NCBI GenBank assembly: GCA_045599805.1
Contig: JAZRWQ010000059.1
Location: 1 to 36,532 of the forward strand
DNA: 36,532 nt
Direction: 5' to 3'
Source: Eubacteriales bacterium
GTDB lineage: Bacteria; Bacillota; Clostridia; Oscillospirales; UMGS1783
The notes beneath the pieces were generated by a model, which had not been told where the DNA came from, did not search any database, and saw nothing but the letters and a program-made list of their open reading frames with translations. This document shows, in pieces, positions 1-36,532 of this stretch (positions are counted from its first letter, which is position 1; each line of letters begins with the position of its first letter). A program made the translations under genes and the position numbers.

Positions 1-411
1 CAGAAGCGCAGAGTTGCCATTGCCGGCGTTATCGCCATGCGCCCCGATATCATAGTGCTCGATGAGCCCACCGCCATGCTCGATCCCATGGGCAGGAACG
101 AGATAATGAAGGTGCTTGAGCATCTGAACAGGGACGAGAATATAACCGTTGTGCTTATAACCCACCATATGGATGAGGCTGCCATGGCTTCGCGCATCGT
201 TGTTGTAAGCGACGGAGAAATACTTATGCAGGGCGAGCCGCATGAGGTTTTCAGCCGTGCGGATGAATTGAAATCGGCGGGACTTGACGTGCCGCAGAGT
301 ACGATGTTCTGCAATATGCTTCGGGATAACGGATTCGATATCCCCGAAAACGTCATAAACGTTGACGAATGCGTAAACGTTTTATGTAGGATACTGGGGA
401 ATGTGAAATGA
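1..411 (+). CDS. ecfA1: ECF transporter ATPase subunit EcfA1, 5'-truncated by the window edge
   Basis: Frame 1 is open from base 1. QKRRVAIAGVIAMRPDIIVLDEPTAMLDP gives the post-signature region, Walker B and D-loop, and LITHH gives the H-loop. It is followed by a second ATPase and EcfT in the canonical order. ATGA overlap with the next gene. Confidence 0.85.
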   Translation, partial: QKRRVAIAGVIAMRPDIIVLDEPTAMLDPMGRNEIMKVLEHLNRDENITVVLITHHMDEAAMASRIVVVSDGEILMQGEPHEVFSRADELKSAGLDVPQSTMFCNMLRDNGFDIPENVINVDECVNVLCRILGNVK

Positions 412-1265
412 AGCTTGAAGTAAAAAATATCTCTCAGATATACAGTAAAAAAACTCCCTTTGAGCGCAGGGCGATAAACGATGTTTCCTTAACCATAGAA
501 GGCAATGAATTCATCGGGCTTATCGGTCATACCGGCTCGGGCAAATCCACTCTTATACAGCATTTCAACGGACTTATCAAGCCTGCGCAGGGAAGCGTGC
601 TTATCGACGGTGAGGATATCCATTCTTCAAAAGAGGCGCTTCGCCGTTCACGTTCACGTGTGGGCCTTGTTTTCCAGTATCCCGAGTATCAGCTTTTTGA
701 AGAAACAGTTTATAAGGATATTGCCTTCGGCCCTAAAAACATGAAGCTCTCGGATGAGGAAATTGACAGACGCGTGCGTTCAAGCCTTAAATTCGTAGGA
801 CTTTCCGAGGATATACTTGAACGCAGTCCTTTTGAAATATCCGGCGGTCAGAAGCGCAGAGTTGCCATTGCCGGCGTTATCGCCATGGAGCCCGAGCTGC
901 TTATTCTGGATGAGCCCACCGCGGGACTCGATCCCAAGGGCAGCGCCGAGATAATGGATTTTATAAGCGGATACGTGGATGAAAACCATTCGGTGCTTTT
1001 TGTTTCACACTCGATGAACGATATTGCAAAGTATGCAAAGCGTGTGCTTGTCATGAACGATGCCGAGCTTATTATGGACGGAGGCGTTCCTGAAATATTT
1101 TCACGGGCGGAACGTCTTAAAGAGATAGGGCTTGATGTGCCGCAGATAACCGAAATATTCATCCGTCTGCGCGCTCTCGGCTATCCGCTTCCCACCGATG
1201 TATATACCGGTAAATACGCTTTAAAGCGTATACTGGAGTATAAGGGGGTGTCTTTTGATGCGTGA
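408..1265 (+). CDS. ecfA2: ECF transporter ATPase subunit EcfA2
   Basis: Walker A GHTGSGKST, signature SGGQKRRV, Walker B LLILDEPTAGLDP, H-loop VSHS. Sits between ecfA1 and ecfT. Confidence 0.9.
   Translation: MKLEVKNISQIYSKKTPFERRAINDVSLTIEGNEFIGLIGHTGSGKSTLIQHFNGLIKPAQGSVLIDGEDIHSSKEALRRSRSRVGLVFQYPEYQLFEETVYKDIAFGPKNMKLSDEEIDRRVRSSLKFVGLSEDILERSPFEISGGQKRRVAIAGVIAMEPELLILDEPTAGLDPKGSAEIMDFISGYVDENHSVLFVSHSMNDIAKYAKRVLVMNDAELIMDGGVPEIFSRAERLKEIGLDVPQITEIFIRLRALGYPLPTDVYTGKYALKRILEYKGVSFDA
849..887 (+). repeat. 39-nt tract in ecfA2 identical to bases 1-39 of ecfA1
   Basis: CAGAAGCGCAGAGTTGCCATTGCCGGCGTTATCGCCATG occurs at 1-39 and 849-887. Shorter identical blocks (GATGAGCCCACCGC, CTCGATCCCA) follow in both copies. 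Confidence 0.8.
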
Positions 1266-2067
1266 TATTACTCTCGGTCAGTACTTCCCCGGAAATTCGG
1301 TGATTCATAAAATCGACGCAAGGATGAAGATAGTATTGCTGATACTGCTCATAGTAAATATTTTTCTTGCGTCTACGCCCGTGGCATATCTTTTTGCGGC
1401 AATACTGGTATTCGCGGCGGTAATCCTTTCAAAAATACCCTTTTCGATGATACTGAAAAGCTTAAAGCCCATTCTGTACGTCGTTTTGCTTACCACTATA
1501 ATAAATCTGCTGTTTACTACCGGCGATGTCGTTTTTCAATTCTGGATAATAAAGATATCAAGGCAGGGGATTACGCGCTCGGCGGAAATGATAATAAGAA
1601 TATTCCTGCTTGTCGTTGCCACCTCTCTTCTTACCTATACCACGTCACCCATGATGCTTACCGATGCTTTGGAGCGGCTTTTGTCGCCGCTTAAAAAGAT
1701 TAAGCTTCCGGTGCATGAATTTGCCATGATGATGACTATTGCGCTGCGTTTTATCCCTACTTTAATAGAGGAAGTTGATAAAATAACGGCGGCGCAGAAG
1801 GCAAGAGGCGCCGACTTTGAAAGCGGCAATCTTTTCAGCAGGGTAAAGGCGCTTATACCTATCCTTATACCCCTTTTCGTTTCGGCGTTCAGTCGTGCCG
1901 ATGAGCTTGCCGTTGCCATGGAATGCCGCTGTTATAAGGGCGACGAGGGCAGAACGCGCCTTAAGGAATATCATCTTGCTGCAAGAGATTATATGTCTTT
2001 TGCGATAATGCTTTTGGGTCTGGCTCTAATAATCTGGACAAATATTTTGTGGAAGACCGTTTTATGA
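1258..2067 (+). CDS. ecfT: ECF transporter transmembrane subunit EcfT
   Basis: Polytopic hydrophobic protein with the EcfT-type ARGAD and RADELAVAMECR coupling-helix region. I chose ATG 1258, with AAGGGGG 9 nt upstream, over the TTG at 1255. Overlaps the ecfA2 stop. Confidence 0.88.
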   Translation: MRDITLGQYFPGNSVIHKIDARMKIVLLILLIVNIFLASTPVAYLFAAILVFAAVILSKIPFSMILKSLKPILYVVLLTTIINLLFTTGDVVFQFWIIKISRQGITRSAEMIIRIFLLVVATSLLTYTTSPMMLTDALERLLSPLKKIKLPVHEFAMMMTIALRFIPTLIEEVDKITAAQKARGADFESGNLFSRVKALIPILIPLFVSAFSRADELAVAMECRCYKGDEGRTRLKEYHLAARDYMSFAIMLLGLALIIWTNILWKTVL

Positions 2068-2831
2068 ATTATCTTGTAACAATAAGCTTTCTCGGAAAAG
2101 AATACTGCGGCTGGCAGGTGCAGAAAAACGGCGTTTCCGTATGCTCGGTCATACAAAGATGCGTTGAAACCGTCATCCGCGAAAAAACGGATATCATAGG
2201 CTGCGGCAGAACGGATGCCGGCGTAAACGCCTATAATTACCGTTTTAATTTTCATGCTTCCCAAAAGCTTGACAGCGGCTTTGCCGTAAGCCTTAACGCG
2301 CTTTTGCCGGACGATATTTCGGTTATTGGCGTAAAAGAGGTAAATGAGGATTTTCATGCAAGATACAGCGCTTTAGGCAAAAGCTATGTGTATAAAATAT
2401 GGAACAAGCCCTATAAAAACGTTTTTTTAAAGGACAGATGCTATTCATATTCAAGACCGCTCGATATCGAAAAAATGAAAAGGGCGGCAAAGTATCTTTG
2501 CGGTAAGCACGATTTTAAGGCATTCGCCGCTTCCGGCGGAAGCGTAACCGATACGGTAAGGGAAATATACGGCATACGCATTTCCGTTAACAGCGGTATA
2601 ATTGAATTCAAGCTTATCGGAAACGGCTTCCTTTATAAAATGGTGCGCTCGGTTGTAGGACTGCTCTTTTGCGTAGGCAAAGGCGTGATTTCTCCCGAGG
2701 ATGTGCCCGACATACTGGAATCCGGCGACAGAAGCCGCATAGGGTTCACTATGCCTGCAAACGGACTGTACTTCAATAAGATATACTACAGCGAAAATGA
2801 ACTTGCAAAGGAGATGATGCACGTTGACTAA
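2064..2831 (+). CDS. truA: tRNA pseudouridine(38-40) synthase TruA
   Basis: GCGRTDAGVNA catalytic Asp motif and the FLYKMVR region. ATGA overlap with the ecfT stop at 2064-2067. Conserved ecf-truA linkage in Firmicutes. Confidence 0.9.
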   Translation: MNYLVTISFLGKEYCGWQVQKNGVSVCSVIQRCVETVIREKTDIIGCGRTDAGVNAYNYRFNFHASQKLDSGFAVSLNALLPDDISVIGVKEVNEDFHARYSALGKSYVYKIWNKPYKNVFLKDRCYSYSRPLDIEKMKRAAKYLCGKHDFKAFAASGGSVTDTVREIYGIRISVNSGIIEFKLIGNGFLYKMVRSVVGLLFCVGKGVISPEDVPDILESGDRSRIGFTMPANGLYFNKIYYSENELAKEMMHVD

Positions 2832-3978
2832 TCAGCAGAAAAACGCAGGATTATACTCGCTTAAGGTCATAAAGCGTCTGTGCCTTCTGCTAATCGTATG
2901 CGTTATCTTTTTCGGCATCGTTTTCAATATCGGAAAAATAAGTGCGGATGACTTCAAGCGTATGTTTGTACGCATAGGCAACGGGCTGTCGGCAGATGCG
3001 CAGGAGACAAACGGCGAAATAGCCGTTTCGGACGATCCCACCATGTCGGCGCTGAAATTCAAGGACGGCGTTGCCGTTTCCACCTCCGACAGACTCAGGG
3101 TTTTTGACCGTTCGGGGATCGAATTCTTTTCGAACAAGCTGGTTATGGCCGATCCGATTATGCGCGTTACCGATAAGCGCATAATGATATTCGACCGCGG
3201 CGGCAAAAGCATAGGCGTTTACACAAGCTTTGCCTGCATAGGCGAAATAAAAACGGAAAACGAAATAATAAACGCATCGGTAAACGATAAGGGATATATC
3301 GCCGTTGCAACCCAGGCCGACGGTTACAAATCCATGGTTACCATGTATAACGCCAATATGGCGGAAAAATATAAGTATTACAGCGCCGACGGATATATAC
3401 TCAATACCGCGGTTTACGGCTCGGGCAAACAGCTTGCCTGCTCGGCACTGCTTGCCGGCGGAAATAAATGCCGCATAACGGCGTACAATACCTCGTCCGA
3501 AGAGCCGCTTTGCAGCGTAACTCTGAATTCCTGCTTTGTTTATAAGCTTGATTATATCGCAAAGGATAAGCTGATCGCCGTTACCGATACCGGCTGGTAC
3601 CTTATAAATACCGCCGAAAATGCCGTTATCTCAAGCAAAGCCTATTCCGGCGCATCCCTTTCCTGTTTTTGCGCTGATGGTACAAAGGGCGTATTCGTAT
3701 TTTCCGATAACGGCAACCGTTCAAGCGTGTCGATATGTGATTTTATAGCCGATACCGATTCCGAGTTCACGGTAAACGGCGCGGTGCAGAGTATTGCCGT
3801 AAACGAAAACAAAATCGCGCTGTGCGCTTCGGGAAAGCTTATTTGCTGTGACATGACGGGAAATGAACTCTTTACCGCCGAAACAGCCGCACGCAGGATA
3901 GTGGATGTTATGGGCAAATATATAATAATATCCCGAAGCGGCGGAATAAGTTATATTAAAATACAGGAGAATCAATGA
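2824..3978 (+). CDS. Uncharacterised membrane-anchored protein (one N-terminal TM helix, beta-rich repetitive ectodomain; resembles clostridial DUF5711-type proteins from memory)
   Basis: Long ORF in an operon context. TTG start at 2824 has AAGGAG 10 nt upstream. The only in-frame ATG lies after the TM helix LCLLLIVCVIFFGIVF, so the TTG start is needed to keep the anchor. ATGA overlap with the next gene. Confidence 0.6.
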   Translation: MTNQQKNAGLYSLKVIKRLCLLLIVCVIFFGIVFNIGKISADDFKRMFVRIGNGLSADAQETNGEIAVSDDPTMSALKFKDGVAVSTSDRLRVFDRSGIEFFSNKLVMADPIMRVTDKRIMIFDRGGKSIGVYTSFACIGEIKTENEIINASVNDKGYIAVATQADGYKSMVTMYNANMAEKYKYYSADGYILNTAVYGSGKQLACSALLAGGNKCRITAYNTSSEEPLCSVTLNSCFVYKLDYIAKDKLIAVTDTGWYLINTAENAVISSKAYSGASLSCFCADGTKGVFVFSDNGNRSSVSICDFIADTDSEFTVNGAVQSIAVNENKIALCASGKLICCDMTGNELFTAETAARRIVDVMGKYIIISRSGGISYIKIQENQ

Positions 3979-4676
3979 ACGTATTACTTGATATCGCGGT
4001 GGCGTCAATAGTTCTGTTATCCGTCATCTTCGGATGCAGGAAGGGCTTTTTGCGAACGATTCTGGGAACGGTTACCGCTTTGGTGATGCTCATAGCCGTC
4101 TTGGTGTTTGCCGACCCATTGGGCCGTTCCTTTTCCGAAAAGGTGGTAAGCCCGATGATAGCCGACGGCATAATAAAGAAGGCCGAAAGCAAAGCCACAG
4201 ATGCCATCCGGGACGTAAAAGACGAAAGCCTTTTAGAGCATAAATTTTTCGAAAAACTCATAAACAGCTCCGGCAGCGGTGTTCTGCAAACCGAGCGCAT
4301 GAAAAACGCCGGCGCCACCTTAAAAGAATTTCTGGTAAAAATATTATCCGAAAATTCGGTGCTTACAACGCTTTGCGTTCTTCTGACGGCACTTGTGATG
4401 ATAATAGTCATAAAGCTTCTTTCATGGCTTATCGGCAAAATAATATCGCCGGTGCGAAAGATCGGCGCAGTAAGAAGATTCGACGGATTTTTGGGTTTGA
4501 TATCAGGCGCAATAAACGCCGTTATAATTCTCGGCATTTTGGTTTCGGCGGTAAATTATGCCTCCGCGCTCTATAAGCCCGAAACCGAAAACGGAACCTT
4601 TGAAAGCGAAATTGTTGAAGAATCGGTGATTTATAAATATGTATCGGAATATCATCCGATATCTCTCTTAAAATAA
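3975..4676 (+). CDS. CvpA-family (colicin V production-like) membrane protein
   Basis: The N-terminal pattern MNVLLDIAVASIVLLSVIFGCRKGF followed by further TM helices is typical of the CvpA family. Confidence 0.6.
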   Translation: MNVLLDIAVASIVLLSVIFGCRKGFLRTILGTVTALVMLIAVLVFADPLGRSFSEKVVSPMIADGIIKKAESKATDAIRDVKDESLLEHKFFEKLINSSGSGVLQTERMKNAGATLKEFLVKILSENSVLTTLCVLLTALVMIIVIKLLSWLIGKIISPVRKIGAVRRFDGFLGLISGAINAVIILGILVSAVNYASALYKPETENGTFESEIVEESVIYKYVSEYHPISLLK

Positions 4677-4693
4677 AGAAAGAGGTATAAGAG

Positions 4694-5278
4694 ATGTATA
4701 AAAACATACCTAACATGATAACGGGACTCAGACTGCTGCTCATTCCCGTTTTCTCGGCACTTTATCTTACCGACCATTTACTGTGGGCAGTAATAGTGCT
4801 TGCTCTTGTGATGATAAGCGATGTGCTTGACGGCTATATAGCAAGAAAGTATAATCTCGGCTCGCGTCTCGGAGAGCTTTTGGATCCTCTTGCCGATAAG
4901 CTTGCGCAGATAATGATCTGTGTATGCCTGTTTATTAAAAAACTTCTGCCTCTGTGGTTTTTCATCCTTATCGTGCTGAAAGAGCTTATGATGCTGGGAT
5001 TCGGCTCGGTTGCAAGCATAGCTTTGAAGAAAAATCATGCGGTAAGCAAGGCAAAATGGTACGGCAAGGTGGCAACGGTTTGTTTATATACCGTTATCTG
5101 CGCCAATTTCATATTTCCCTCTTTCTTCATGTCGCATCAGGCAATACGCATCTTCGGCTTTTGTCTGGCATTGTTCTGGGAATATTTCGCATTTATAAAC
5201 TACGGACTGATTTATCTTAAAGTACTGCGCAGCGGAGAAAAAAGCTCCGTTGAAATAAAGGAGAGTAACGCAAAATGA
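4694..5278 (+). CDS. pgsA: CDP-alcohol phosphatidyltransferase (phosphatidylglycerophosphate synthase type)
   Basis: CDP-alcohol motif DVLDGYIARKYNLGSRLGELLDPLADKL (DGx2ARx8Gx3Dx3D). Multi-TM protein. AAGAGG Shine-Dalgarno upstream. Confidence 0.85.
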   Translation: MYKNIPNMITGLRLLLIPVFSALYLTDHLLWAVIVLALVMISDVLDGYIARKYNLGSRLGELLDPLADKLAQIMICVCLFIKKLLPLWFFILIVLKELMMLGFGSVASIALKKNHAVSKAKWYGKVATVCLYTVICANFIFPSFFMSHQAIRIFGFCLALFWEYFAFINYGLIYLKVLRSGEKSSVEIKESNAK

Positions 5279-7551
5279 TGTGTGCAAAATGCAAAAAACG
5301 GGTAGCCGTGATATTCATAACCCGCATGGAAGACGGCAAGACGATAAACGAAGGTCTTTGCCTCAAATGCGCCAGGGATATGGGACTTAAACCCGTTGAC
5401 GATATGATGGAGAAAATGGGTATCAGCCCTGATGATATCGACAATATCTCCAATGAAATATCCGAAATGATGGAGGATGAAAACTTCTCCGAGGGTGGCG
5501 CTGCCTCCCTTGGCGGAATGCTCGGCAATATCTTCAACAGCGCGGCAATGGAAACCGCAGCCGAGGAGGATGCCGCAGAAGAGGAAACAAAGGATGACGA
5601 CTCGTCCGGTAAGGAAAAATCAAAGAAGCAAAAAAAGAGAAAGTTCCTTGATAACTACTGCATAAATCTCACGCTAAAGGCAAAAGAGGGAAAAATAGAC
5701 AATATAGTAGGCAGAGACGAGGAAATATTCAGGGTAATACAGATACTCAACCGCCGCACCAAAAACAATCCCTGCCTTATAGGCGAGCCGGGCGTAGGCA
5801 AAACAGCCATTGCCGAGGGACTTGCCAAGCGCATAGCCGAGGGCGATGCTCCGGCAAAGCTTCTGGATAAGGAGATATATCTTTTAGACCTTACCGCGCT
5901 CGTTGCCGGCACCCAGTTCAGAGGCCAGTTTGAAAGCCGCGTTAAGGGACTTATCGAGGAAATAAAGAAGATAGGCAATATCATTCTTGTTATAGATGAG
6001 GTTCATACACTTGTAGGCACGGGTGATGCCGAGGGCTCGATGAATGCCGCAAATATGCTGAAGCCTGCGCTGTCGCGCGGTGAGATACAGGTTATCGGCG
6101 CCACCACCCTTGCCGAATACCGCAAATATATAGAAAAGGATGCCGCCCTTGAAAGACGGTTCCAGCCGGTAGTTGTGGATGAGCCGTCCATTGAGGATGC
6201 GGTAAAAATGCTTGAGGGCATAAAGAAGCATTACGAGCAGCATCACGGTCTTGTGATTTCCGATGAGATCGTAAGAAAGGCGGTAACTCTTTCCGAAAGA
6301 TATCTTACCGACAGATTCCTGCCCGATAAAGCTATTGACCTTATGGACGAAGCCTGCTCCAATGCCGCGCTCAGCAATAAGGCAAACAACGATCTGTATA
6401 CGGCAAATAAGGAGCTTGAAAAAATTTCCGCAAGGATAGATGCTCTGGAGCAGATCCCCGCCGATAAGATGGACGATGAAAAGTACCGCGAAATGGCGGA
6501 ATTGCGTACCGAAGAAATCCGCATGAAGGCAAAGATAGATGTGTTGAAGACCGAGGCGGATACTGAAGTGACGCTTGCCGATCTTGCAAGGGTAATCGAA
6601 CTGTGGACGGGTATACCCACCGGCAAGATACTTGCAGGCGAAAACGATAAGCTTAAAAACCTTGAGCAGGTACTCGGCGAAAAGATCAAAGGCCAGTCGG
6701 AGGCGATAAGCGCCATCGCACGCGCCGTTCGCCGTTCACGCGCCGCCCTTACGCCGAGAACGCGCCCCGTTTCCTTTATATTCACCGGTCCTACCGGCGT
6801 AGGTAAAACGGCGCTCGTCAAGGTGCTCGCAAGCGAGCTTTTCGATACGCCGGAAACCCTTATAAGGCTCGATATGTCGGAGTTTATGGAGAAGCACGCG
6901 GTATCCCGCATCATCGGTTCGCCTCCCGGATATGTCGGTTATGACGAAGCAGGCCAGCTTACCGAAAAGATACGCCGCCGTCCGTACAGCGTTATCCTTT
7001 TCGATGAGATAGAAAAAGCGCATCCCGACGTAATGAATATCCTTCTGCAGATACTTGACGAGGGCAGAATAACCGATGCGCACGGCAAAACGGTAAGCTT
7101 TGAGCATACTGTGATAATAATGACCTCCAATGCCGGCTCCAATGACACATCAAACGCCGCCGGCTTCGGTCAGACAAAGCAGGTGCGCTCAAAGGATAAG
7201 GCGTTAAAGGCGCTTTCCGAATTCCTGCGCCCCGAATTTTTGAACCGTGTTGACGAAATAATCGTCTTCAATCCTCTCGGCATGGATGCGTTCACGGAAA
7301 TTGCCGGAATGTATCTTGAGGAGCTTAAAGACGGGCTGAAGGAAAAGGGAATAGAATTCAGCTATACCGATGACGTTAAAAAGCTTCTTGCCAAGGATTC
7401 CTATTCCGAGAAGTACGGTGCGAGAAACGTACGCAGAGAGGTGGAAAAGCGCGTAGAGGATAAGCTCACCGAGGCGTATTTCGAAATGGGAAGCTTCAAA
7501 TCCGCCGCAGTAAAGGTGGAAAATGAAGAACTTTCCTTTGATATCCGCTAA
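5275..7551 (+). CDS. clpE: Clp/Hsp100 AAA+ ATPase with N-terminal zinc finger (ClpE type)
   Basis: Two nucleotide-binding domains ([15 protein letters not shown] and [15 protein letters not shown]). The N-terminus is C3-x2-C6-x22-C29-x2-C32, which is the CX2CX22CX2C signature described for ClpE. ATGA overlap with pgsA. Confidence 0.85.
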
Positions 7552-7566
7552 ATTTATAAAAAAGTA

Positions 7567-7595
7567 TTGCAAATTAAAAATGTTTGTGGTATTAT
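7567..7595 (+). promoter_or_regulatory. Sigma-70-type promoter for the rplS operon
   Basis: TTGCAA (7567-7572), 17 nt spacer, TATTAT (7590-7595) with a TGn extended -10. Leaves a 5' UTR of roughly 80 nt before rplS. Confidence 0.5.
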
Positions 7596-7678
7596 TGTAT
7601 GGCGTTTAATACGGGTATTCCGCTGTCGTGATTTTTCACGTTCATGAATGCACTGAGATTAATTAGGAGGAAAAGAAA

Positions 7679-8020
7679 ATGACTGCTATTGAAAAGTTCA
7701 ATCAGGGTCAGCTCAAAAGCGAAGTTGCCGATTTCAGAATCGGTGATACCGTTGCAGTTGCTGTAAGAATCAAAGAAGGACAGAAGGAAAGAATCCAGAT
7801 GTTCGAAGGTACCGTTATTGCTCGTAAGGGCGGCGGACTTACCGAAACCTTCACCGTTCGCAGACTCAGCTACGGCGTTGGCGTTGAAAGGGTATTCCCC
7901 GTACATTCTCCCAACGTTGAAAGCGTTAAGATTGTAAGACGCGGCAAGGTTCGCAGAGCTAAGCTTTACTATCTGCGCGACAGAGTAGGCAAGGCAGCAA
8001 AAGTAAAGGAAAAGATCTAA
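7679..8020 (+). CDS. rplS: 50S ribosomal protein L19
   Basis: Full-length L19 sequence (FRIGDTV...[14 protein letters not shown]...TFTVRR...GVERVFP.HSP). AGGAGG Shine-Dalgarno upstream. Confidence 0.97.
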
Positions 8021-8025
8021 GTGCG

Positions 8026-8052
8026 AAAGGGGGACGTTTAGTCCCCTTTTTT
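8026..8052 (+). terminator. Intrinsic terminator or attenuator after rplS
   Basis: Stem GGGGAC/GTCCCC (8030-8035 with 8041-8046), extended by AAA/TTT, followed by a T6 run. Confidence 0.65.
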
Positions 8053-8089
8053 CCTTATTGCAGAATTGCATAAAAAATCGGAGGGCTAT

Positions 8090-8644
8090 ATGAAGCACGA
8101 TAATACCGAAAAAAATTCAGCAGCAAAAGAAGTATTCGAATGGATAGAAACTGCGGCAATAGCCGTAGTTATCGTTGTATGTATATTTACCTTCATCTGC
8201 CGTGTCGTAATGGTTGACGGCCCGTCCATGACTCCCACGCTTCTTGACGGTCAGCGCGTTGTCGTTGCCGAGATTTTCTATAAGCCAAAGGTGGGCGATG
8301 TTGTTATTGCCTGCATCCCCGGCAAGTCCGATCCTTATGTTAAGCGTGTTATTGCGGCGGAGGGGCAAACGGTGGATTTCAATCAGCTTTCGGGAAAGCT
8401 TATGGTGGACGGTGTCGAGCTGGACGAACCGTATCTGAACGAGCCCATGACTCGTATCGACTGGTATGATCCGTCTGTATATCCTTTGACTTTAGGCAAG
8501 GATGAGGTATTCATCTGCGGTGATAACCGCAATCATTCAAACGACAGCCGCTATTCATCCATAGGTCCCGTTGATGTTGATAACATAATGGGCAGAGTTG
8601 TATTCGTGCTTACTCCCTTTAATCAAATGGGCAAAGTGAAATAA
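8090..8644 (+). CDS. lepB: Signal peptidase I
   Basis: GPSMTPTL catalytic Ser box, VKRVIA Lys box and GDNRNHSNDSR box. I chose ATG 8090, with GGAGGG upstream, over the 8066 start. Confidence 0.9.
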   Translation: MKHDNTEKNSAAKEVFEWIETAAIAVVIVVCIFTFICRVVMVDGPSMTPTLLDGQRVVVAEIFYKPKVGDVVIACIPGKSDPYVKRVIAAEGQTVDFNQLSGKLMVDGVELDEPYLNEPMTRIDWYDPSVYPLTLGKDEVFICGDNRNHSNDSRYSSIGPVDVDNIMGRVVFVLTPFNQMGKVK

Positions 8645-9531
8645 TGGATATAATTGAAGACAGAACAAATGTAATAAACTGGTTTCCGGGCCATATGCAG
8701 AAAACGCGCAGACTTATGGCTGAAAATATGAAGCTGTGCGATATTCTGTGTGAATTGAGAGACGCCCGTATCCCGAAAATGAGTGCGAACCCCGATATAG
8801 AGGGACTGGCGCCCGGTAAGCCGAGAATAATTATTTTAAATAAGTGCGATCTCGCGGATGAAAATGAAACAAAAAAGTGGCAGGATTATTTTAAAAAGCA
8901 GGGTATTTTCTGTATGCTCTGCGACTCCAAGAATAAAAACACCGCCGCAGCTTTTGAAAAAGTATGCCGCCTTGCCGCCGACGATATGCTGAAAAAACGA
9001 GCAGAAAAGGGCATAGTAAATAAAAATATCCGCGTAATGGTAGTGGGCATCCCCAACGTGGGCAAGTCCACCTTTATAAATATGGTGGCAGGCAGAAGAG
9101 CCGCCGATGCTCAGGATAAACCGGGCGTTACAAAGGGCAAGCAATGGGTTAAGGTAAACGGCTCGTCAAATCTTGAAATGCTTGATATGCCGGGCGTTTT
9201 GTGGCCCAAGATAGAAACGCAGGGGCAGGGGCTTATGCTCTGCTATACCGGCGCTATCAAGGACAGGATTCATGACATGGAATTTGTTGCAATGAAGCTT
9301 TTGAGGCTGCTGCACGATAACCATAAGGATAAGCTTCTTGCCCGTTATAAAATGAAAAACACCGATGATATGGATGATTACGAGCTTTTGGAAGAGCTTG
9401 CGAGGGCGAGAGGATTTGTAATGCGCGGCAATGAAAAGGATACCGAGCGCGCATCGGAAATACTTCTTGACGAATTCCGCAGCTGCAAAATAGGCAGAAT
9501 AACGTTGGAGGAAGCGCCTGAAAATGAGTGA
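8644..9531 (+). CDS. rbgA: Ribosome biogenesis GTPase A (YlqF/RbgA)
   Basis: NWFPGHM N-terminus and a circularly permuted GTPase (NKCD before GIPNVGKST). Conserved rplS-lepB-rbgA-rnhB order. Confidence 0.9.
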   Translation: MDIIEDRTNVINWFPGHMQKTRRLMAENMKLCDILCELRDARIPKMSANPDIEGLAPGKPRIIILNKCDLADENETKKWQDYFKKQGIFCMLCDSKNKNTAAAFEKVCRLAADDMLKKRAEKGIVNKNIRVMVVGIPNVGKSTFINMVAGRRAADAQDKPGVTKGKQWVKVNGSSNLEMLDMPGVLWPKIETQGQGLMLCYTGAIKDRIHDMEFVAMKLLRLLHDNHKDKLLARYKMKNTDDMDDYELLEELARARGFVMRGNEKDTERASEILLDEFRSCKIGRITLEEAPENE

Positions 9532-10123
9532 AAGCAAACCCGATTATACAATAGAAGCGCAGTATGAGGGACTTGTCTGCGGCGTTGACGAGGCAGGCAG
9601 GGGACCTTTGTGCGGCCCGGTTTGCGCCGGCGCCGTAATTTTACCGCGCGATTTTGTTATCGAAGGTGTAAACGATTCAAAAAAGCTATCCGAAAAAAAG
9701 CGTGAAGAGCTTTTTGATATAATAAAGGAAAAGGCGCTGTATTACGGTGTGGGCTTTGCCTCACCCGAGGAGATTGATGAGCTTAATATTCTCAACGCCT
9801 CCATGCTCGCCATGAACAGGGCGGTTGAAAACTGCGGTGTTAAGCCCGATATGCTTATCATCGACGGCAACTGCAATAAGGGCATAAACTATGACAGCGT
9901 AACCGTGGTAAAGGGCGACGCTAAAAGCATGTCGATAGCCTGCGCATCCATTCTTGCAAAGGTAACGAGAGACAGACTTATGGCACAGCTTGCCAAAAAA
10001 TACCCCGTATATCAGCTTGAAAAACATAAGGGCTATCCCACCGCCCTTCATATAAGCCTTGTGAGAGAGTACGGCCCGTGCGAAATCTATCGCAAAAGCT
10101 TTCTTAAAAAGATACTGAAATGA
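9524..10123 (+). CDS. rnhB: Ribonuclease HII
   Basis: GVDEAGRGPLCGPV active-site motif, DSKKLS, and KGDAKS...ASILAKV. Confidence 0.93.
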   Translation: MSESKPDYTIEAQYEGLVCGVDEAGRGPLCGPVCAGAVILPRDFVIEGVNDSKKLSEKKREELFDIIKEKALYYGVGFASPEEIDELNILNASMLAMNRAVENCGVKPDMLIIDGNCNKGINYDSVTVVKGDAKSMSIACASILAKVTRDRLMAQLAKKYPVYQLEKHKGYPTALHISLVREYGPCEIYRKSFLKKILK

Positions 10124-10473
10124 ATATAAACAGACAAAAAGGCGACAGGGGAGAAGACCTTGTTGTAAAAGAGCTAAAAAAACGGCATCATAAAATACTT
10201 GAGCGCAATTTTTCCGTGCATGATGTCGGAGAAATAGATATAATAAGTAAGGATAAAGACTGTATCGTTTTTACCGAGGTGAAAACGAGAAGCCGCAATA
10301 TGCTTTACTCTCCGCGTGAAGCGGTGAACGTTTTAAAGCAGCAGCGCATAAGGAATACGGCGATGGCCTATATCATGAGAACGGATTGCGGATTACAGCC
10401 GCGTTTTGACGTTGCGGAGGTAATCTGCGATGATGGCGGCGAAATGGTAAATATACTTGAAAATGCCTTTTGA
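10120..10473 (+). CDS. yraN: YraN-family (UPF0102) endonuclease-like protein
   Basis: GEIDIIS...VFTEVKTR PD-(D/E)xK-like core. ATGA overlap with rnhB. Typical position after rnhB. Confidence 0.85.
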   Translation: MNINRQKGDRGEDLVVKELKKRHHKILERNFSVHDVGEIDIISKDKDCIVFTEVKTRSRNMLYSPREAVNVLKQQRIRNTAMAYIMRTDCGLQPRFDVAEVICDDGGEMVNILENAF

Positions 10474-10486
10474 GGAGGATGAAAAA

Positions 10487-11971
10487 ATGGTTTATATAAG
10501 CACACGCGGCGGAGATGAATCGGTAAGCGCATCACGCGCCATAATGCAGGGTATCTGCAAAAACGGCGGACTTTTCGTTCCAAATGAAATACCCAATGTT
10601 ACCTTTGATGATTTGAAGGGACTTTGTTTTATGAGCTATACCGAAAGGGCAAAATATATCCTTTCGCGCTATCTCAACGATTTCTCGGATGACGAAGTGG
10701 CAGACTGCGTTGAGAAGGCATACACCGAAAAGGCTTTCTGCAAGGACATCGCACCGGTAGTGAATATCGGCGGCAGCGAAAATATACTTGAACTGTGGCA
10801 CGGTCCTACCTGCGCGTTCAAGGATATGGCGCTTCAGATACTTCCTCATTTGCTTACGACCTCTCTCAAAAAGAATAATGAACAGCGCAGGGCGCTTATT
10901 CTCGTGGCAACCTCCGGCGATACCGGCAAGGCTGCATTGGAGGGATTTGCCGATGTGCCCGGAACCGGTATAATGGTATTTTATCCCGAAAACGGCGTAA
11001 GCCGCATACAGAAAAAACAGATGACTACGCAGACGGGTGAAAACGTAAACGTATGCGCAATAAAGGGTAATTTCGATGATGCGCAAACCGGCGTCAAGTC
11101 GATATTCGCAAACGGCAGGGTTGCCGAAAAACTTAACGAAAAGGGTGCCTTCCTCTCCTCTGCGAACTCCATAAACTGGGGCAGACTTCTTCCGCAGATT
11201 GTTTATTACTTCCACGGTTACTGCTCAATGGTAAGCATGGGCAAAATAAAGTGCGGCGAAAAGATAAACATAACCGTGCCAACCGGCAATTTCGGCAACA
11301 TCCTTGCGGCATATTACGCATACCGTATGGGCCTTCCCGTTAATAAATTCATATGCGCTTCCAATAAAAACAAGGTGCTTACCGACTTTATAAACACCGG
11401 CGTTTACGATAAGCGCAGAGAATTTTATCTTACCTCGTCTCCCTCAATGGACATCCTCATTTCGTCCAACCTTGAAAGAATGCTGTTCTATATAACCGGC
11501 TCAAGCGAGCGCGTAGCCTCCCTTATGAAGGATCTTAACGAAAAGGGCGTATATAAGCTTAATGAAACCGAAACGGCATCCCTTAAGGAGATATTCGACT
11601 GTGGAAGCTGCGACGATGAAAATACGATAGCCCAGATAAATAAGACGTATAAAAATTCCGGCTACACCCTCGATACTCATACCGCGGTTGCCGTAAACGT
11701 ATACGAAAATTACGTTGACAGAACGGGCGATAAAACGCCCTGCCTTATCGCCTCAACCGCTTCTCCCTTTAAATTTGCATCCAACGTTTTAAAGGGATTT
11801 GACATTGCGCCCGACGAGGACGAATTTAAAAATCTCGAAACACTCGAAAAATCAAGCGGAATTTTCTGCCCGGAAAATCTCCGCGGCTTAAAGGAGCGCA
11901 AAGAGCGCTTCACGCTGTCCTGCAGTAAAACGCAGATGGAAGAAAAGCTTTTTGATTTTGTGAATATGTAA
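10487..11971 (+). CDS. thrC: Threonine synthase (long form)
   Basis: PTCAFKDMALQ PLP-lysine motif and ATSGDTGKAA. I chose ATG 10487, with GAGGAGGA upstream, over the listed 10457 start. Confidence 0.9.
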   Translation: MVYISTRGGDESVSASRAIMQGICKNGGLFVPNEIPNVTFDDLKGLCFMSYTERAKYILSRYLNDFSDDEVADCVEKAYTEKAFCKDIAPVVNIGGSENILELWHGPTCAFKDMALQILPHLLTTSLKKNNEQRRALILVATSGDTGKAALEGFADVPGTGIMVFYPENGVSRIQKKQMTTQTGENVNVCAIKGNFDDAQTGVKSIFANGRVAEKLNEKGAFLSSANSINWGRLLPQIVYYFHGYCSMVSMGKIKCGEKINITVPTGNFGNILAAYYAYRMGLPVNKFICASNKNKVLTDFINTGVYDKRREFYLTSSPSMDILISSNLERMLFYITGSSERVASLMKDLNEKGVYKLNETETASLKEIFDCGSCDDENTIAQINKTYKNSGYTLDTHTAVAVNVYENYVDRTGDKTPCLIASTASPFKFASNVLKGFDIAPDEDEFKNLETLEKSSGIFCPENLRGLKERKERFTLSCSKTQMEEKLFDFVNM

Positions 11972-12000
11972 CGGCATCCGCGGATGCCGTATGCCGGAAG

Positions 12001-12156
12001 CTACTTGTTTTCCGGCTTGAAGGTCTTGCACGCCGTATCCTCACAGCTGCCGTTGCAGTTTGTTACCTTGATTTTATCCGCAATGCATCGGTCAAGTCCC
12101 TGATGATAGATACAGTTTGTAACCGAACAGTTTACGCCTTCGTTTTTCTTATTCAT
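12001..12156 (-). CDS. Small Cys-rich DUF1540-like protein
   Basis: MNKKNEGVNCSVTNCIYH...CIADKIKV..C.....C matches the DUF1540 pattern. The internal ATG at 12156 has AAGGA upstream. The longer 84-aa ORF would run into the divergent gene's start region. Confidence 0.65.
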   Translation of the reverse strand: MNKKNEGVNCSVTNCIYHQGLDRCIADKIKVTNCNGSCEDTACKTFKPENK

Positions 12157-12225
12157 ATCAACACATCCTTTCACGAATATATTTTGTGTCGGGATGCGGA
12201 ATTTATTCAGTAGAAAGGAGCACCC

Positions 12226-12918
12226 ATGGGAGTTTACGCAATAGCCGATCTGCATTTGTCGCTGGGCTCGGATAAGCCCATGGATGTCTTCGGCGGCAGA
12301 TGGCGCAATTATGTTGAAAAAATAAAAACAGGGTGGACCGAAACGGTTTCGGAAAACGATACCGTCATTATCCCCGGTGACGTAAGCTGGGCAGTAACCC
12401 AGGAAGAGCTTAAGCCCGACCTTGATTTTCTCGAATCACTTCCCGGCAAAAAGATTATCATGAAAGGCAACCACGATTACTGGTGGAGCACAATGAAAAA
12501 GCTTAATGAGTTTATAAGCTCATGCGGCTATAAAACGATATCGCTTCTCTTCAACAGCGCCGTTCAGGCGGAAAACATTGCCGTCTGCGGCTCGCGCGGC
12601 TGGGATATTTTTGCCGCCACCGGGCATGACGATAAAATAGTGCGTCGTGAAAACGGCAGACTTACCGTATCCTGCGAGCAGGCAATCGCACTCGGCGGCG
12701 AGCCGGTGGCATTCATGCACTATCCGCCCGTATCTCCGGCGAGCGTCAGAGATGAATTTATCGAGGTGCTTTTGAAATACGGCATAAAGCGCTGCTATTA
12801 CGGCCATATACATCACAGCGGCGCCGGCAGAGTATTCGAGGGCGAAAAGTTCGGTATAGCCTTTAAGCTTATCAGTGCAGATCAGCTCGATTTTATCCCC
12901 GAAAGAATAGACATATAA
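12226..12918 (+). CDS. Metallophosphoesterase (calcineurin-like phosphoesterase family)
   Basis: The motifs IADLHL, GDVSW, GNHDYWW and GHIH are the metal-ligand blocks of this superfamily. Confidence 0.8.
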   Translation: MGVYAIADLHLSLGSDKPMDVFGGRWRNYVEKIKTGWTETVSENDTVIIPGDVSWAVTQEELKPDLDFLESLPGKKIIMKGNHDYWWSTMKKLNEFISSCGYKTISLLFNSAVQAENIAVCGSRGWDIFAATGHDDKIVRRENGRLTVSCEQAIALGGEPVAFMHYPPVSPASVRDEFIEVLLKYGIKRCYYGHIHHSGAGRVFEGEKFGIAFKLISADQLDFIPERIDI

Positions 12919-12921
12919 ACG

Positions 12922-12955
12922 TAGCCTCGTTATTTTACGAGGCTATTATTTTACT
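12922..12955 (+). terminator. Intrinsic terminator after the metallophosphoesterase gene
   Basis: Stem TAGCCTCGT/ACGAGGCTA (12922-12930 with 12937-12945), 6-nt loop, then a T-rich tail. Confidence 0.7.
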
Positions 12956-13047
12956 TTGCTTTTGGTATTCTAAAATACCACAGAGCAATTGTGCACAAAG
13001 AAATAAAAAATTTTTAGAGAAATTTATAAAAAATATTAAAAAAAGTA

Positions 13048-13076
13048 TTGACAAATAAAAAAAGCTCTGCTATAAT
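13048..13076 (+). promoter_or_regulatory. Consensus sigma-70 promoter with an AT-rich upstream (UP-like) tract and no annotated gene downstream
   Basis: TTGACA (13048-13053), exactly 17 nt, TATAAT (13071-13076). Roughly 13000-13047 is almost pure A/T. Confidence 0.6.
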
Positions 13077-13230
13077 GAAGCCAAGATAAGAAACAAGACA
13101 AAATTCGAAAACCTCTCAGGAGAGAAAAGGGGTGGTTGTAATGACAGCGGAAATTGTCTACAGCCCCCGGCACGGGAAGTAAAGTGCAAGGGGGAAAACC
13201 AAAAAGTACAGTATAAAGGAGTTGTTAATT

Positions 13231-13293
13231 ATGAAGGTGATTAAAAAACCCTTTACGAATGACCGTAGGAGAATTATCAAAGCAAATCTATGA
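13231..13293 (+). CDS. Possible 20-aa micro-ORF (MKVIKKPFTNDRRRIIKANL) inside the orphan transcript
   Basis: ATG 13231 is preceded by AAAGGAG (13215-13221) at 9-nt spacing. The stop is TGA at 13291. Too short to judge coding potential. Confidence 0.25.
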   Translation: MKVIKKPFTNDRRRIIKANL

Positions 13294-13402
13294 AAGGATT
13301 GGTACGGTCCCATGTACAATTTAGGTTAATCCGAATAGAAGCCCCGAAATCATAGTTGAAGTCCAATGGACAAATATTAAAATGAAAAATAAATTTATTT
13401 AG

Positions 13403-13430
13403 AAAAGCCTCCGTTTTAACGGAGGCTTTT
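13403..13430. terminator. Bidirectional intrinsic terminator (orphan + transcript and the - strand zinc-ribbon gene)
   Basis: Stem GCCTCCGT/ACGGAGGC, flanked by AAAA on the left and TTTT on the right. Confidence 0.7.
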
Positions 13431-13512
13431 CAAGTTATCATGACATATTCATAAAAAACAGAACGGAGCAAGGTTTCCCCTGCTCCGGTAAGATCAGTTT
13501 GATTTGTAAAAA

Positions 13513-13791
13513 TCAGTTGTTCTCTTTCTGCTTTGCAAAGCAATCGCTGCAATAAACGGGTCTGTCTTCTCTGGGCTGGAAAGGAACCTTTGCTCCGCCG
13601 CCGCACATAGCGCAAGTAGCAGTAAAGAATTCTCTGTTAGCCTTGGAAGCGTTCTTTCTTGCAACTCTGCATTCTTTGCATCTCTGAGGCTCGTTCTGGA
13701 AGCCTTTTTCTGCATAGAATTCCTGTTCGCCTGCAGTGAAAATAAATTCTTTACCGCAGTCTTTGCAAATTAATGTCTTGTCCTCGTACAT
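13513..13791 (-). CDS. CxxC zinc-ribbon protein (CxxC-x17-CxxC domain type)
   Basis: CKDC...CKEC and then CAMC-x17-CSDC, counted by hand. GAGGGG Shine-Dalgarno upstream. Confidence 0.8.
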   Translation of the reverse strand: MYEDKTLICKDCGKEFIFTAGEQEFYAEKGFQNEPQRCKECRVARKNASKANREFFTATCAMCGGGAKVPFQPREDRPVYCSDCFAKQKENN

Positions 13792-13890
13792 GTTTTCCCC
13801 TCGCTTAGAATTGAAAAAAATTTTTTTTTACCCCGGACGGAATTGCACCGTCGTCTTAATACGTTTTGCTTATTAAACTACGTGGGTATA

Positions 13891-14409
13891 TTACAAAAGC
13901 TTTGAAAGCTTTTTTTTCGTTCGTGAAAGTGCATTGTCAACCGATTTCTCCGACTTGTGAAGTGCGGATGCTATATTCGCATAGGAGTAACCGTTAAGAT
14001 ATAGAGAAAGAACTTTTTTTTCGAAGTCCGAAAGATTGTCTTTAATAAGAGTTTTTATGTTCTGAAAATCCTCTGTCATCAGCGCCAGTTCATCGGGCCC
14101 CGGGGTAGTGGAAATCATGTTTGAGGAATCGTCATAATTGCAGCCGAAAGCGGTAGTATCCTTTGATATTTTACGCAAAGCGCTTATCATGGCGTTTCTT
14201 ATGCAGGTGTAGGCGTATGCATCAAAGGGAACGCCCCTGCCTGCGTCATATACCTTCGTGGCGCAGTAGAGCGCCAGCAAGCCTTCCTGCACAAGGTCGT
14301 CGGTATATTCACCGGCATGGAAGGATGCAGCGGCAGTTTTAATTCGGGGCATAAGCTCCGATAAAGCTTTGGCGAAATCAACGCCTTCTGTTATGGGGAT
14401 TTTACCCAT
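13891..14409 (-). CDS. Sigma-70-family RNA polymerase sigma factor (regions 2 and 4 only, ECF-sized)
   Basis: Region 2 is DLVQEGLLALYCATKVYD...FDAYAYTCIRNAM. The region 4 HTH is LNGYSYANIASALHKSEKSVDNALSRTKKKL. Confidence 0.85.
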   Translation of the reverse strand: MGKIPITEGVDFAKALSELMPRIKTAAASFHAGEYTDDLVQEGLLALYCATKVYDAGRGVPFDAYAYTCIRNAMISALRKISKDTTAFGCNYDDSSNMISTTPGPDELALMTEDFQNIKTLIKDNLSDFEKKVLSLYLNGYSYANIASALHKSEKSVDNALSRTKKKLSKLL

Positions 14410-14549
14410 TCAAACACCACTCAAGATACATTATGGAACAATTATACGCCCCTTATTGAAAAATGTCAAGTAAAAGAAAAAAAGTATGTAAAAAATGTTG
14501 CATTTGCACATAAATTATAGCCTGCGTACCTTTATTATAAATAGTTTCA

Positions 14550-14578
14550 TTGACAATATATTAAAGCCGTTATAAAAT
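14550..14578 (+). promoter_or_regulatory. Probable promoter of the cysteine desulfurase-thiI-cinA operon
   Basis: TTGACA (14550-14555), 17 nt spacer, TAAAAT (14573-14578). Confidence 0.45.
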
Positions 14579-14607
14579 AAAGAGTAAATAAAATCTGGAA
14601 GTGGAAT

Positions 14608-15747
14608 ATGAGTATTTATTTTGATAACAGCGCAACCACCCGTGTTTTAGACTCGGCGGCAAAGGCGGCGTATGAGGCCATGACCGAAGGATATGCCAAT
14701 CCGTCATCCCTTCATACGGCAGGTATTGATGCGGAAAAGCGCATGAGTGAGGCAAGAAGGCATATTTCCGATGCGCTTAAGGCTTTGCCCGATGAAATAT
14801 TTTTTACCTCCTGCGCCACCGAAGCAAGCAATATTGCCATTTTCGGCGCATACGAGGCGCTTAAAAGAAGAGGGTACAGGGTAGTAACCACCACGGTAGA
14901 GCATCCGTCGGTTTACGACTGCTTCAAAAAGCTTGAAAAGATGGGCGCCGAAGTAATATACGTTTCTCCCAAGGACGGCAAATTCCGTCCGGAGGATTTT
15001 TATAATGCGATAAATAGAGATACCATACTTGTAAGTGTTATGTATGTTAATAACGAAACGGGTGACATCCTTCCCGTTGACTGCATAAAAAGCGCCATAA
15101 AAAAGGCAAATGCTCCGGCGCTTTTCCATTGCGACTGTGTGCAGGCATTCGGCAAAATAGATATCCGTCCGGAAAAAATGGGTATGGATATGATATCGCT
15201 TTCGGCGCATAAGCTTTACGGCCCCAAGGGTATCGGCGCGCTCTATCTTCGCAAAGGCGCGCGGATAGTGCCGCAGAACTACGGCGGCGGTCAGGAAAAG
15301 GGCATGCGTTCGGGCACCGAGAATACCGCCGGCATTGCCGCATTCGGTGAGGCTGTAAACTATGTTTTCTCAAACTATAAGGATATTGAAGCAAAGATGC
15401 GCAGTCTTCACGGATATTTCCTGAGCGAGGCGTTAAAGCGCCCGTTCATAACGGTAAACTCCCCCGAAAACGGCGCGTATCATATTATAAATATCTCTCT
15501 TATCGGCTGCCGCAGCGAAACCGTGCTTCATTGTCTTGAAGAAAAGGATATCTTCGTTTCGTCCGGCTCCGCCTGCTCTTCTCACGGGGGCTCCGCCAAA
15601 CGTACAAGAGTAATGGCGGAATACGGTTTTCCTTTGGAAATTGCCGACAGCGCCATAAGAGTAAGCTTCGGAATATACAATAATACCGATGAGATAGATG
15701 TGTTTATGAAAGAGATCGAAGCGGTATACGACCGTTTAAAGAGGTAA
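14608..15747 (+). CDS. Cysteine desulfurase (NifS/IscS class; ThiI-partner NifZ-like by context)
   Basis: PLP-lysine motif SLSAHKLYGPKG and active-site Cys loop SSGSACSS. Sits immediately upstream of thiI, as in the Bacillus nifZ-thiI arrangement. Confidence 0.9.
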   Translation: MSIYFDNSATTRVLDSAAKAAYEAMTEGYANPSSLHTAGIDAEKRMSEARRHISDALKALPDEIFFTSCATEASNIAIFGAYEALKRRGYRVVTTTVEHPSVYDCFKKLEKMGAEVIYVSPKDGKFRPEDFYNAINRDTILVSVMYVNNETGDILPVDCIKSAIKKANAPALFHCDCVQAFGKIDIRPEKMGMDMISLSAHKLYGPKGIGALYLRKGARIVPQNYGGGQEKGMRSGTENTAGIAAFGEAVNYVFSNYKDIEAKMRSLHGYFLSEALKRPFITVNSPENGAYHIINISLIGCRSETVLHCLEEKDIFVSSGSACSSHGGSAKRTRVMAEYGFPLEIADSAIRVSFGIYNNTDEIDVFMKEIEAVYDRLKR

Positions 15748-15750
15748 AAA

Positions 15751-16920
15751 ATGAAAAAGATAATTCTTTTAAAGTTCGGCGAAATAATTTTAAAGGGGCT
15801 GAATAAGCGTCATTTTGAAAGTATGCTTATCGGCAGCGTACGAGGACGTGTTGCTCCATACGGCAATTTCAAGGTATACGCTTTGCAGTCGGCAGGCTAT
15901 GTTGAACCGCTTGACGACGATGCGGATGTTGACGAGGCTTATAAGGCATGCTGTAAGGTTTTCGGCGTAACCTCGCTGGCTCTCAGCGCAGTTTGCGAAA
16001 AGGATATCGAAAAGATAAAAAATACCGTTTCCGAATTTCTCGATGATACGCTTAAGGGCGCTTCCACCTTCAAGGTAGAGGCAAAGCGCTCGGATAAAAA
16101 GTTCCCGATGAAAAGCCCCGAGATTTGCGAAATCTTAGGTGAATATATCCTCGACAACTACCCGAATTTGACCGTTGACGTACATAATCCCGAGGTTACC
16201 GTGTGGGCGGAGATAAGGGATGAAAAGGCGTGTGTTCACGCAAATCCTCAAAGAGGCGCAGGCGGCATGCCCTGCGGCTCTAACGGCAAGGGAATGCTGC
16301 TGATTTCCGGCGGCATCGACAGCCCCGTTGCAGGCTATATGATGGCAAAGCGCGGTCTTGCTCTGGAGGCCGTTCATTTCTTTTCCTATCCGTATACAAG
16401 TGAAAGGGCAAAGGATAAGGTTTTGCAGCTTGCCTCAAAGGTTGCCGGCTTTTCCGGCCCCATACGTGTTCACGTTGTCCCCTTTACCCATATACAGGAG
16501 CTTATTCGCGATAACTGCAAAGAGGATTATTCCACCCTTGTTATGCGTGCGTTCATGATGCGCATTGCCGACAGACTTGCAAAAAACAACGGCTGCGGTG
16601 CGCTGATAACCGGCGAGAGTTTAGGTCAGGTCGCAAGCCAGACGCTGGAGGCATTGAATGTTACCGATACTTACAGCGACACCTGTGTGCTCCGTCCCCT
16701 TATCGGTATGGATAAAATAGAAATAATCGAAATTGCGAGAAAAATAGATACCTTTGATACGTCCATCCTGCCGTATGAGGACTGCTGCACGGTGTTTACC
16801 CCCAAGCATCCGAAAACCAAACCGCACAGGGATGACGTAAAGACACAGGTAGAGCTTCTGAATGTTGAAAAACTTATTGATGAGGCCGTAAGAGGCACTC
16901 AAACGGAATATGTGAGGTAA
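15751..16920 (+). CDS. thiI: tRNA 4-thiouridine(8) synthase ThiI (no rhodanese domain)
   Basis: PP-loop LISGGIDSPVAGY. N-terminal THUMP-like region and the GESLGQVASQT motif. Confidence 0.93.
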   Translation: MKKIILLKFGEIILKGLNKRHFESMLIGSVRGRVAPYGNFKVYALQSAGYVEPLDDDADVDEAYKACCKVFGVTSLALSAVCEKDIEKIKNTVSEFLDDTLKGASTFKVEAKRSDKKFPMKSPEICEILGEYILDNYPNLTVDVHNPEVTVWAEIRDEKACVHANPQRGAGGMPCGSNGKGMLLISGGIDSPVAGYMMAKRGLALEAVHFFSYPYTSERAKDKVLQLASKVAGFSGPIRVHVVPFTHIQELIRDNCKEDYSTLVMRAFMMRIADRLAKNNGCGALITGESLGQVASQTLEALNVTDTYSDTCVLRPLIGMDKIEIIEIARKIDTFDTSILPYEDCCTVFTPKHPKTKPHRDDVKTQVELLNVEKLIDEAVRGTQTEYVR

Positions 16921-16924
16921 TAAT

Positions 16925-18166
16925 ATGAACTGTGAAATAGTATGTGTCGGAACGGAACTGCTTCTGGGCGATATCATCAACACAAATGCCGCCTGGCTTG
17001 CCAAGGAACTTGCCGGAATGGGCGTAAATGTGTATTATCAGACGGTAGTTGGCGATAACCCCGAAAGACTCGGCAATGCTCTCGGCACCGCCTTTTCGAG
17101 GGCAGATATGGTGCTTACCACCGGAGGACTCGGGCCGACAAAGGACGATCTTACAAAGGAGACCGCCGTATCGTATATAGGCGGCAAGCTTGAAATAGAC
17201 GAGCCGTCGCTTGAGCATATAACGCAGATTTTCACTCAGACGGGCAGGGAAGTGACCGAAAGCGTAAAAAAGCAGGCGTATCTGCCAAAGGGATGTATCC
17301 CTTTACATAACTACAACGGCACCGCTCCCGGCTTCATCTACGAAAACGGCGGCAAAACCCTTATTATGCTGCCCGGCCCCCCAAAAGAAATGATGAAGAT
17401 GTTTGAAACCGGTGTTCGCCCTTTCCTTGCCGGAAGCGATAAACAGCTCTATTCACGCAGAATAAGAATTATCGGTATAGGCGAATCGGAGGTTGCGGAC
17501 AAGATAAGCGATCTTATGGATTTGACCAGTCCTACCGTCGCCCCCTATGCCAAGACCGCCGAGACCGAGCTTCGCGTTACCATAGCCGCCGACAGTAAGG
17601 AAGAAGCGTATAAGCTTATGCAGCCCACTATTAACGAGATAGTAAAGCGCATCGGCAGATTTATCTACGGCATCGACGTGGCGAGCGTAGAGGAAAGAGT
17701 ATTCAATCTGCTTAAAGAGCAGGGAAAGACCGCCGCATTTGCCGAAAGCGTTACAGGCGGACTTATCTCCAAGCGTATCACCGATATACCCGGCTCGTCC
17801 GAGGTTTTTCCGCTTGGTGTAGTAACCTACGCATCCGAAATGAAGTCGGAAATGATAGGCGTAAACCCGGAAACGATAGAGAAATATAATGTTGTCAGCG
17901 ATAAGGTGGCCATGGAAATGGCAAAGGGCGTAAGAGAAAAGGCAAAAGCCTCTATCGGCCTTGGCATCACCGGCATCGCAGGCCCCGGCGGCGGCGATGA
18001 GGAACATCCCGTTGGACTCGTTTATGTCGGCATTTCCGATGAAAATGGCGAGTACGCAAAGGAATTCCGTCTCGGCACAAAAACGAGAGGACGTGCCGCC
18101 ATACGCGAATTTGCCTCAGGCAGAGCCCTCGATATGCTAAGACGTCATCTCGAAGACTGTAAGTAA
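16925..18166 (+). CDS. cinA: CinA (competence/damage-inducible protein; nicotinamide-nucleotide amidohydrolase PncC domain)
   Basis: N-terminal EIVCVGTELLLGDIINTNAAWLA and TGGLGPTKDDLT (MoCF-binding type). C-terminal AESVTGG...GITGIAGP PncC domain. Confidence 0.9.
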   Translation: MNCEIVCVGTELLLGDIINTNAAWLAKELAGMGVNVYYQTVVGDNPERLGNALGTAFSRADMVLTTGGLGPTKDDLTKETAVSYIGGKLEIDEPSLEHITQIFTQTGREVTESVKKQAYLPKGCIPLHNYNGTAPGFIYENGGKTLIMLPGPPKEMMKMFETGVRPFLAGSDKQLYSRRIRIIGIGESEVADKISDLMDLTSPTVAPYAKTAETELRVTIAADSKEEAYKLMQPTINEIVKRIGRFIYGIDVASVEERVFNLLKEQGKTAAFAESVTGGLISKRITDIPGSSEVFPLGVVTYASEMKSEMIGVNPETIEKYNVVSDKVAMEMAKGVREKAKASIGLGITGIAGPGGGDEEHPVGLVYVGISDENGEYAKEFRLGTKTRGRAAIREFASGRALDMLRRHLEDCK

Positions 18167-18169
18167 TAA

Positions 18170-18219
18170 AAAACCGACCGAAAATTATGTCGCTGCGCCT
18201 TTTTCGGTCGGTTTTCTTT
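18170..18219. terminator. Bidirectional terminator between convergent cinA and the M23 peptidase gene
   Basis: 15-bp arms AAAACCGACCGAAAA (18170-18184) and TTTTCGGTCGGTTTT (18201-18215) with a 16-nt loop. Confidence 0.7.
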
Positions 18220-18988
18220 ATCCTATAAGGCTTGCCGGATCGAGATGTTCTCCGTCCTTTGTTATTTCAAAATGGATGTGTGATGCATCCTCACCCTCAA
18301 TAGGGAGTGCATCTCCGACGGTACCTATTACCTCGCCCTGCTTTACCTCATCGCCCATTCGGAAAAAGACTATGTCGTTAAGACCGCAGTATTTTGATTC
18401 ATAGCCGTCGGCATGAGTAATAGTCATAACGTTGCCGTAAAGGTCATCATAGTGGAAATCACTTACCGTGCCGTTTGCGGCGGCGCTTACGGGCGCGCCT
18501 ATCTCGGCGGCGTAATCAGCTCCCTTGTGACTGCGCCAGTCGCCGAGGGTATTGGAGAAGACAAGCGCATCATCGGAAAAACTGGTAAGCACCTCTCCCG
18601 ATAAAGGCGCCATGAAAGTAACTTCTTCCTGTATAGCCTCGGCATCCACCTGCGCGGCGCTGTCGCTTATCGGCAGGGGAGAAGAATCATAATAGCTCTG
18701 CGGCAGACTTTTTGATGCTTTCATCATTTCGTCCACTGCTTCCGAGTCAAAAGGTTTTATTTCACGGGTTGTCTGCGGTATCGTTTTTGTGATTTTTGAC
18801 TCCACGGCACGGTTTGCGTTCGGCGCCGGGCTTATGCTTTCGGAAGCTGTTGCATCGTTATAGGCATTTATGCACAGATAAATTGCCACCGTTATAATAA
18901 GAAGGCAGATAATACCCGCGGTAACGATACCGCGTGTGCTTATTCTGTTTTCGGGGCGTTCTTCATCGTGCGGAACATGATTATTCAT
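18218..18988 (-). CDS. Membrane-anchored M23/LytM-family metallopeptidase
   Basis: HKGADY...ITHADGYESKYCGL...HIHFEI motifs and an N-terminal TM helix. I chose ATG 18988, with GAGGTG upstream, over GTG 19000. Confidence 0.85.
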   Translation of the reverse strand: MNNHVPHDEERPENRISTRGIVTAGIICLLIITVAIYLCINAYNDATASESISPAPNANRAVESKITKTIPQTTREIKPFDSEAVDEMMKASKSLPQSYYDSSPLPISDSAAQVDAEAIQEEVTFMAPLSGEVLTSFSDDALVFSNTLGDWRSHKGADYAAEIGAPVSAAANGTVSDFHYDDLYGNVMTITHADGYESKYCGLNDIVFFRMGDEVKQGEVIGTVGDALPIEGEDASHIHFEITKDGEHLDPASLIG

Positions 18989-19026
18989 TTTTTTATTCAC
19001 CTCGCAAACAGTATTGCCGAAAAATA

Positions 19027-19055
19027 TTGAAATTATGCGCCGTGTCTGTTATACT
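19027..19055 (+). promoter_or_regulatory. Probable promoter for the ThyX-like/cysK pair
   Basis: TTGAAA (19027-19032), 17 nt spacer, TATACT (19050-19055). Confidence 0.5.
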
Positions 19056-19085
19056 GTTTTAAAGACGAATAAAGGTTGTGATATA

Positions 19086-19709
19086 ATGCTTAAAACTGAG
19101 CGAGTATCCGTAATGAATTTTGAAAACGCCATGCGCGGCGCGCGCAATCCCATGAACAGCTGGGATAGGTACGACAGTTTTTATGACGAAAACGGCAATT
19201 TCGTTTTCGGTGAAAACGATTTGTCCCTTGCCGTAAGGCTTTGCAAGGCAGGCTCCGACCACAGAAAGTTTTTAAGACAGATTTTCGTGAGTGTTGACGT
19301 TACCGCGCCCCTTTACTGGTGGAAGGAATACGATACCTATAAGGTGGGCACCGTTGCAAATTCCACAAGCACCATGCATAAAATCCATTCCAAGCCTTTT
19401 TCCAGAGAGGATTTTTCCTGCGACCGGATGACCGCGGAAACCCTTAAGGAATTTGACGGCGTTATAGAATATCTCGAAAAATTGAGATTAAAATACGTTG
19501 CGGATAAGAAAAAAGAGGATTGGTACGACATTATTCAGTTTTTGCCCTCCAGTTACAATCAGATGCGTACACTTACCTTCAATTATGAAAATTTGAGAAA
19601 CATGTTCAAGTCAAGAAAGGATCATAAACTTTACGAGTGGCACGTTTTCTGTGATTTTATACGCAGTCTGCCCTATGCAAAGGAGCTTATTACGGGAGAA
19701 GAAGAATGA
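19086..19709 (+). CDS. ThyX-fold-like protein lacking the canonical ThyX RHR...S...SxRY motif (function unknown)
   Basis: The layout recalls flavin-dependent thymidylate synthase (ARNPMNSW..., HRKFLRQIFVSVDVTAP..., LPSSYNQMRTLTFNYENLRNMF). The signature position, however, reads WWKEYDTYKVGTVANSTSTMH. Start taken at MLKTERV. ATGA overlap with cysK. Confidence 0.45.
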   Translation: MLKTERVSVMNFENAMRGARNPMNSWDRYDSFYDENGNFVFGENDLSLAVRLCKAGSDHRKFLRQIFVSVDVTAPLYWWKEYDTYKVGTVANSTSTMHKIHSKPFSREDFSCDRMTAETLKEFDGVIEYLEKLRLKYVADKKKEDWYDIIQFLPSSYNQMRTLTFNYENLRNMFKSRKDHKLYEWHVFCDFIRSLPYAKELITGEEE

Positions 19710-20632
19710 TTTACAAGGATTTAACCGAGCTTATCGGCAAAACGCCGATGGTAGAACTCGGCTATTATGAAAAGGAATTTGATCTTAAGGCGCGGCTTGC
19801 TGCAAAGGTGGAGTATTTTAATCCCGCATGCAGCGTTAAGGACAGAGTAGCTCTCAATATGATAAACGAAGCCGAAAAGGCAGGCAAGCTTCTGCCGGGC
19901 GGCACGATAATCGAGCCTACGAGCGGAAGCACGGGAATAGGCCTTGCGGCAATCGGCGCCAAGCGGGGCTATAAGGTAATAATCACCATGCCCGAAAACA
20001 TGAGCGAGGAACGCAAGAAGCTTATGCGCGCCTACGGCGCCGAGCTGATACTTACCGACGGCAGCCTGGGTATGGCGGGCTCGGTAAAAAAGGCGGAGGA
20101 GCTTAACCGCGAAATAGAGGGAAGCATAATCGCAGGTCAGTTCTATAACCCCGCAAATCCCGACGCGCATTATCTTACAACAGGCCCCGAAATCTGGGAG
20201 GATACAAACGGTAAAATAGATTTCTTTGTAGCCGGTGTCGGCACGGGCGGCACTCTTACCGGCACGGGAAAATATCTCAAGGAGAAAAACCCGTCCGTTA
20301 AGGTCATTGCCGTTGAACCCGCTTCGTCTCCTCTTTTAAGCAAGGGGATTTCCAGCGCTCACGCCATTCAGGGGATCGGGGCAAACTTTGTGCCCGAAAA
20401 CCTCGATAAGGATATTTACGATGAAATTATCGCGGTTTCCGATACCGATGCAAAGCATTTCACAGCCCTTACCGCAAAAAAGGAAGGACTTATGGTTGGT
20501 ATTTCCTCCGGTGCGGCTATCTGCGCAGGCATCGAGATAGCAAAAAGAGAAGAAAACGCAGGCAAAACCGTCGTTGTTCTTCTGCCCGATACGGGAGAAA
20601 GATATATTTCCTCCGATACCTTTGATTTCTGA
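19706..20632 (+). CDS. cysK: Cysteine synthase A (O-acetylserine sulfhydrylase)
   Basis: NPACSVKDRVALNMI PLP-lysine motif, TSGSTGIGLA, and the GVGTGGTLTG loop. Confidence 0.93.
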   Translation: MIYKDLTELIGKTPMVELGYYEKEFDLKARLAAKVEYFNPACSVKDRVALNMINEAEKAGKLLPGGTIIEPTSGSTGIGLAAIGAKRGYKVIITMPENMSEERKKLMRAYGAELILTDGSLGMAGSVKKAEELNREIEGSIIAGQFYNPANPDAHYLTTGPEIWEDTNGKIDFFVAGVGTGGTLTGTGKYLKEKNPSVKVIAVEPASSPLLSKGISSAHAIQGIGANFVPENLDKDIYDEIIAVSDTDAKHFTALTAKKEGLMVGISSGAAICAGIEIAKREENAGKTVVVLLPDTGERYISSDTFDF

Positions 20633-20639
20633 TATGACT

Positions 20640-20681
20640 AAAGCCAAAGAGCGATGATTCCTCTTTGGCTTTTTTATTTTT
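20640..20681 (+). terminator. Intrinsic terminator after cysK
   Basis: Stem AAGCCAAAGAG/CTCTTTGGCTT (20641-20651 with 20661-20671) followed by TTTTTATTTTT. Confidence 0.8.
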
Positions 20682-20714
20682 CCGAATATTACATGCTGTA
20701 TTCCGAAAAACACA

Positions 20715-20743
20715 TTGATATATCCCTGCTTATGTTGTATAAA
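20715..20743 (+). promoter_or_regulatory. Probable promoter for the oxidoreductase-AraC pair
   Basis: TTGATA (20715-20720), 17 nt spacer, TATAAA (20738-20743). Confidence 0.4.
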
Positions 20744-20775
20744 AAAAGTAAATAAACAAGGAGGATATATTATAT

Positions 20776-21909
20776 ATGAAAAAAATAAAGGTGGCACTTA
20801 TAGGCCTTGGCTTCGGCGGTGCTTTTGCAGAGATTTACAAGGAGCATCCGGATGTTTCCGAGATAGTGATTTTTGATCCCAACAAAAAGCTTGAGAGGGA
20901 ATTCAGTGATGCTTTGGGCCTGAAAGCGCCTTATAATACTTTTGATGAGATTCTGAGCGATGATACCGTTGATGCGGTACATCTTGTTTCGCCCATTCCC
21001 TGCCACGAGGAGCAGACGGTTAAGGTGCTCAATGCCGGTAAGCACTGCGCCTGCACCGTACCTATGGCAACCTCTCTTGAGGGGCTTCGCAAAATCGTTG
21101 AGGCAAAAAGAAAGAGCGGTAAAAACTTCATGATGATGGAAACATCCCTTTATACTTACCAGTTTTTCTATGTTAAAAAAATGCTTGAAGCGGGTGAACT
21201 CGGGCGTATTCAGTTTTTGCGCGGCTCACATTATCAGGATATGGAAAAATGGCCCGAATATTGGAAGGGACTTCCTCCCATGTTTTACGGCACCCATGCC
21301 ATTGCGCCCATGACGGTGCTGGCAGGCGCGCGTGCCTCCAAGGTAAATTGCTTCGGAAGCGGCACAATGAGAGAGGAGCTTGTAAGACAATACGGCAATC
21401 CATATCCTATCGAAACCGCGGTATTCCAGTTTGATAACGGGTTAAAGGGCGAGGTTACCCGATCCCTTTTTGAAACTGCGAGGGTTTACAAAGAGGGTAT
21501 GGCTGTACTCGGCAGCAAAAAGAGCTTTGAATGGGGCTTTGAGGATAACAGCGATCCTTATATAACCTCTCTCGAGGAAAATAGTGACCCCGATGTAAGA
21601 GGTCTTCCCACTCCTTACGAGGTCATAAAAACTCCTAATTATTATGACGATCTGCCGCAGTCTCTTCGCAGATTTACCGTAGGTGATAATTATGATGCAA
21701 CCAATCCGCAGGAGAGCTTGAAGGTAGGCGCCGGCGCAGGTCATCACGGCTCGCATCCACATCTCGTAAATGAATTTGTACGCAGCATAGTAGAAGAAAG
21801 AAAGCCCTGGATAGATGAAATTCTCGGCGCACAGATAACCGCCTGCGGCATCTGCGCTCACGAATCTGCCATGCGTGACGGAGAAACCGTTTATATTCCG
21901 CGATTCTGA
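20776..21909 (+). CDS. Gfo/Idh/MocA-family NAD(P)-dependent oxidoreductase
   Basis: N-terminal Rossmann KVALIGLGFGGAF and typical family length. AAGGAGG Shine-Dalgarno upstream. Confidence 0.85.
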   Translation: MKKIKVALIGLGFGGAFAEIYKEHPDVSEIVIFDPNKKLEREFSDALGLKAPYNTFDEILSDDTVDAVHLVSPIPCHEEQTVKVLNAGKHCACTVPMATSLEGLRKIVEAKRKSGKNFMMMETSLYTYQFFYVKKMLEAGELGRIQFLRGSHYQDMEKWPEYWKGLPPMFYGTHAIAPMTVLAGARASKVNCFGSGTMREELVRQYGNPYPIETAVFQFDNGLKGEVTRSLFETARVYKEGMAVLGSKKSFEWGFEDNSDPYITSLEENSDPDVRGLPTPYEVIKTPNYYDDLPQSLRRFTVGDNYDATNPQESLKVGAGAGHHGSHPHLVNEFVRSIVEERKPWIDEILGAQITACGICAHESAMRDGETVYIPRF

Positions 21910-21933
21910 AAAAAAGACAGGCATGGAGGTATC

Positions 21934-22728
21934 ATGGAATTCAGTTATAATCTCACGGCAGAACGTGCCGTTACCGCGGCGGGCTACTGCCACTATAAGA
22001 GTCCGTCCAGACATCCCGACAGAATAATGGACTGCCATGATTTGATTTTTATGGTTGACGGCGAATGGGATATAGGGCAGGACGGGGAAAGCTTTTGTCT
22101 TCATACCGGCGACGTTATGATACTTTCCGCAGGGCATCATCACTATCCGACAGGACTTTGCGCAAAGGATACGAAAACGATATTTTTTCACTGCACTGCC
22201 GATGAAAGCGATTTTTTGCCGGGCGCAGCGTCGCTTCCCGTGATTATTTCCGCCTATCACACCCACCGTATCCGAAGGCTGTTTGATGATATTGTGTATT
22301 TCTATGCCACTCAAAGCAGTAACAGAGAGGATATTCTGTCTTCTCTTGTCAAGCTTGTTTTCTGCGAGTTATACAGTCTGACGCAAAGTGAAGCGGTTTC
22401 CGATCCGCTTGTGAATAAAACTATACGCATGTTTCAGGAAAACCCGTCGCGTTTTATAAGCGGAGATGAGCTTGCGAAGGAGTTTTCCGTTTCCGAGCGA
22501 ACTATCCGAAACAGTTTTGTTTCGGCTATGGGGAAAACCCCAATGCAGTTTCAGACCGAGCAAAAACTGCTTGCCATTCGCTCACGTCTTGTAAATGAAA
22601 AGGATATCACCTTAAGAGAGCTGGCGGAGGATTACGGCTTTTGCGATGAATTCTATTTAAGCAAGCTTTTCAAAAAACAGTTCGGGATATCTCCAGTCTC
22701 TTTCAGGAAAAACAATAAGAACAATTAA
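21934..22728 (+). CDS. AraC-family transcriptional regulator (cupin-like N-domain plus double HTH)
   Basis: C-terminal ELAKEFSVSERTIRNSF...LAEDYGFCDEFYLSKLFKKQFGISPVSFR matches the AraC HTH pair. Confidence 0.85.
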   Translation: MEFSYNLTAERAVTAAGYCHYKSPSRHPDRIMDCHDLIFMVDGEWDIGQDGESFCLHTGDVMILSAGHHHYPTGLCAKDTKTIFFHCTADESDFLPGAASLPVIISAYHTHRIRRLFDDIVYFYATQSSNREDILSSLVKLVFCELYSLTQSEAVSDPLVNKTIRMFQENPSRFISGDELAKEFSVSERTIRNSFVSAMGKTPMQFQTEQKLLAIRSRLVNEKDITLRELAEDYGFCDEFYLSKLFKKQFGISPVSFRKNNKNN

Positions 22729-22746
22729 AAAAAGAAGCGCCCTTTA
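22729..22746. repeat. Left arm of a split palindrome (ancestral bidirectional terminator)
   Basis: AAAAAGAAGCGCCCTTTA starts right after the AraC stop codon. It is the exact reverse complement of 27050-27067. Confidence 0.75.
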
Positions 22747-22814
22747 GCGCAGTGTTCATAAAACAGTAATACTGAAAATGAGCACTGTTGCTATCGGGTT
22801 GGCTAAGAAAAAGT

Positions 22815-22864
22815 AAAGCGTGATATTTCATACCATTAGGTGTGGAGTATTACGCTTTTTTCAT
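22815..22864. terminator. Hairpin with flanking A/T tracts near the left end of the island
   Basis: 11-bp stem AAAGCGTGATA/TATTACGCTTT with one G-U pair and a 22-nt loop, followed by a T run. Could terminate read-through from AraC and also the - strand ORF. Confidence 0.4.
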
Positions 22865-22865
22865 T

Positions 22866-23144
22866 TTATCTGCGTTTTCCTTTGCGGCCGCGTTGATTAG
22901 TGCCGGACTTTAATTTCTTTGAACGGTTCAGAGCCTTCATAAGAACAGTGAATTCTTCTGGCGACAGGCTCTTGTAGTCCAATCCAAGTTGATGACATAA
23001 GAGAAAAAGCTGTGTCTCTTTTGCGCTTCCTTTGAAATTGGTAGCTTCTTCAATCCCTTCTCGGATCGTATCTGCAACAGTTGTTTCCGGAGCGGTATCA
23101 AAATCCTTTGCGTGAGACAAGCGGATAACATGTTTTGCCGACAC
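22866..23144 (-). CDS. Hypothetical island protein (GTG start; possibly a gene fragment)
   Basis: The ORF has a basic C-terminal tail and no motif I recognise. The only start is GTG and I see no clear Shine-Dalgarno. Confidence 0.3.
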   Translation of the reverse strand: MSAKHVIRLSHAKDFDTAPETTVADTIREGIEEATNFKGSAKETQLFLLCHQLGLDYKSLSPEEFTVLMKALNRSKKLKSGTNQRGRKGKRR

Positions 23145-23189
23145 GCATAATGTGTTCGCCGGATGATGCGCTCGGAAAGGATGAATTTT

Positions 23190-23399
23190 ATGGATATCAG
23201 AAATGAGATCAAAGCTTATATCGTCCGTGAGGGCGTGACCATGAGCGAGGTTGTTGACCGCCTTGCTTATGAATATGACTGAAGCAGCAGTGTTCTAAAC
23301 CTGTCAGGCAAGCTTCGTCGTGGTTCTTTGCGCTATCAGGAGGCCATCGAGCTTGCAGATGTGCTGGGCTATGACATTGTCTGGCAGAAACGCAAATGA
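23190..23399 (+). pseudogene. XRE/HTH-like small regulator interrupted by an in-frame TGA
   Basis: ATG 23190 has AAAGGA upstream. The 69-codon frame is continuous apart from TGA at 23280-23282 (MDIRNEIKAYIVREGVTMSEVVDRLAYEYD*SSSVLNLSGKLRRGSLRYQEAIELADVLGYDIVWQKRK). From memory, relatives have Trp at this position. Confidence 0.55.
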
Positions 23400-23455
23400 G
23401 GTTATCGCTATGAAATCAGTTTTGAGAAAACGAGGTAAAAATGCCTATGGTTTGA

Positions 23456-24073
<618 letters not shown>

Positions 24074-24094
24074 GAGAGGCCTTTTTACAAGAAT

Positions 24095-24107
24095 GTGTAC
24101 TTTTCTG
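24095..24107. repeat. Left inverted repeat of the candidate invertible segment
   Basis: GTGTACTTTTCTG matches the reverse complement of 24225-24237 (GTGTACTTTACTG) at 12 of 13 positions, with a perfect 9-bp core. Confidence 0.4.
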
Positions 24108-24136
24108 CAAAAGTGCATAATACACCTATTTAACTT

Positions 24137-24165
24137 ATAATAGCATAATTCGACCTTCTCGTCAA
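24137..24165 (-). promoter_or_regulatory. Near-consensus promoter on the minus strand inside the candidate inverton
   Basis: Read on the - strand: TTGACG (24165-24160), 17 nt spacer, TATTAT (24142-24137) with a TGn extended -10. It currently points at the 3' end of the recombinase gene, away from the 24287 operon. Confidence 0.5.
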
Positions 24166-24224
24166 TATCTCCGAAGTAATATTTTTCGCTCTACAGCGAA
24201 GTTTCTGTGAGCAGTGCGGAATAA

Positions 24225-24237
24225 CAGTAAAGTACAC
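24225..24237. repeat. Right inverted repeat of the candidate invertible segment
   Basis: CAGTAAAGTACAC pairs with 24095-24107. It overlaps an AACAGTAA motif that also occurs at both island ends. Confidence 0.4.
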
Positions 24238-24286
24238 TTTTTAAAAATGATAGAACAATTCTATCAAAGAAGGGAGCGCATGTTCT

Positions 24287-24937
24287 ATGGATAACATTCA
24301 AGAACTGAAGAAACTTAAGGATTTACTTGATGAGGGTATTCTGACTCAGGAAGAATTTGATCAACAAAAGCGTAAATTATTAAGTGATGATGTGTCAGAT
24401 TCTGTTGATCAAAACAATGAACAGATTTCTGAAGTTGAAAAGCCTGTTAAGAAACCAATTAATAAGGCTATGTTAAAAAGAATCGGTATCATCGTTGGAG
24501 TGTTAGTTATACTTATTTGCGCAGTATTTGCTGGTAAAAATATTGTAAAACATAATCAGCAAAACAAGAGAGCCGACGCGCTTGAAATTGGAATTCAATC
24601 TATTATGAGTGACTATGGTATTTCACACTACGACGTAAGATATGTGGATTATCATTACGACGTGTACGCAGAGGGATTTGAATCTCTGACAAACGGTGAA
24701 GCATTAGAATGCTTAAAGGCTTTAGATGGGGTTTCTGTTGAAGATCCTTGCGGAGACGGCAAACTTGAATTTTATATGACTAATGTTCATCCGGGAATGG
24801 ATGTTGAATACTCTTATTGGAGAGTGTCCTCTGCGGCGGCTATGACGAATGAAATGTATGGTGGAATTGACAAAACGCCTGGCATCTACTGTAATAGAAG
24901 CGGATCGAGAAAATGTGTTTATGAATGTAAGAATTAA
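24287..24937 (+). CDS. SHOCT-domain protein: N-terminal SHOCT, single TM helix, Cys-containing C-terminal ectodomain
   Basis: LKKLKDLLDEGILTQEEFDQQKRKLL is a SHOCT-type motif and IGIIVGVLVILICAVFAG is the TM helix. GGGAG Shine-Dalgarno 10 nt upstream. Confidence 0.7.
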   Translation: MDNIQELKKLKDLLDEGILTQEEFDQQKRKLLSDDVSDSVDQNNEQISEVEKPVKKPINKAMLKRIGIIVGVLVILICAVFAGKNIVKHNQQNKRADALEIGIQSIMSDYGISHYDVRYVDYHYDVYAEGFESLTNGEALECLKALDGVSVEDPCGDGKLEFYMTNVHPGMDVEYSYWRVSSAAAMTNEMYGGIDKTPGIYCNRSGSRKCVYECKN

Positions 24938-24955
24938 GAGAGGATAGCATAAATA

Positions 24956-25573
24956 ATGAAGAGAAAGCTTACACTTGCATGTATAGTAATGCTCATAGTA
25001 GAAACAGTCTGCTTATTTATTCCATACTGCTTTGTTGAAGAATATTGGAAATATGAGGATTCTATCGTATATCATGGCCAATCCAGACTAATGAGGGAAA
25101 CTCCCGTTAGTATTTTCGGAATTTCTACTGCAACAGGAAAAGTATTAGCGATAATTCTCTTGATTTCATTATTAACCGCTGCTTTAGGATTTATAATGAC
25201 TTATGTCAAGAAACAAGAAAAGATTGGTAAATTCATCAATTTCGTGCCCTTGATTAATCTTGTTTTATTAGCTGTTTTTGCATTTTATGCATATGCCTTT
25301 GCGGAGAATGATACAGTATACGCACGATTTGAATGGAATATTAATTGGTTGTTCTATATCATCATTACACTTCAGATCGTTACTTGTATCTTTGGCCTGT
25401 TACTTCAATTTGAAAAGGAAGAGAAAGTCAAGACAATTCCGAGCAAGGTTGAAAACATAAATTCTATTGAGAGTGCTGCAGAAAAAGTAAGGCAGTATGA
25501 AGAGTTACTTGATTCTGGAGTTATTTCGCAGGAAGAGTTTGAAACCAAGAAAAAACAGATCCTCGGTCTGTAA
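24956..25573 (+). CDS. Four-TM membrane protein with C-terminal SHOCT domain
   Basis: Four hydrophobic helices, then VRQYEELLDSGVISQEEFETKKKQILGL (SHOCT-type) at the extreme C-terminus. Confidence 0.7.
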   Translation: MKRKLTLACIVMLIVETVCLFIPYCFVEEYWKYEDSIVYHGQSRLMRETPVSIFGISTATGKVLAIILLISLLTAALGFIMTYVKKQEKIGKFINFVPLINLVLLAVFAFYAYAFAENDTVYARFEWNINWLFYIIITLQIVTCIFGLLLQFEKEEKVKTIPSKVENINSIESAAEKVRQYEELLDSGVISQEEFETKKKQILGL

Positions 25574-25635
25574 ATGAAAGTAATTATGGGAGGTCGCAAG
25601 TAATTGCCCTCCCATTTTCTATATTGGAGGTATTT

Positions 25636-26247
25636 ATGGCTGGGATGACAGGCTTCATACATAGTTGCGTTGATGCCAAGCTTGAGAAGGCACCACATCA
25701 TTTAACATTGAAGGAATCCGGTTTTACAGATGATCAAATAAAAGTCCTATGGGATTTTTATGTATCACGGTCATTTGCTGCTGCCACCGGAAATCCAATA
25801 TCATTAGAGACTTGTGGCTGGCATGATACTCAGAGTAAAACTGATGGTTTTCCGGCATTAGAAAGTGTACTTTGCTCTACAGCCGGATTATCATCGTTCT
25901 GCATTATCAGAAATAAAACCATTAAAGATACCTTGAGTCAGATGGATTTGAGCAACGAGCGGATATGTGTATCTCATCCAAGAGCTGTGTTAACACAAAA
26001 CTTCACATATGAGTCGGATGAAAATGAAACTGTGAAAATTAAGTCTGGCGAAAGTCGTATAAATGCAATATTCCGTCATATTCGAAACTCTTTTGCACAC
26101 GGGAATACATATTTTTTCCCTACAGGGAATTGTTTGCTGATTGATAAAGATGGATCAAAAACGACCGCAGCAATTCTTGTCCCTAAGCAAGCGTTATGGG
26201 ACTGGATATCTATTGTTGATAAAAATAAAGCATATTACGATTTATGA
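25636..26247 (+). CDS. Hypothetical protein with an Rx4H HEPN-like motif (candidate RNase/abortive-infection effector)
   Basis: INAIFRHIRNSFAHGN contains R-N-S-F-A-H (Rx4H), in an IRNxxAHG context typical of several HEPN families. I chose ATG 25636, with GGAGG upstream, over TTG 25624. Confidence 0.55.
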   Translation: MAGMTGFIHSCVDAKLEKAPHHLTLKESGFTDDQIKVLWDFYVSRSFAAATGNPISLETCGWHDTQSKTDGFPALESVLCSTAGLSSFCIIRNKTIKDTLSQMDLSNERICVSHPRAVLTQNFTYESDENETVKIKSGESRINAIFRHIRNSFAHGNTYFFPTGNCLLIDKDGSKTTAAILVPKQALWDWISIVDKNKAYYDL

Positions 26248-26254
26248 ATTCTGC

Positions 26255-26290
26255 GCGATCAACTGTGAAAGGTTGATCGCTTTTTTATTT
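26255..26290 (+). terminator. Strong intrinsic terminator closing the three-gene operon
   Basis: 9-bp stem GCGATCAAC/GTTGATCGC (26255-26263 with 26272-26280), 8-nt loop, then TTTTTTATTT. Confidence 0.8.
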
Positions 26291-26308
26291 GGAGGAGGTG
26301 ATGCTCAT

Positions 26309-26581
26309 ATGGGAGAAAGAAAAATGCCCGAGTCTTTGGAAGCCCTGATGGAAGAAAAACAGAACGCCGAAGCAGAGCTTAACTACTGGGCTCATAAAGA
26401 AAAAATCCTTCGTCATCAGATAAAGGATCTCGCAAGAAAGGAACGAACTCACAGACTTTGTGTACGCGCTGGGATGCTAGAAAGCTTCCTTAAGGAGCCA
26501 GAACTGTTATCGGATGATCAGGTAATGGAACTTTTGAAAATTGCATGCAGAGAGCGCAAAACAGATTGCAGCGAACCGTAA
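26309..26581 (+). CDS. DUF3847-like coiled-coil protein of conjugative elements, probably 3'-altered by a deletion junction
   Basis: KERTHRLCVRAGMLESFLKEPELLSDDQVMELLK matches my memory of DUF3847 proteins. GGAGGAGG Shine-Dalgarno precedes ATG 26309. The last ~12 codons overlap the recombinase-fragment frame. Confidence 0.5.
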   Translation: MGERKMPESLEALMEEKQNAEAELNYWAHKEKILRHQIKDLARKERTHRLCVRAGMLESFLKEPELLSDDQVMELLKIACRERKTDCSEP

Positions 26582-26984
26582 GGCACTTGAACGAAGTGAG
26601 AAGCGTATCTCGGAGCTTAAGCGCCTGTTCATTAAGATTTACGAGGATAACGCAAGCGGTAAACTGAGTGATGAGCGTTTTGACATGATGAGTCAGACCT
26701 ATGAGGCTGAACAGAAAGAACTGGAAGCTGAGGTCATCCGCCTACAGAAAGAAATCGAAGTACAGGAAACACAGATTCAAAACATTGAGAAGTTTATTCA
26801 GAAATCCAGCCAGTATGTCGGCATCGAGGAACTTACATCCTATGTCCTTCATGAGCTGGTAAAGGCCATCTATGTAGATGCACCGGATAAGTCCAGCGGC
26901 AAGCGCAGACAGCATATCCACATCCAGTATGATGGACTGGGCTTCATCCCTCTGAATGAGCTTTTAACAAGTGAAAAGGCGTGA
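26541..26984 (+). pseudogene. C-terminal fragment (DUF4368-type tail) of a large serine recombinase; the catalytic N-terminus is missing
   Basis: SAKQIAANRKALERSEKRISELKRLFIKIYEDNASGKLSDERFDMMSQTYE...ELVKAIYV...IHIQY is the coiled-coil/C-terminal region of TndX-like recombinases. The frame is closed by TGA at 26535. No resolvase domain lies upstream. Confidence 0.65.
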
Positions 26985-27011
26985 CCAAAGCCACGCCTTC
27001 CCATCTTTTTT
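26976..27011 (+). terminator. Hairpin with a downstream T run after the recombinase fragment
   Basis: Stem AAGGCGTG/CACGCCTT (26976-26983 with 26992-26999). The T6 run starts 5 nt after the stem. Confidence 0.4.
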
Positions 27012-27049
27012 CAATTCTTAAACATTTACTGTTTTACGACGCACCGCCA

Positions 27050-27067
27050 TAAAGGGCGCTTCTTTTT
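27050..27067. repeat. Right arm of the split palindrome (ancestral bidirectional terminator)
   Basis: TAAAGGGCGCTTCTTTTT is the exact reverse complement of 22729-22746. It overlaps the ADH stop codon (27066-27068). Confidence 0.75.
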
Positions 27068-28211
27068 ATTTACCGTATTTATCAAGGGTTTTGTAAACTG
27101 TATCAAATACGCTGTCGCTGAATTTTTCTCCGCCGTCATATACCGATGCGTGAATGTTTTTGCCTTTTGCCGCTTTTGCATACAGGGTTGCAACGGTTTT
27201 TTCATCACGGGGCAGGGAGGGCAGTACCGAATAGAAAAGCCTTTCCAATTCATCAACGTCGGTGCCCATTGTATTCAGCATCCTGTCCGTATCTTCCTTA
27301 TAGTCAATGCTGTGAAGTCTTATAAATTCGGGCAGGAAATAGGCGCAGGCAAAACCGTGGCAGGTTCCGCATTCGGATGTGATTGCATAGCCTGCGCTGT
27401 GAGGGAAGCAGGTACCGGAAAGCTCAATGGTGATACCCGCAAGTATTGAACCGTAAAGCAGTTTTTCCCGATCTTCAAGGGTAAGCTCTTCGGAAAATGC
27501 CTTTTTCAAAGCAGGCCAGATAAGCTCAAGCCCTGCCAGCGCAAAGGTTCTTACAAAGATGCCGCTGCCCTTTTTGAAATAGCCCTCAAAGCAATGAGCC
27601 ACAGCATCAATTCCCGTAGAAACGGTAACGTTTTTCGGAAGACTTAAGGTGTATTTCGGATCGCAGAAGGTAACAACGGGGCAGGACGCCTTGTTGCCCC
27701 AGCCTCTTTTAAGAGAGTTTTTGCCCTCTCCCAAGGTCATTACCGAAAAGGACGTGACCTCGCTTCCCGTTCCCGCGGTAGTGCCGCAGGCGAATACCGG
27801 AAGCGGCTTGTTCGGTACTTTCTTTGCGTACAGATCGTCAACGGAAATATCGGGATTTACCGCGAATAAGGCAACGGCCTTTGCCGCATCCATCGGCGAG
27901 CCGCCGCCAATGCCCAAAACGCCGTCGGCACCAAATTCAACGCATTCCTTTGCGGCATTGCTGCAGGCGTCTATATGAGGGTTTTCTACAACCCTGTCGT
28001 ATATCTTGTATTCGATGCCGATGCTGTCAAAAAGTTCCGTAAAATCGTCAAGAGCGCCGCTTTTTTTAGCGGAGGATTTCCCCGTCATTATAAAAACTTT
28101 TGAGGCGTAATCCTTTATTATAGCGCCCTTTTCCTTTACGCAGTCCTTGCCCGAAATGATGTTCCAGCGCTCGTTGAGGCTGAAATTGAACGGTAATTTA
28201 CTTTGTGCCAT
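27066..28211 (-). CDS. Iron-containing (group III) alcohol dehydrogenase
   Basis: [13 protein letters not shown] motif, GTGSEVT, and metal-ligand His region ([16 protein letters not shown]). I chose the start at [10 protein letters not shown] (28211). This gives a 381-aa product and a 14-nt overlap with upp. The longer listed ORF would overlap 131 nt of the upp coding sequence. Confidence 0.85.
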
Positions 28212-28830
28212 AGATTCTGTCACCGGCATCGCCGAGTCCGGGAACGATGTAGCCATGGTCGTTGAGCTTTTCATCGAGGGAAGCGCAGAATATTTCAACT
28301 TCCGGATAAGCTGCGCAAATCTTTTCAAGACCTTCGGGTGCTGCGATGAGGCAGAGGAATTTAATATTCTGCGCGCCCTTGTCCTTTAAGAACTTGATAG
28401 CGGCAATGGCAGAACCGCCGGTAGCAAGCATGGGATCTATGATAAATACTTCTCTTTTATCGATATCCTTTGGAACCTTGCAGTAATATTCAACCGGCTC
28501 GAGAGTTCTGGGGTTTCTGTAAAGACCGATATGGCCAACCTTCGCGTTTGGAACGAGGTTGAGTATACCGTCAAGCATACCCATGCCTGCGCGCAGGATG
28601 GGAACAACGGCGATATCGGGGCCTGCAAGCATCTTGGAGTGAGCGGTGGCAACGGGAGTTTCGATCTCAACATCCTTGAGCTTCAGATTGCGGAAAGCAT
28701 CATAACACATAAGCATTGCAATCTCGTTAACAAGCTCGCGGAACTCCTTAACGGTGGTATTCTTGTCTCTCAAAAGGGATATTTTGTGCTGGATTAGGGG
28801 GTGGTCCATAATGTGTACGTTCTGTGTCAT
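28198..28830 (-). CDS. upp: Uracil phosphoribosyltransferase
   Basis: [16 protein letters not shown], the PRPP-binding loop [12 protein letters not shown], and C-terminal [12 protein letters not shown]. Confidence 0.95.
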
Positions 28831-28832
28831 TT

Positions 28833-29294
28833 TTACTTCTCCTCGTATTTTAAATTATCAAATTCGTTCATCATATCCACTCTTATCTTGTGGCGTGGAT
28901 TCTCCGTATCAAATTCCGTTTCCATAAATACCTGCGCAAGCTCGCATGCCGCGCCTTCGCCGATTATCCTCTGGCCGAGGCAGAGCACGTTTGCATCATT
29001 GTGCAGGCGGGTGTATTTTGCGCCGAAATAGTCACTTGTTGCGGCGGCGCGTATGCCCGGGAACTTGTTGGCGCTCATGCTCATGCCTATGCCGGTGCCG
29101 CATACGAGTATGCCTCTTTCAAATTCGCCGGAAATTATCCTTTCGCAAAGCTCCTTTGCCTTTTCGGGATAGTGACACTTTTCGCCGGAAGCAACGCCGA
29201 TATCGGTCACGTCGTAACCTATTCCGGTAAGGTGCTTTACTAAAGCGTTTTTAAGCTCAACGCCTGCGTGGTCATTGCCGATAATCACTTTCAT
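28833..29294 (-). CDS. rpiB: Ribose-5-phosphate isomerase B
   Basis: [15 protein letters not shown] and [16 protein letters not shown] (RpiB/LacAB family). Confidence 0.93.
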
Positions 29295-29998
29295 TTGCTC
29301 TTATTCCTTTCCTGCTTTTCACGCTCCGCCTGACTCAGTCTCAGGTAGACCGGCATAATATCTTTGAAATTCTGCGGGCGGAAGGTGCACAGCGCCGTTT
29401 CGTTTGCCGCCGCAAGGCATACCGAATCCGCTCTCAGATATATGTCATTTCCGCTTGCAAGTACCGTTTTTGTCCCGTTATCCATGCTATCATATACTAA
29501 ACGGGCGCCGTCTCCGATAAGGAGTATCGGCTTGTCGTAATTTTTCAAATCGGCTTTAAGCTCGTCCACCGATAAGGCCCTGTCATCGCATATTCTGAAA
29601 AGAACGCCGTCTTTGAATTCGAAAAGCGCGTTGTAAACCTGTGCGCGTCTCGCATCAAGGCAGGGGCATATTATCCCGTTAAAATCGGTTACGTTGTAGC
29701 ACAGCGCCTCCAGAGAGGATATCCCTATCATCGGTATATCGCCGCCCTGCGCGATGCCCTTTGCCGTCGCAAGCCCTATTCTTATTCCGGTAAATGAGCC
29801 GGGTCCTATCGTAACGGCGATATAGTCGGTTTCGTTTAAGTTCGCGTTTGAAACCTCATATATGCTTTTTATTATAGGCAGCAGCGTTTCGCTGTGCGTA
29901 AGCGTACCGTTTATACTGAATGAGGCGCAGATTCTTCCGTCCTCATAAAGCGCGGCGCTGCATGCCTTTGTGCAGCATTCGATTCCGAGTATCTTCAA
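29291..29998 (-). CDS. tsaB: tRNA t6A biosynthesis protein TsaB (YeaZ)
   Basis: ILGIECCTKACSAAL, GPGSFTGIRIGLATAKG. Follows tsaE with an overlap. Confidence 0.9.
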   Translation of the reverse strand: MKILGIECCTKACSAALYEDGRICASFSINGTLTHSETLLPIIKSIYEVSNANLNETDYIAVTIGPGSFTGIRIGLATAKGIAQGGDIPMIGISSLEALCYNVTDFNGIICPCLDARRAQVYNALFEFKDGVLFRICDDRALSVDELKADLKNYDKPILLIGDGARLVYDSMDNGTKTVLASGNDIYLRADSVCLAAANETALCTFRPQNFKDIMPVYLRLSQAEREKQERNKSK

Positions 29999-30414
29999 AG
30001 TTCTGCTCCTTCGATATCTATTATGCGGTCGTCTTCATTTTCGCCGTAGCTTATGCTTATTTTAATATGCTTTTCGGGAATGGCGTTTTCAATATTTTCG
30101 CACCATTCACAGGCAACTATCGAGCCGTCCTCGCAGTAATCGTAAAAGCCGGTGTCTTCAAGCATATCCTCATTTATCCGGTACATATCAAAATGCGCAA
30201 GATTTATATTGCCTCTGTAAAGATGCACGATGTTGAAGGTCGGACTTGAAACGGGATCAATGCTTCCCAGCCCCAATGCGATTCCCGATATAAAGCAGGT
30301 CTTGCCTGCACCGAGATCGCCGTAAAAGGCCAAAAAATCGCCCCTTGTCAGCTTTTGCGCAAGCTTTTGTCCAAGCGAGCGTGTTTCATTGTAGTCATGG
30401 GATATATATTTCAT
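29995..30414 (-). CDS. tsaE: tRNA t6A biosynthesis ATPase TsaE (YjeE)
   Basis: GDLGAGKT P-loop and SPTFNIVH motif. I chose ATG 30414, with GGGGAG upstream. The longer ORF would include its own promoter. Confidence 0.88.
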   Translation of the reverse strand: MKYISHDYNETRSLGQKLAQKLTRGDFLAFYGDLGAGKTCFISGIALGLGSIDPVSSPTFNIVHLYRGNINLAHFDMYRINEDMLEDTGFYDYCEDGSIVACEWCENIENAIPEKHIKISISYGENEDDRIIDIEGAEL

Positions 30415-30441
30415 ACAAACACTCCCCGATATTTCCTTAAC

Positions 30442-30470
30442 AGTATAACATAAAGAGTCAAACCTTTCAA
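30442..30470 (-). promoter_or_regulatory. Promoter of the tsaE-tsaB-rpiB-upp-adh operon
   Basis: Read on the - strand: TTGAAA (30470-30465), 17 nt spacer, TATACT (30447-30442) with a TGn extended -10. Confidence 0.5.
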
Positions 30471-30479
30471 CCTTACGCA

Positions 30480-30508
30480 TTGATTTTTTGTATATTTAAC
30501 GCTATACT
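30480..30508 (+). promoter_or_regulatory. Promoter of the addB-addA operon (divergent from tsaE)
   Basis: TTGATT (30480-30485), 17 nt spacer, TATACT (30503-30508). AAGGAAGG Shine-Dalgarno precedes ATG 30538. Confidence 0.5.
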
Positions 30509-30537
30509 ATAACTAATAAACATAAAGGAAGGTCATA

Positions 30538-33500
30538 ATGCTTACCTTATACTATTCCAATATCGGAAATAAGTACCGAAAAAAACTGTACAGCGCCTTT
30601 TCGCGGGATATCGGGAGCAAAAAGAACTCTCTTCTGCTCGTGCCCGAGCAGTTCACCGTCCATGCCGAAAAGGAGATATATTCGCTGTCCGGTTCCTTTG
30701 CAGGGAACTGTGAGGTCGTAAGCTTCAGGCGTCTGTGCTACCGCATACTTTTTGCCGCCGGACGTCTCCATTCGTCGCGCCTTGACAAGGCAGGCAAGGC
30801 GGCGGTTCTGCACCGTGTGTTAAATGACCTTAAGGATGATTTCGAATATTTCAACGGCGTAAAAATAAGCAGCGCTTTTATATCCTCCCTTATGGATTTT
30901 CTGGACGAGCTTTCAAGATGCGAGGTAAGTGCCCTGCAGCTTATCGAGGCAGGGCGGAAAATGAAAAAAGGGCGCACCCGCGATAAGCTTAATGAGATAG
31001 GTCTTATACTTTCCGCTTATGAGGGAATGCTTCGAGAAATAGGCGAGTCGGTTGACAGTGAAATAACCTCGGCAAAAAAGGCGCTTGACGATACCGATGT
31101 TTTCAACGGCTTCAATATCTACATAGACGGATTCTATTCATTCAGCCCGGAGGAATACAGTTTGATATCACGCCTTATGTCAAGATGCGATATCACCGTT
31201 TCACTCTTTACACCCGATTTAAAGGATAAGGACGGCGGCTACGGTTTATTCTCTGATGTAAAGGCCACCGCATACACCCTTAAAATGATGGCGGACAATA
31301 AGGGCGTAAAGGTTATTGAAGATAAATCGGACGATGAAAGCTATTATTCCTCCGATGTTTTAAAGCATATTGCAAATAGCGCTTTTCAGTCCAAAACAAA
31401 ATATGACGGGGACTTAACCGGTCTTACCGTATACCGTGCTCCCGATGCATACGGCGAGGCAGTGTACGCCGCATCGCGCATAAAGGAGCTTGTACGTAAG
31501 GACGGTATGTCGTATGATGATTTTGCCGTTTTGGTAAGGGATGAAAATAACTATAAGGGCGTTATCGACAGCGTATTTTCCCTTTACGGCATACCGGTAT
31601 TTGCCGATAAACGCACTCCCTTATCGGTAAAGCCTCCCGTGCTTTTCATAAAGACGGCATTGCAGATAGCCGCCGGAAGATTTACCGCCGACGATATTTT
31701 GCTGTACGCCAAAACCGGACTCACCGATGTCGAGCCGGAGATGCTTGCAAAAATACAGCGCTACTGCAATATATGGAATGTCGGCGCATCACAGTGGTTT
31801 TCGGGCGATTTCGACAGCAATCCCAACGGCTTCTCGTCCGAAAAGACGGAAAGCGACAAGGCGCTTCTCGATCAGATAAATAAGAGTAAGGATATAATCG
31901 TTGCTCCGCTTAAAACTCTGAGAGAAAACTTAAAGGGCAGCTGCCGCGATATGTGCCGCGCCGTAACCGATTTCGTAAAGGAAATAAATCTTCCCGATAA
32001 GCTTAAATCGCAGGCGGAAAAACTCAAAGCTATGGGCGAGTATGAGCTGTGTCAGGAGAGCGAGCAGTCGTATGATACCTTCATGCGCGCTGTCGAGCAG
32101 ATATATCTTGCATCCGATGACAGGGAAGTAACCGTCGCATATTTTACGGATTTGCTTCTGAATTGCCTTTCGTTTTACGATATCGGCAGGATCCCCACAA
32201 GCCTTGACGAGGTCATCTTCGGTACGCCGGACAGACTTAAGACCATGGGCAAAAAGTGCGTATTCCTGCTCGGCATGAACGACGGCGAATTTCCGAAAAA
32301 CATACCCGATAACGGGCTTGTAAACGACAGCGACCGTATATCTCTCTCCCGGCTCGGTGTTGAGCTTGACAGCATAGCCGACGAAAAGATGTTCAAGGAG
32401 CGCTTTTATGCCTACTGCGCCCTTACCCTGCCGAGCAAATATCTTTATATAACGAGTGCCGCCATGAATTCGGAAAAGCAGGCAATATCGCCGTCATATT
32501 ATATTGATATGCTTACCGAGCTTACCGGCGCCCCCGTTCAGTTTGAGGACAGCGCCCCCATACAGGACAAGTCGCTTCTTTTCTCCATGCTTATAAAGGG
32601 CGGACTTAAAGATAAAAAGCTGCTTTCATATTTTGAAAACGATCCGCATTATGCTGATGTTATAGAAAAGGCAAGAGAGTTTTCAAATTTCGGCAAGGAC
32701 GAAACGGCGCTGTCTCAAAAGCTGAACGAAAGGCTGTCCGGTAAAGGCCTGAGCGCATCTCCCACAAGGCTCGAATCGTATTTTTCCTGTAGATTTATGC
32801 ACTTTTGCAAATACGTGCTCGGCATAAGAGCTGACCGCAAGGCCGAGATAAATTCCTCCGAGGTCGGCAACTTCATACACAGCGGACTGGAAACCATCCT
32901 TCGTGATTTTGCCGCATCCGGCATAGATTTTTACAATACTCCCCGTGAAGAGATAGAAAAGAAGATAGACGAAATGACAAGGGTTTATCTTGAGGGGTAT
33001 CTCGGCGGAAGCGAGGGCAAATCCGAAAGATTTTTGGCGCTCTTCAACCGCCTTAAAAACTGCCTGTGTTCTCTCGTGCTTCGCCTTTGCGATGAATTTT
33101 CAACCTGCTCATTCAAAACCGTTGACTGGGAGCTTGGTATAGGCGACAACGGCCCGATACCCTCCAAGGAAGTAGTTTTCGACGGCGGCAGTATCCGCAT
33201 AAGCGGCAAGGCAGACAGAGTTGATATGTACAGCGACGGCGAAAAGAGCTATGTCAGGGTAGTCGATTATAAAACCGGTCATAAGGACTTTTCGATGAAC
33301 GATATTTACAACGGCATCAATCTTCAGATGTTTTTGTATCTTTTCTCCATTTGTCAAAACGGCGCTGATTACTACGGAGTAAGTCCGACTCCTGCCGGAG
33401 TGCTGTATTATCCTGCCGATGAGCGTGTCCCCACGGTAAATCGCGGTGCGACAAGCACCGATATAGAAAAGGAAAAGGAGAAGTTGCGCAGACAAAAGGG

Positions 33501-33849
33501 ACTTTTGCTTAACGATATCAAAATCATCGAAGCAATGGATTCTACCGTGTCCGGCAAATTTATTCCCGCAACCCTTAAGAAGGACGGCTCGCTTACAAAG
33601 TCGGATAAGCTGATAACCCTACACGGCTTTGAAGCCATAGAGCGCCATATAGAAAAGATAATAAAGGAAATCGGCGAGGAAATGATCAAGGGCAACGTAA
33701 CCCCCAATCCCTTCAAAACGACCACTGCCAATTCCTGCCGCTACTGTGACTATGCACCGATATGCGGCTATGAGCCGATAAGAGGCGGAAGACAGTATAA
33801 GGACTATAAATCAAGTGAATTGTACGCGGAGGTAAATGCAGATGAGTAA
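30538..33849 (+). CDS. addB: Helicase-nuclease complex subunit AddB (RexB)
   Basis: About 1100 aa. C-terminal RecB-type nuclease (GKADRVD...VVDYKTG) and the Fe-S cluster cysteines C...CRYCDYAPIC (Cx2Cx5C). Overlaps the addA start. Confidence 0.9.
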   Translation: MLTLYYSNIGNKYRKKLYSAFSRDIGSKKNSLLLVPEQFTVHAEKEIYSLSGSFAGNCEVVSFRRLCYRILFAAGRLHSSRLDKAGKAAVLHRVLNDLKDDFEYFNGVKISSAFISSLMDFLDELSRCEVSALQLIEAGRKMKKGRTRDKLNEIGLILSAYEGMLREIGESVDSEITSAKKALDDTDVFNGFNIYIDGFYSFSPEEYSLISRLMSRCDITVSLFTPDLKDKDGGYGLFSDVKATAYTLKMMADNKGVKVIEDKSDDESYYSSDVLKHIANSAFQSKTKYDGDLTGLTVYRAPDAYGEAVYAASRIKELVRKDGMSYDDFAVLVRDENNYKGVIDSVFSLYGIPVFADKRTPLSVKPPVLFIKTALQIAAGRFTADDILLYAKTGLTDVEPEMLAKIQRYCNIWNVGASQWFSGDFDSNPNGFSSEKTESDKALLDQINKSKDIIVAPLKTLRENLKGSCRDMCRAVTDFVKEINLPDKLKSQAEKLKAMGEYELCQESEQSYDTFMRAVEQIYLASDDREVTVAYFTDLLLNCLSFYDIGRIPTSLDEVIFGTPDRLKTMGKKCVFLLGMNDGEFPKNIPDNGLVNDSDRISLSRLGVELDSIADEKMFKERFYAYCALTLPSKYLYITSAAMNSEKQAISPSYYIDMLTELTGAPVQFEDSAPIQDKSLLFSMLIKGGLKDKKLLSYFENDPHYADVIEKAREFSNFGKDETALSQKLNERLSGKGLSASPTRLESYFSCRFMHFCKYVLGIRADRKAEINSSEVGNFIHSGLETILRDFAASGIDFYNTPREEIEKKIDEMTRVYLEGYLGGSEGKSERFLALFNRLKNCLCSLVLRLCDEFSTCSFKTVDWELGIGDNGPIPSKEVVFDGGSIRISGKADRVDMYSDGEKSYVRVVDYKTGHKDFSMNDIYNGINLQMFLYLFSICQNGADYYGVSPTPAGVLYYPADERVPTVNRGATSTDIEKEKEKLRRQKGLLLNDIKIIEAMDSTVSGKFIPATLKKDGSLTKSDKLITLHGFEAIERHIEKIIKEIGEEMIKGNVTPNPFKTTTANSCRYCDYAPICGYEPIRGGRQYKDYKSSELYAEVNADE

Positions 33850-36532
33850 TCCAATATTTACCGTTGAGCAAAAACAGGAAACCGTGCCGCAGGCAAAGGC
33901 CAGGAACTGGACGCCGGCACAGAAAAAAGCAATAGAAATATCCGGCGGCAAGGTGCTTGTATCCGCCGCGGCAGGCAGCGGCAAAACCGCGGTGCTCACC
34001 GCGCGCGTTATCGAGCAGATAAAGGCAGGCGCGGATATAGGCAGATTTTTGATAGTAACCTTTACCAAGGCGGCGGCAGGCGAAATGCGTGCAAGAATAC
34101 GCAGCGCTTTGCAGAAGGAGCTTGATAAGGATCCCGACAACAGGCATCTTTTCAAGCAGAGCCTTACGGTAAGCCGCGCAAGGATATGCACGATAGACTC
34201 TTTCTGTTCCGATGTTGTGAGAAAGAATTTCCAAAAATGCAATGTCGCTTCCGATTTCAGAATATGCGATAACGCCGATGACGAGCTGATACGCAGAGAA
34301 GCTTTGGAAATGGTATTTGAGGAGCATTACGGCGGTAAAAATCCCGGCTTTGAAAGAGGCGTTGCCATATTCAGCGGCGCGAAAAACGACAGCGGATTTT
34401 TCGAGCTTGTTTATTCCGTTATAAAATGGCTGGGTTCCCTGCCGTATCCGGTCGAGCATATCGAGTATTATGCGGATATGTGGGATCCGGACGGCGAATA
34501 TGCCGATATGTATAAAACTCCGTGGTTCAAAACGGTATTTGAATATTGTCTGTCCCAGCTCAAGCAGTACATCTCCGGCTATGAATATGCGCTTTCATTA
34601 ATGAGCCCGGGCGACGGCATGGAAAACTATCATGATGCGATGAGCGCTGAGCTTGCCGCAATGAAAGAAACGTCATCTCAAACCGATCCCGAGGAGTTTA
34701 TCGAGTCGTTATGCCGTATCGTTTTCGGAAGCCCCGAGGCAAGGAAAAAGCCGAAAGTGGACGAGCTTTTAAGAGAAACCGTCAAGGGTATAAGGGATAA
34801 AGTCAAATTATCCGTAAACGATATGCGAAACGATATTCTTGCAACCACGCCCGAGCAATATCTTTCGGATATGGATGATTTCTATCCCGTTATCAAGTCG
34901 ATAAGCGGGATCATTAAGGAATTTTACGTTAAGCAGTATGAAATCAAAGGCGAGCGCAACTGCTGGTCATTCGCCGACATCGCCGGTAAGGCACTGTCGC
35001 TGCTTATTGATGAATACGATATCAAAACCGGTAAGTTTACGCCCTCCGACATCGCCGTTGAGATGCGTGATGAATTTGACAGAATACTGCTTGACGAATA
35101 TCAGGACACAAACCTTCTGCAGGATCTTATTTTCCGTTCGGTTTCTCAAAATGAGGAGAATATCTACTGCGTAGGTGATATAAAGCAGTCCATCTACCGT
35201 TTCAGAAGAACGATGCCCTCGATATTCTTAAATCTTGCAAAGAGCGCCGATCCCACCTGCGAGAGCTTTCCGGCGCTTGTGAATCTCGAGAAAAATTTCC
35301 GTTCCTCAAACGGGGTTATAGATTTTGTCAATTATTTCTTCGGCACGCTTATGAGCAAAAATGCCGCCGAAATAGAATACGACGACAGCCAGAAGCTTTA
35401 CGTCGGAAAGCCGTATCCCGAAAACGATTATGCGACCAAAGCGGTAATTATCAACAATACGCAGCTTTCCGAGGATGAATACGGCGCGGATGACCGTAAC
35501 GACTATGCGCAGGGCAAAACCTGCGGCATGGAAATAATAAAGCTTATGCAGTCGGGCAGAACGGTTATAGACGCGGACAGCGGTAACCCCCGTCCCATCC
35601 GTCTTTCGGATATCGCCGTGCTCATGCGCTCTCCGGCAAGGCGTGTCAAGGGATTTATCAATGCACTGAAAGACCTCGGAATTGCCGCTTACAGCGATAT
35701 GAATACCGAGCTGTACGACCATTACGAGGTGCTGTTCACCATCGCTTTTTTGGAGGCTGTTGACGATCCGTACAAGGATCTCTCACTTGCCGCCGCTTTG
35801 CGTTCGCCGCTTTTCGGTTTCGGCGTGCAGGAATTAACCGATATTACCGAAAATGAAGAGGGAGACACCCTTTACGATAAGCTTAAAAGCAGCGCTGCCG
35901 TAAACGAAAAAAGCCGCAGAGCCTGCGATGCGCTCGAATACTACGCATCCCAGGCCATACAGCTTCCGGTTTATCGCCTTATATGGCAGATTTACGGCGA
36001 TTTCAGGATATTCGATCTTCTGCCGCCTTTGGGGCAGGCGCAGTTACGAAAAGAAAATCTTATAAAGCTTTACCGTCAGGCGGAAAAATACGAAAACAGC
36101 TCATTAAAGGGGCTTTACGGTTTTCTGCGCTATATTGAAAAGACAAGAGAGCAGGATACCTCCGGCGAACAAAACAGTGCGCCGGCAGGCGACTATGTAA
36201 AGGTAACCACCATACATAAGTCCAAGGGGCTTGAATATCCCATCGTGTTCGTCTGCGAGTTTGACAGACAGATGAACAGCTCGGACGAAAATGAACATAT
36301 TCTTCTGCACGATGAGCTTGGCGTAGGCAGCATACTTTACGATTTCACAAATAATGTAAGATACCGCACCCTGCAGTACGAGGCGCTGCGCATAGCCATC
36401 AAAAAAGAACGTATTGCGGAGGAAATGCGCCTATTATATGTTGCCTTTACAAGGGCAAAGGAAAAATTATATCTTGTCTTGAGCAGTAAGGATAATCTTA
36501 AAAAGAGTCTTATGAACATAATTCCCTATGAG
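33842..36532 (+). CDS. addA: Helicase-nuclease complex subunit AddA (UvrD/Rep-type helicase), 3'-truncated by the window edge
   Basis: ATG 33842 overlaps the addB stop. Motifs checked in this frame: Walker A AAAGSGKTAV, motif II LLDEYQDTN at 35090 and motif VI LLYVAFTRAKEKL near the end. The window ends after exactly 897 codons. I spot-checked the frame only at those motifs and did not read every codon. The frame is absent from the ORF track, which I take to mean it lacks a stop within the window. Confidence 0.9.
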   Translation, partial: MSNPIFTVEQKQETVPQAKARNWTPAQKKAIEISGGKVLVSAAAGSGKTAVLTARVIEQIKAGADIGRFLIVTFTKAAAGEMRARIRSALQKELDKDPDNRHLFKQSLTVSRARICTIDSFCSDVVRKNFQKCNVASDFRICDNADDELIRREALEMVFEEHYGGKNPGFERGVAIFSGAKNDSGFFELVYSVIKWLGSLPYPVEHIEYYADMWDPDGEYADMYKTPWFKTVFEYCLSQLKQYISGYEYALSLMSPGDGMENYHDAMSAELAAMKETSSQTDPEEFIESLCRIVFGSPEARKKPKVDELLRETVKGIRDKVKLSVNDMRNDILATTPEQYLSDMDDFYPVIKSISGIIKEFYVKQYEIKGERNCWSFADIAGKALSLLIDEYDIKTGKFTPSDIAVEMRDEFDRILLDEYQDTNLLQDLIFRSVSQNEENIYCVGDIKQSIYRFRRTMPSIFLNLAKSADPTCESFPALVNLEKNFRSSNGVIDFVNYFFGTLMSKNAAEIEYDDSQKLYVGKPYPENDYATKAVIINNTQLSEDEYGADDRNDYAQGKTCGMEIIKLMQSGRTVIDADSGNPRPIRLSDIAVLMRSPARRVKGFINALKDLGIAAYSDMNTELYDHYEVLFTIAFLEAVDDPYKDLSLAAALRSPLFGFGVQELTDITENEEGDTLYDKLKSSAAVNEKSRRACDALEYYASQAIQLPVYRLIWQIYGDFRIFDLLPPLGQAQLRKENLIKLYRQAEKYENSSLKGLYGFLRYIEKTREQDTSGEQNSAPAGDYVKVTTIHKSKGLEYPIVFVCEFDRQMNSSDENEHILLHDELGVGSILYDFTNNVRYRTLQYEALRIAIKKERIAEEMRLLYVAFTRAKEKLYLVLSSKDNLKKSLMNIIPYE

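Follow-up and report, generated by a model that had tools for sequence, protein, structure and literature searches.

A conserved, unclassified small RNA gene with putative micro-ORFs behind a gene-less strong promoter in Clostridia

Introduction

A promoter that matches the consensus in full but has no gene behind it raises a simple question: what does it transcribe? Such a promoter lies in the window analyzed here, the whole stretch of 36,532 nucleotides of contig JAZRWQ010000059.1 (Eubacteriales bacterium, assembly GCA_045599805.1). A first-pass annotation made from the letters had proposed that it drives an independent unit, giving an unclassified RNA of ~350 nt and/or a micro-protein. This proposal stood up, as no Rfam family claims the RNA, the locus is conserved in synteny, and the RNA of a relative is abundant in RNA libraries. 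Judged from sequence, the gene-less strong promoter is that of a real, independently transcribed, and conserved small RNA gene, which we place at ~13083-13436 of the + strand. With moderate confidence, we read its product as a micro-ORF messenger or dual-function RNA that would act through ribosome engagement.

Results

An independent transcription unit

The perfect TTGACA-17-TATAAT promoter behind a near-pure A/T tract, the starting point of the first-pass annotation, was found as described: it scores 12/12 against the consensus, is extended by a TG, and follows an A/T-rich tract (Table 1). The promoter region shares 80 to 89% identity with promoters that related genomes have for tRNA and 5S rRNA, similar phased A-tracts also precede the promoters of homologous RNAs, and the relatives that we read carry near-consensus promoters at the equivalent relative position. 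Transcription is predicted to start at ~13083. At the other end, the reportedly clean terminator hairpin (13403-13430) is visible both in the letters and in the minimum-energy fold; its T-run counts just 4 T, which is why it was absent from the list of the consensus scan. All homologous RNAs read to their end close with a strong hairpin and then a T-run, with differing sequences. Two further statements of the annotation also hold: promoter and terminator enclose no + strand ORF that reaches 60 aa, and the adjacent gene (13513-13791) runs on the - strand. This gene and the one after it are both opposite to the RNA, and the + strand gene that comes next (14608) is served by a perfect promoter of its own.

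Table 1. Features of the locus, in positions of the window
Feature	Position	Strand	Description and basis
A/T-rich upstream tract	12999-13047	+	UP-element-like; seen in sequence
Sigma-70-type promoter	13048-13076	+	-35 TTGACA 13048-13053, 17-nt spacer, TG 13068-13069, -10 TATAAT 13071-13076
Predicted transcript	13083-13436	+	~350 nt; placement of promoter and terminator, metatranscriptome contigs of a relative
Putative ORF-A	13141-13182	+	13 codons (MTAEIVYSPRHGK); extended Shine-Dalgarno GGGGTGGTT at 13129-13137
Hairpin	~13134-13165	+	Contains the ORF-A start; minimum-energy fold
Hairpin H2	13164-13194	+	CCCCC/GGGGG closing GCAC/GUGC; ORF-A stop codon in the loop; minimum-energy fold
Putative micro-protein gene ORF-B	13231-13293 (13215-13293 with Shine-Dalgarno)	+	20 codons (MKVIKKPFTNDRRRIIKANL); AAAGGAG at 13215-13221, 9 nt upstream of the ATG
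Conserved module	13293-13332	+	Shine-Dalgarno-like AAAGGA 13293-13298, GUAC 13302-13305, GGUCC 13306-13310, AUG 13312-13314
Mini-ORF	13312-13329	+	MYNLG, 5 codons; part of the module
Hairpin H3	Outer 13296-13300/13328-13332; inner 13302-13305/13314-13317	+	In the module; outer GGAUU/AAUCC, inner GUAC/GUAC
Small hairpin	13361-13371	+	GUCC-AAU-GGAC, repeats the module core GUCCAAUG; in sequence and fold
Six-codon ORF	13382-13402	+	MKNKFI; no good Shine-Dalgarno, stop codon abuts the terminator stem; seen in sequence
Intrinsic terminator	13403-13433	+	Hairpin 13403-13430, 13-bp stem AAAAGCCUCCGUU/AACGGAGGCUUUU; T-run partly within the stem

Conservation and expression of the locus

The relatives share the gene order thrC, metallophosphoesterase gene, promoter, RNA, and terminator. 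The RNA occupied this syntenic place in 10 of the 12 family genomes (genera g1, g2, and g3), the contig ending too early in the other two, and in genus g2 and in the same-genus relative G001 the terminator and a convergent gene also follow on its 3' side. Homology of the RNA body was recognized solely by reading these syntenic loci; when the 401-nt region was compared with 60 relatives by BLAST, the promoter part alone matched, and a MAFFT alignment of the window with genus g2 was unreliable. The family comprises 12 species, a small sample of related members. Scanning metagenomes with an alignment of the metallophosphoesterase yielded 80 loci of at most 53% identity, none of which carries downstream the conserved module described below, so that no family members were gained; closer homologues of this protein exist (P0001-P0016, 93 to 56% identity). 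No similarity to the locus was found in phage and plasmid collections.

The predicted transcript has a counterpart in two metatranscriptome runs, both from one study and from a library that may also hold DNA, where a relative with ~93% identity in the RNA is represented by assembled contigs that span 13125-13334 (depth 1639) and 13154-13334 (depth 1171), with high depth in this stretch only. In these runs the flanking metallophosphoesterase and sigma-factor genes were uncovered; the flanks may fall below the 90% cut-off, so we do not count this as evidence. The indels of this relative are confined to the spacer at 13187-13213, outside the ORFs. A variant at 13178 corresponds to K13M in ORF-A. 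The RNA of this locus is probably very highly expressed.

The claim that the RNA belongs to no known family was borne out by covariance models. With Rfam 15, the whole window gave no match at gathering score, and a search of 12920-13520 at E values up to 10 returned terminator-like sub-threshold noise only; nor was there a match in the homologous loci, whether from the window's family, from other families, or from other orders. 6S RNA (RF00013) was rejected as an identity, as 6S RNAs above cut-off lie elsewhere in the window's genome (G000, contig C81) and in G001, G002, G003, and G004. The peptides of the locus matched nothing in Pfam and NCBIfam. A faint peptide resemblance to the ribosomal proteins bL34 and bS21 was discarded likewise, as no profile matched and each of the five genomes tested has its regular L34 and S21 genes elsewhere.

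The lack of a long ORF and of any family for the peptides would also be expected of decayed DNA, of a chance promoter-terminator pair, or of a diverged 6S, tmRNA, SRP RNA, or RNase P. We regard such an origin as highly improbable: the region is conserved and syntenic in the 10 genomes read and strongly structured, the relative's RNA is abundant in libraries, permissive Rfam thresholds produced no match in the homologous loci scanned, and bona fide 6S RNAs exist elsewhere in this genome and in four relatives.

Local hairpins covary

At -94 kcal/mol, the region folds far more stably than its shuffled versions (-66.7 ± 5.4 kcal/mol; z = -5.1, none of 100 shuffles being as good). Three helices had been drawn by eye in this region. 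Two of them, the hairpin at the ORF-A start and H2, recur in the minimum-energy fold, the second with compensatory changes in relatives. The third (13261-13267 with 13303-13309) is also present in the fold, but it competes with a conserved local hairpin and is not conserved, because G001 is without its 5' arm. The two-tier shape of H2 refolds in both G001 units and in G003 with different inner helices (CUGCGG/CCGCAG in G001 unit a, UGUAAG/CUUACA in G001 unit b, and CAGG/CCUG in G003), and a minimal version, GAGCC/GGCUC, is invariant across the sister genus g2. The outer stem of H3 covaries as well (GUUAG/CUAAC in G001, UUCAUGAA/UUUAUGAA in G003), and in genera g1 and g3 the module folds into a hairpin with GGUCCNAU in its loop. 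The small hairpin at 13361-13371 may be a degenerate second copy of the module.

Such features would suit a purely non-coding structured small RNA that would act by base pairing in trans or soak up a protein or 30S subunits, its ORFs being incidental or there only to recruit ribosomes. The z score and the covariation of H2 and H3 speak for it, and the GGUCCNAU loop recalls the C-rich loops that RNAIII and RsaE-type regulators have.

Codon-like conservation of the short ORFs

The 20-codon ORF with a textbook AAAGGAG that had been singled out in the first-pass annotation (ORF-B) has homologues across the family, of 20 codons in G001 (two copies), 19 in G002, 25 in genus g2, and 36 in G003. All share the C terminus R-[RK]-x-[IV]-[LIM]-K-[EKA]-[PLN], and outside it the micro-protein is poorly conserved. 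In the 25-codon ORF of the six g2 genomes, the variable columns are distributed 5/3/13 over the three codon positions (13 of 21 at the third), with a binomial p value of 0.007 that overstates independence because these genomes are close kin. The frame is open in all six, 9 of the 15 variable codons are purely synonymous, and the remaining changes are conservative. The homologues of ORF-A in G001 have 11 to 12 codons (MINIVFSPCGK, MINIVFSPCKAK), in G003 it is fused in frame with the next ORF, and its length differences are whole codons.

These observations weigh against a purely non-coding RNA, namely the third-position bias and synonymous changes in g2 and the length of ORF-B, which stays at 19 to 20 codons in four copies (G000, G001 twice, and G002) and differs by whole codons. 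Other observations favor it. The first ORFs of the RNAs in other families (10 to 11 codons) have no recognizable homology to ORF-B as peptides, and a nucleotide stretch is kept across families in differing frames: in G036, 12 nt resembling the end of ORF-B lie in another frame, which hints at a constraint at the RNA level. On balance, the conservation of the locus appears to be largely codon-like, and ORF-B is best explained as a conserved coding element, a putative family-wide basic micro-protein of 19 to 36 aa; we infer that the ORFs of the RNA are translated. Of the two kinds of conservation between which the annotation had left the choice, relatives thus display both, codon-like in ORF-B and covarying in H2 and H3.

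A conserved module follows the putative micro-protein gene

Directly downstream of the ORF-B stop (13293-13329, up to the mini-ORF stop) lies the best-conserved block in every relative. Its layout is a Shine-Dalgarno sequence, UACGGUCC, one free nucleotide (N), AUG, one to four codons, and a stop, with UAC(G/A)GUCC as the spacer consensus. The module core GTAYGGTCC occurs a single time in the whole 1.5-Mb genome, and our motif model R2 recognizes the window's module with an E value of 4e-6. Among 36 module instances the UCC is invariant by construction, the selecting pattern having required it; in the flanking columns, which the pattern did not fix, there is a strong bias to GAGGUAC upstream and to AC after the AUG. 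Of 34 distinct instances, 30 have a mini-ORF of at most 5 codons, compared with 6 of 34 in the +2 control frame; selection therefore sees the reading frame, a further point against a purely non-coding RNA. The preferred second codon is NAC or AAG; NAC, which Tyr, Asn, and His tRNAs read, predominates. We rejected the idea that translation continues past the micro-protein stop into the mini-ORF, as the two ORFs share a frame in only some g2 genomes.

The module is predicted to be complementary to nearly the whole single-stranded 3' tail of 16S rRNA (GGAUCACCUCCUUU, the canonical tail being assumed). For the duplex with that assumed tail, GGAUCACCUCCUUUCU, the predicted energy is -17.4 kcal/mol in the window; the relatives all lie at -15 to -20 kcal/mol, despite linkers of 2 to 7 nt. 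A pattern search for the 16S 3' end in the family assemblies gave chance matches only, the best candidate lying inside a protein gene; this end is not assembled. In family f60, GGUCC is changed to GGACC or AGACC, losing one pair with the 16S tail. In the window and in G001 the Shine-Dalgarno-like element is 13 to 14 nt from the AUG, too far for a good ribosome-binding site, and initiation at the window's mini-ORF may be weak.

The module recurs in a wider class of RNAs

In 401 genomes of the order, a composite pattern matched in the window's family alone, with no match in reversed controls. The motif model R2 reached further, to 20 of 151 genomes of the order (including all 7 of family f1 and all 6 of genus g9) and to 4 genomes of other orders. 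The matches that we read head, or repeat within, stand-alone RNAs that run from promoter to terminator, the exceptions being extra copies in G001, a weak match in G144 with neither end identified, and G168, which was read only to the promoter. Each RNA has one to five copies, as is also the case for sponge RNAs. The module is close to the predicted 5' end, within ~15 to 25 nt, in the G001 leaders and in the RNAs from other orders. No family matching the module-defined RNA was found in Rfam and the literature searched, where the motif letters retrieved unrelated primers only. The module thus appears to define a wider, unclassified class of stand-alone RNAs, patchy in this Clostridia order and present in at least three families from other orders. 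With the copy number added to its side and the reading-frame evidence set against it, a purely non-coding RNA strikes us as possible but doubtful.

The extra copies in G001 suggest another explanation, a ribosome-sensing leader (leader-peptide attenuator) that controls a downstream gene or has lost it. Ribosome-mediated attenuators with leader-peptide upstream ORFs are known from the erm, cat, and ABC-F resistance gene leaders, and in those that respond to antibiotics the upstream ORF is typically very short and headed by a strong Shine-Dalgarno sequence. The likeness lies in very short, Shine-Dalgarno-strong ORFs near hairpins and in the G001 copies, which are true 5' leaders: there the module, with mini-ORF MYSLV, is the 5'-proximal upstream ORF in the 5' untranslated region of five signal-peptide genes. 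In several RNAs, moreover, a short ORF has its stop touching the terminator stem, as the six-codon ORF does here (13382-13402, before 13403); ORFs ending in this way also occur in RNAs of other families and orders, the likeness being one of position. The window's RNA and nearly all the relatives read differ from such leaders in that they end in a terminator with no same-strand gene downstream. A downstream gene on the same strand is absent in the window, in g2, and at the G001 locus itself, and is present only for G001's five extra copies; in genus g9, a + strand gene does follow the terminator of the RNA. The two opposite genes after the window's RNA, the separate promoter of the gene at 14608, and the terminator with a convergent gene in g2 and G001 all argue against a leader, and a stand-alone form kept across three genera is hard to square with a lost gene. 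We consider a leader quite unlikely.

Discussion

We propose, as the somewhat more probable answer to what the promoter transcribes, an RNA built from translated micro-ORFs rather than as one long structure. Its parts would be the ORF-B micro-protein gene, preceded within the genus by ORF-A with its stop in a covarying hairpin, and then the module. Such an RNA would act mainly via ribosome engagement, the module serving as a high-affinity ribosome-loading or stabilizing site, by analogy with the STAB-SD of Bacillus mRNAs. In this way, a messenger of very small size would stay covered and stable, allowing abundant production of the micro-protein. It is possible that the RNA is itself regulatory.

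Known dual-function RNAs include RNAIII of Staphylococcus aureus, which carries hld (26 aa), and SR1 of Bacillus subtilis, which encodes SR1P (39 aa). The RNA of the window resembles them in being, by prediction, a stand-alone strong transcript of a few hundred nucleotides with its own promoter (12/12) and terminator hairpin, and in having a very small ORF and conserved hairpins. It differs in lacking any sequence or Rfam relation to them, in having smaller and several ORFs (13, 20, and 5 codons), and in being defined by a module like a translation start instead of a target-binding loop (for dual-function small RNAs, see also the review PMC10730256).

The 5' mRNA stabilizer STAB-SD is known from Bacillus thuringiensis cry3A, alongside similar Shine-Dalgarno stabilizers (Agaisse and Lereclus 1996; Mathy et al. 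2007; in PMC4113751), and RNase J1 is blocked by a 30S subunit bound at a non-initiating Shine-Dalgarno sequence (PMC4113751). The module shares with it a stretch resembling GAAAGGAGG that is predicted to pair with the 3' end of 16S rRNA and opens no normal gene, only an ORF of 2 to 5 codons. In the RNAs of other orders and the G001 leaders, its distance from the 5' end is such that a bound ribosome would block RNase J1. Unlike STAB-SD, the module adds the conserved spacer UACGGUCC, a start codon, and the 2- to 5-codon ORF, and in the window's family it is internal, after the micro-protein gene.

The module is also built like a minigene, in which a Shine-Dalgarno sequence and an AUG precede one or a few codons and the stop; the window's has 5 codons, with the Shine-Dalgarno-like element 13 nt from the AUG. 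The known examples come from phages and plasmids or are synthetic; they include the phage lambda bar regions, the axe-txe minigene, and synthetic minigenes of 3 to 8 codons, and they were studied for the toxicity of peptidyl-tRNA drop-off (PMC2490762, PMC8708949). By contrast, the modules are chromosomal and conserved and are part of an abundant cellular RNA; their spacer is invariant, and they favor certain second codons. A bolder option, which we hold to be unlikely, is that these are cellular "minigene RNAs," abundant transcripts with start-(1 to 4 codons)-stop units and a spacer complementary to the 16S tail that would exist to capture ribosomes. They could tie up 30S subunits, initiator tRNA, or particular tRNAs as an adjustable sink; alternatively, they could sense the status of translation or supply formyl di- to penta-peptides. 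Were this true, the RNA would be a global device of translation control, of which we found none described in the literature searched.

As for the micro-protein of the favored messenger or dual-function RNA, its conserved, basic, 20-aa-scale nature and the stable-RNA-type promoter make it a candidate ribosome- or nucleic-acid-associated factor. The conserved 22-nt module, a predicted site of ribosome binding, would be one whose spacer is under selection, unlike ordinary Shine-Dalgarno spacers, and its compactness might make it useful in Clostridia for supporting expression or stability. If our reading holds, a whole class of abundant transcripts of gut Clostridia has been missed so far, escaping gene callers by the shortness of their genes and RNA-family searches by the weakness of their structure.

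A gene-free transcription unit behind a stable-RNA-type promoter

The first-pass annotation had proposed that 13048-13430 is an orphan strong transcription unit without a gene, yielding an unclassified RNA and/or a micro-protein. The promoter is perfect (12/12 consensus positions, 17-nt spacer) and lies behind an almost pure A/T tract, a 13-bp terminator hairpin stands ~325 nt 3' of it, no + strand ORF of at least 60 aa intervenes, and the next gene is on the - strand, with its own terminator. The terminator of the RNA escaped a simple terminator scan because its T-run is short. Rfam gave no match at gathering score over the whole window, and only terminator-like noise in the RNA region at E up to 10. 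The 349-nt stretch has a fold energy of -94 kcal/mol; dinucleotide shuffles average -66.7 +/- 5.4 (z = -5.1), and none of them was as stable. From the promoter, terminator, ORF, Rfam and fold checks, the orphan unit is therefore correctly observed and more than chance. A leader-attenuator reading fails, there being no downstream gene. BLAST of the region against relatives matched the promoter only; since the other promoters that it resembles drive tRNAs and 5S rRNA, it is of the stable-RNA type.

Several features surround the unit. A bidirectional terminator hairpin 3' of the metallophosphoesterase gene cleanly parts that gene from the RNA promoter. The sequence TTGTGCACAA, a perfect palindrome, precedes the -35 element by 50 nt. 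Homologous-RNA promoters in other genera and families (loci L155, L157, L153, L154, L027, L146, and L167) also have TGTGCACAA-like or TTGCACAA-like elements upstream; judged by sequence, these could be operators for a shared regulator. The six-codon ORF MKNKFI, which lacks a good Shine-Dalgarno sequence, stops exactly where the terminator stem starts, and its translation to the stop would open the terminator. The - strand gene encodes a 92-aa double zinc-ribbon, to which, in both metatranscriptomes, numerous RNA contigs of other organisms align at 90 to 95% identity; it is therefore a widely conserved, expressed small protein. The loose ends and apparent "joints" of these contigs are most likely cross-organism alignments.

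Features of the RNA, its surroundings, and its relatives, as read from the sequence
Feature	Location	Strand or size	Sequence or content
Bidirectional terminator	12921-12946		hairpin
Palindrome	12989-12998		TTGTGCACAA
-35 element	13048-13053	+	TTGACA
TG inside promoter spacer	13068-13069	+	TG
-10 element	13071-13076	+	TATAAT
ORF-A	13141-13182	+, 13 codons	
Hairpin H2	13164-13194	+	CCCCC/GGGGG closing GCAC/GUGC
ORF-B	13231-13293	+, 20 codons	MKVIKKPFTNDRRRIIKANL
Module, Shine-Dalgarno-like	13293-13298	+	AAAGGA
Module, inner stem	13302-13305	+	GUAC
Module, loop	13306-13310	+	GGUCC
Module, start codon	13312-13314	+	AUG
Mini-ORF	13312-13329	+	MYNLG
Six-codon ORF	13382-13402	+	MKNKFI
RNA terminator	13403-13430	+	13-bp hairpin
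Double zinc-ribbon gene	13513-13791	-	92 aa
ORF-B homologues	G001 (host genus)	20 codons, two copies	MKEILKKPFSASRRRILKEL, MKQILKEPISSARREILKEL
ORF-B homologue	G002	19 codons	MKKILKIARFSRRVLKEPF
ORF-B homologue	sister genus g2	25 codons	MRKPRSGTSVGAHGLATRKKVLKKP
ORF-B homologue	G003 (genus g3)	36 codons	ends VMKEPY
RNA with module	G025		10-codon ORF, then MYK and MNSEHQN units
RNA with module	G110		four to five tandem units: MNK, MNK, MNG, MRK
RNAs with module	genus g9	~300-700 nt	11-codon ORF, then MR, MY, MKQF, MF and similar units
RNAs with module	other orders	~430 nt	unit ~15 nt from inferred 5' end

The RNA is conserved in the family and probably expressed in a relative

Conservation, which the annotation had left to be checked, was found: thrC, the metallophosphoesterase gene, a strong promoter, the RNA, and the terminator are syntenic in the 10 of 12 family genomes in which the order could be read, the contig ending too soon in G005 and G007. 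The metallophosphoesterase gene itself is present in 12/12. In G005 (L023; C284, after base 2025), the contig stops ~200 nt past that gene in a G+C-rich repeat of GCCGCCGCGCCCTGC units, the RNA locus lying beyond reach. G001 has two tandem RNA units, G003 one, and G002 and G011 short forms; in g2, a gene-free stretch of 430 to 525 nt, ending in a terminator and sharing short blocks with the window, comes after the matching promoter. This conservation, together with the 6S RNA found elsewhere, rules out decay, chance, and a diverged housekeeping RNA.

A ~93%-identical relative occurs in two metatranscriptome runs of one study, as contigs of 236 nt (depth 1639, spanning 13125-13334) and 217 nt (depth 1171, spanning 13154-13334). 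As assemblies from a relative, these contigs speak to presence at high depth in an RNA library, neither to ends nor to strand. Indels relative to the window occur nowhere but in the spacer between the ORFs (13187-13213); ORF-A carries a single change, K13M, and ORF-B has K2M, T9I, N10A, and a synonymous change at Ile15.

Coding signal of the micro-ORFs

Chief among the rival explanations is that the RNA codes for nothing and acts only as a regulator or sponge. The 20-codon ORF noticed earlier, with AAAGGAG 9 nt upstream, does have homologues family-wide, whose 3' ends align at the nucleotide level and share the C-terminus R-[RK]-x-[IV]-[LIM]-K-[EKA]-[PLN]. Codon-like conservation was examined in six g2 genomes: variable columns number 5/3/13 at codon positions 1/2/3 (binomial p = 0.007, a generous value because these genomes are kin, in a small sample of related homologues). 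The frame is open in 6/6, 9/15 variable codons are purely synonymous, and the other changes are K/R, S/T, P/A, G/R, and S/I. ORF-A has 13, 11, and 12 codons in the window and the G001 units, and length differences in both ORFs are whole codons. The peptides matched no Pfam or NCBIfam model; the regular L34 and S21 genes are located elsewhere.

The hairpin H2, drawn in the first-pass annotation, holds the ORF-A stop codon in its loop and refolds in both G001 units (a and b) and in G003, with a constant outer GCCC/GGGC stem and three differing inner helices; g2 has a minimal, invariant version within its ORF.

A mini-ORF module recurs beyond the family

Just 3' of the micro-protein stop stands the most strongly conserved block: GAAAG(A/G)GG, GUAYGGUCC, N, AUG. 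In genera g1 and g3, this module folds into a hairpin whose inner stem is GUAY/GUAC, whose loop is GGUCCNWU, and whose outer stem covaries (GGAUU/AAUCC, GUUAG/CUAAC, UUCAUGAA/UUUAUGAA); in g2, it occurs 2 to 3 times per RNA, folded differently. The 1.5-Mb genome has a single GTAYGGTCC. A strict composite pattern, run on 401 genomes of the order, matched in this family only (reversed controls, 0), and a sequence model of ORF end plus module (R1) found additional copies. A second model, R2, made from 26 instances and limited to the module, matched 20/151 genomes of the order at E <=1e-3 (family f1, 7/7; genus g9 of family f7, 6/6; single genomes in six other families) and, at E <=1e-4, 4 genomes of the same class that belong to other orders. 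In nearly all cases read, the module sits in a stand-alone RNA running from a near-consensus promoter to a terminator; for the weak match in G144 neither promoter nor terminator was identified, and the one in G168 was read as far as a promoter. In G046, a + strand gene comes after the terminator. The module-bearing RNAs of other families and orders had no Rfam match.

The consensus of 36 distinct instances is RGAGG-UAC-(G/A)GUCC-N-AUG-(U/A)AC, in which UCC is invariant but was required by the picking pattern. The AUG frame is shut within 5 codons in 30/34 instances, versus 6/34 for the +2 frame; the reading frame of this very short ORF is thus under selection.

G001 has five almost identical cassettes of ~190 nt (L147-L151; C8 at ~15.4 kb and ~64.6 kb, C23 at ~10.5 kb, C18 at ~142.3 kb, C32 at ~2.4 kb), each with a promoter and a leader with a Shine-Dalgarno-GUACGGUCC-AUG module (mini-ORF MYSLV in four, MVNLISVHRF in the fifth), then signal-peptide codons (MKKKLF... 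or MRKKLF...). They precede different secreted or lipoprotein genes, the first ORF being shortened by stops in two copies, and resemble copies of one shared expression cassette that duplication or gene conversion has spread; the module can thus also act as a 5' upstream ORF. The other-order RNAs (L164-L167: G542, G517, G501, G429) and L146 (G110) have further blocks in common, namely a hairpin of CACGGCGGTGTTACGC, repeated AAAGAGGT (several copies), and a ~10-codon 3' ORF that ends in KSEQK or similar and whose stop codon forms the first base triplet of the terminator stem; G542 and G517 differ in this ORF by two synonymous changes.

Possible pairing with the 16S rRNA tail

Almost the entire 3' tail of 16S rRNA has its complement in the module. 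With the tail sequence assumed, since these assemblies did not yield it, GGUCC would pair with GGAUC (one G-U pair), GAGGU with ACCUC, and AAA with UUU. Every relative has a predicted duplex of -15 to -20 kcal/mol, although linkers range from 2 to 7 nt, and one g9 copy has GAUCC, a perfect complement. Such pairing would resemble STAB-SD, in which a 30S subunit on a non-initiating Shine-Dalgarno sequence blocks RNase J1 (PMC4113751). However, about 0.1% of random 22-mers from this genome reach such energies too, the family f60 module has GGACC or AGACC, and the Shine-Dalgarno-like part is far from the module AUG in the window.

Small-ORF RNAs, Shine-Dalgarno stabilisers, and minigenes (PMC2490762, PMC8708949) are known kinds of part, which this RNA class combines. 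Our literature search found no paper holding the module motif, nor was an Rfam family found, and a conserved cellular RNA class built from these parts appears to be undescribed. The more radical reading, a "ribosome-capturing minigene RNA," we consider improbable. The best account is that the RNA would be a very short, abundantly made messenger for a basic micro-protein, with the mini-ORF module as its putative ribosome-loading or stabilising element; the RNA itself may also act as a regulator.

Follow-up and report, generated by a model that had tools for sequence, protein, structure and literature searches.

The window analysed here, a stretch of 36,532 nucleotides from a member of the Eubacteriales, contains a gene for a small serine recombinase followed by a pair of short inverted repeats, a promoter-like sequence between the repeats and a unit of three genes. 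The features of the locus, with coordinates and strand, are as follows:

22745-27002, plus strand: what remains of an integrative mobilizable element, with the putative switch inside it, recognized by homology to elements at different chromosomal sites
22866-23144, minus strand: C-terminal remnant of an HTH (Xre/RstR-like) regulator, 272 aa in relatives
23190-23399, plus strand: conserved 69-aa ORF upstream of the recombinase, a pseudogene in the window (Trp31 changed to stop)
23465-24073, plus strand: small serine recombinase, presumed invertase, 202 aa, full-length Pfam Resolvase
24084-24111: predicted left crossover site, TTTACAAGAATGT-GT-ACTTTTCTGCAAA, a 28-bp imperfect dyad with the central GT at 24097-24098
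24099-24233: predicted invertible segment, 135 bp between the central dinucleotides, the sites being 137 bp apart centre to centre
24137-24165, minus strand: extended -10 promoter (consensus match), TTGACG-17-(TGc)TATTAT
24221-24248: predicted right crossover site, ATAACAGTAAAGT-AC-ACTTTTTAAAAAT on the plus strand, central AC at 24234-24235
24287-24937, plus strand: first gene of the unit, 216 aa, N-terminal SHOCT domain (Pfam E=2.5e-9)
24956-25573, plus strand: second gene of the unit, 205 aa, C-terminal SHOCT domain (Pfam E=2.4e-9)
25624-26247, plus strand: third gene of the unit, 207-aa element-backbone protein, weakly HEPN-like, with an RNSFAH (Rx4H) motif
26255-26290, plus strand: terminator-like hairpin, a 10-bp stem followed by TTTTTTATTT
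26309-26581 (start approximate), plus strand: DUF3847 gene, mobilization accessory (Pfam DUF3847, E=3.2e-20)
26541-26984, plus strand: large serine recombinase (integrase), truncated C-terminal fragment (Pfam DUF4368, E=6.7e-19)

The recombinase matches Pfam PF00239 (Resolvase) over residues 4-147 with E=6.8e-31, residues R9, S11, D68, R69 and R72 are intact, and the protein departs from the majority of 96 close homologs at just 6 positions. The last 55 residues look HTH-like to the eye but match no Pfam HTH model. The catalytic Ser, the Arg and Asp residues and the short C-terminal region place the protein in the small serine recombinase superfamily. The enzyme had been described in the original prediction as of Hin/resolvase type, and the resolvase half of this label fits the full-length Pfam domain, whereas Gin is a more distant relative (3e-17) than Sin/Bin3 (4.6e-31) and gamma-delta resolvase (1.6e-21), which are the best matches among the solved relatives; judged by sequence the protein is Sin/resolvase-like rather than Hin/Gin-like. 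Against the NCBIfam Mpi model NF009949 it scores 52.3 bits, below the cutoff of 272. Exact-protein look-ups for the recombinase, the first SHOCT protein and the flanking AraC-type regulator returned no entry on record.

A homolog of the first SHOCT protein (P0121, 93% identity) is encoded behind this switch in two related loci (L144 and L145), and the product of the second looks like a membrane protein from the hydrophobic stretches in its translation. The third gene is conserved ahead of the DUF3847 gene in loci L001, L006 and L144. Its match to the Pfam HEPN model pEK499_p136 (PF18736) has E=0.057 and 13.6 bits, and the L001 homolog reaches E=8e-5 and 22.8 bits, the cutoff being 26.6 bits; of the SHOCT/HEPN operon proposed earlier, the SHOCT domains of the first two genes are thus found by Pfam, whereas the HEPN label is weak and below the cutoff. 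The controlled unit is predicted to stop at the strong intrinsic terminator at 26255-26290, and the DUF3847 gene, which sits before the MobA/MobL relaxase in relatives, lies outside it. PADLOC gave no defence-system match for the three genes, and NCBIfam nothing useful for defence labels on the cargo. A marginal LeoBC match was seen in PADLOC for one protein of a Band_7 operon.

Putative crossover sites and the predicted promoter between them

The left repeat arm GTGTACTTTTCTG (24095-24107) and the right arm CAGTAAAGTACAC (24225-24237) are complementary at 12 of 13 positions with 117 bp between them, and both the coordinates and the match first reported were recovered when re-checked on the sequence; with a repeat finder the match grows to 14/16 (24092-24107 / 24225-24240). 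The chance odds first given, a few percent per window, were too optimistic: shuffled windows hold about 3.5 repeats of like quality (13 nt, at most one mismatch, 30-300 bp apart), and the whole window has 8. When the 213-bp intergenic region is shuffled, a comparable repeat appears in only 1.65% of the shuffles, and for the 16-nt site motif the window has three occurrences where 0.49 would be expected. The one additional site-like match, at 25862-25877, was considered as a third recombinase site, is not conserved in L006, L114, L144 and L145, and was taken as a chance occurrence. The repeat alone would be unconvincing, and it is accepted as real because of its position and the comparative evidence.

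The 13-bp repeat is the core of two 28-bp dyad sites with the layout of serine-recombinase crossover sites. The consensus of the family is TTTACAGRAAnGT-GT-ACnTTYCTGTAAA with an asymmetric central GT, so that the candidate sites are 28-bp dyads with crossover at the GT and not a plain 13-mer. The left site, which includes the left repeat arm and begins 11 nt past the recombinase stop codon in the window, agrees with the consensus at 26/28 positions, and alignments of the window to flipped loci break off at 24107. The right site includes the right arm and agrees at 18/28, its cargo-side half-site being degenerate; family-wide the cargo-side outer half-site is the weakest of the four half-site classes. 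The sequence TTTACAGRAAnGT around the invariant GT is common to all four classes in 80 unique site pairs, and both crossover sites of the window retain the invariant core. Beside the centre the arms co-vary, as in GTGTACCTT/AAGGTACAC and GTGTAGGTT/AACCTACAC, with a concordance of 0.85 against 0.42 expected, a value reached by 0/500 shuffles. Repeat position 10, a polymorphic T or C, swaps sides upon flip, indicating that crossover takes place within the outer GTGTACTTT, consistent with the central GT. The centre-to-centre spacing of the sites clusters at 113-118, 127, 134-140 and 145-148 bp, with a mean resultant length of 0.79 at a period of 10.5-10.75 bp, that is a ladder of about 10.5 bp.

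The minus-strand promoter reported between the repeats was found again at 24165..24137; it scores 10/12 plus the TG and is the top promoter-like site within 23000-24700. The plus strand offers just a TATAAT at 24136-24141 with a poor -35, GTGCAT, at 24113-24118, as had also been noted. In its present orientation, here called OFF, the promoter is directed at the recombinase gene's 3' end; a computed inversion puts it at about 24167-24195 on the plus strand, so that transcripts would have a 5' UTR of some 85 nt ahead of the ATG at 24287. The distance from the -10 to the outer end of the downstream repeat is 40-44 bp in 110 of the 112 oriented relatives, whatever the family of the interior sequence, and across relatives the promoter scores average 11.1 for one strand and 8.6 for the opposite one. 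An orientation-specific terminator (hairpin and T-run) at 24184-24201 was considered and rejected, the folding z being -1.0 in the window and -0.2 in L005. A TTCGC...GCGAA palindrome is conserved. Rfam found no RNA family within 22500-27200.

Inversion among related loci and alternative explanations

In 121 related loci with the repeat pair, the promoter points toward the downstream genes in 36 (ON), toward the recombinase in 76 (OFF) and is unclear in 9, OFF being twice as frequent as ON in the assemblies; the window matches the OFF class. The repeat stays directly downstream of the recombinase stop codon in loci whose recombinases are 72-100% identical, and about one quarter of the distant relatives retrieved have no recognisable repeat pair, partly owing to truncated contigs. 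Loci L004 and L005 encode the same recombinase protein and have identical flanks on both sides (600/600 each), and the 143-bp unit between the flanks agrees at 142/143 positions with the reverse complement and at 56/143 in direct comparison. For the window's own allele, L144 is OFF (SRR23311179; 123/143 direct to the window) and L145, with a cargo flank as in L144, is ON (SRR23311181; 123/143 to the reverse complement of the window), the two being sibling SRA runs. Counted per allele group there are 6 ON and 6 OFF, 12 ON and 13 OFF, and 1 of each, where every such contrast is between assemblies from different samples, no allele being represented by two contigs of one assembly. Both orientations, rather than a single one, were thus found when the related strains were looked at, and the clean inversion between L004 and L005 and the L144/L145 pair bear out an invertible promoter at present in the OFF position. 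Misassembly of inverted contigs is unlikely, because the repeat of 13-17 bp is shorter than assembler k-mers. An exact DNA search of metagenomes with the window's cargo-side junction gave 0 matches. The nearest relatives differ from the window by one base at this junction, AAAAACGATAG vs AAAAATGATAG.

From these comparisons we estimate a probability of about 85% that the locus is a promoter inversion switch (inverton), served by the recombinase and OFF in the window, and the adjacent recombinase is most likely the enzyme that catalyses the inversion. The 202-aa protein would bind as dimers to the inverted dyads at 24084-24111 and 24221-24248, 137 bp apart, and, by analogy with the biochemistry of serine recombinases, the two site-bound dimers should synapse into a tetramer that cuts both sites at GT/AC, turns one half through 180 degrees and rejoins the ends, with the 135-bp segment between the sites inverted as the outcome. 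A loop of 137 bp is very short for a serine-recombinase synapse, and no accessory factor or enhancer was identified. With the segment OFF, as in the window, the predicted strong extended -10 promoter points left at the recombinase gene's 3' end; with the segment ON it would point right, and transcription would take in both SHOCT genes and the weakly HEPN-like one (24287-26247), up to 26255-26290. In relatives the same cassette may set other downstream genes under ON/OFF control. Without exception the cargo runs in the direction of the ON promoter and starts 3-250 bp past the right site; it includes BspA-LRR/SLH surface proteins, Eco57I/ResIII and PLD-SNF2 restriction-modification systems and a C5 methylase, and further UDP-glucose dehydrogenase, MBOAT, YfhO, TadZ (pilus) and FkbH, classes that are typical of phase variation. 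The recombinase-plus-switch cassette looks like a portable module, fronting very different genes in relatives.

The copy in the window lies in a decayed mobilizable element, and may consequently no longer switch. Homology to elements at varied chromosomal sites starts at about 22745; positions 22745-23127 align to L004 1664-2047 and then skip to L004 ~3164, so that a stretch of about 1.1 kb has been lost at ~23127, and with it most of the divergent regulatory region. What is left of the HTH regulator (22866-23144) has no Pfam match; the intact regulator of relatives matches HTH_3/HTH_19 and RstR. The 69-aa ORF, whose match to DUF6471 is weak and does not reach the cutoff (E=5e-4), reads ...AYEYD*SSSV... 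in the window and ...AYEYDWSSSV... in L004 and L006. On the other side, homology to L006 stops at 26546, where relatives go on into the MobA/MobL gene, and 26598-27002 matches the 3' end of the L084 integrase region (L084 19141-19545, 75%); the relaxase is gone, as is most of the large serine recombinase.

It is possible, if somewhat doubtful, that the family is a real switch of which the window holds a frozen relic, locked OFF with a recombinase that is unmade or partnerless after loss of the regulator, the 69-aa ORF and perhaps also a promoter driving the recombinase operon. The premature stop in the 69-aa ORF, the mere ~62 bp that remain upstream of it after the deletion and the loss of relaxase and integrase would fit such a relic, as would the want of a credible promoter directly upstream of the recombinase, where the sole plus strand match (23422-23451) sets the transcription start inside the ribosome-binding site. 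A simple promoter scan of the intact L004 intergenic region, however, gave no plus strand match for the recombinase operon either, and in the window the recombinase ORF is full length with its catalytic residues intact, and the invariant core persists in both crossover sites. Most distant relatives that have the switch lack the 69-aa ORF and the HTH gene (present in 18 and 22 of 80, respectively), indicating that neither is an obligatory part.

An unlikely alternative is that the flip mainly regulates the recombinase or the element, the cargo being secondary, with the OFF promoter giving antisense transcription from about 57 nt past the recombinase stop. The OFF orientation has no minus-strand terminator between promoter and recombinase gene, and the twofold excess of OFF is expected if OFF damps its own reversal; orientation-dependent control of the switch recombinase has a precedent in fimE of E. 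coli. Against this stand the constant co-orientation and closeness of the cargo to the right site, the classic phase-variable functions it encodes, and, in the window, the terminator that keeps the mobilization genes out of the controlled unit. Self-regulation of the recombinase and control of the cargo are not mutually exclusive.

Rather less likely still, the inversion would be real and catalysed in trans, whether by the element's large serine recombinase or by an enzyme of the host, and the adjacent protein would be the resolvase of the element. The resolvases Sin/Bin3 and gamma-delta are indeed its nearest relatives by sequence, and many copies share their element with a gene for a large serine recombinase, but the left site adjoins the recombinase stop across the 121 loci, at 72-100% identity, in many contexts and with or without mobilization genes, the dyad layout of 12-13 bp + 2 bp + 12-13 bp is typical of small serine recombinases, no directly repeated accessory sites of res type were seen, and the repeat variants follow the divergence of the recombinase. 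That an ordinary transposon resolvase lies by chance beside a repeat that never inverts is hardly credible: such repeats are common in the window as counted above and the hairpin inside the segment is not significant, but the inversions between identical flanks are clean, the sites are conserved with co-varying arms, and the placement of the promoter is fixed.

Relation to known switches and distribution of the family

The promoter inversion switch proposed here shares with Hin/hix of Salmonella, Gin, Cin and Pin a small serine recombinase with an adjoining invertible segment, and sites made of two inverted half-sites of about 12-13 bp round an asymmetric 2-bp core, where the short visible inverted repeat is one half-site plus the core; as in Hin, the promoter of the segment reads outward in one orientation only. 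The segment inverted by Hin is about 1 kb long and contains the gene for Hin itself, and the reaction depends on an enhancer bound by Fis (PMC3798978). In the present family the segment is 113-148 bp, the recombinase gene lies outside it and the hosts are Clostridia. Fis is not known from Clostridia. The recombinase of the window is closer to Sin than to Gin, by the E values given above. Mpi, the master invertase of the polysaccharide promoters of Bacteroides fragilis, is likewise a serine-type recombinase that flips short promoter segments in a gut anaerobe, reportedly segments of about 200 bp governing surface structures (Coyne et al. 2003, as cited in PMC11602134), but Mpi acts in trans on many dispersed promoters, whereas every switch of the present family comes with a recombinase gene immediately upstream.

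The closest solved relatives are the Sin/beta-type resolvases of plasmids and transposons from Gram-positive bacteria, with Bin3 of Tn552, which are small serine recombinases of 200 aa from Firmicutes. Sin uses the host DNA-bending protein HU/Hbsu instead of Fis. Bending of the HU/Hbsu type would also suit the tight 137-bp loop. Resolvases (Tn3, gamma-delta, Sin) act on direct-repeat res sites with accessory sites and give deletion as the product, in contrast to the two single dyads in inverted repeat found here, for which the product observed is inversion. The RecV switches of C. difficile (cwpV, flgB, cmrRST, pdcB) are, like the present ones, short invertible regulatory segments in a member of the Clostridia, and lie upstream of surface, motility or signalling operons (PMC2784873, PMC5386303, PMC5903667), but RecV is a tyrosine recombinase acting in trans on several loci, and some of its switches work via termination and not via a promoter. 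The switch of the relatives is often carried on integrative mobilizable elements. Those of gut Bacillota (IME_Rho_tet, Tn4451-like) have a similar make-up, with cargo, a relaxase and accessory gene and a terminal large serine recombinase, inserted at varied chromosomal sites. The paper on IME_Rho_tet describes neither a small serine recombinase nor promoter inversion (PMC12904643), and the difference lies in the cargo slot, which here is placed behind an invertible promoter.

Relatives of the recombinase are present in more than 577 species-representative genomes, and beyond the gut Clostridia family members occur in assemblies of Collinsella, Megasphaera and Gastranaerophilales. In a full-text search of the literature, no account of this family of recombinases and sites turned up. 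Members may be listed, uncharacterised, in generic surveys of invertons (DeepInverton; groups 125 and 139 of hCom2), and the repeat motif is absent from the hCom2 supplements examined. The locus is thus of a known kind, in a family for which no published description was found. We tentatively suggest, at somewhat less than even odds, that these loci form a widespread, uncharacterised "phase-variation adaptor" family of gut Clostridia, with Sin-like inversion over loops of 11-14 turns and spacing steps of about 10.5 bp. Travelling on integrative mobilizable elements, such an adaptor would bring any cargo in its downstream slot, among it surface adhesins, restriction-modification systems and enzymes that modify the envelope, under stochastic ON/OFF control. 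Inversion over such loops with quantised spacing would imply a synapse geometry or a bending factor unlike the Fis/enhancer invertasome.

Knowledge of phase variation in the gut comes chiefly from Bacteroides and C. difficile. For the abundant commensal Clostridia, inverton surveys report low counts, with a median of 3 per genome (PMC11892184), and hold few assignments of enzyme to site. The locus offers a concrete and testable pairing of a 202-aa serine recombinase with a 28-bp site and its crossover dinucleotide, and with a promoter at a fixed position, in a cassette that fronts surface, restriction-modification, pilus and envelope genes on elements moving between species. If this is true, part of the strain-level heterogeneity and assembly fragmentation of gut metagenomes would be explained, and horizontally acquired traits would come already under bet-hedging control. 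Synthetic memory circuits would also gain from the cassette a compact Gram-positive inversion module of <1 kb, and the spacing ladder would give a handle on serine-recombinase loop closure below the persistence length of DNA.

The invertible segment and its crossover sites

The switch lies between a recombinase gene and the first of the SHOCT genes, which starts at 24287. The features by window position are:

23465–24073, small serine recombinase gene upstream of the switch, encoding a full-length Pfam Resolvase protein
24084–24111, left crossover site, centre GT at 24097–24098, 26/28 to the consensus
24095–24107, left repeat arm GTGTACTTTTCTG
24165–24137, minus strand, promoter TTGACG-17-TATTAT with TG before the -10, the strongest promoter-like match of the region
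24221–24248, right crossover site, centre AC at 24234–24235, 18/28 to the consensus
24225–24237, right repeat arm CAGTAAAGTACAC
26255–26280, strong terminator after the third gene

Both arms of the inverted repeat are found where the original prediction had placed them, with 12 of 13 positions matching and 117 bp in between, and with a repeat finder the match lengthens to 14/16. Repeats of equal quality number 8 in the window and about 3.5 in shuffled windows, and 1.65% of the shuffles of the 213-bp intergenic region hold such a repeat. By statistics alone the repeat is modest; it is the comparative evidence that is decisive.

In an alignment of 80 unique site pairs each arm falls within an imperfect palindrome of 28 bp, TTTACAGRAAnGT-GT-ACnTTYCTGTAAA, and one consensus fits all four half-site classes, the cargo-side outer half-site (facing the genes downstream of the switch) being the most degenerate. 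The layout is that of small serine recombinase crossover sites, and the predicted 13-mer corresponds to one inner half-site plus the core. Repeat position 10 is polymorphic (T or C), and in three independent ON/OFF pairs (promoter facing the cargo or the recombinase gene, respectively) the flip carries it to the other side; the exchange point should therefore be within the outer GTGTACTTT, which fits the central GT. At core-adjacent positions the two arms co-vary, with a concordance of 0.85, against 0.42 expected, a value reached in 0 of 500 shuffles. The centre-to-centre distances fall into classes of 113–118, 127, 134–140 and 145–148 bp (about 116, 127, 137 and 147) that correspond to 11, 12, 13 and 14 helical turns. 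At a period of 10.5–10.75 bp the spacing has a mean resultant length of 0.79, for loci that are not phylogenetically independent; this suggests, without proving it, that helical phase constrains a recombination loop that is very tight.

One more match to the crossover motif, the third, AAAGTGTACTTTGCTC at 25862–25877 inside the HEPN-like gene, is in direct orientation to the left site and fits at 18/28, but it is not conserved, relatives reading GTGCACTTGCATC, and is probably due to chance. A short inverted repeat, TTTGATCAACAAA / TCTGTTGATCAAA, is located inside the first SHOCT gene (24356–24413) with its arms 30–32 bp apart.

Orientation of the segment among relatives

Relatives of the recombinase number in the thousands, with more than 100 at 86–98% identity in gut metagenomes. 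The DNA compared comprised the surroundings of three close relatives, those of 80 relatives with 72–83% identity from species-representative genomes, and 46 metagenome contigs having the left junction in common; the first metagenome search pattern had missed the nearest relatives through a single SNP. In relatives the repeat is conserved immediately 3' of the stop codon of the recombinase gene, and the DNA enclosed by its arms is found in both orientations. Two related loci, L004 and L005, encode the same recombinase and have flanks identical at 600/600 positions on each side, with a 143-bp unit that matches at 142/143 to the reverse complement and at 56/143 directly. A protein 93% identical to the first cargo protein of the window (P0121) is encoded on two contigs of sibling SRA runs, L144 (SRR23311179) with the segment in the window orientation (123/143 direct), and L145 (SRR23311181) with the segment inverted (123/143 to the reverse complement of the window) and the same cargo-side flank. 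Allele groups defined by the cargo flank hold 6 ON and 6 OFF, 12 ON and 13 OFF, and 1 of each, and all 121 loci with the repeat pair divide into 36 ON, 76 OFF and 9 unclear. Flipped loci align to the window only as far as 24107, exactly. Misassembly is not a plausible source of the flips, because a repeat of 13–17 bp is shorter than assembler k-mers. The proposed invertibility is thus borne out both by the clean inversion between L004 and L005 and by the allele of the window itself, and the OFF state holds as well, with the promoter aimed at the recombinase gene.

Many contigs end inside or within ~100 bp of the switch, a weak enrichment of about 7/64 where ~3 are expected, and many recombinase-encoding contigs are just 1–2 kb long (loci noted: L115, L136, L126, L141, L111, L017 and L108; L042, L055, L059, L052, L071 and L047). 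Such short or broken contigs are what assemblers give for a sample in which the two orientations, or more than one cargo variant, are present together.

The promoter, the controlled genes and the recombinase

The predicted minus-strand promoter is as described, and a predicted extended -10 promoter is present on one strand in all of the interior families, of which there are at least three, unrelated in sequence and of about 104 and 125 bp; in 110/112 oriented loci its -10 is located 40–44 bp away from where the downstream repeat ends on its outer side. In the OFF state of the window the predicted transcription start is ~57 nt past the recombinase stop codon, and the terminator scan gave no minus-strand terminator between this promoter and the recombinase gene. 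Once inverted, the promoter is calculated to be at about 24167–24195 on the + strand with a leader of ~85 nt to the ATG at 24287. No better internal promoter was found downstream of the switch, and with the terminator at 26255–26280 the controlled unit should therefore be 24287–26247. It had been called a SHOCT/HEPN operon; two of the downstream genes do carry SHOCT domains, but the third is just weakly HEPN-like. A palindrome TTCGC-N4-6-GCGAA flanked by T/A runs (24186–24201), ~15–45 bp ahead of the -35 when read along the promoter, is conserved at the homologous position in all ~125-bp interiors; as an RNA hairpin it is not significant (z=-1.0), and it may instead bind a protein or act as an UP-like element.

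The recombinase retains R9, S11, D68, R69 and R72. Of its solved relatives, Sin/Bin3 (E=4.6e-31) and gamma-delta resolvase (E=1.6e-21) are the nearest, with Gin further away (E=3e-17); it scores 52 bits against the Mpi model, with a cutoff of 272, and passes none of the NCBIfam equivalog models. Of the label Hin/resolvase-type only the resolvase half stands, and the enzyme appears to be DNA-invertase-like in its working while falling, by sequence, outside the Hin/Gin subfamily and the Mpi family. Its role as the catalyst of the inversion we infer from its invariable adjacency, the type of site, and the site variants, which track the divergence of the recombinase.

A low-GC stretch of ~1 kb (12918–13891) with no ORF of at least 120 aa contains a perfect 12/12 consensus extended -10 promoter, TTGACA-17-TGnTATAAT (13048–13076, + strand), which may drive a small ORF or sRNA, and a minus-strand terminator (13487–13464); no Rfam family reached the gathering score there. 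The same stretch holds a second 12/13 inverted repeat (13619–13631 / 13745–13757, 113-bp spacer, intergenic), with no promoter-like site between the arms and no recombinase nearby, and this is probably a chance repeat. PADLOC found no defence system for the three genes of the controlled unit and Rfam no RNA family in 22500–27200, and exact look-ups of the recombinase, the first SHOCT protein and the flanking AraC-type regulator gave no match.

The mobile element, its decay and the switch family

In close relatives the gene order is a divergent HTH regulator, a 69-aa ORF, the recombinase, the switch, variable cargo, a weakly HEPN-like gene, DUF3847 and a MobA/MobL relaxase, with a large serine recombinase at the far end. 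The whole unit adjoins different chromosomal genes in different relatives, and with the shared gene order this indicates an integrative mobilizable element. The cargo is highly diverse, and includes BspA-type LRR and SLH surface proteins (1000–2150 aa), a PLD-SNF2 helicase with an Eco57I-type methylase, Eco57I with ResIII, a C5 DNA methylase, UDP-glucose dehydrogenase, MBOAT, YfhO, TadZ, FHA-vWA, FkbH, Band_7 plus zinc-ribbon proteins, and SHOCT proteins. The 69-aa ORF, matched weakly by DUF6471, may assist or regulate the switch, yet among the 80 distant relatives it is present in only 18 and the HTH gene in 22, and the minimal cassette should therefore be recombinase plus switch.

Identical switch junctions and equal recombinase identity (83%) are seen in Ruminococcus turbiniformis, a Collinsella MAG (Actinomycetota) and Lactonifactor longoviformis (L018, L019 and L020), and further relatives in Megasphaera and Gastranaerophilales MAGs (L054, L064), which suggests that the locus has recently moved horizontally between families or phyla, unless binning errors are the cause. 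A SHOCT gene pair with 54% identity forms a chromosomal two-gene module beside greA (L146–L155), where no recombinase was called in the stretches compared; several of these contigs begin 470–534 bp upstream of the first SHOCT gene.

The element in the window is decayed. Homology begins at ~22745, and ~1.1 kb present in intact elements is absent at ~23127–23133, a deletion that takes two-thirds of the HTH gene, from its N-terminal end, together with most of the intergenic DNA between the divergent genes, leaving ~62 bp upstream of the 69-aa ORF; a short motif, CGG(A)TA(A/T)C, is repeated at the junction. The ORF (23190–23399), directly upstream of the recombinase, has Trp31 changed to a stop (EYDWSSS to EYD*SSS), the relaxase is lost, and of the integrase only a DUF4368 tail is left at 26541–26984. 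The ability of this copy to flip depends on recombinase expression, and a simple scan gave no + strand promoter for the recombinase, even in the intact region of a relative. That the copy is frozen OFF and no longer flipping is one explanation, which we consider rather unlikely.

In function the switch belongs with Hin/hix and with the promoters that Mpi controls in B. fragilis, but differs in the Sin-like enzyme, which would act on the site next to its own gene, in the very short, apparently helically phased loops, and in being a cargo-control cassette carried on mobilizable elements. Fis is not known from Clostridia, and a Fis-type enhancer is therefore not expected in hosts of this switch. 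Invertons as a kind are already known; a full-text literature search, including IME_Rho_tet (PMC12904643), the hCom2 inverton profile (PMC11892184) and DeepInverton (PMC11602134), turned up no account of this family of recombinases and sites, and large inverton catalogues may nevertheless hold members. With a probability that we put at roughly 40%, the family as a whole would be an undescribed portable phase-variation adaptor.

Follow-up and report, generated by a model that had tools for sequence, protein, structure and literature searches.

The DNA analysed here (the window) is a stretch of 36,532 nucleotides from a Eubacteriales bacterium (contig JAZRWQ010000059.1). Between positions 24287 and 26290 it carries three open reading frames on one strand, separated by gaps of 18 and 62 nt, which a preliminary description had read as an AT-rich operon on a mobile island, with two SHOCT membrane proteins followed by a soluble HEPN-like protein. 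This anatomy is borne out. The GC content is 0.36-0.37 over 24-26 kb and ~ 0.46 in the remaining window; both SHOCT domains pass the Pfam cut-off (PF09851); hydropathy gives one transmembrane (TM) segment for protein i and four for protein ii; and the RNSFAH motif (FRHIRNSFAHGN) is found in the third protein. The hairpin described between genes ii and iii folds at -18.4 kcal/mol, and a terminator scan recovers the strong terminator at the operon end (26255-26280 plus a T run). A mobile element carries the unit as cargo, next to a recombinase gene that ends 213 nt upstream of it. The Upp protein of the host is at most ~ 70% identical to its counterparts in metagenome-assembled genomes of Clostridia, and a 1103-aa protein gave no information on the host. 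The features of the locus are as follows.

22746-27045, unstranded: decayed integrated mobilizable element, approximate limits (homology to the related locus L055 begins at 22746)
22866-23144, minus strand: remains of an Xre-type HTH regulator of 275 aa, C-terminal part only (corresponding to the C-terminus of L055:798-1625; HTH_3, E 4e-12)
23163-23399, plus strand: small DUF6471-like gene carrying an inactivating in-frame stop (YEYD*SSS versus YEYDWSSS in L055)
23465-24073, plus strand: small serine recombinase, putative invertase, intact (PF00239, E 7e-31)
24092-24103, unstranded: left inverted repeat of the switch (core GTGTACTTT, 24095-24103)
24104-24228, unstranded: invertible segment of 125 bp, from comparison of L215 with L216; putative OFF orientation in the window
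24137-24165, minus strand: near-consensus promoter TTGACG-17-TGnTATTAT (10/12 consensus positions), facing away from the operon in the window
24184-24201, plus strand: terminator-like hairpin within the segment (scan), predicted to be active in the OFF orientation only
24229-24240, unstranded: right inverted repeat AAAGTACACTTT, doubling as the left edge of the swappable cargo
24287-24937, plus strand: gene i, 216 aa; cytoplasmic N-terminal SHOCT, one TM segment, Cys-containing ectodomain
24956-25573, plus strand: gene ii, 205 aa; 4-TM protein with SHOCT at its C-terminal end, constant partner of gene i
25508-25573, plus strand: SHOCT-coding 3' end of gene ii, right cassette-exchange junction (from 25502-25517 onward the sequence is again homologous to L055, L054 and L015)
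25586-25615, plus strand: hairpin and T run 5' of the HEPN-like gene (attenuator or terminator), travelling with that gene
25636-26247, plus strand: HEPN-like (RNxxxH) protein, 203 aa; member of an unnamed family with remote similarity to PF18736
26255-26290, plus strand: intrinsic terminator of the operon (scan; conserved in L215)
26309-26581, plus strand: DUF3847 gene (PF12958, E 9e-21), 3' end altered by a deletion joint near 26546
26541-26984, plus strand: C-terminal fragment (DUF4368; PF14287, E 7e-19) of a large serine recombinase, no catalytic domain

The preliminary description placed a recombinase-associated promoter region in front of the operon; such a region exists, but its invertibility had been missed. 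Two relatives from sibling metagenome samples, L215 and L216, have identical flanks and differ solely by a precise 125-bp flip between GTGTACTTT and AAAGTACAC, the middle being 100% identical only once it is reverse-complemented. Since the repeats are shorter than an assembler k-mer, misassembly is an unlikely source of this difference. The window segment is colinear with L216 and shows one orientation only, i.e. both orientations of the repeat-flanked segment, as expected of an inverton, are seen in relatives and not in the window's own sample. In the window, L215, L015 and L050 alike, the best promoter-like match falls in or just before the repeat-flanked segment; its strand is minus in the window and plus in the other three. 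An internal promoter that faces the regulated genes in one orientation, the other mark of an inverton, is thereby present as a consensus match. In the window, the match at 24137-24165 is the best within 4.4 kb, judged by consensus only.

We suggest that the operon promoter resides on the 125-bp segment, that the adjacent small serine recombinase flips it, and that the window has captured the OFF state, in which the hairpin at 24184-24201 would stop read-through from the recombinase gene. The arrangement resembles the invertons of the Hin/Gin/Mpi-type small serine invertases in its repeat-flanked promoter segment, its adjacent recombinase and the occurrence of both orientations. It differs in lying on a Clostridial mobilizable element, where it would drive swappable SHOCT cargo and a HEPN-like gene, and in its recombinase, which has a sub-threshold match to the Mpi-type invertase and falls below every NCBIfam invertase threshold. 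The repeat has a third copy, within the HEPN-like gene, which might have delimited a larger invertible segment; this was considered and rejected, as the relatives do not have that copy. The loci L001-L004, examined for a second case of inversion, show one orientation in all four.

The island is bounded by a 26-nt inverted repeat (22729-22754 and 27042-27067). Its intact relatives L215/216 encode DUF3847 and a MobA/MobL relaxase. In the window ~ 1.1 kb of L055 is absent, and homology to both L055 and L215 stops at 26546. The element has decayed, and its cargo genes may therefore have lost selection. We consider it probable, by a modest measure, that 24287-26290 is the operon which a decayed integrated mobilizable element of an uncultured Clostridia bacterium carries as cargo, that it is phase-variable, since the promoter segment occurs in both orientations among siblings, and that it combines two separable modules, A (genes i and ii) and B (the HEPN-like gene).

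This layout can be compared with the RADS loci of Andersen et al. (2026; PMC13552941), in which small serine recombinases are reported to mark anti-phage defence genes across Bacillota. As there, defence-type cargo on a mobile element of Bacillota is directly preceded by a small serine recombinase gene of the same strand; the agreement is one of layout. Regulation of the defence genes by inversion is only postulated in PMC13552941, whereas in the present case an inversion of the promoter next to the recombinase gene is observed. That paper names neither SHOCT proteins nor the HEPN-like family.

Both membrane proteins carry a genuine SHOCT domain (PF09851, cut-off 27 bits) that is predicted to lie in the cytoplasm; it spans residues 6-32 in protein i (E 2.5e-9, 37.0 bits) and 177-203 in protein ii (E 2.4e-9, 37.1 bits). 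To our knowledge, no function has been assigned to SHOCT since 2013. The AF2 model of protein i shows a long helix (60-102) followed by a confidently predicted alpha/beta ectodomain. In comparison with known SHOCT proteins (PMC3581485, PMC11237479) this protein is distinct: its ectodomain has no Pfam match and its model, compared with the PDB by Foldseek, gives nothing at E < 0.1. PHROGs matches are limited to the SHOCT motif, and PADLOC and NCBIfam are likewise uninformative. Neither the pairing of i with ii nor the recurrent SHOCT/HEPN-like adjacency described below is mentioned in the available portions of PMC3581485 and PMC11237479 or in the titles and abstracts of 17 papers that name SHOCT. 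We read module A as a conserved membrane-protein pair whose SHOCT domains are predicted to face the cytoplasm and which forms an exchangeable cassette; an envelope or exclusion role may be envisaged for it.

The preliminary description took the three genes for one system, which does not hold. Genes i and ii occur together in all six distinct contexts in which they were found, and the HEPN-like gene is absent from five of these; it accompanies the pair only in the lineage of the window and L215 (six contexts). Seen from the other side, searching with the HEPN-like gene retrieved 97 sequence-distinct loci, on which all context counts below are based, and the 96 other than the window's all lack i and ii. 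The trio is confined to a single element lineage (the window and L215-217). Nor is it a fixed set on its own backbone. In L055, whose recombinase and HEPN-like protein are 97% and 90% identical to those of the window, the slot of i and ii holds a TM2-SHOCT gene and a 5TM-SHOCT gene, with breakpoints of the swap at 24243 and 25508. On the left, homology to L055 stops at 24243, and the right-repeat motif precedes the cargo in L055, L050, L058 and L015. On the right, the breakpoint falls in the SHOCT-coding 3' end of gene ii, which is itself one of the cassette-exchange junctions. The hairpin 5' of the HEPN-like gene (z = -1.9) is kept in L055, L054, L015 and L013/14, the last of which retain hairpin and HEPN-like gene with no SHOCT gene. 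The third gene of L050 (203 aa, YNKVKHERT) was considered as an analogous HEPN and left uncounted, having no Pfam or PADLOC support.

Small TM proteins combined with a soluble effector are known from multi-gene defence systems such as Rst_2TM_1TM_TIR. The window, where the gene of a soluble putative effector comes after two genes for small membrane proteins, resembles these superficially; it differs in having no PADLOC match and in that effector and membrane genes do not form a conserved set.

One observation is left unexplained if the two modules are strictly independent. A SHOCT protein (PF09851 above threshold) is encoded directly 5' of the HEPN-like gene in 8 of the 97 distinct loci (the window, L015, L054, L055, L058, L012, L025 and L035). 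Their HEPN-like proteins span identities of 33-93% and represent at least three clades. SHOCT ORFs make up ~ 0.4% of ORFs elsewhere in the fetched DNA (a rough estimate), so that a SHOCT-ending protein precedes the HEPN-like gene ~ 20 times more often than this rough background rate. The spread of the adjacency over at least three clades leaves room for a looser SHOCT-HEPN link. It would be a partnership in which the HEPN-like effector is docked or held in check at the membrane by the cytoplasmic SHOCT of the protein encoded 5' of it; the N-terminal bodies, which vary (4TM, 5TM, DUF4429, tiny TM), would serve as sensors that can replace one another, and i and ii would be one such module. The SHOCT end is indeed the sole constant part of the upstream protein, and assembly of membrane-associated complexes is what PMC11237479 predicts for SHOCT-like domains. 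However, ~ 90% of the family has no SHOCT neighbour, including L013 (82% identity), L001 (64% identity) and every BREX-embedded member; i and ii mostly occur without the HEPN-like gene; a terminator-like hairpin stands between the SHOCT gene and the HEPN-like gene; and within the clade of the window the adjacency is explicable by descent together with recombination through the SHOCT-coding repeat. We regard such a partnership as unlikely, albeit the strongest of the alternatives to a phase-variable operon of two separable modules.

The third gene starts at an ATG with a GGAGG ribosome-binding site, and the MAGM start is shared by homologues. R-N-x3-H is the canonical HEPN RNase motif. The third protein contains it as R150-N-S-F-A-H155, in agreement with the R-x4-6-H (R-phi-x3-H) signature of the HEPN superfamily. 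As the preliminary description anticipated for a HEPN protein, the motif residues are conserved: H148, N151 and A154 do not vary among 46 homologues, at least 90% of which also have R147, R150 and H155. The only Pfam similarity of the protein is to the HEPN family PF18736, below threshold (13.6 bits, E 0.055; cut-off 26.6). Among the 46 close members three match PF18736 at E <= 0.01, and six of nine distant members score 16.8-21.6 bits; the best of these, 21.6, is the highest of any tested family member and short of the 26.6-bit threshold.

The AF2 model (pLDDT 93) is alpha/beta, with four long helices and ~ 9 strands, and the comparison of the model with solved structures by Foldseek, which the preliminary description had proposed as a check on its HEPN claim, lent it no support: no match at E < 0.1 was obtained in PDB and BFVD, solved HEPN structures included. 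A profile search of PDB sequences returned nothing, and the long family members P0193, P0265, P0270 and P0300 contain no informative fusion domains. In PADLOC-DB v2 neither the three proteins of the window nor six homologues or neighbours had a match; for the third protein PHROGs gave none and NCBIfam none above threshold. The HEPN claim is supported by the conserved R-x4-H and the sub-threshold PF18736 similarity and draws no support from the predicted fold; we make the assignment only weakly.

The closest described proteins are the pEK499_p136-like HEPN proteins (PF18736), which Anantharaman et al. (2013; PMC3710099) linked to Pgl and R-M systems. The two families share the motif helix x-h-R-N-S-x-A-H, followed, as read by eye from the pEK499_p136 sequence, by beta strands and then a helix, and both consist of standalone proteins of ~ 170-220 aa encoded in R-M and Pgl/BREX operons. 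They differ in the N-terminal half, where H9, C11 and the WDFYV and DENE motifs are particular to the family of the window. That family also scores below the PF18736 threshold, and its profile comparison with true pEK499_p136 covers only the motif helix (hhalign, ~ 25 residues, probability 7-10%); a profile of 106 sequences aligned nothing beyond this helix by hhalign or hmmsearch. A further difference is that the family was not found on plasmids, a tblastn search of PLSDB with the HEPN-like protein giving no match.

The family comprises 596 clusters at 50% identity (E <= 1e-3), and its members come from Clostridia and Collinsella of the gut and rumen. The defence-linked location suspected in the preliminary description is supported by its homologues, which occur in BREX, type I R-M and AbiE loci. 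BREX is the context of ~ 31 of the 97 loci, in 30 of which the gene lies immediately 3' of PglX, and it repeatedly sits between the core BREX genes PglX and PglZ; in four loci it follows HsdS, and ~ 8 are phage-like. The family is thus embedded in R-M or Pgl/BREX loci as described in PMC3710099. Standalone HEPN proteins of BREX loci have been interpreted as backup effectors (PMC12839542). With these, and with the Abi proteins AbiD/F, AbiU2 and AbiV, the third protein has in common that it is a predicted RNase which stands alone, within defence systems or next to them, and that a dedicated antitoxin is not seen; it differs in having no match above threshold in PADLOC, Pfam or NCBIfam, six homologues having none in PADLOC. 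We suggest that module B, a soluble HEPN-like protein in which R-N-x3-H is conserved and whose gene has a hairpin of its own upstream, would most likely act alone, as an RNase-type abortive or 'backup' effector. RNase activity and an anti-phage role would be its putative functions.

The same data can be read against a nuclease. The third protein could be neither nuclease nor defence protein but a backbone protein of the mobile element or a prophage, e.g. a regulatory or DNA/RNA-binding factor, whose R/H motif is structural or ligand-binding and whose defence neighbours reflect hitch-hiking. A model not recognisably HEPN, Pfam matches that are all sub-threshold, the lack of PADLOC and PHROG matches and several homologues amid phage structural-looking genes are consistent with this. 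Against it stand the canonical motif with its invariant and conserved positions, the repeated insertion between PglX and PglZ or after HsdS, which is the context described for HEPN effectors, and the post-motif order of helix, beta strands and helix, seen by eye in pEK499_p136 too; we think it improbable. An addiction or toxin-antitoxin-like module stabilising the mobile element, with a membrane protein or the HEPN-like protein as toxin and a neighbour neutralising it, would suit the common use of HEPN toxins in TA systems (PMC3710099) and the survival of intact cargo genes in an otherwise decayed element, as an addictive module predicts, but is the least probable alternative, since the neighbouring ORFs contain no MNT/nucleotidyltransferase (as HEPN-MNT pairs would) or other known antitoxin domain, modules A and B each occur without the other and an OFF-switchable promoter is poorly suited to addiction.

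A bolder reading would make the conserved unit a phase-variable, cassette-swapping defence module, composed of a small serine invertase, an invertible promoter, interchangeable SHOCT-tagged 'sensors' of membrane or peripheral type and a HEPN-like RNase. Here SHOCT would be the docking or regulatory handle of the effector and SHOCT-coding DNA the joint at which sensors are exchanged. This is a long shot; were it true, SHOCT would gain its first function, and there would be a mechanism for the marking of defence loci by small serine recombinases.

If the phase-variable operon of two separable modules is the correct reading, the locus would offer a concrete case, verified in sequence, of defence-type cargo under the control of a promoter that inverts next to a small serine recombinase gene, and would exemplify the regulation by inversion on which PMC13552941 only speculates. 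It would also define an unnamed HEPN-like family of ~ 600 clusters that has no structural match and recurs in BREX and R-M loci. Finally, it would give SHOCT its first recurrent genomic partner and point to SHOCT-coding DNA as a cassette-exchange joint.

The three genes form an operon on one strand, with intergenic gaps of 18 and 62 nt. The preliminary description had this anatomy right, from the gene positions to the low GC content of the unit (36-37% versus ∼46% in the rest of the window).

Features of the operon and its promoter switch
23465-24073: small serine recombinase gene
24092-24103 and 24229-24240: inverted repeats
24104-24228: 125-bp segment between the repeats (predicted promoter on the minus strand)
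24287-24937: gene i (SHOCT membrane protein)
24956-25573: gene ii (SHOCT membrane protein)
25586-25615: internal hairpin
25636-26247: HEPN-like gene
26255-26290: terminal terminator

Both membrane proteins carry a SHOCT domain (PF09851) above the Pfam threshold, N-terminal in protein i and C-terminal in protein ii. Hydropathy gives one transmembrane (TM) helix for protein i and four for protein ii, and by the positive-inside rule both SHOCT domains would face the cytoplasm. The terminator and the internal hairpin are also real. The hairpin is conserved; its 3′ arm (CCUCCC) is complementary to the RBS of the HEPN-like gene (GGAGG, 25627-25631; region 25586-25635), and an alternative pairing could couple translation of this gene to the upstream gene. 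Sequence conservation is strong in the ectodomain of protein i (residues ∼105-216; VHPGLDVEYSYWRVSS, PGIYCN..G..CVYEC): C210 is invariant and C202 is present in ≥ 90% of homologues. This ectodomain is modelled by AF2 with confidence > 90, has no match in Pfam, and the protein i model has none by structure comparison with the PDB; apparently it is an extracellular domain not described before.

The segment upstream of gene i is an inverton. The 36.5-kb window has three copies of the 9-mer AAAGTACAC, all inside the island, and two of these are the inverted repeats (24092-24103 and 24229-24240) that directly follow the recombinase gene. The window's element has an intact version in contigs L215 and L216, from sibling samples, made up of the recombinase, both SHOCT genes, the HEPN-like gene, DUF3847 and a MobA/MobL relaxase. 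L215 covers the whole relaxase but starts so late in the recombinase gene that it has just the final bases; L216 has part of the recombinase and stops inside the relaxase. The two contigs have identical flanks, and their 125-bp inter-repeat segments match at 100% only once one of them is reverse-complemented. The best promoter-like match of the region (TTGACG-17-TGnTATTAT, 10/12 consensus positions) lies within this segment; the predicted promoter is on the plus strand in L215 (ON state) and on the minus strand, directed away from the operon, in the window, L216 and the sister element L055 (OFF state). When the segment is OFF, a terminator-like hairpin (24184-24201) points towards the recombinase gene. 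We infer that the adjacent recombinase flips the segment. Comparable arrangements are found at other loci: L015 has a promoter (TTGACA-17-TATAGT) between two palindromic sites 126 bp apart, the short contig L050 a comparable promoter ahead of a single visible site, L058 the site motif just upstream of cargo, and L001 a variant site. The variable cargo starts exactly at the right-hand repeat of the switch.

The 12-mer AAAGTACACTTT has a third exact copy, on the minus strand within the HEPN-like gene (25862-25873), in inverted orientation to the right repeat (24229-24240) and in direct orientation to the left one. Close relatives have AAAGTGCACTTG at this position, with two mismatches, and encode ESALAS where the window has ESVLCS. 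The copy could be due to chance, or could be a site for a gene-disrupting 1.6-kb inversion or deletion.

The third protein, previously read as a putative HEPN-like effector, does contain the FRHIRNSFAHGN motif. It has 94 close cluster representatives, and a profile search extends the family to 596 clusters at 50% identity. Most members are from Clostridia (uncultured Ruminococcus, Lachnospiraceae and others) and from Collinsella. In a 46-sequence alignment H148, N151 and A154 are invariant, and R147, R150 and H155 are kept in ≥ 90%, as is a family-specific N-terminal block (H9, C11, WDFYV motif, DENE motif). The motif is conserved and there is a remote likeness to HEPN pEK499_p136 (PF18736), the sole Pfam similarity, but this is always sub-threshold: 13.6 bits for the window's protein (cut-off 26.6), a match at E ≤ 0.01 in 3/46 close members, and 16.8-21.6 bits for 6/9 distant members. 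A genuine pEK499_p136 protein, in contrast, scores 168 bits, and profile comparison with the HEPN-like family aligns the motif helix only. The AF2 model (pLDDT 93, pTM 0.90) has an α/β fold with no structural match in the PDB or BFVD. Given these scores and the unmatched model, we call the protein putatively ‘HEPN-like, remotely pEK499_p136-like’, outside PF18736. One family member, P0193 (376 aa), has its HEPN-like domain fused to a C-terminal region, without a Pfam match, bearing a second R-x4-H-like motif (LRCAVLHQGN); this may be a tandem HEPN arrangement.

The genomic contexts of the HEPN-like gene were counted over 97 sequence-distinct loci. BREX loci hold ∼31 (30 directly after the PglX methyltransferase gene), type I HsdS precedes the gene in four, ∼8 are phage-like, and AbiE or DUF1016 nuclease genes adjoin others, in agreement with the contexts described for the pEK499_p136-like HEPN group (PMC3710099; PMC12839542). 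In L005 (4981-6660) and L006, inside a type I R-M locus adjoining DUF2130, two paralogous HEPN-like genes (201 and 219 aa) lie on either side of a Cys-rich ORF of 125 aa that matches no family; L008 has a comparable 134-aa ORF upstream of the gene within a BREX locus. These small ORFs may encode partner proteins.

The proposal that the trio is a conserved three-gene system does not hold, as it occurs only in the element lineage to which the window belongs (L215-217). In the distinct contexts sampled, genes i and ii stand together in 6/6, five of them lacking the HEPN-like gene: the pair stands among ordinary chromosomal genes (L049, L053, L218-222; 57 blocks of the sequence collection list the L218-222 protein), before a recombinase (L051) or before an unrelated 203-aa protein (L050). 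Conversely, i and ii are missing from the other 96/96 loci found via the HEPN-like gene. The L050 protein (1570-2181; motif WWTAYNKVKHERT) occupies the slot of the HEPN-like gene, has no match in Pfam, PADLOC or PHROG, and lies near Amidoligase_2/GATase_6 genes on the opposite strand.

A looser link recurs. A SHOCT-ending protein is encoded directly upstream of the HEPN-like gene in 8/97 loci, far above the rough background frequency of SHOCT ORFs in the DNA analysed. The HEPN-like proteins concerned span at least three clades, and their identity to the window's protein runs from 93% to as low as 33%. The bodies of the SHOCT-ending proteins are unrelated (4TM, 5TM, 2TM plus β domain, soluble DUF4429, a 77-aa soluble protein, a 106-aa 2TM protein and a 53-aa mini-protein). 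A functional partnership may lie behind the adjacency. Shared residence in a cargo slot, with recombination through repeated SHOCT-coding sequence, may equally be the source. The clearest case against a three-gene system is L055, which has the window's backbone (Xre regulator, small DUF6471-like gene, recombinase at 97% identity, HEPN-like protein at 90%, DUF3847) with TM2-SHOCT and 5TM-SHOCT genes, in place of i and ii, between recombinase and HEPN-like gene. DNA homology to the window breaks off at 24243 and returns at 25508, in the last ∼22, SHOCT-encoding codons of gene ii; L054 and L015 restart at the same place, and L013/14, which lack a SHOCT gene, at 25578 with the hairpin kept. From these breakpoints the membrane genes are an exchangeable cassette, and the hairpin with the HEPN-like gene is a separate block. 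In a related conjugative element (L001:2752-5944) the slot between recombinase and HEPN-like gene is filled by a 7-TM protein of 714 aa, which has an Ig-like surface domain, and by a lipoprotein of the Ltp family. Ltp proteins are a family of phage superinfection exclusion, a hint that variable cargo could act at the cell surface against phage.

The island itself is a decayed element. Its Xre regulator is truncated, its DUF6471-like gene is interrupted by a stop codon, and a deletion (joint near 26546) has removed all that lay between DUF3847 and the 3′-terminal 147 codons of a large serine recombinase gene. A 26-nt inverted repeat (22729-22754/27042-27067, 88% complementary) flanks it exactly, and homology to the L055 element begins at 22746. 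The repeats resemble a bidirectional terminator split in two, with the convergent AraC-like and alcohol dehydrogenase genes on either side; this suggests that the element inserted into the hairpin loop.

All that we say of the function of the operon and its proteins we infer. The unit combines a conserved pair of SHOCT membrane proteins with a defence-island HEPN-like gene in one phase-variable cargo operon, and the three components are not a dedicated system. It is a variant of known invertons, recombinase-linked defence cargo and standalone HEPN effectors, and is of moderate interest because PMC13552941 went no further than to speculate that such recombinases regulate defence genes by inversion.
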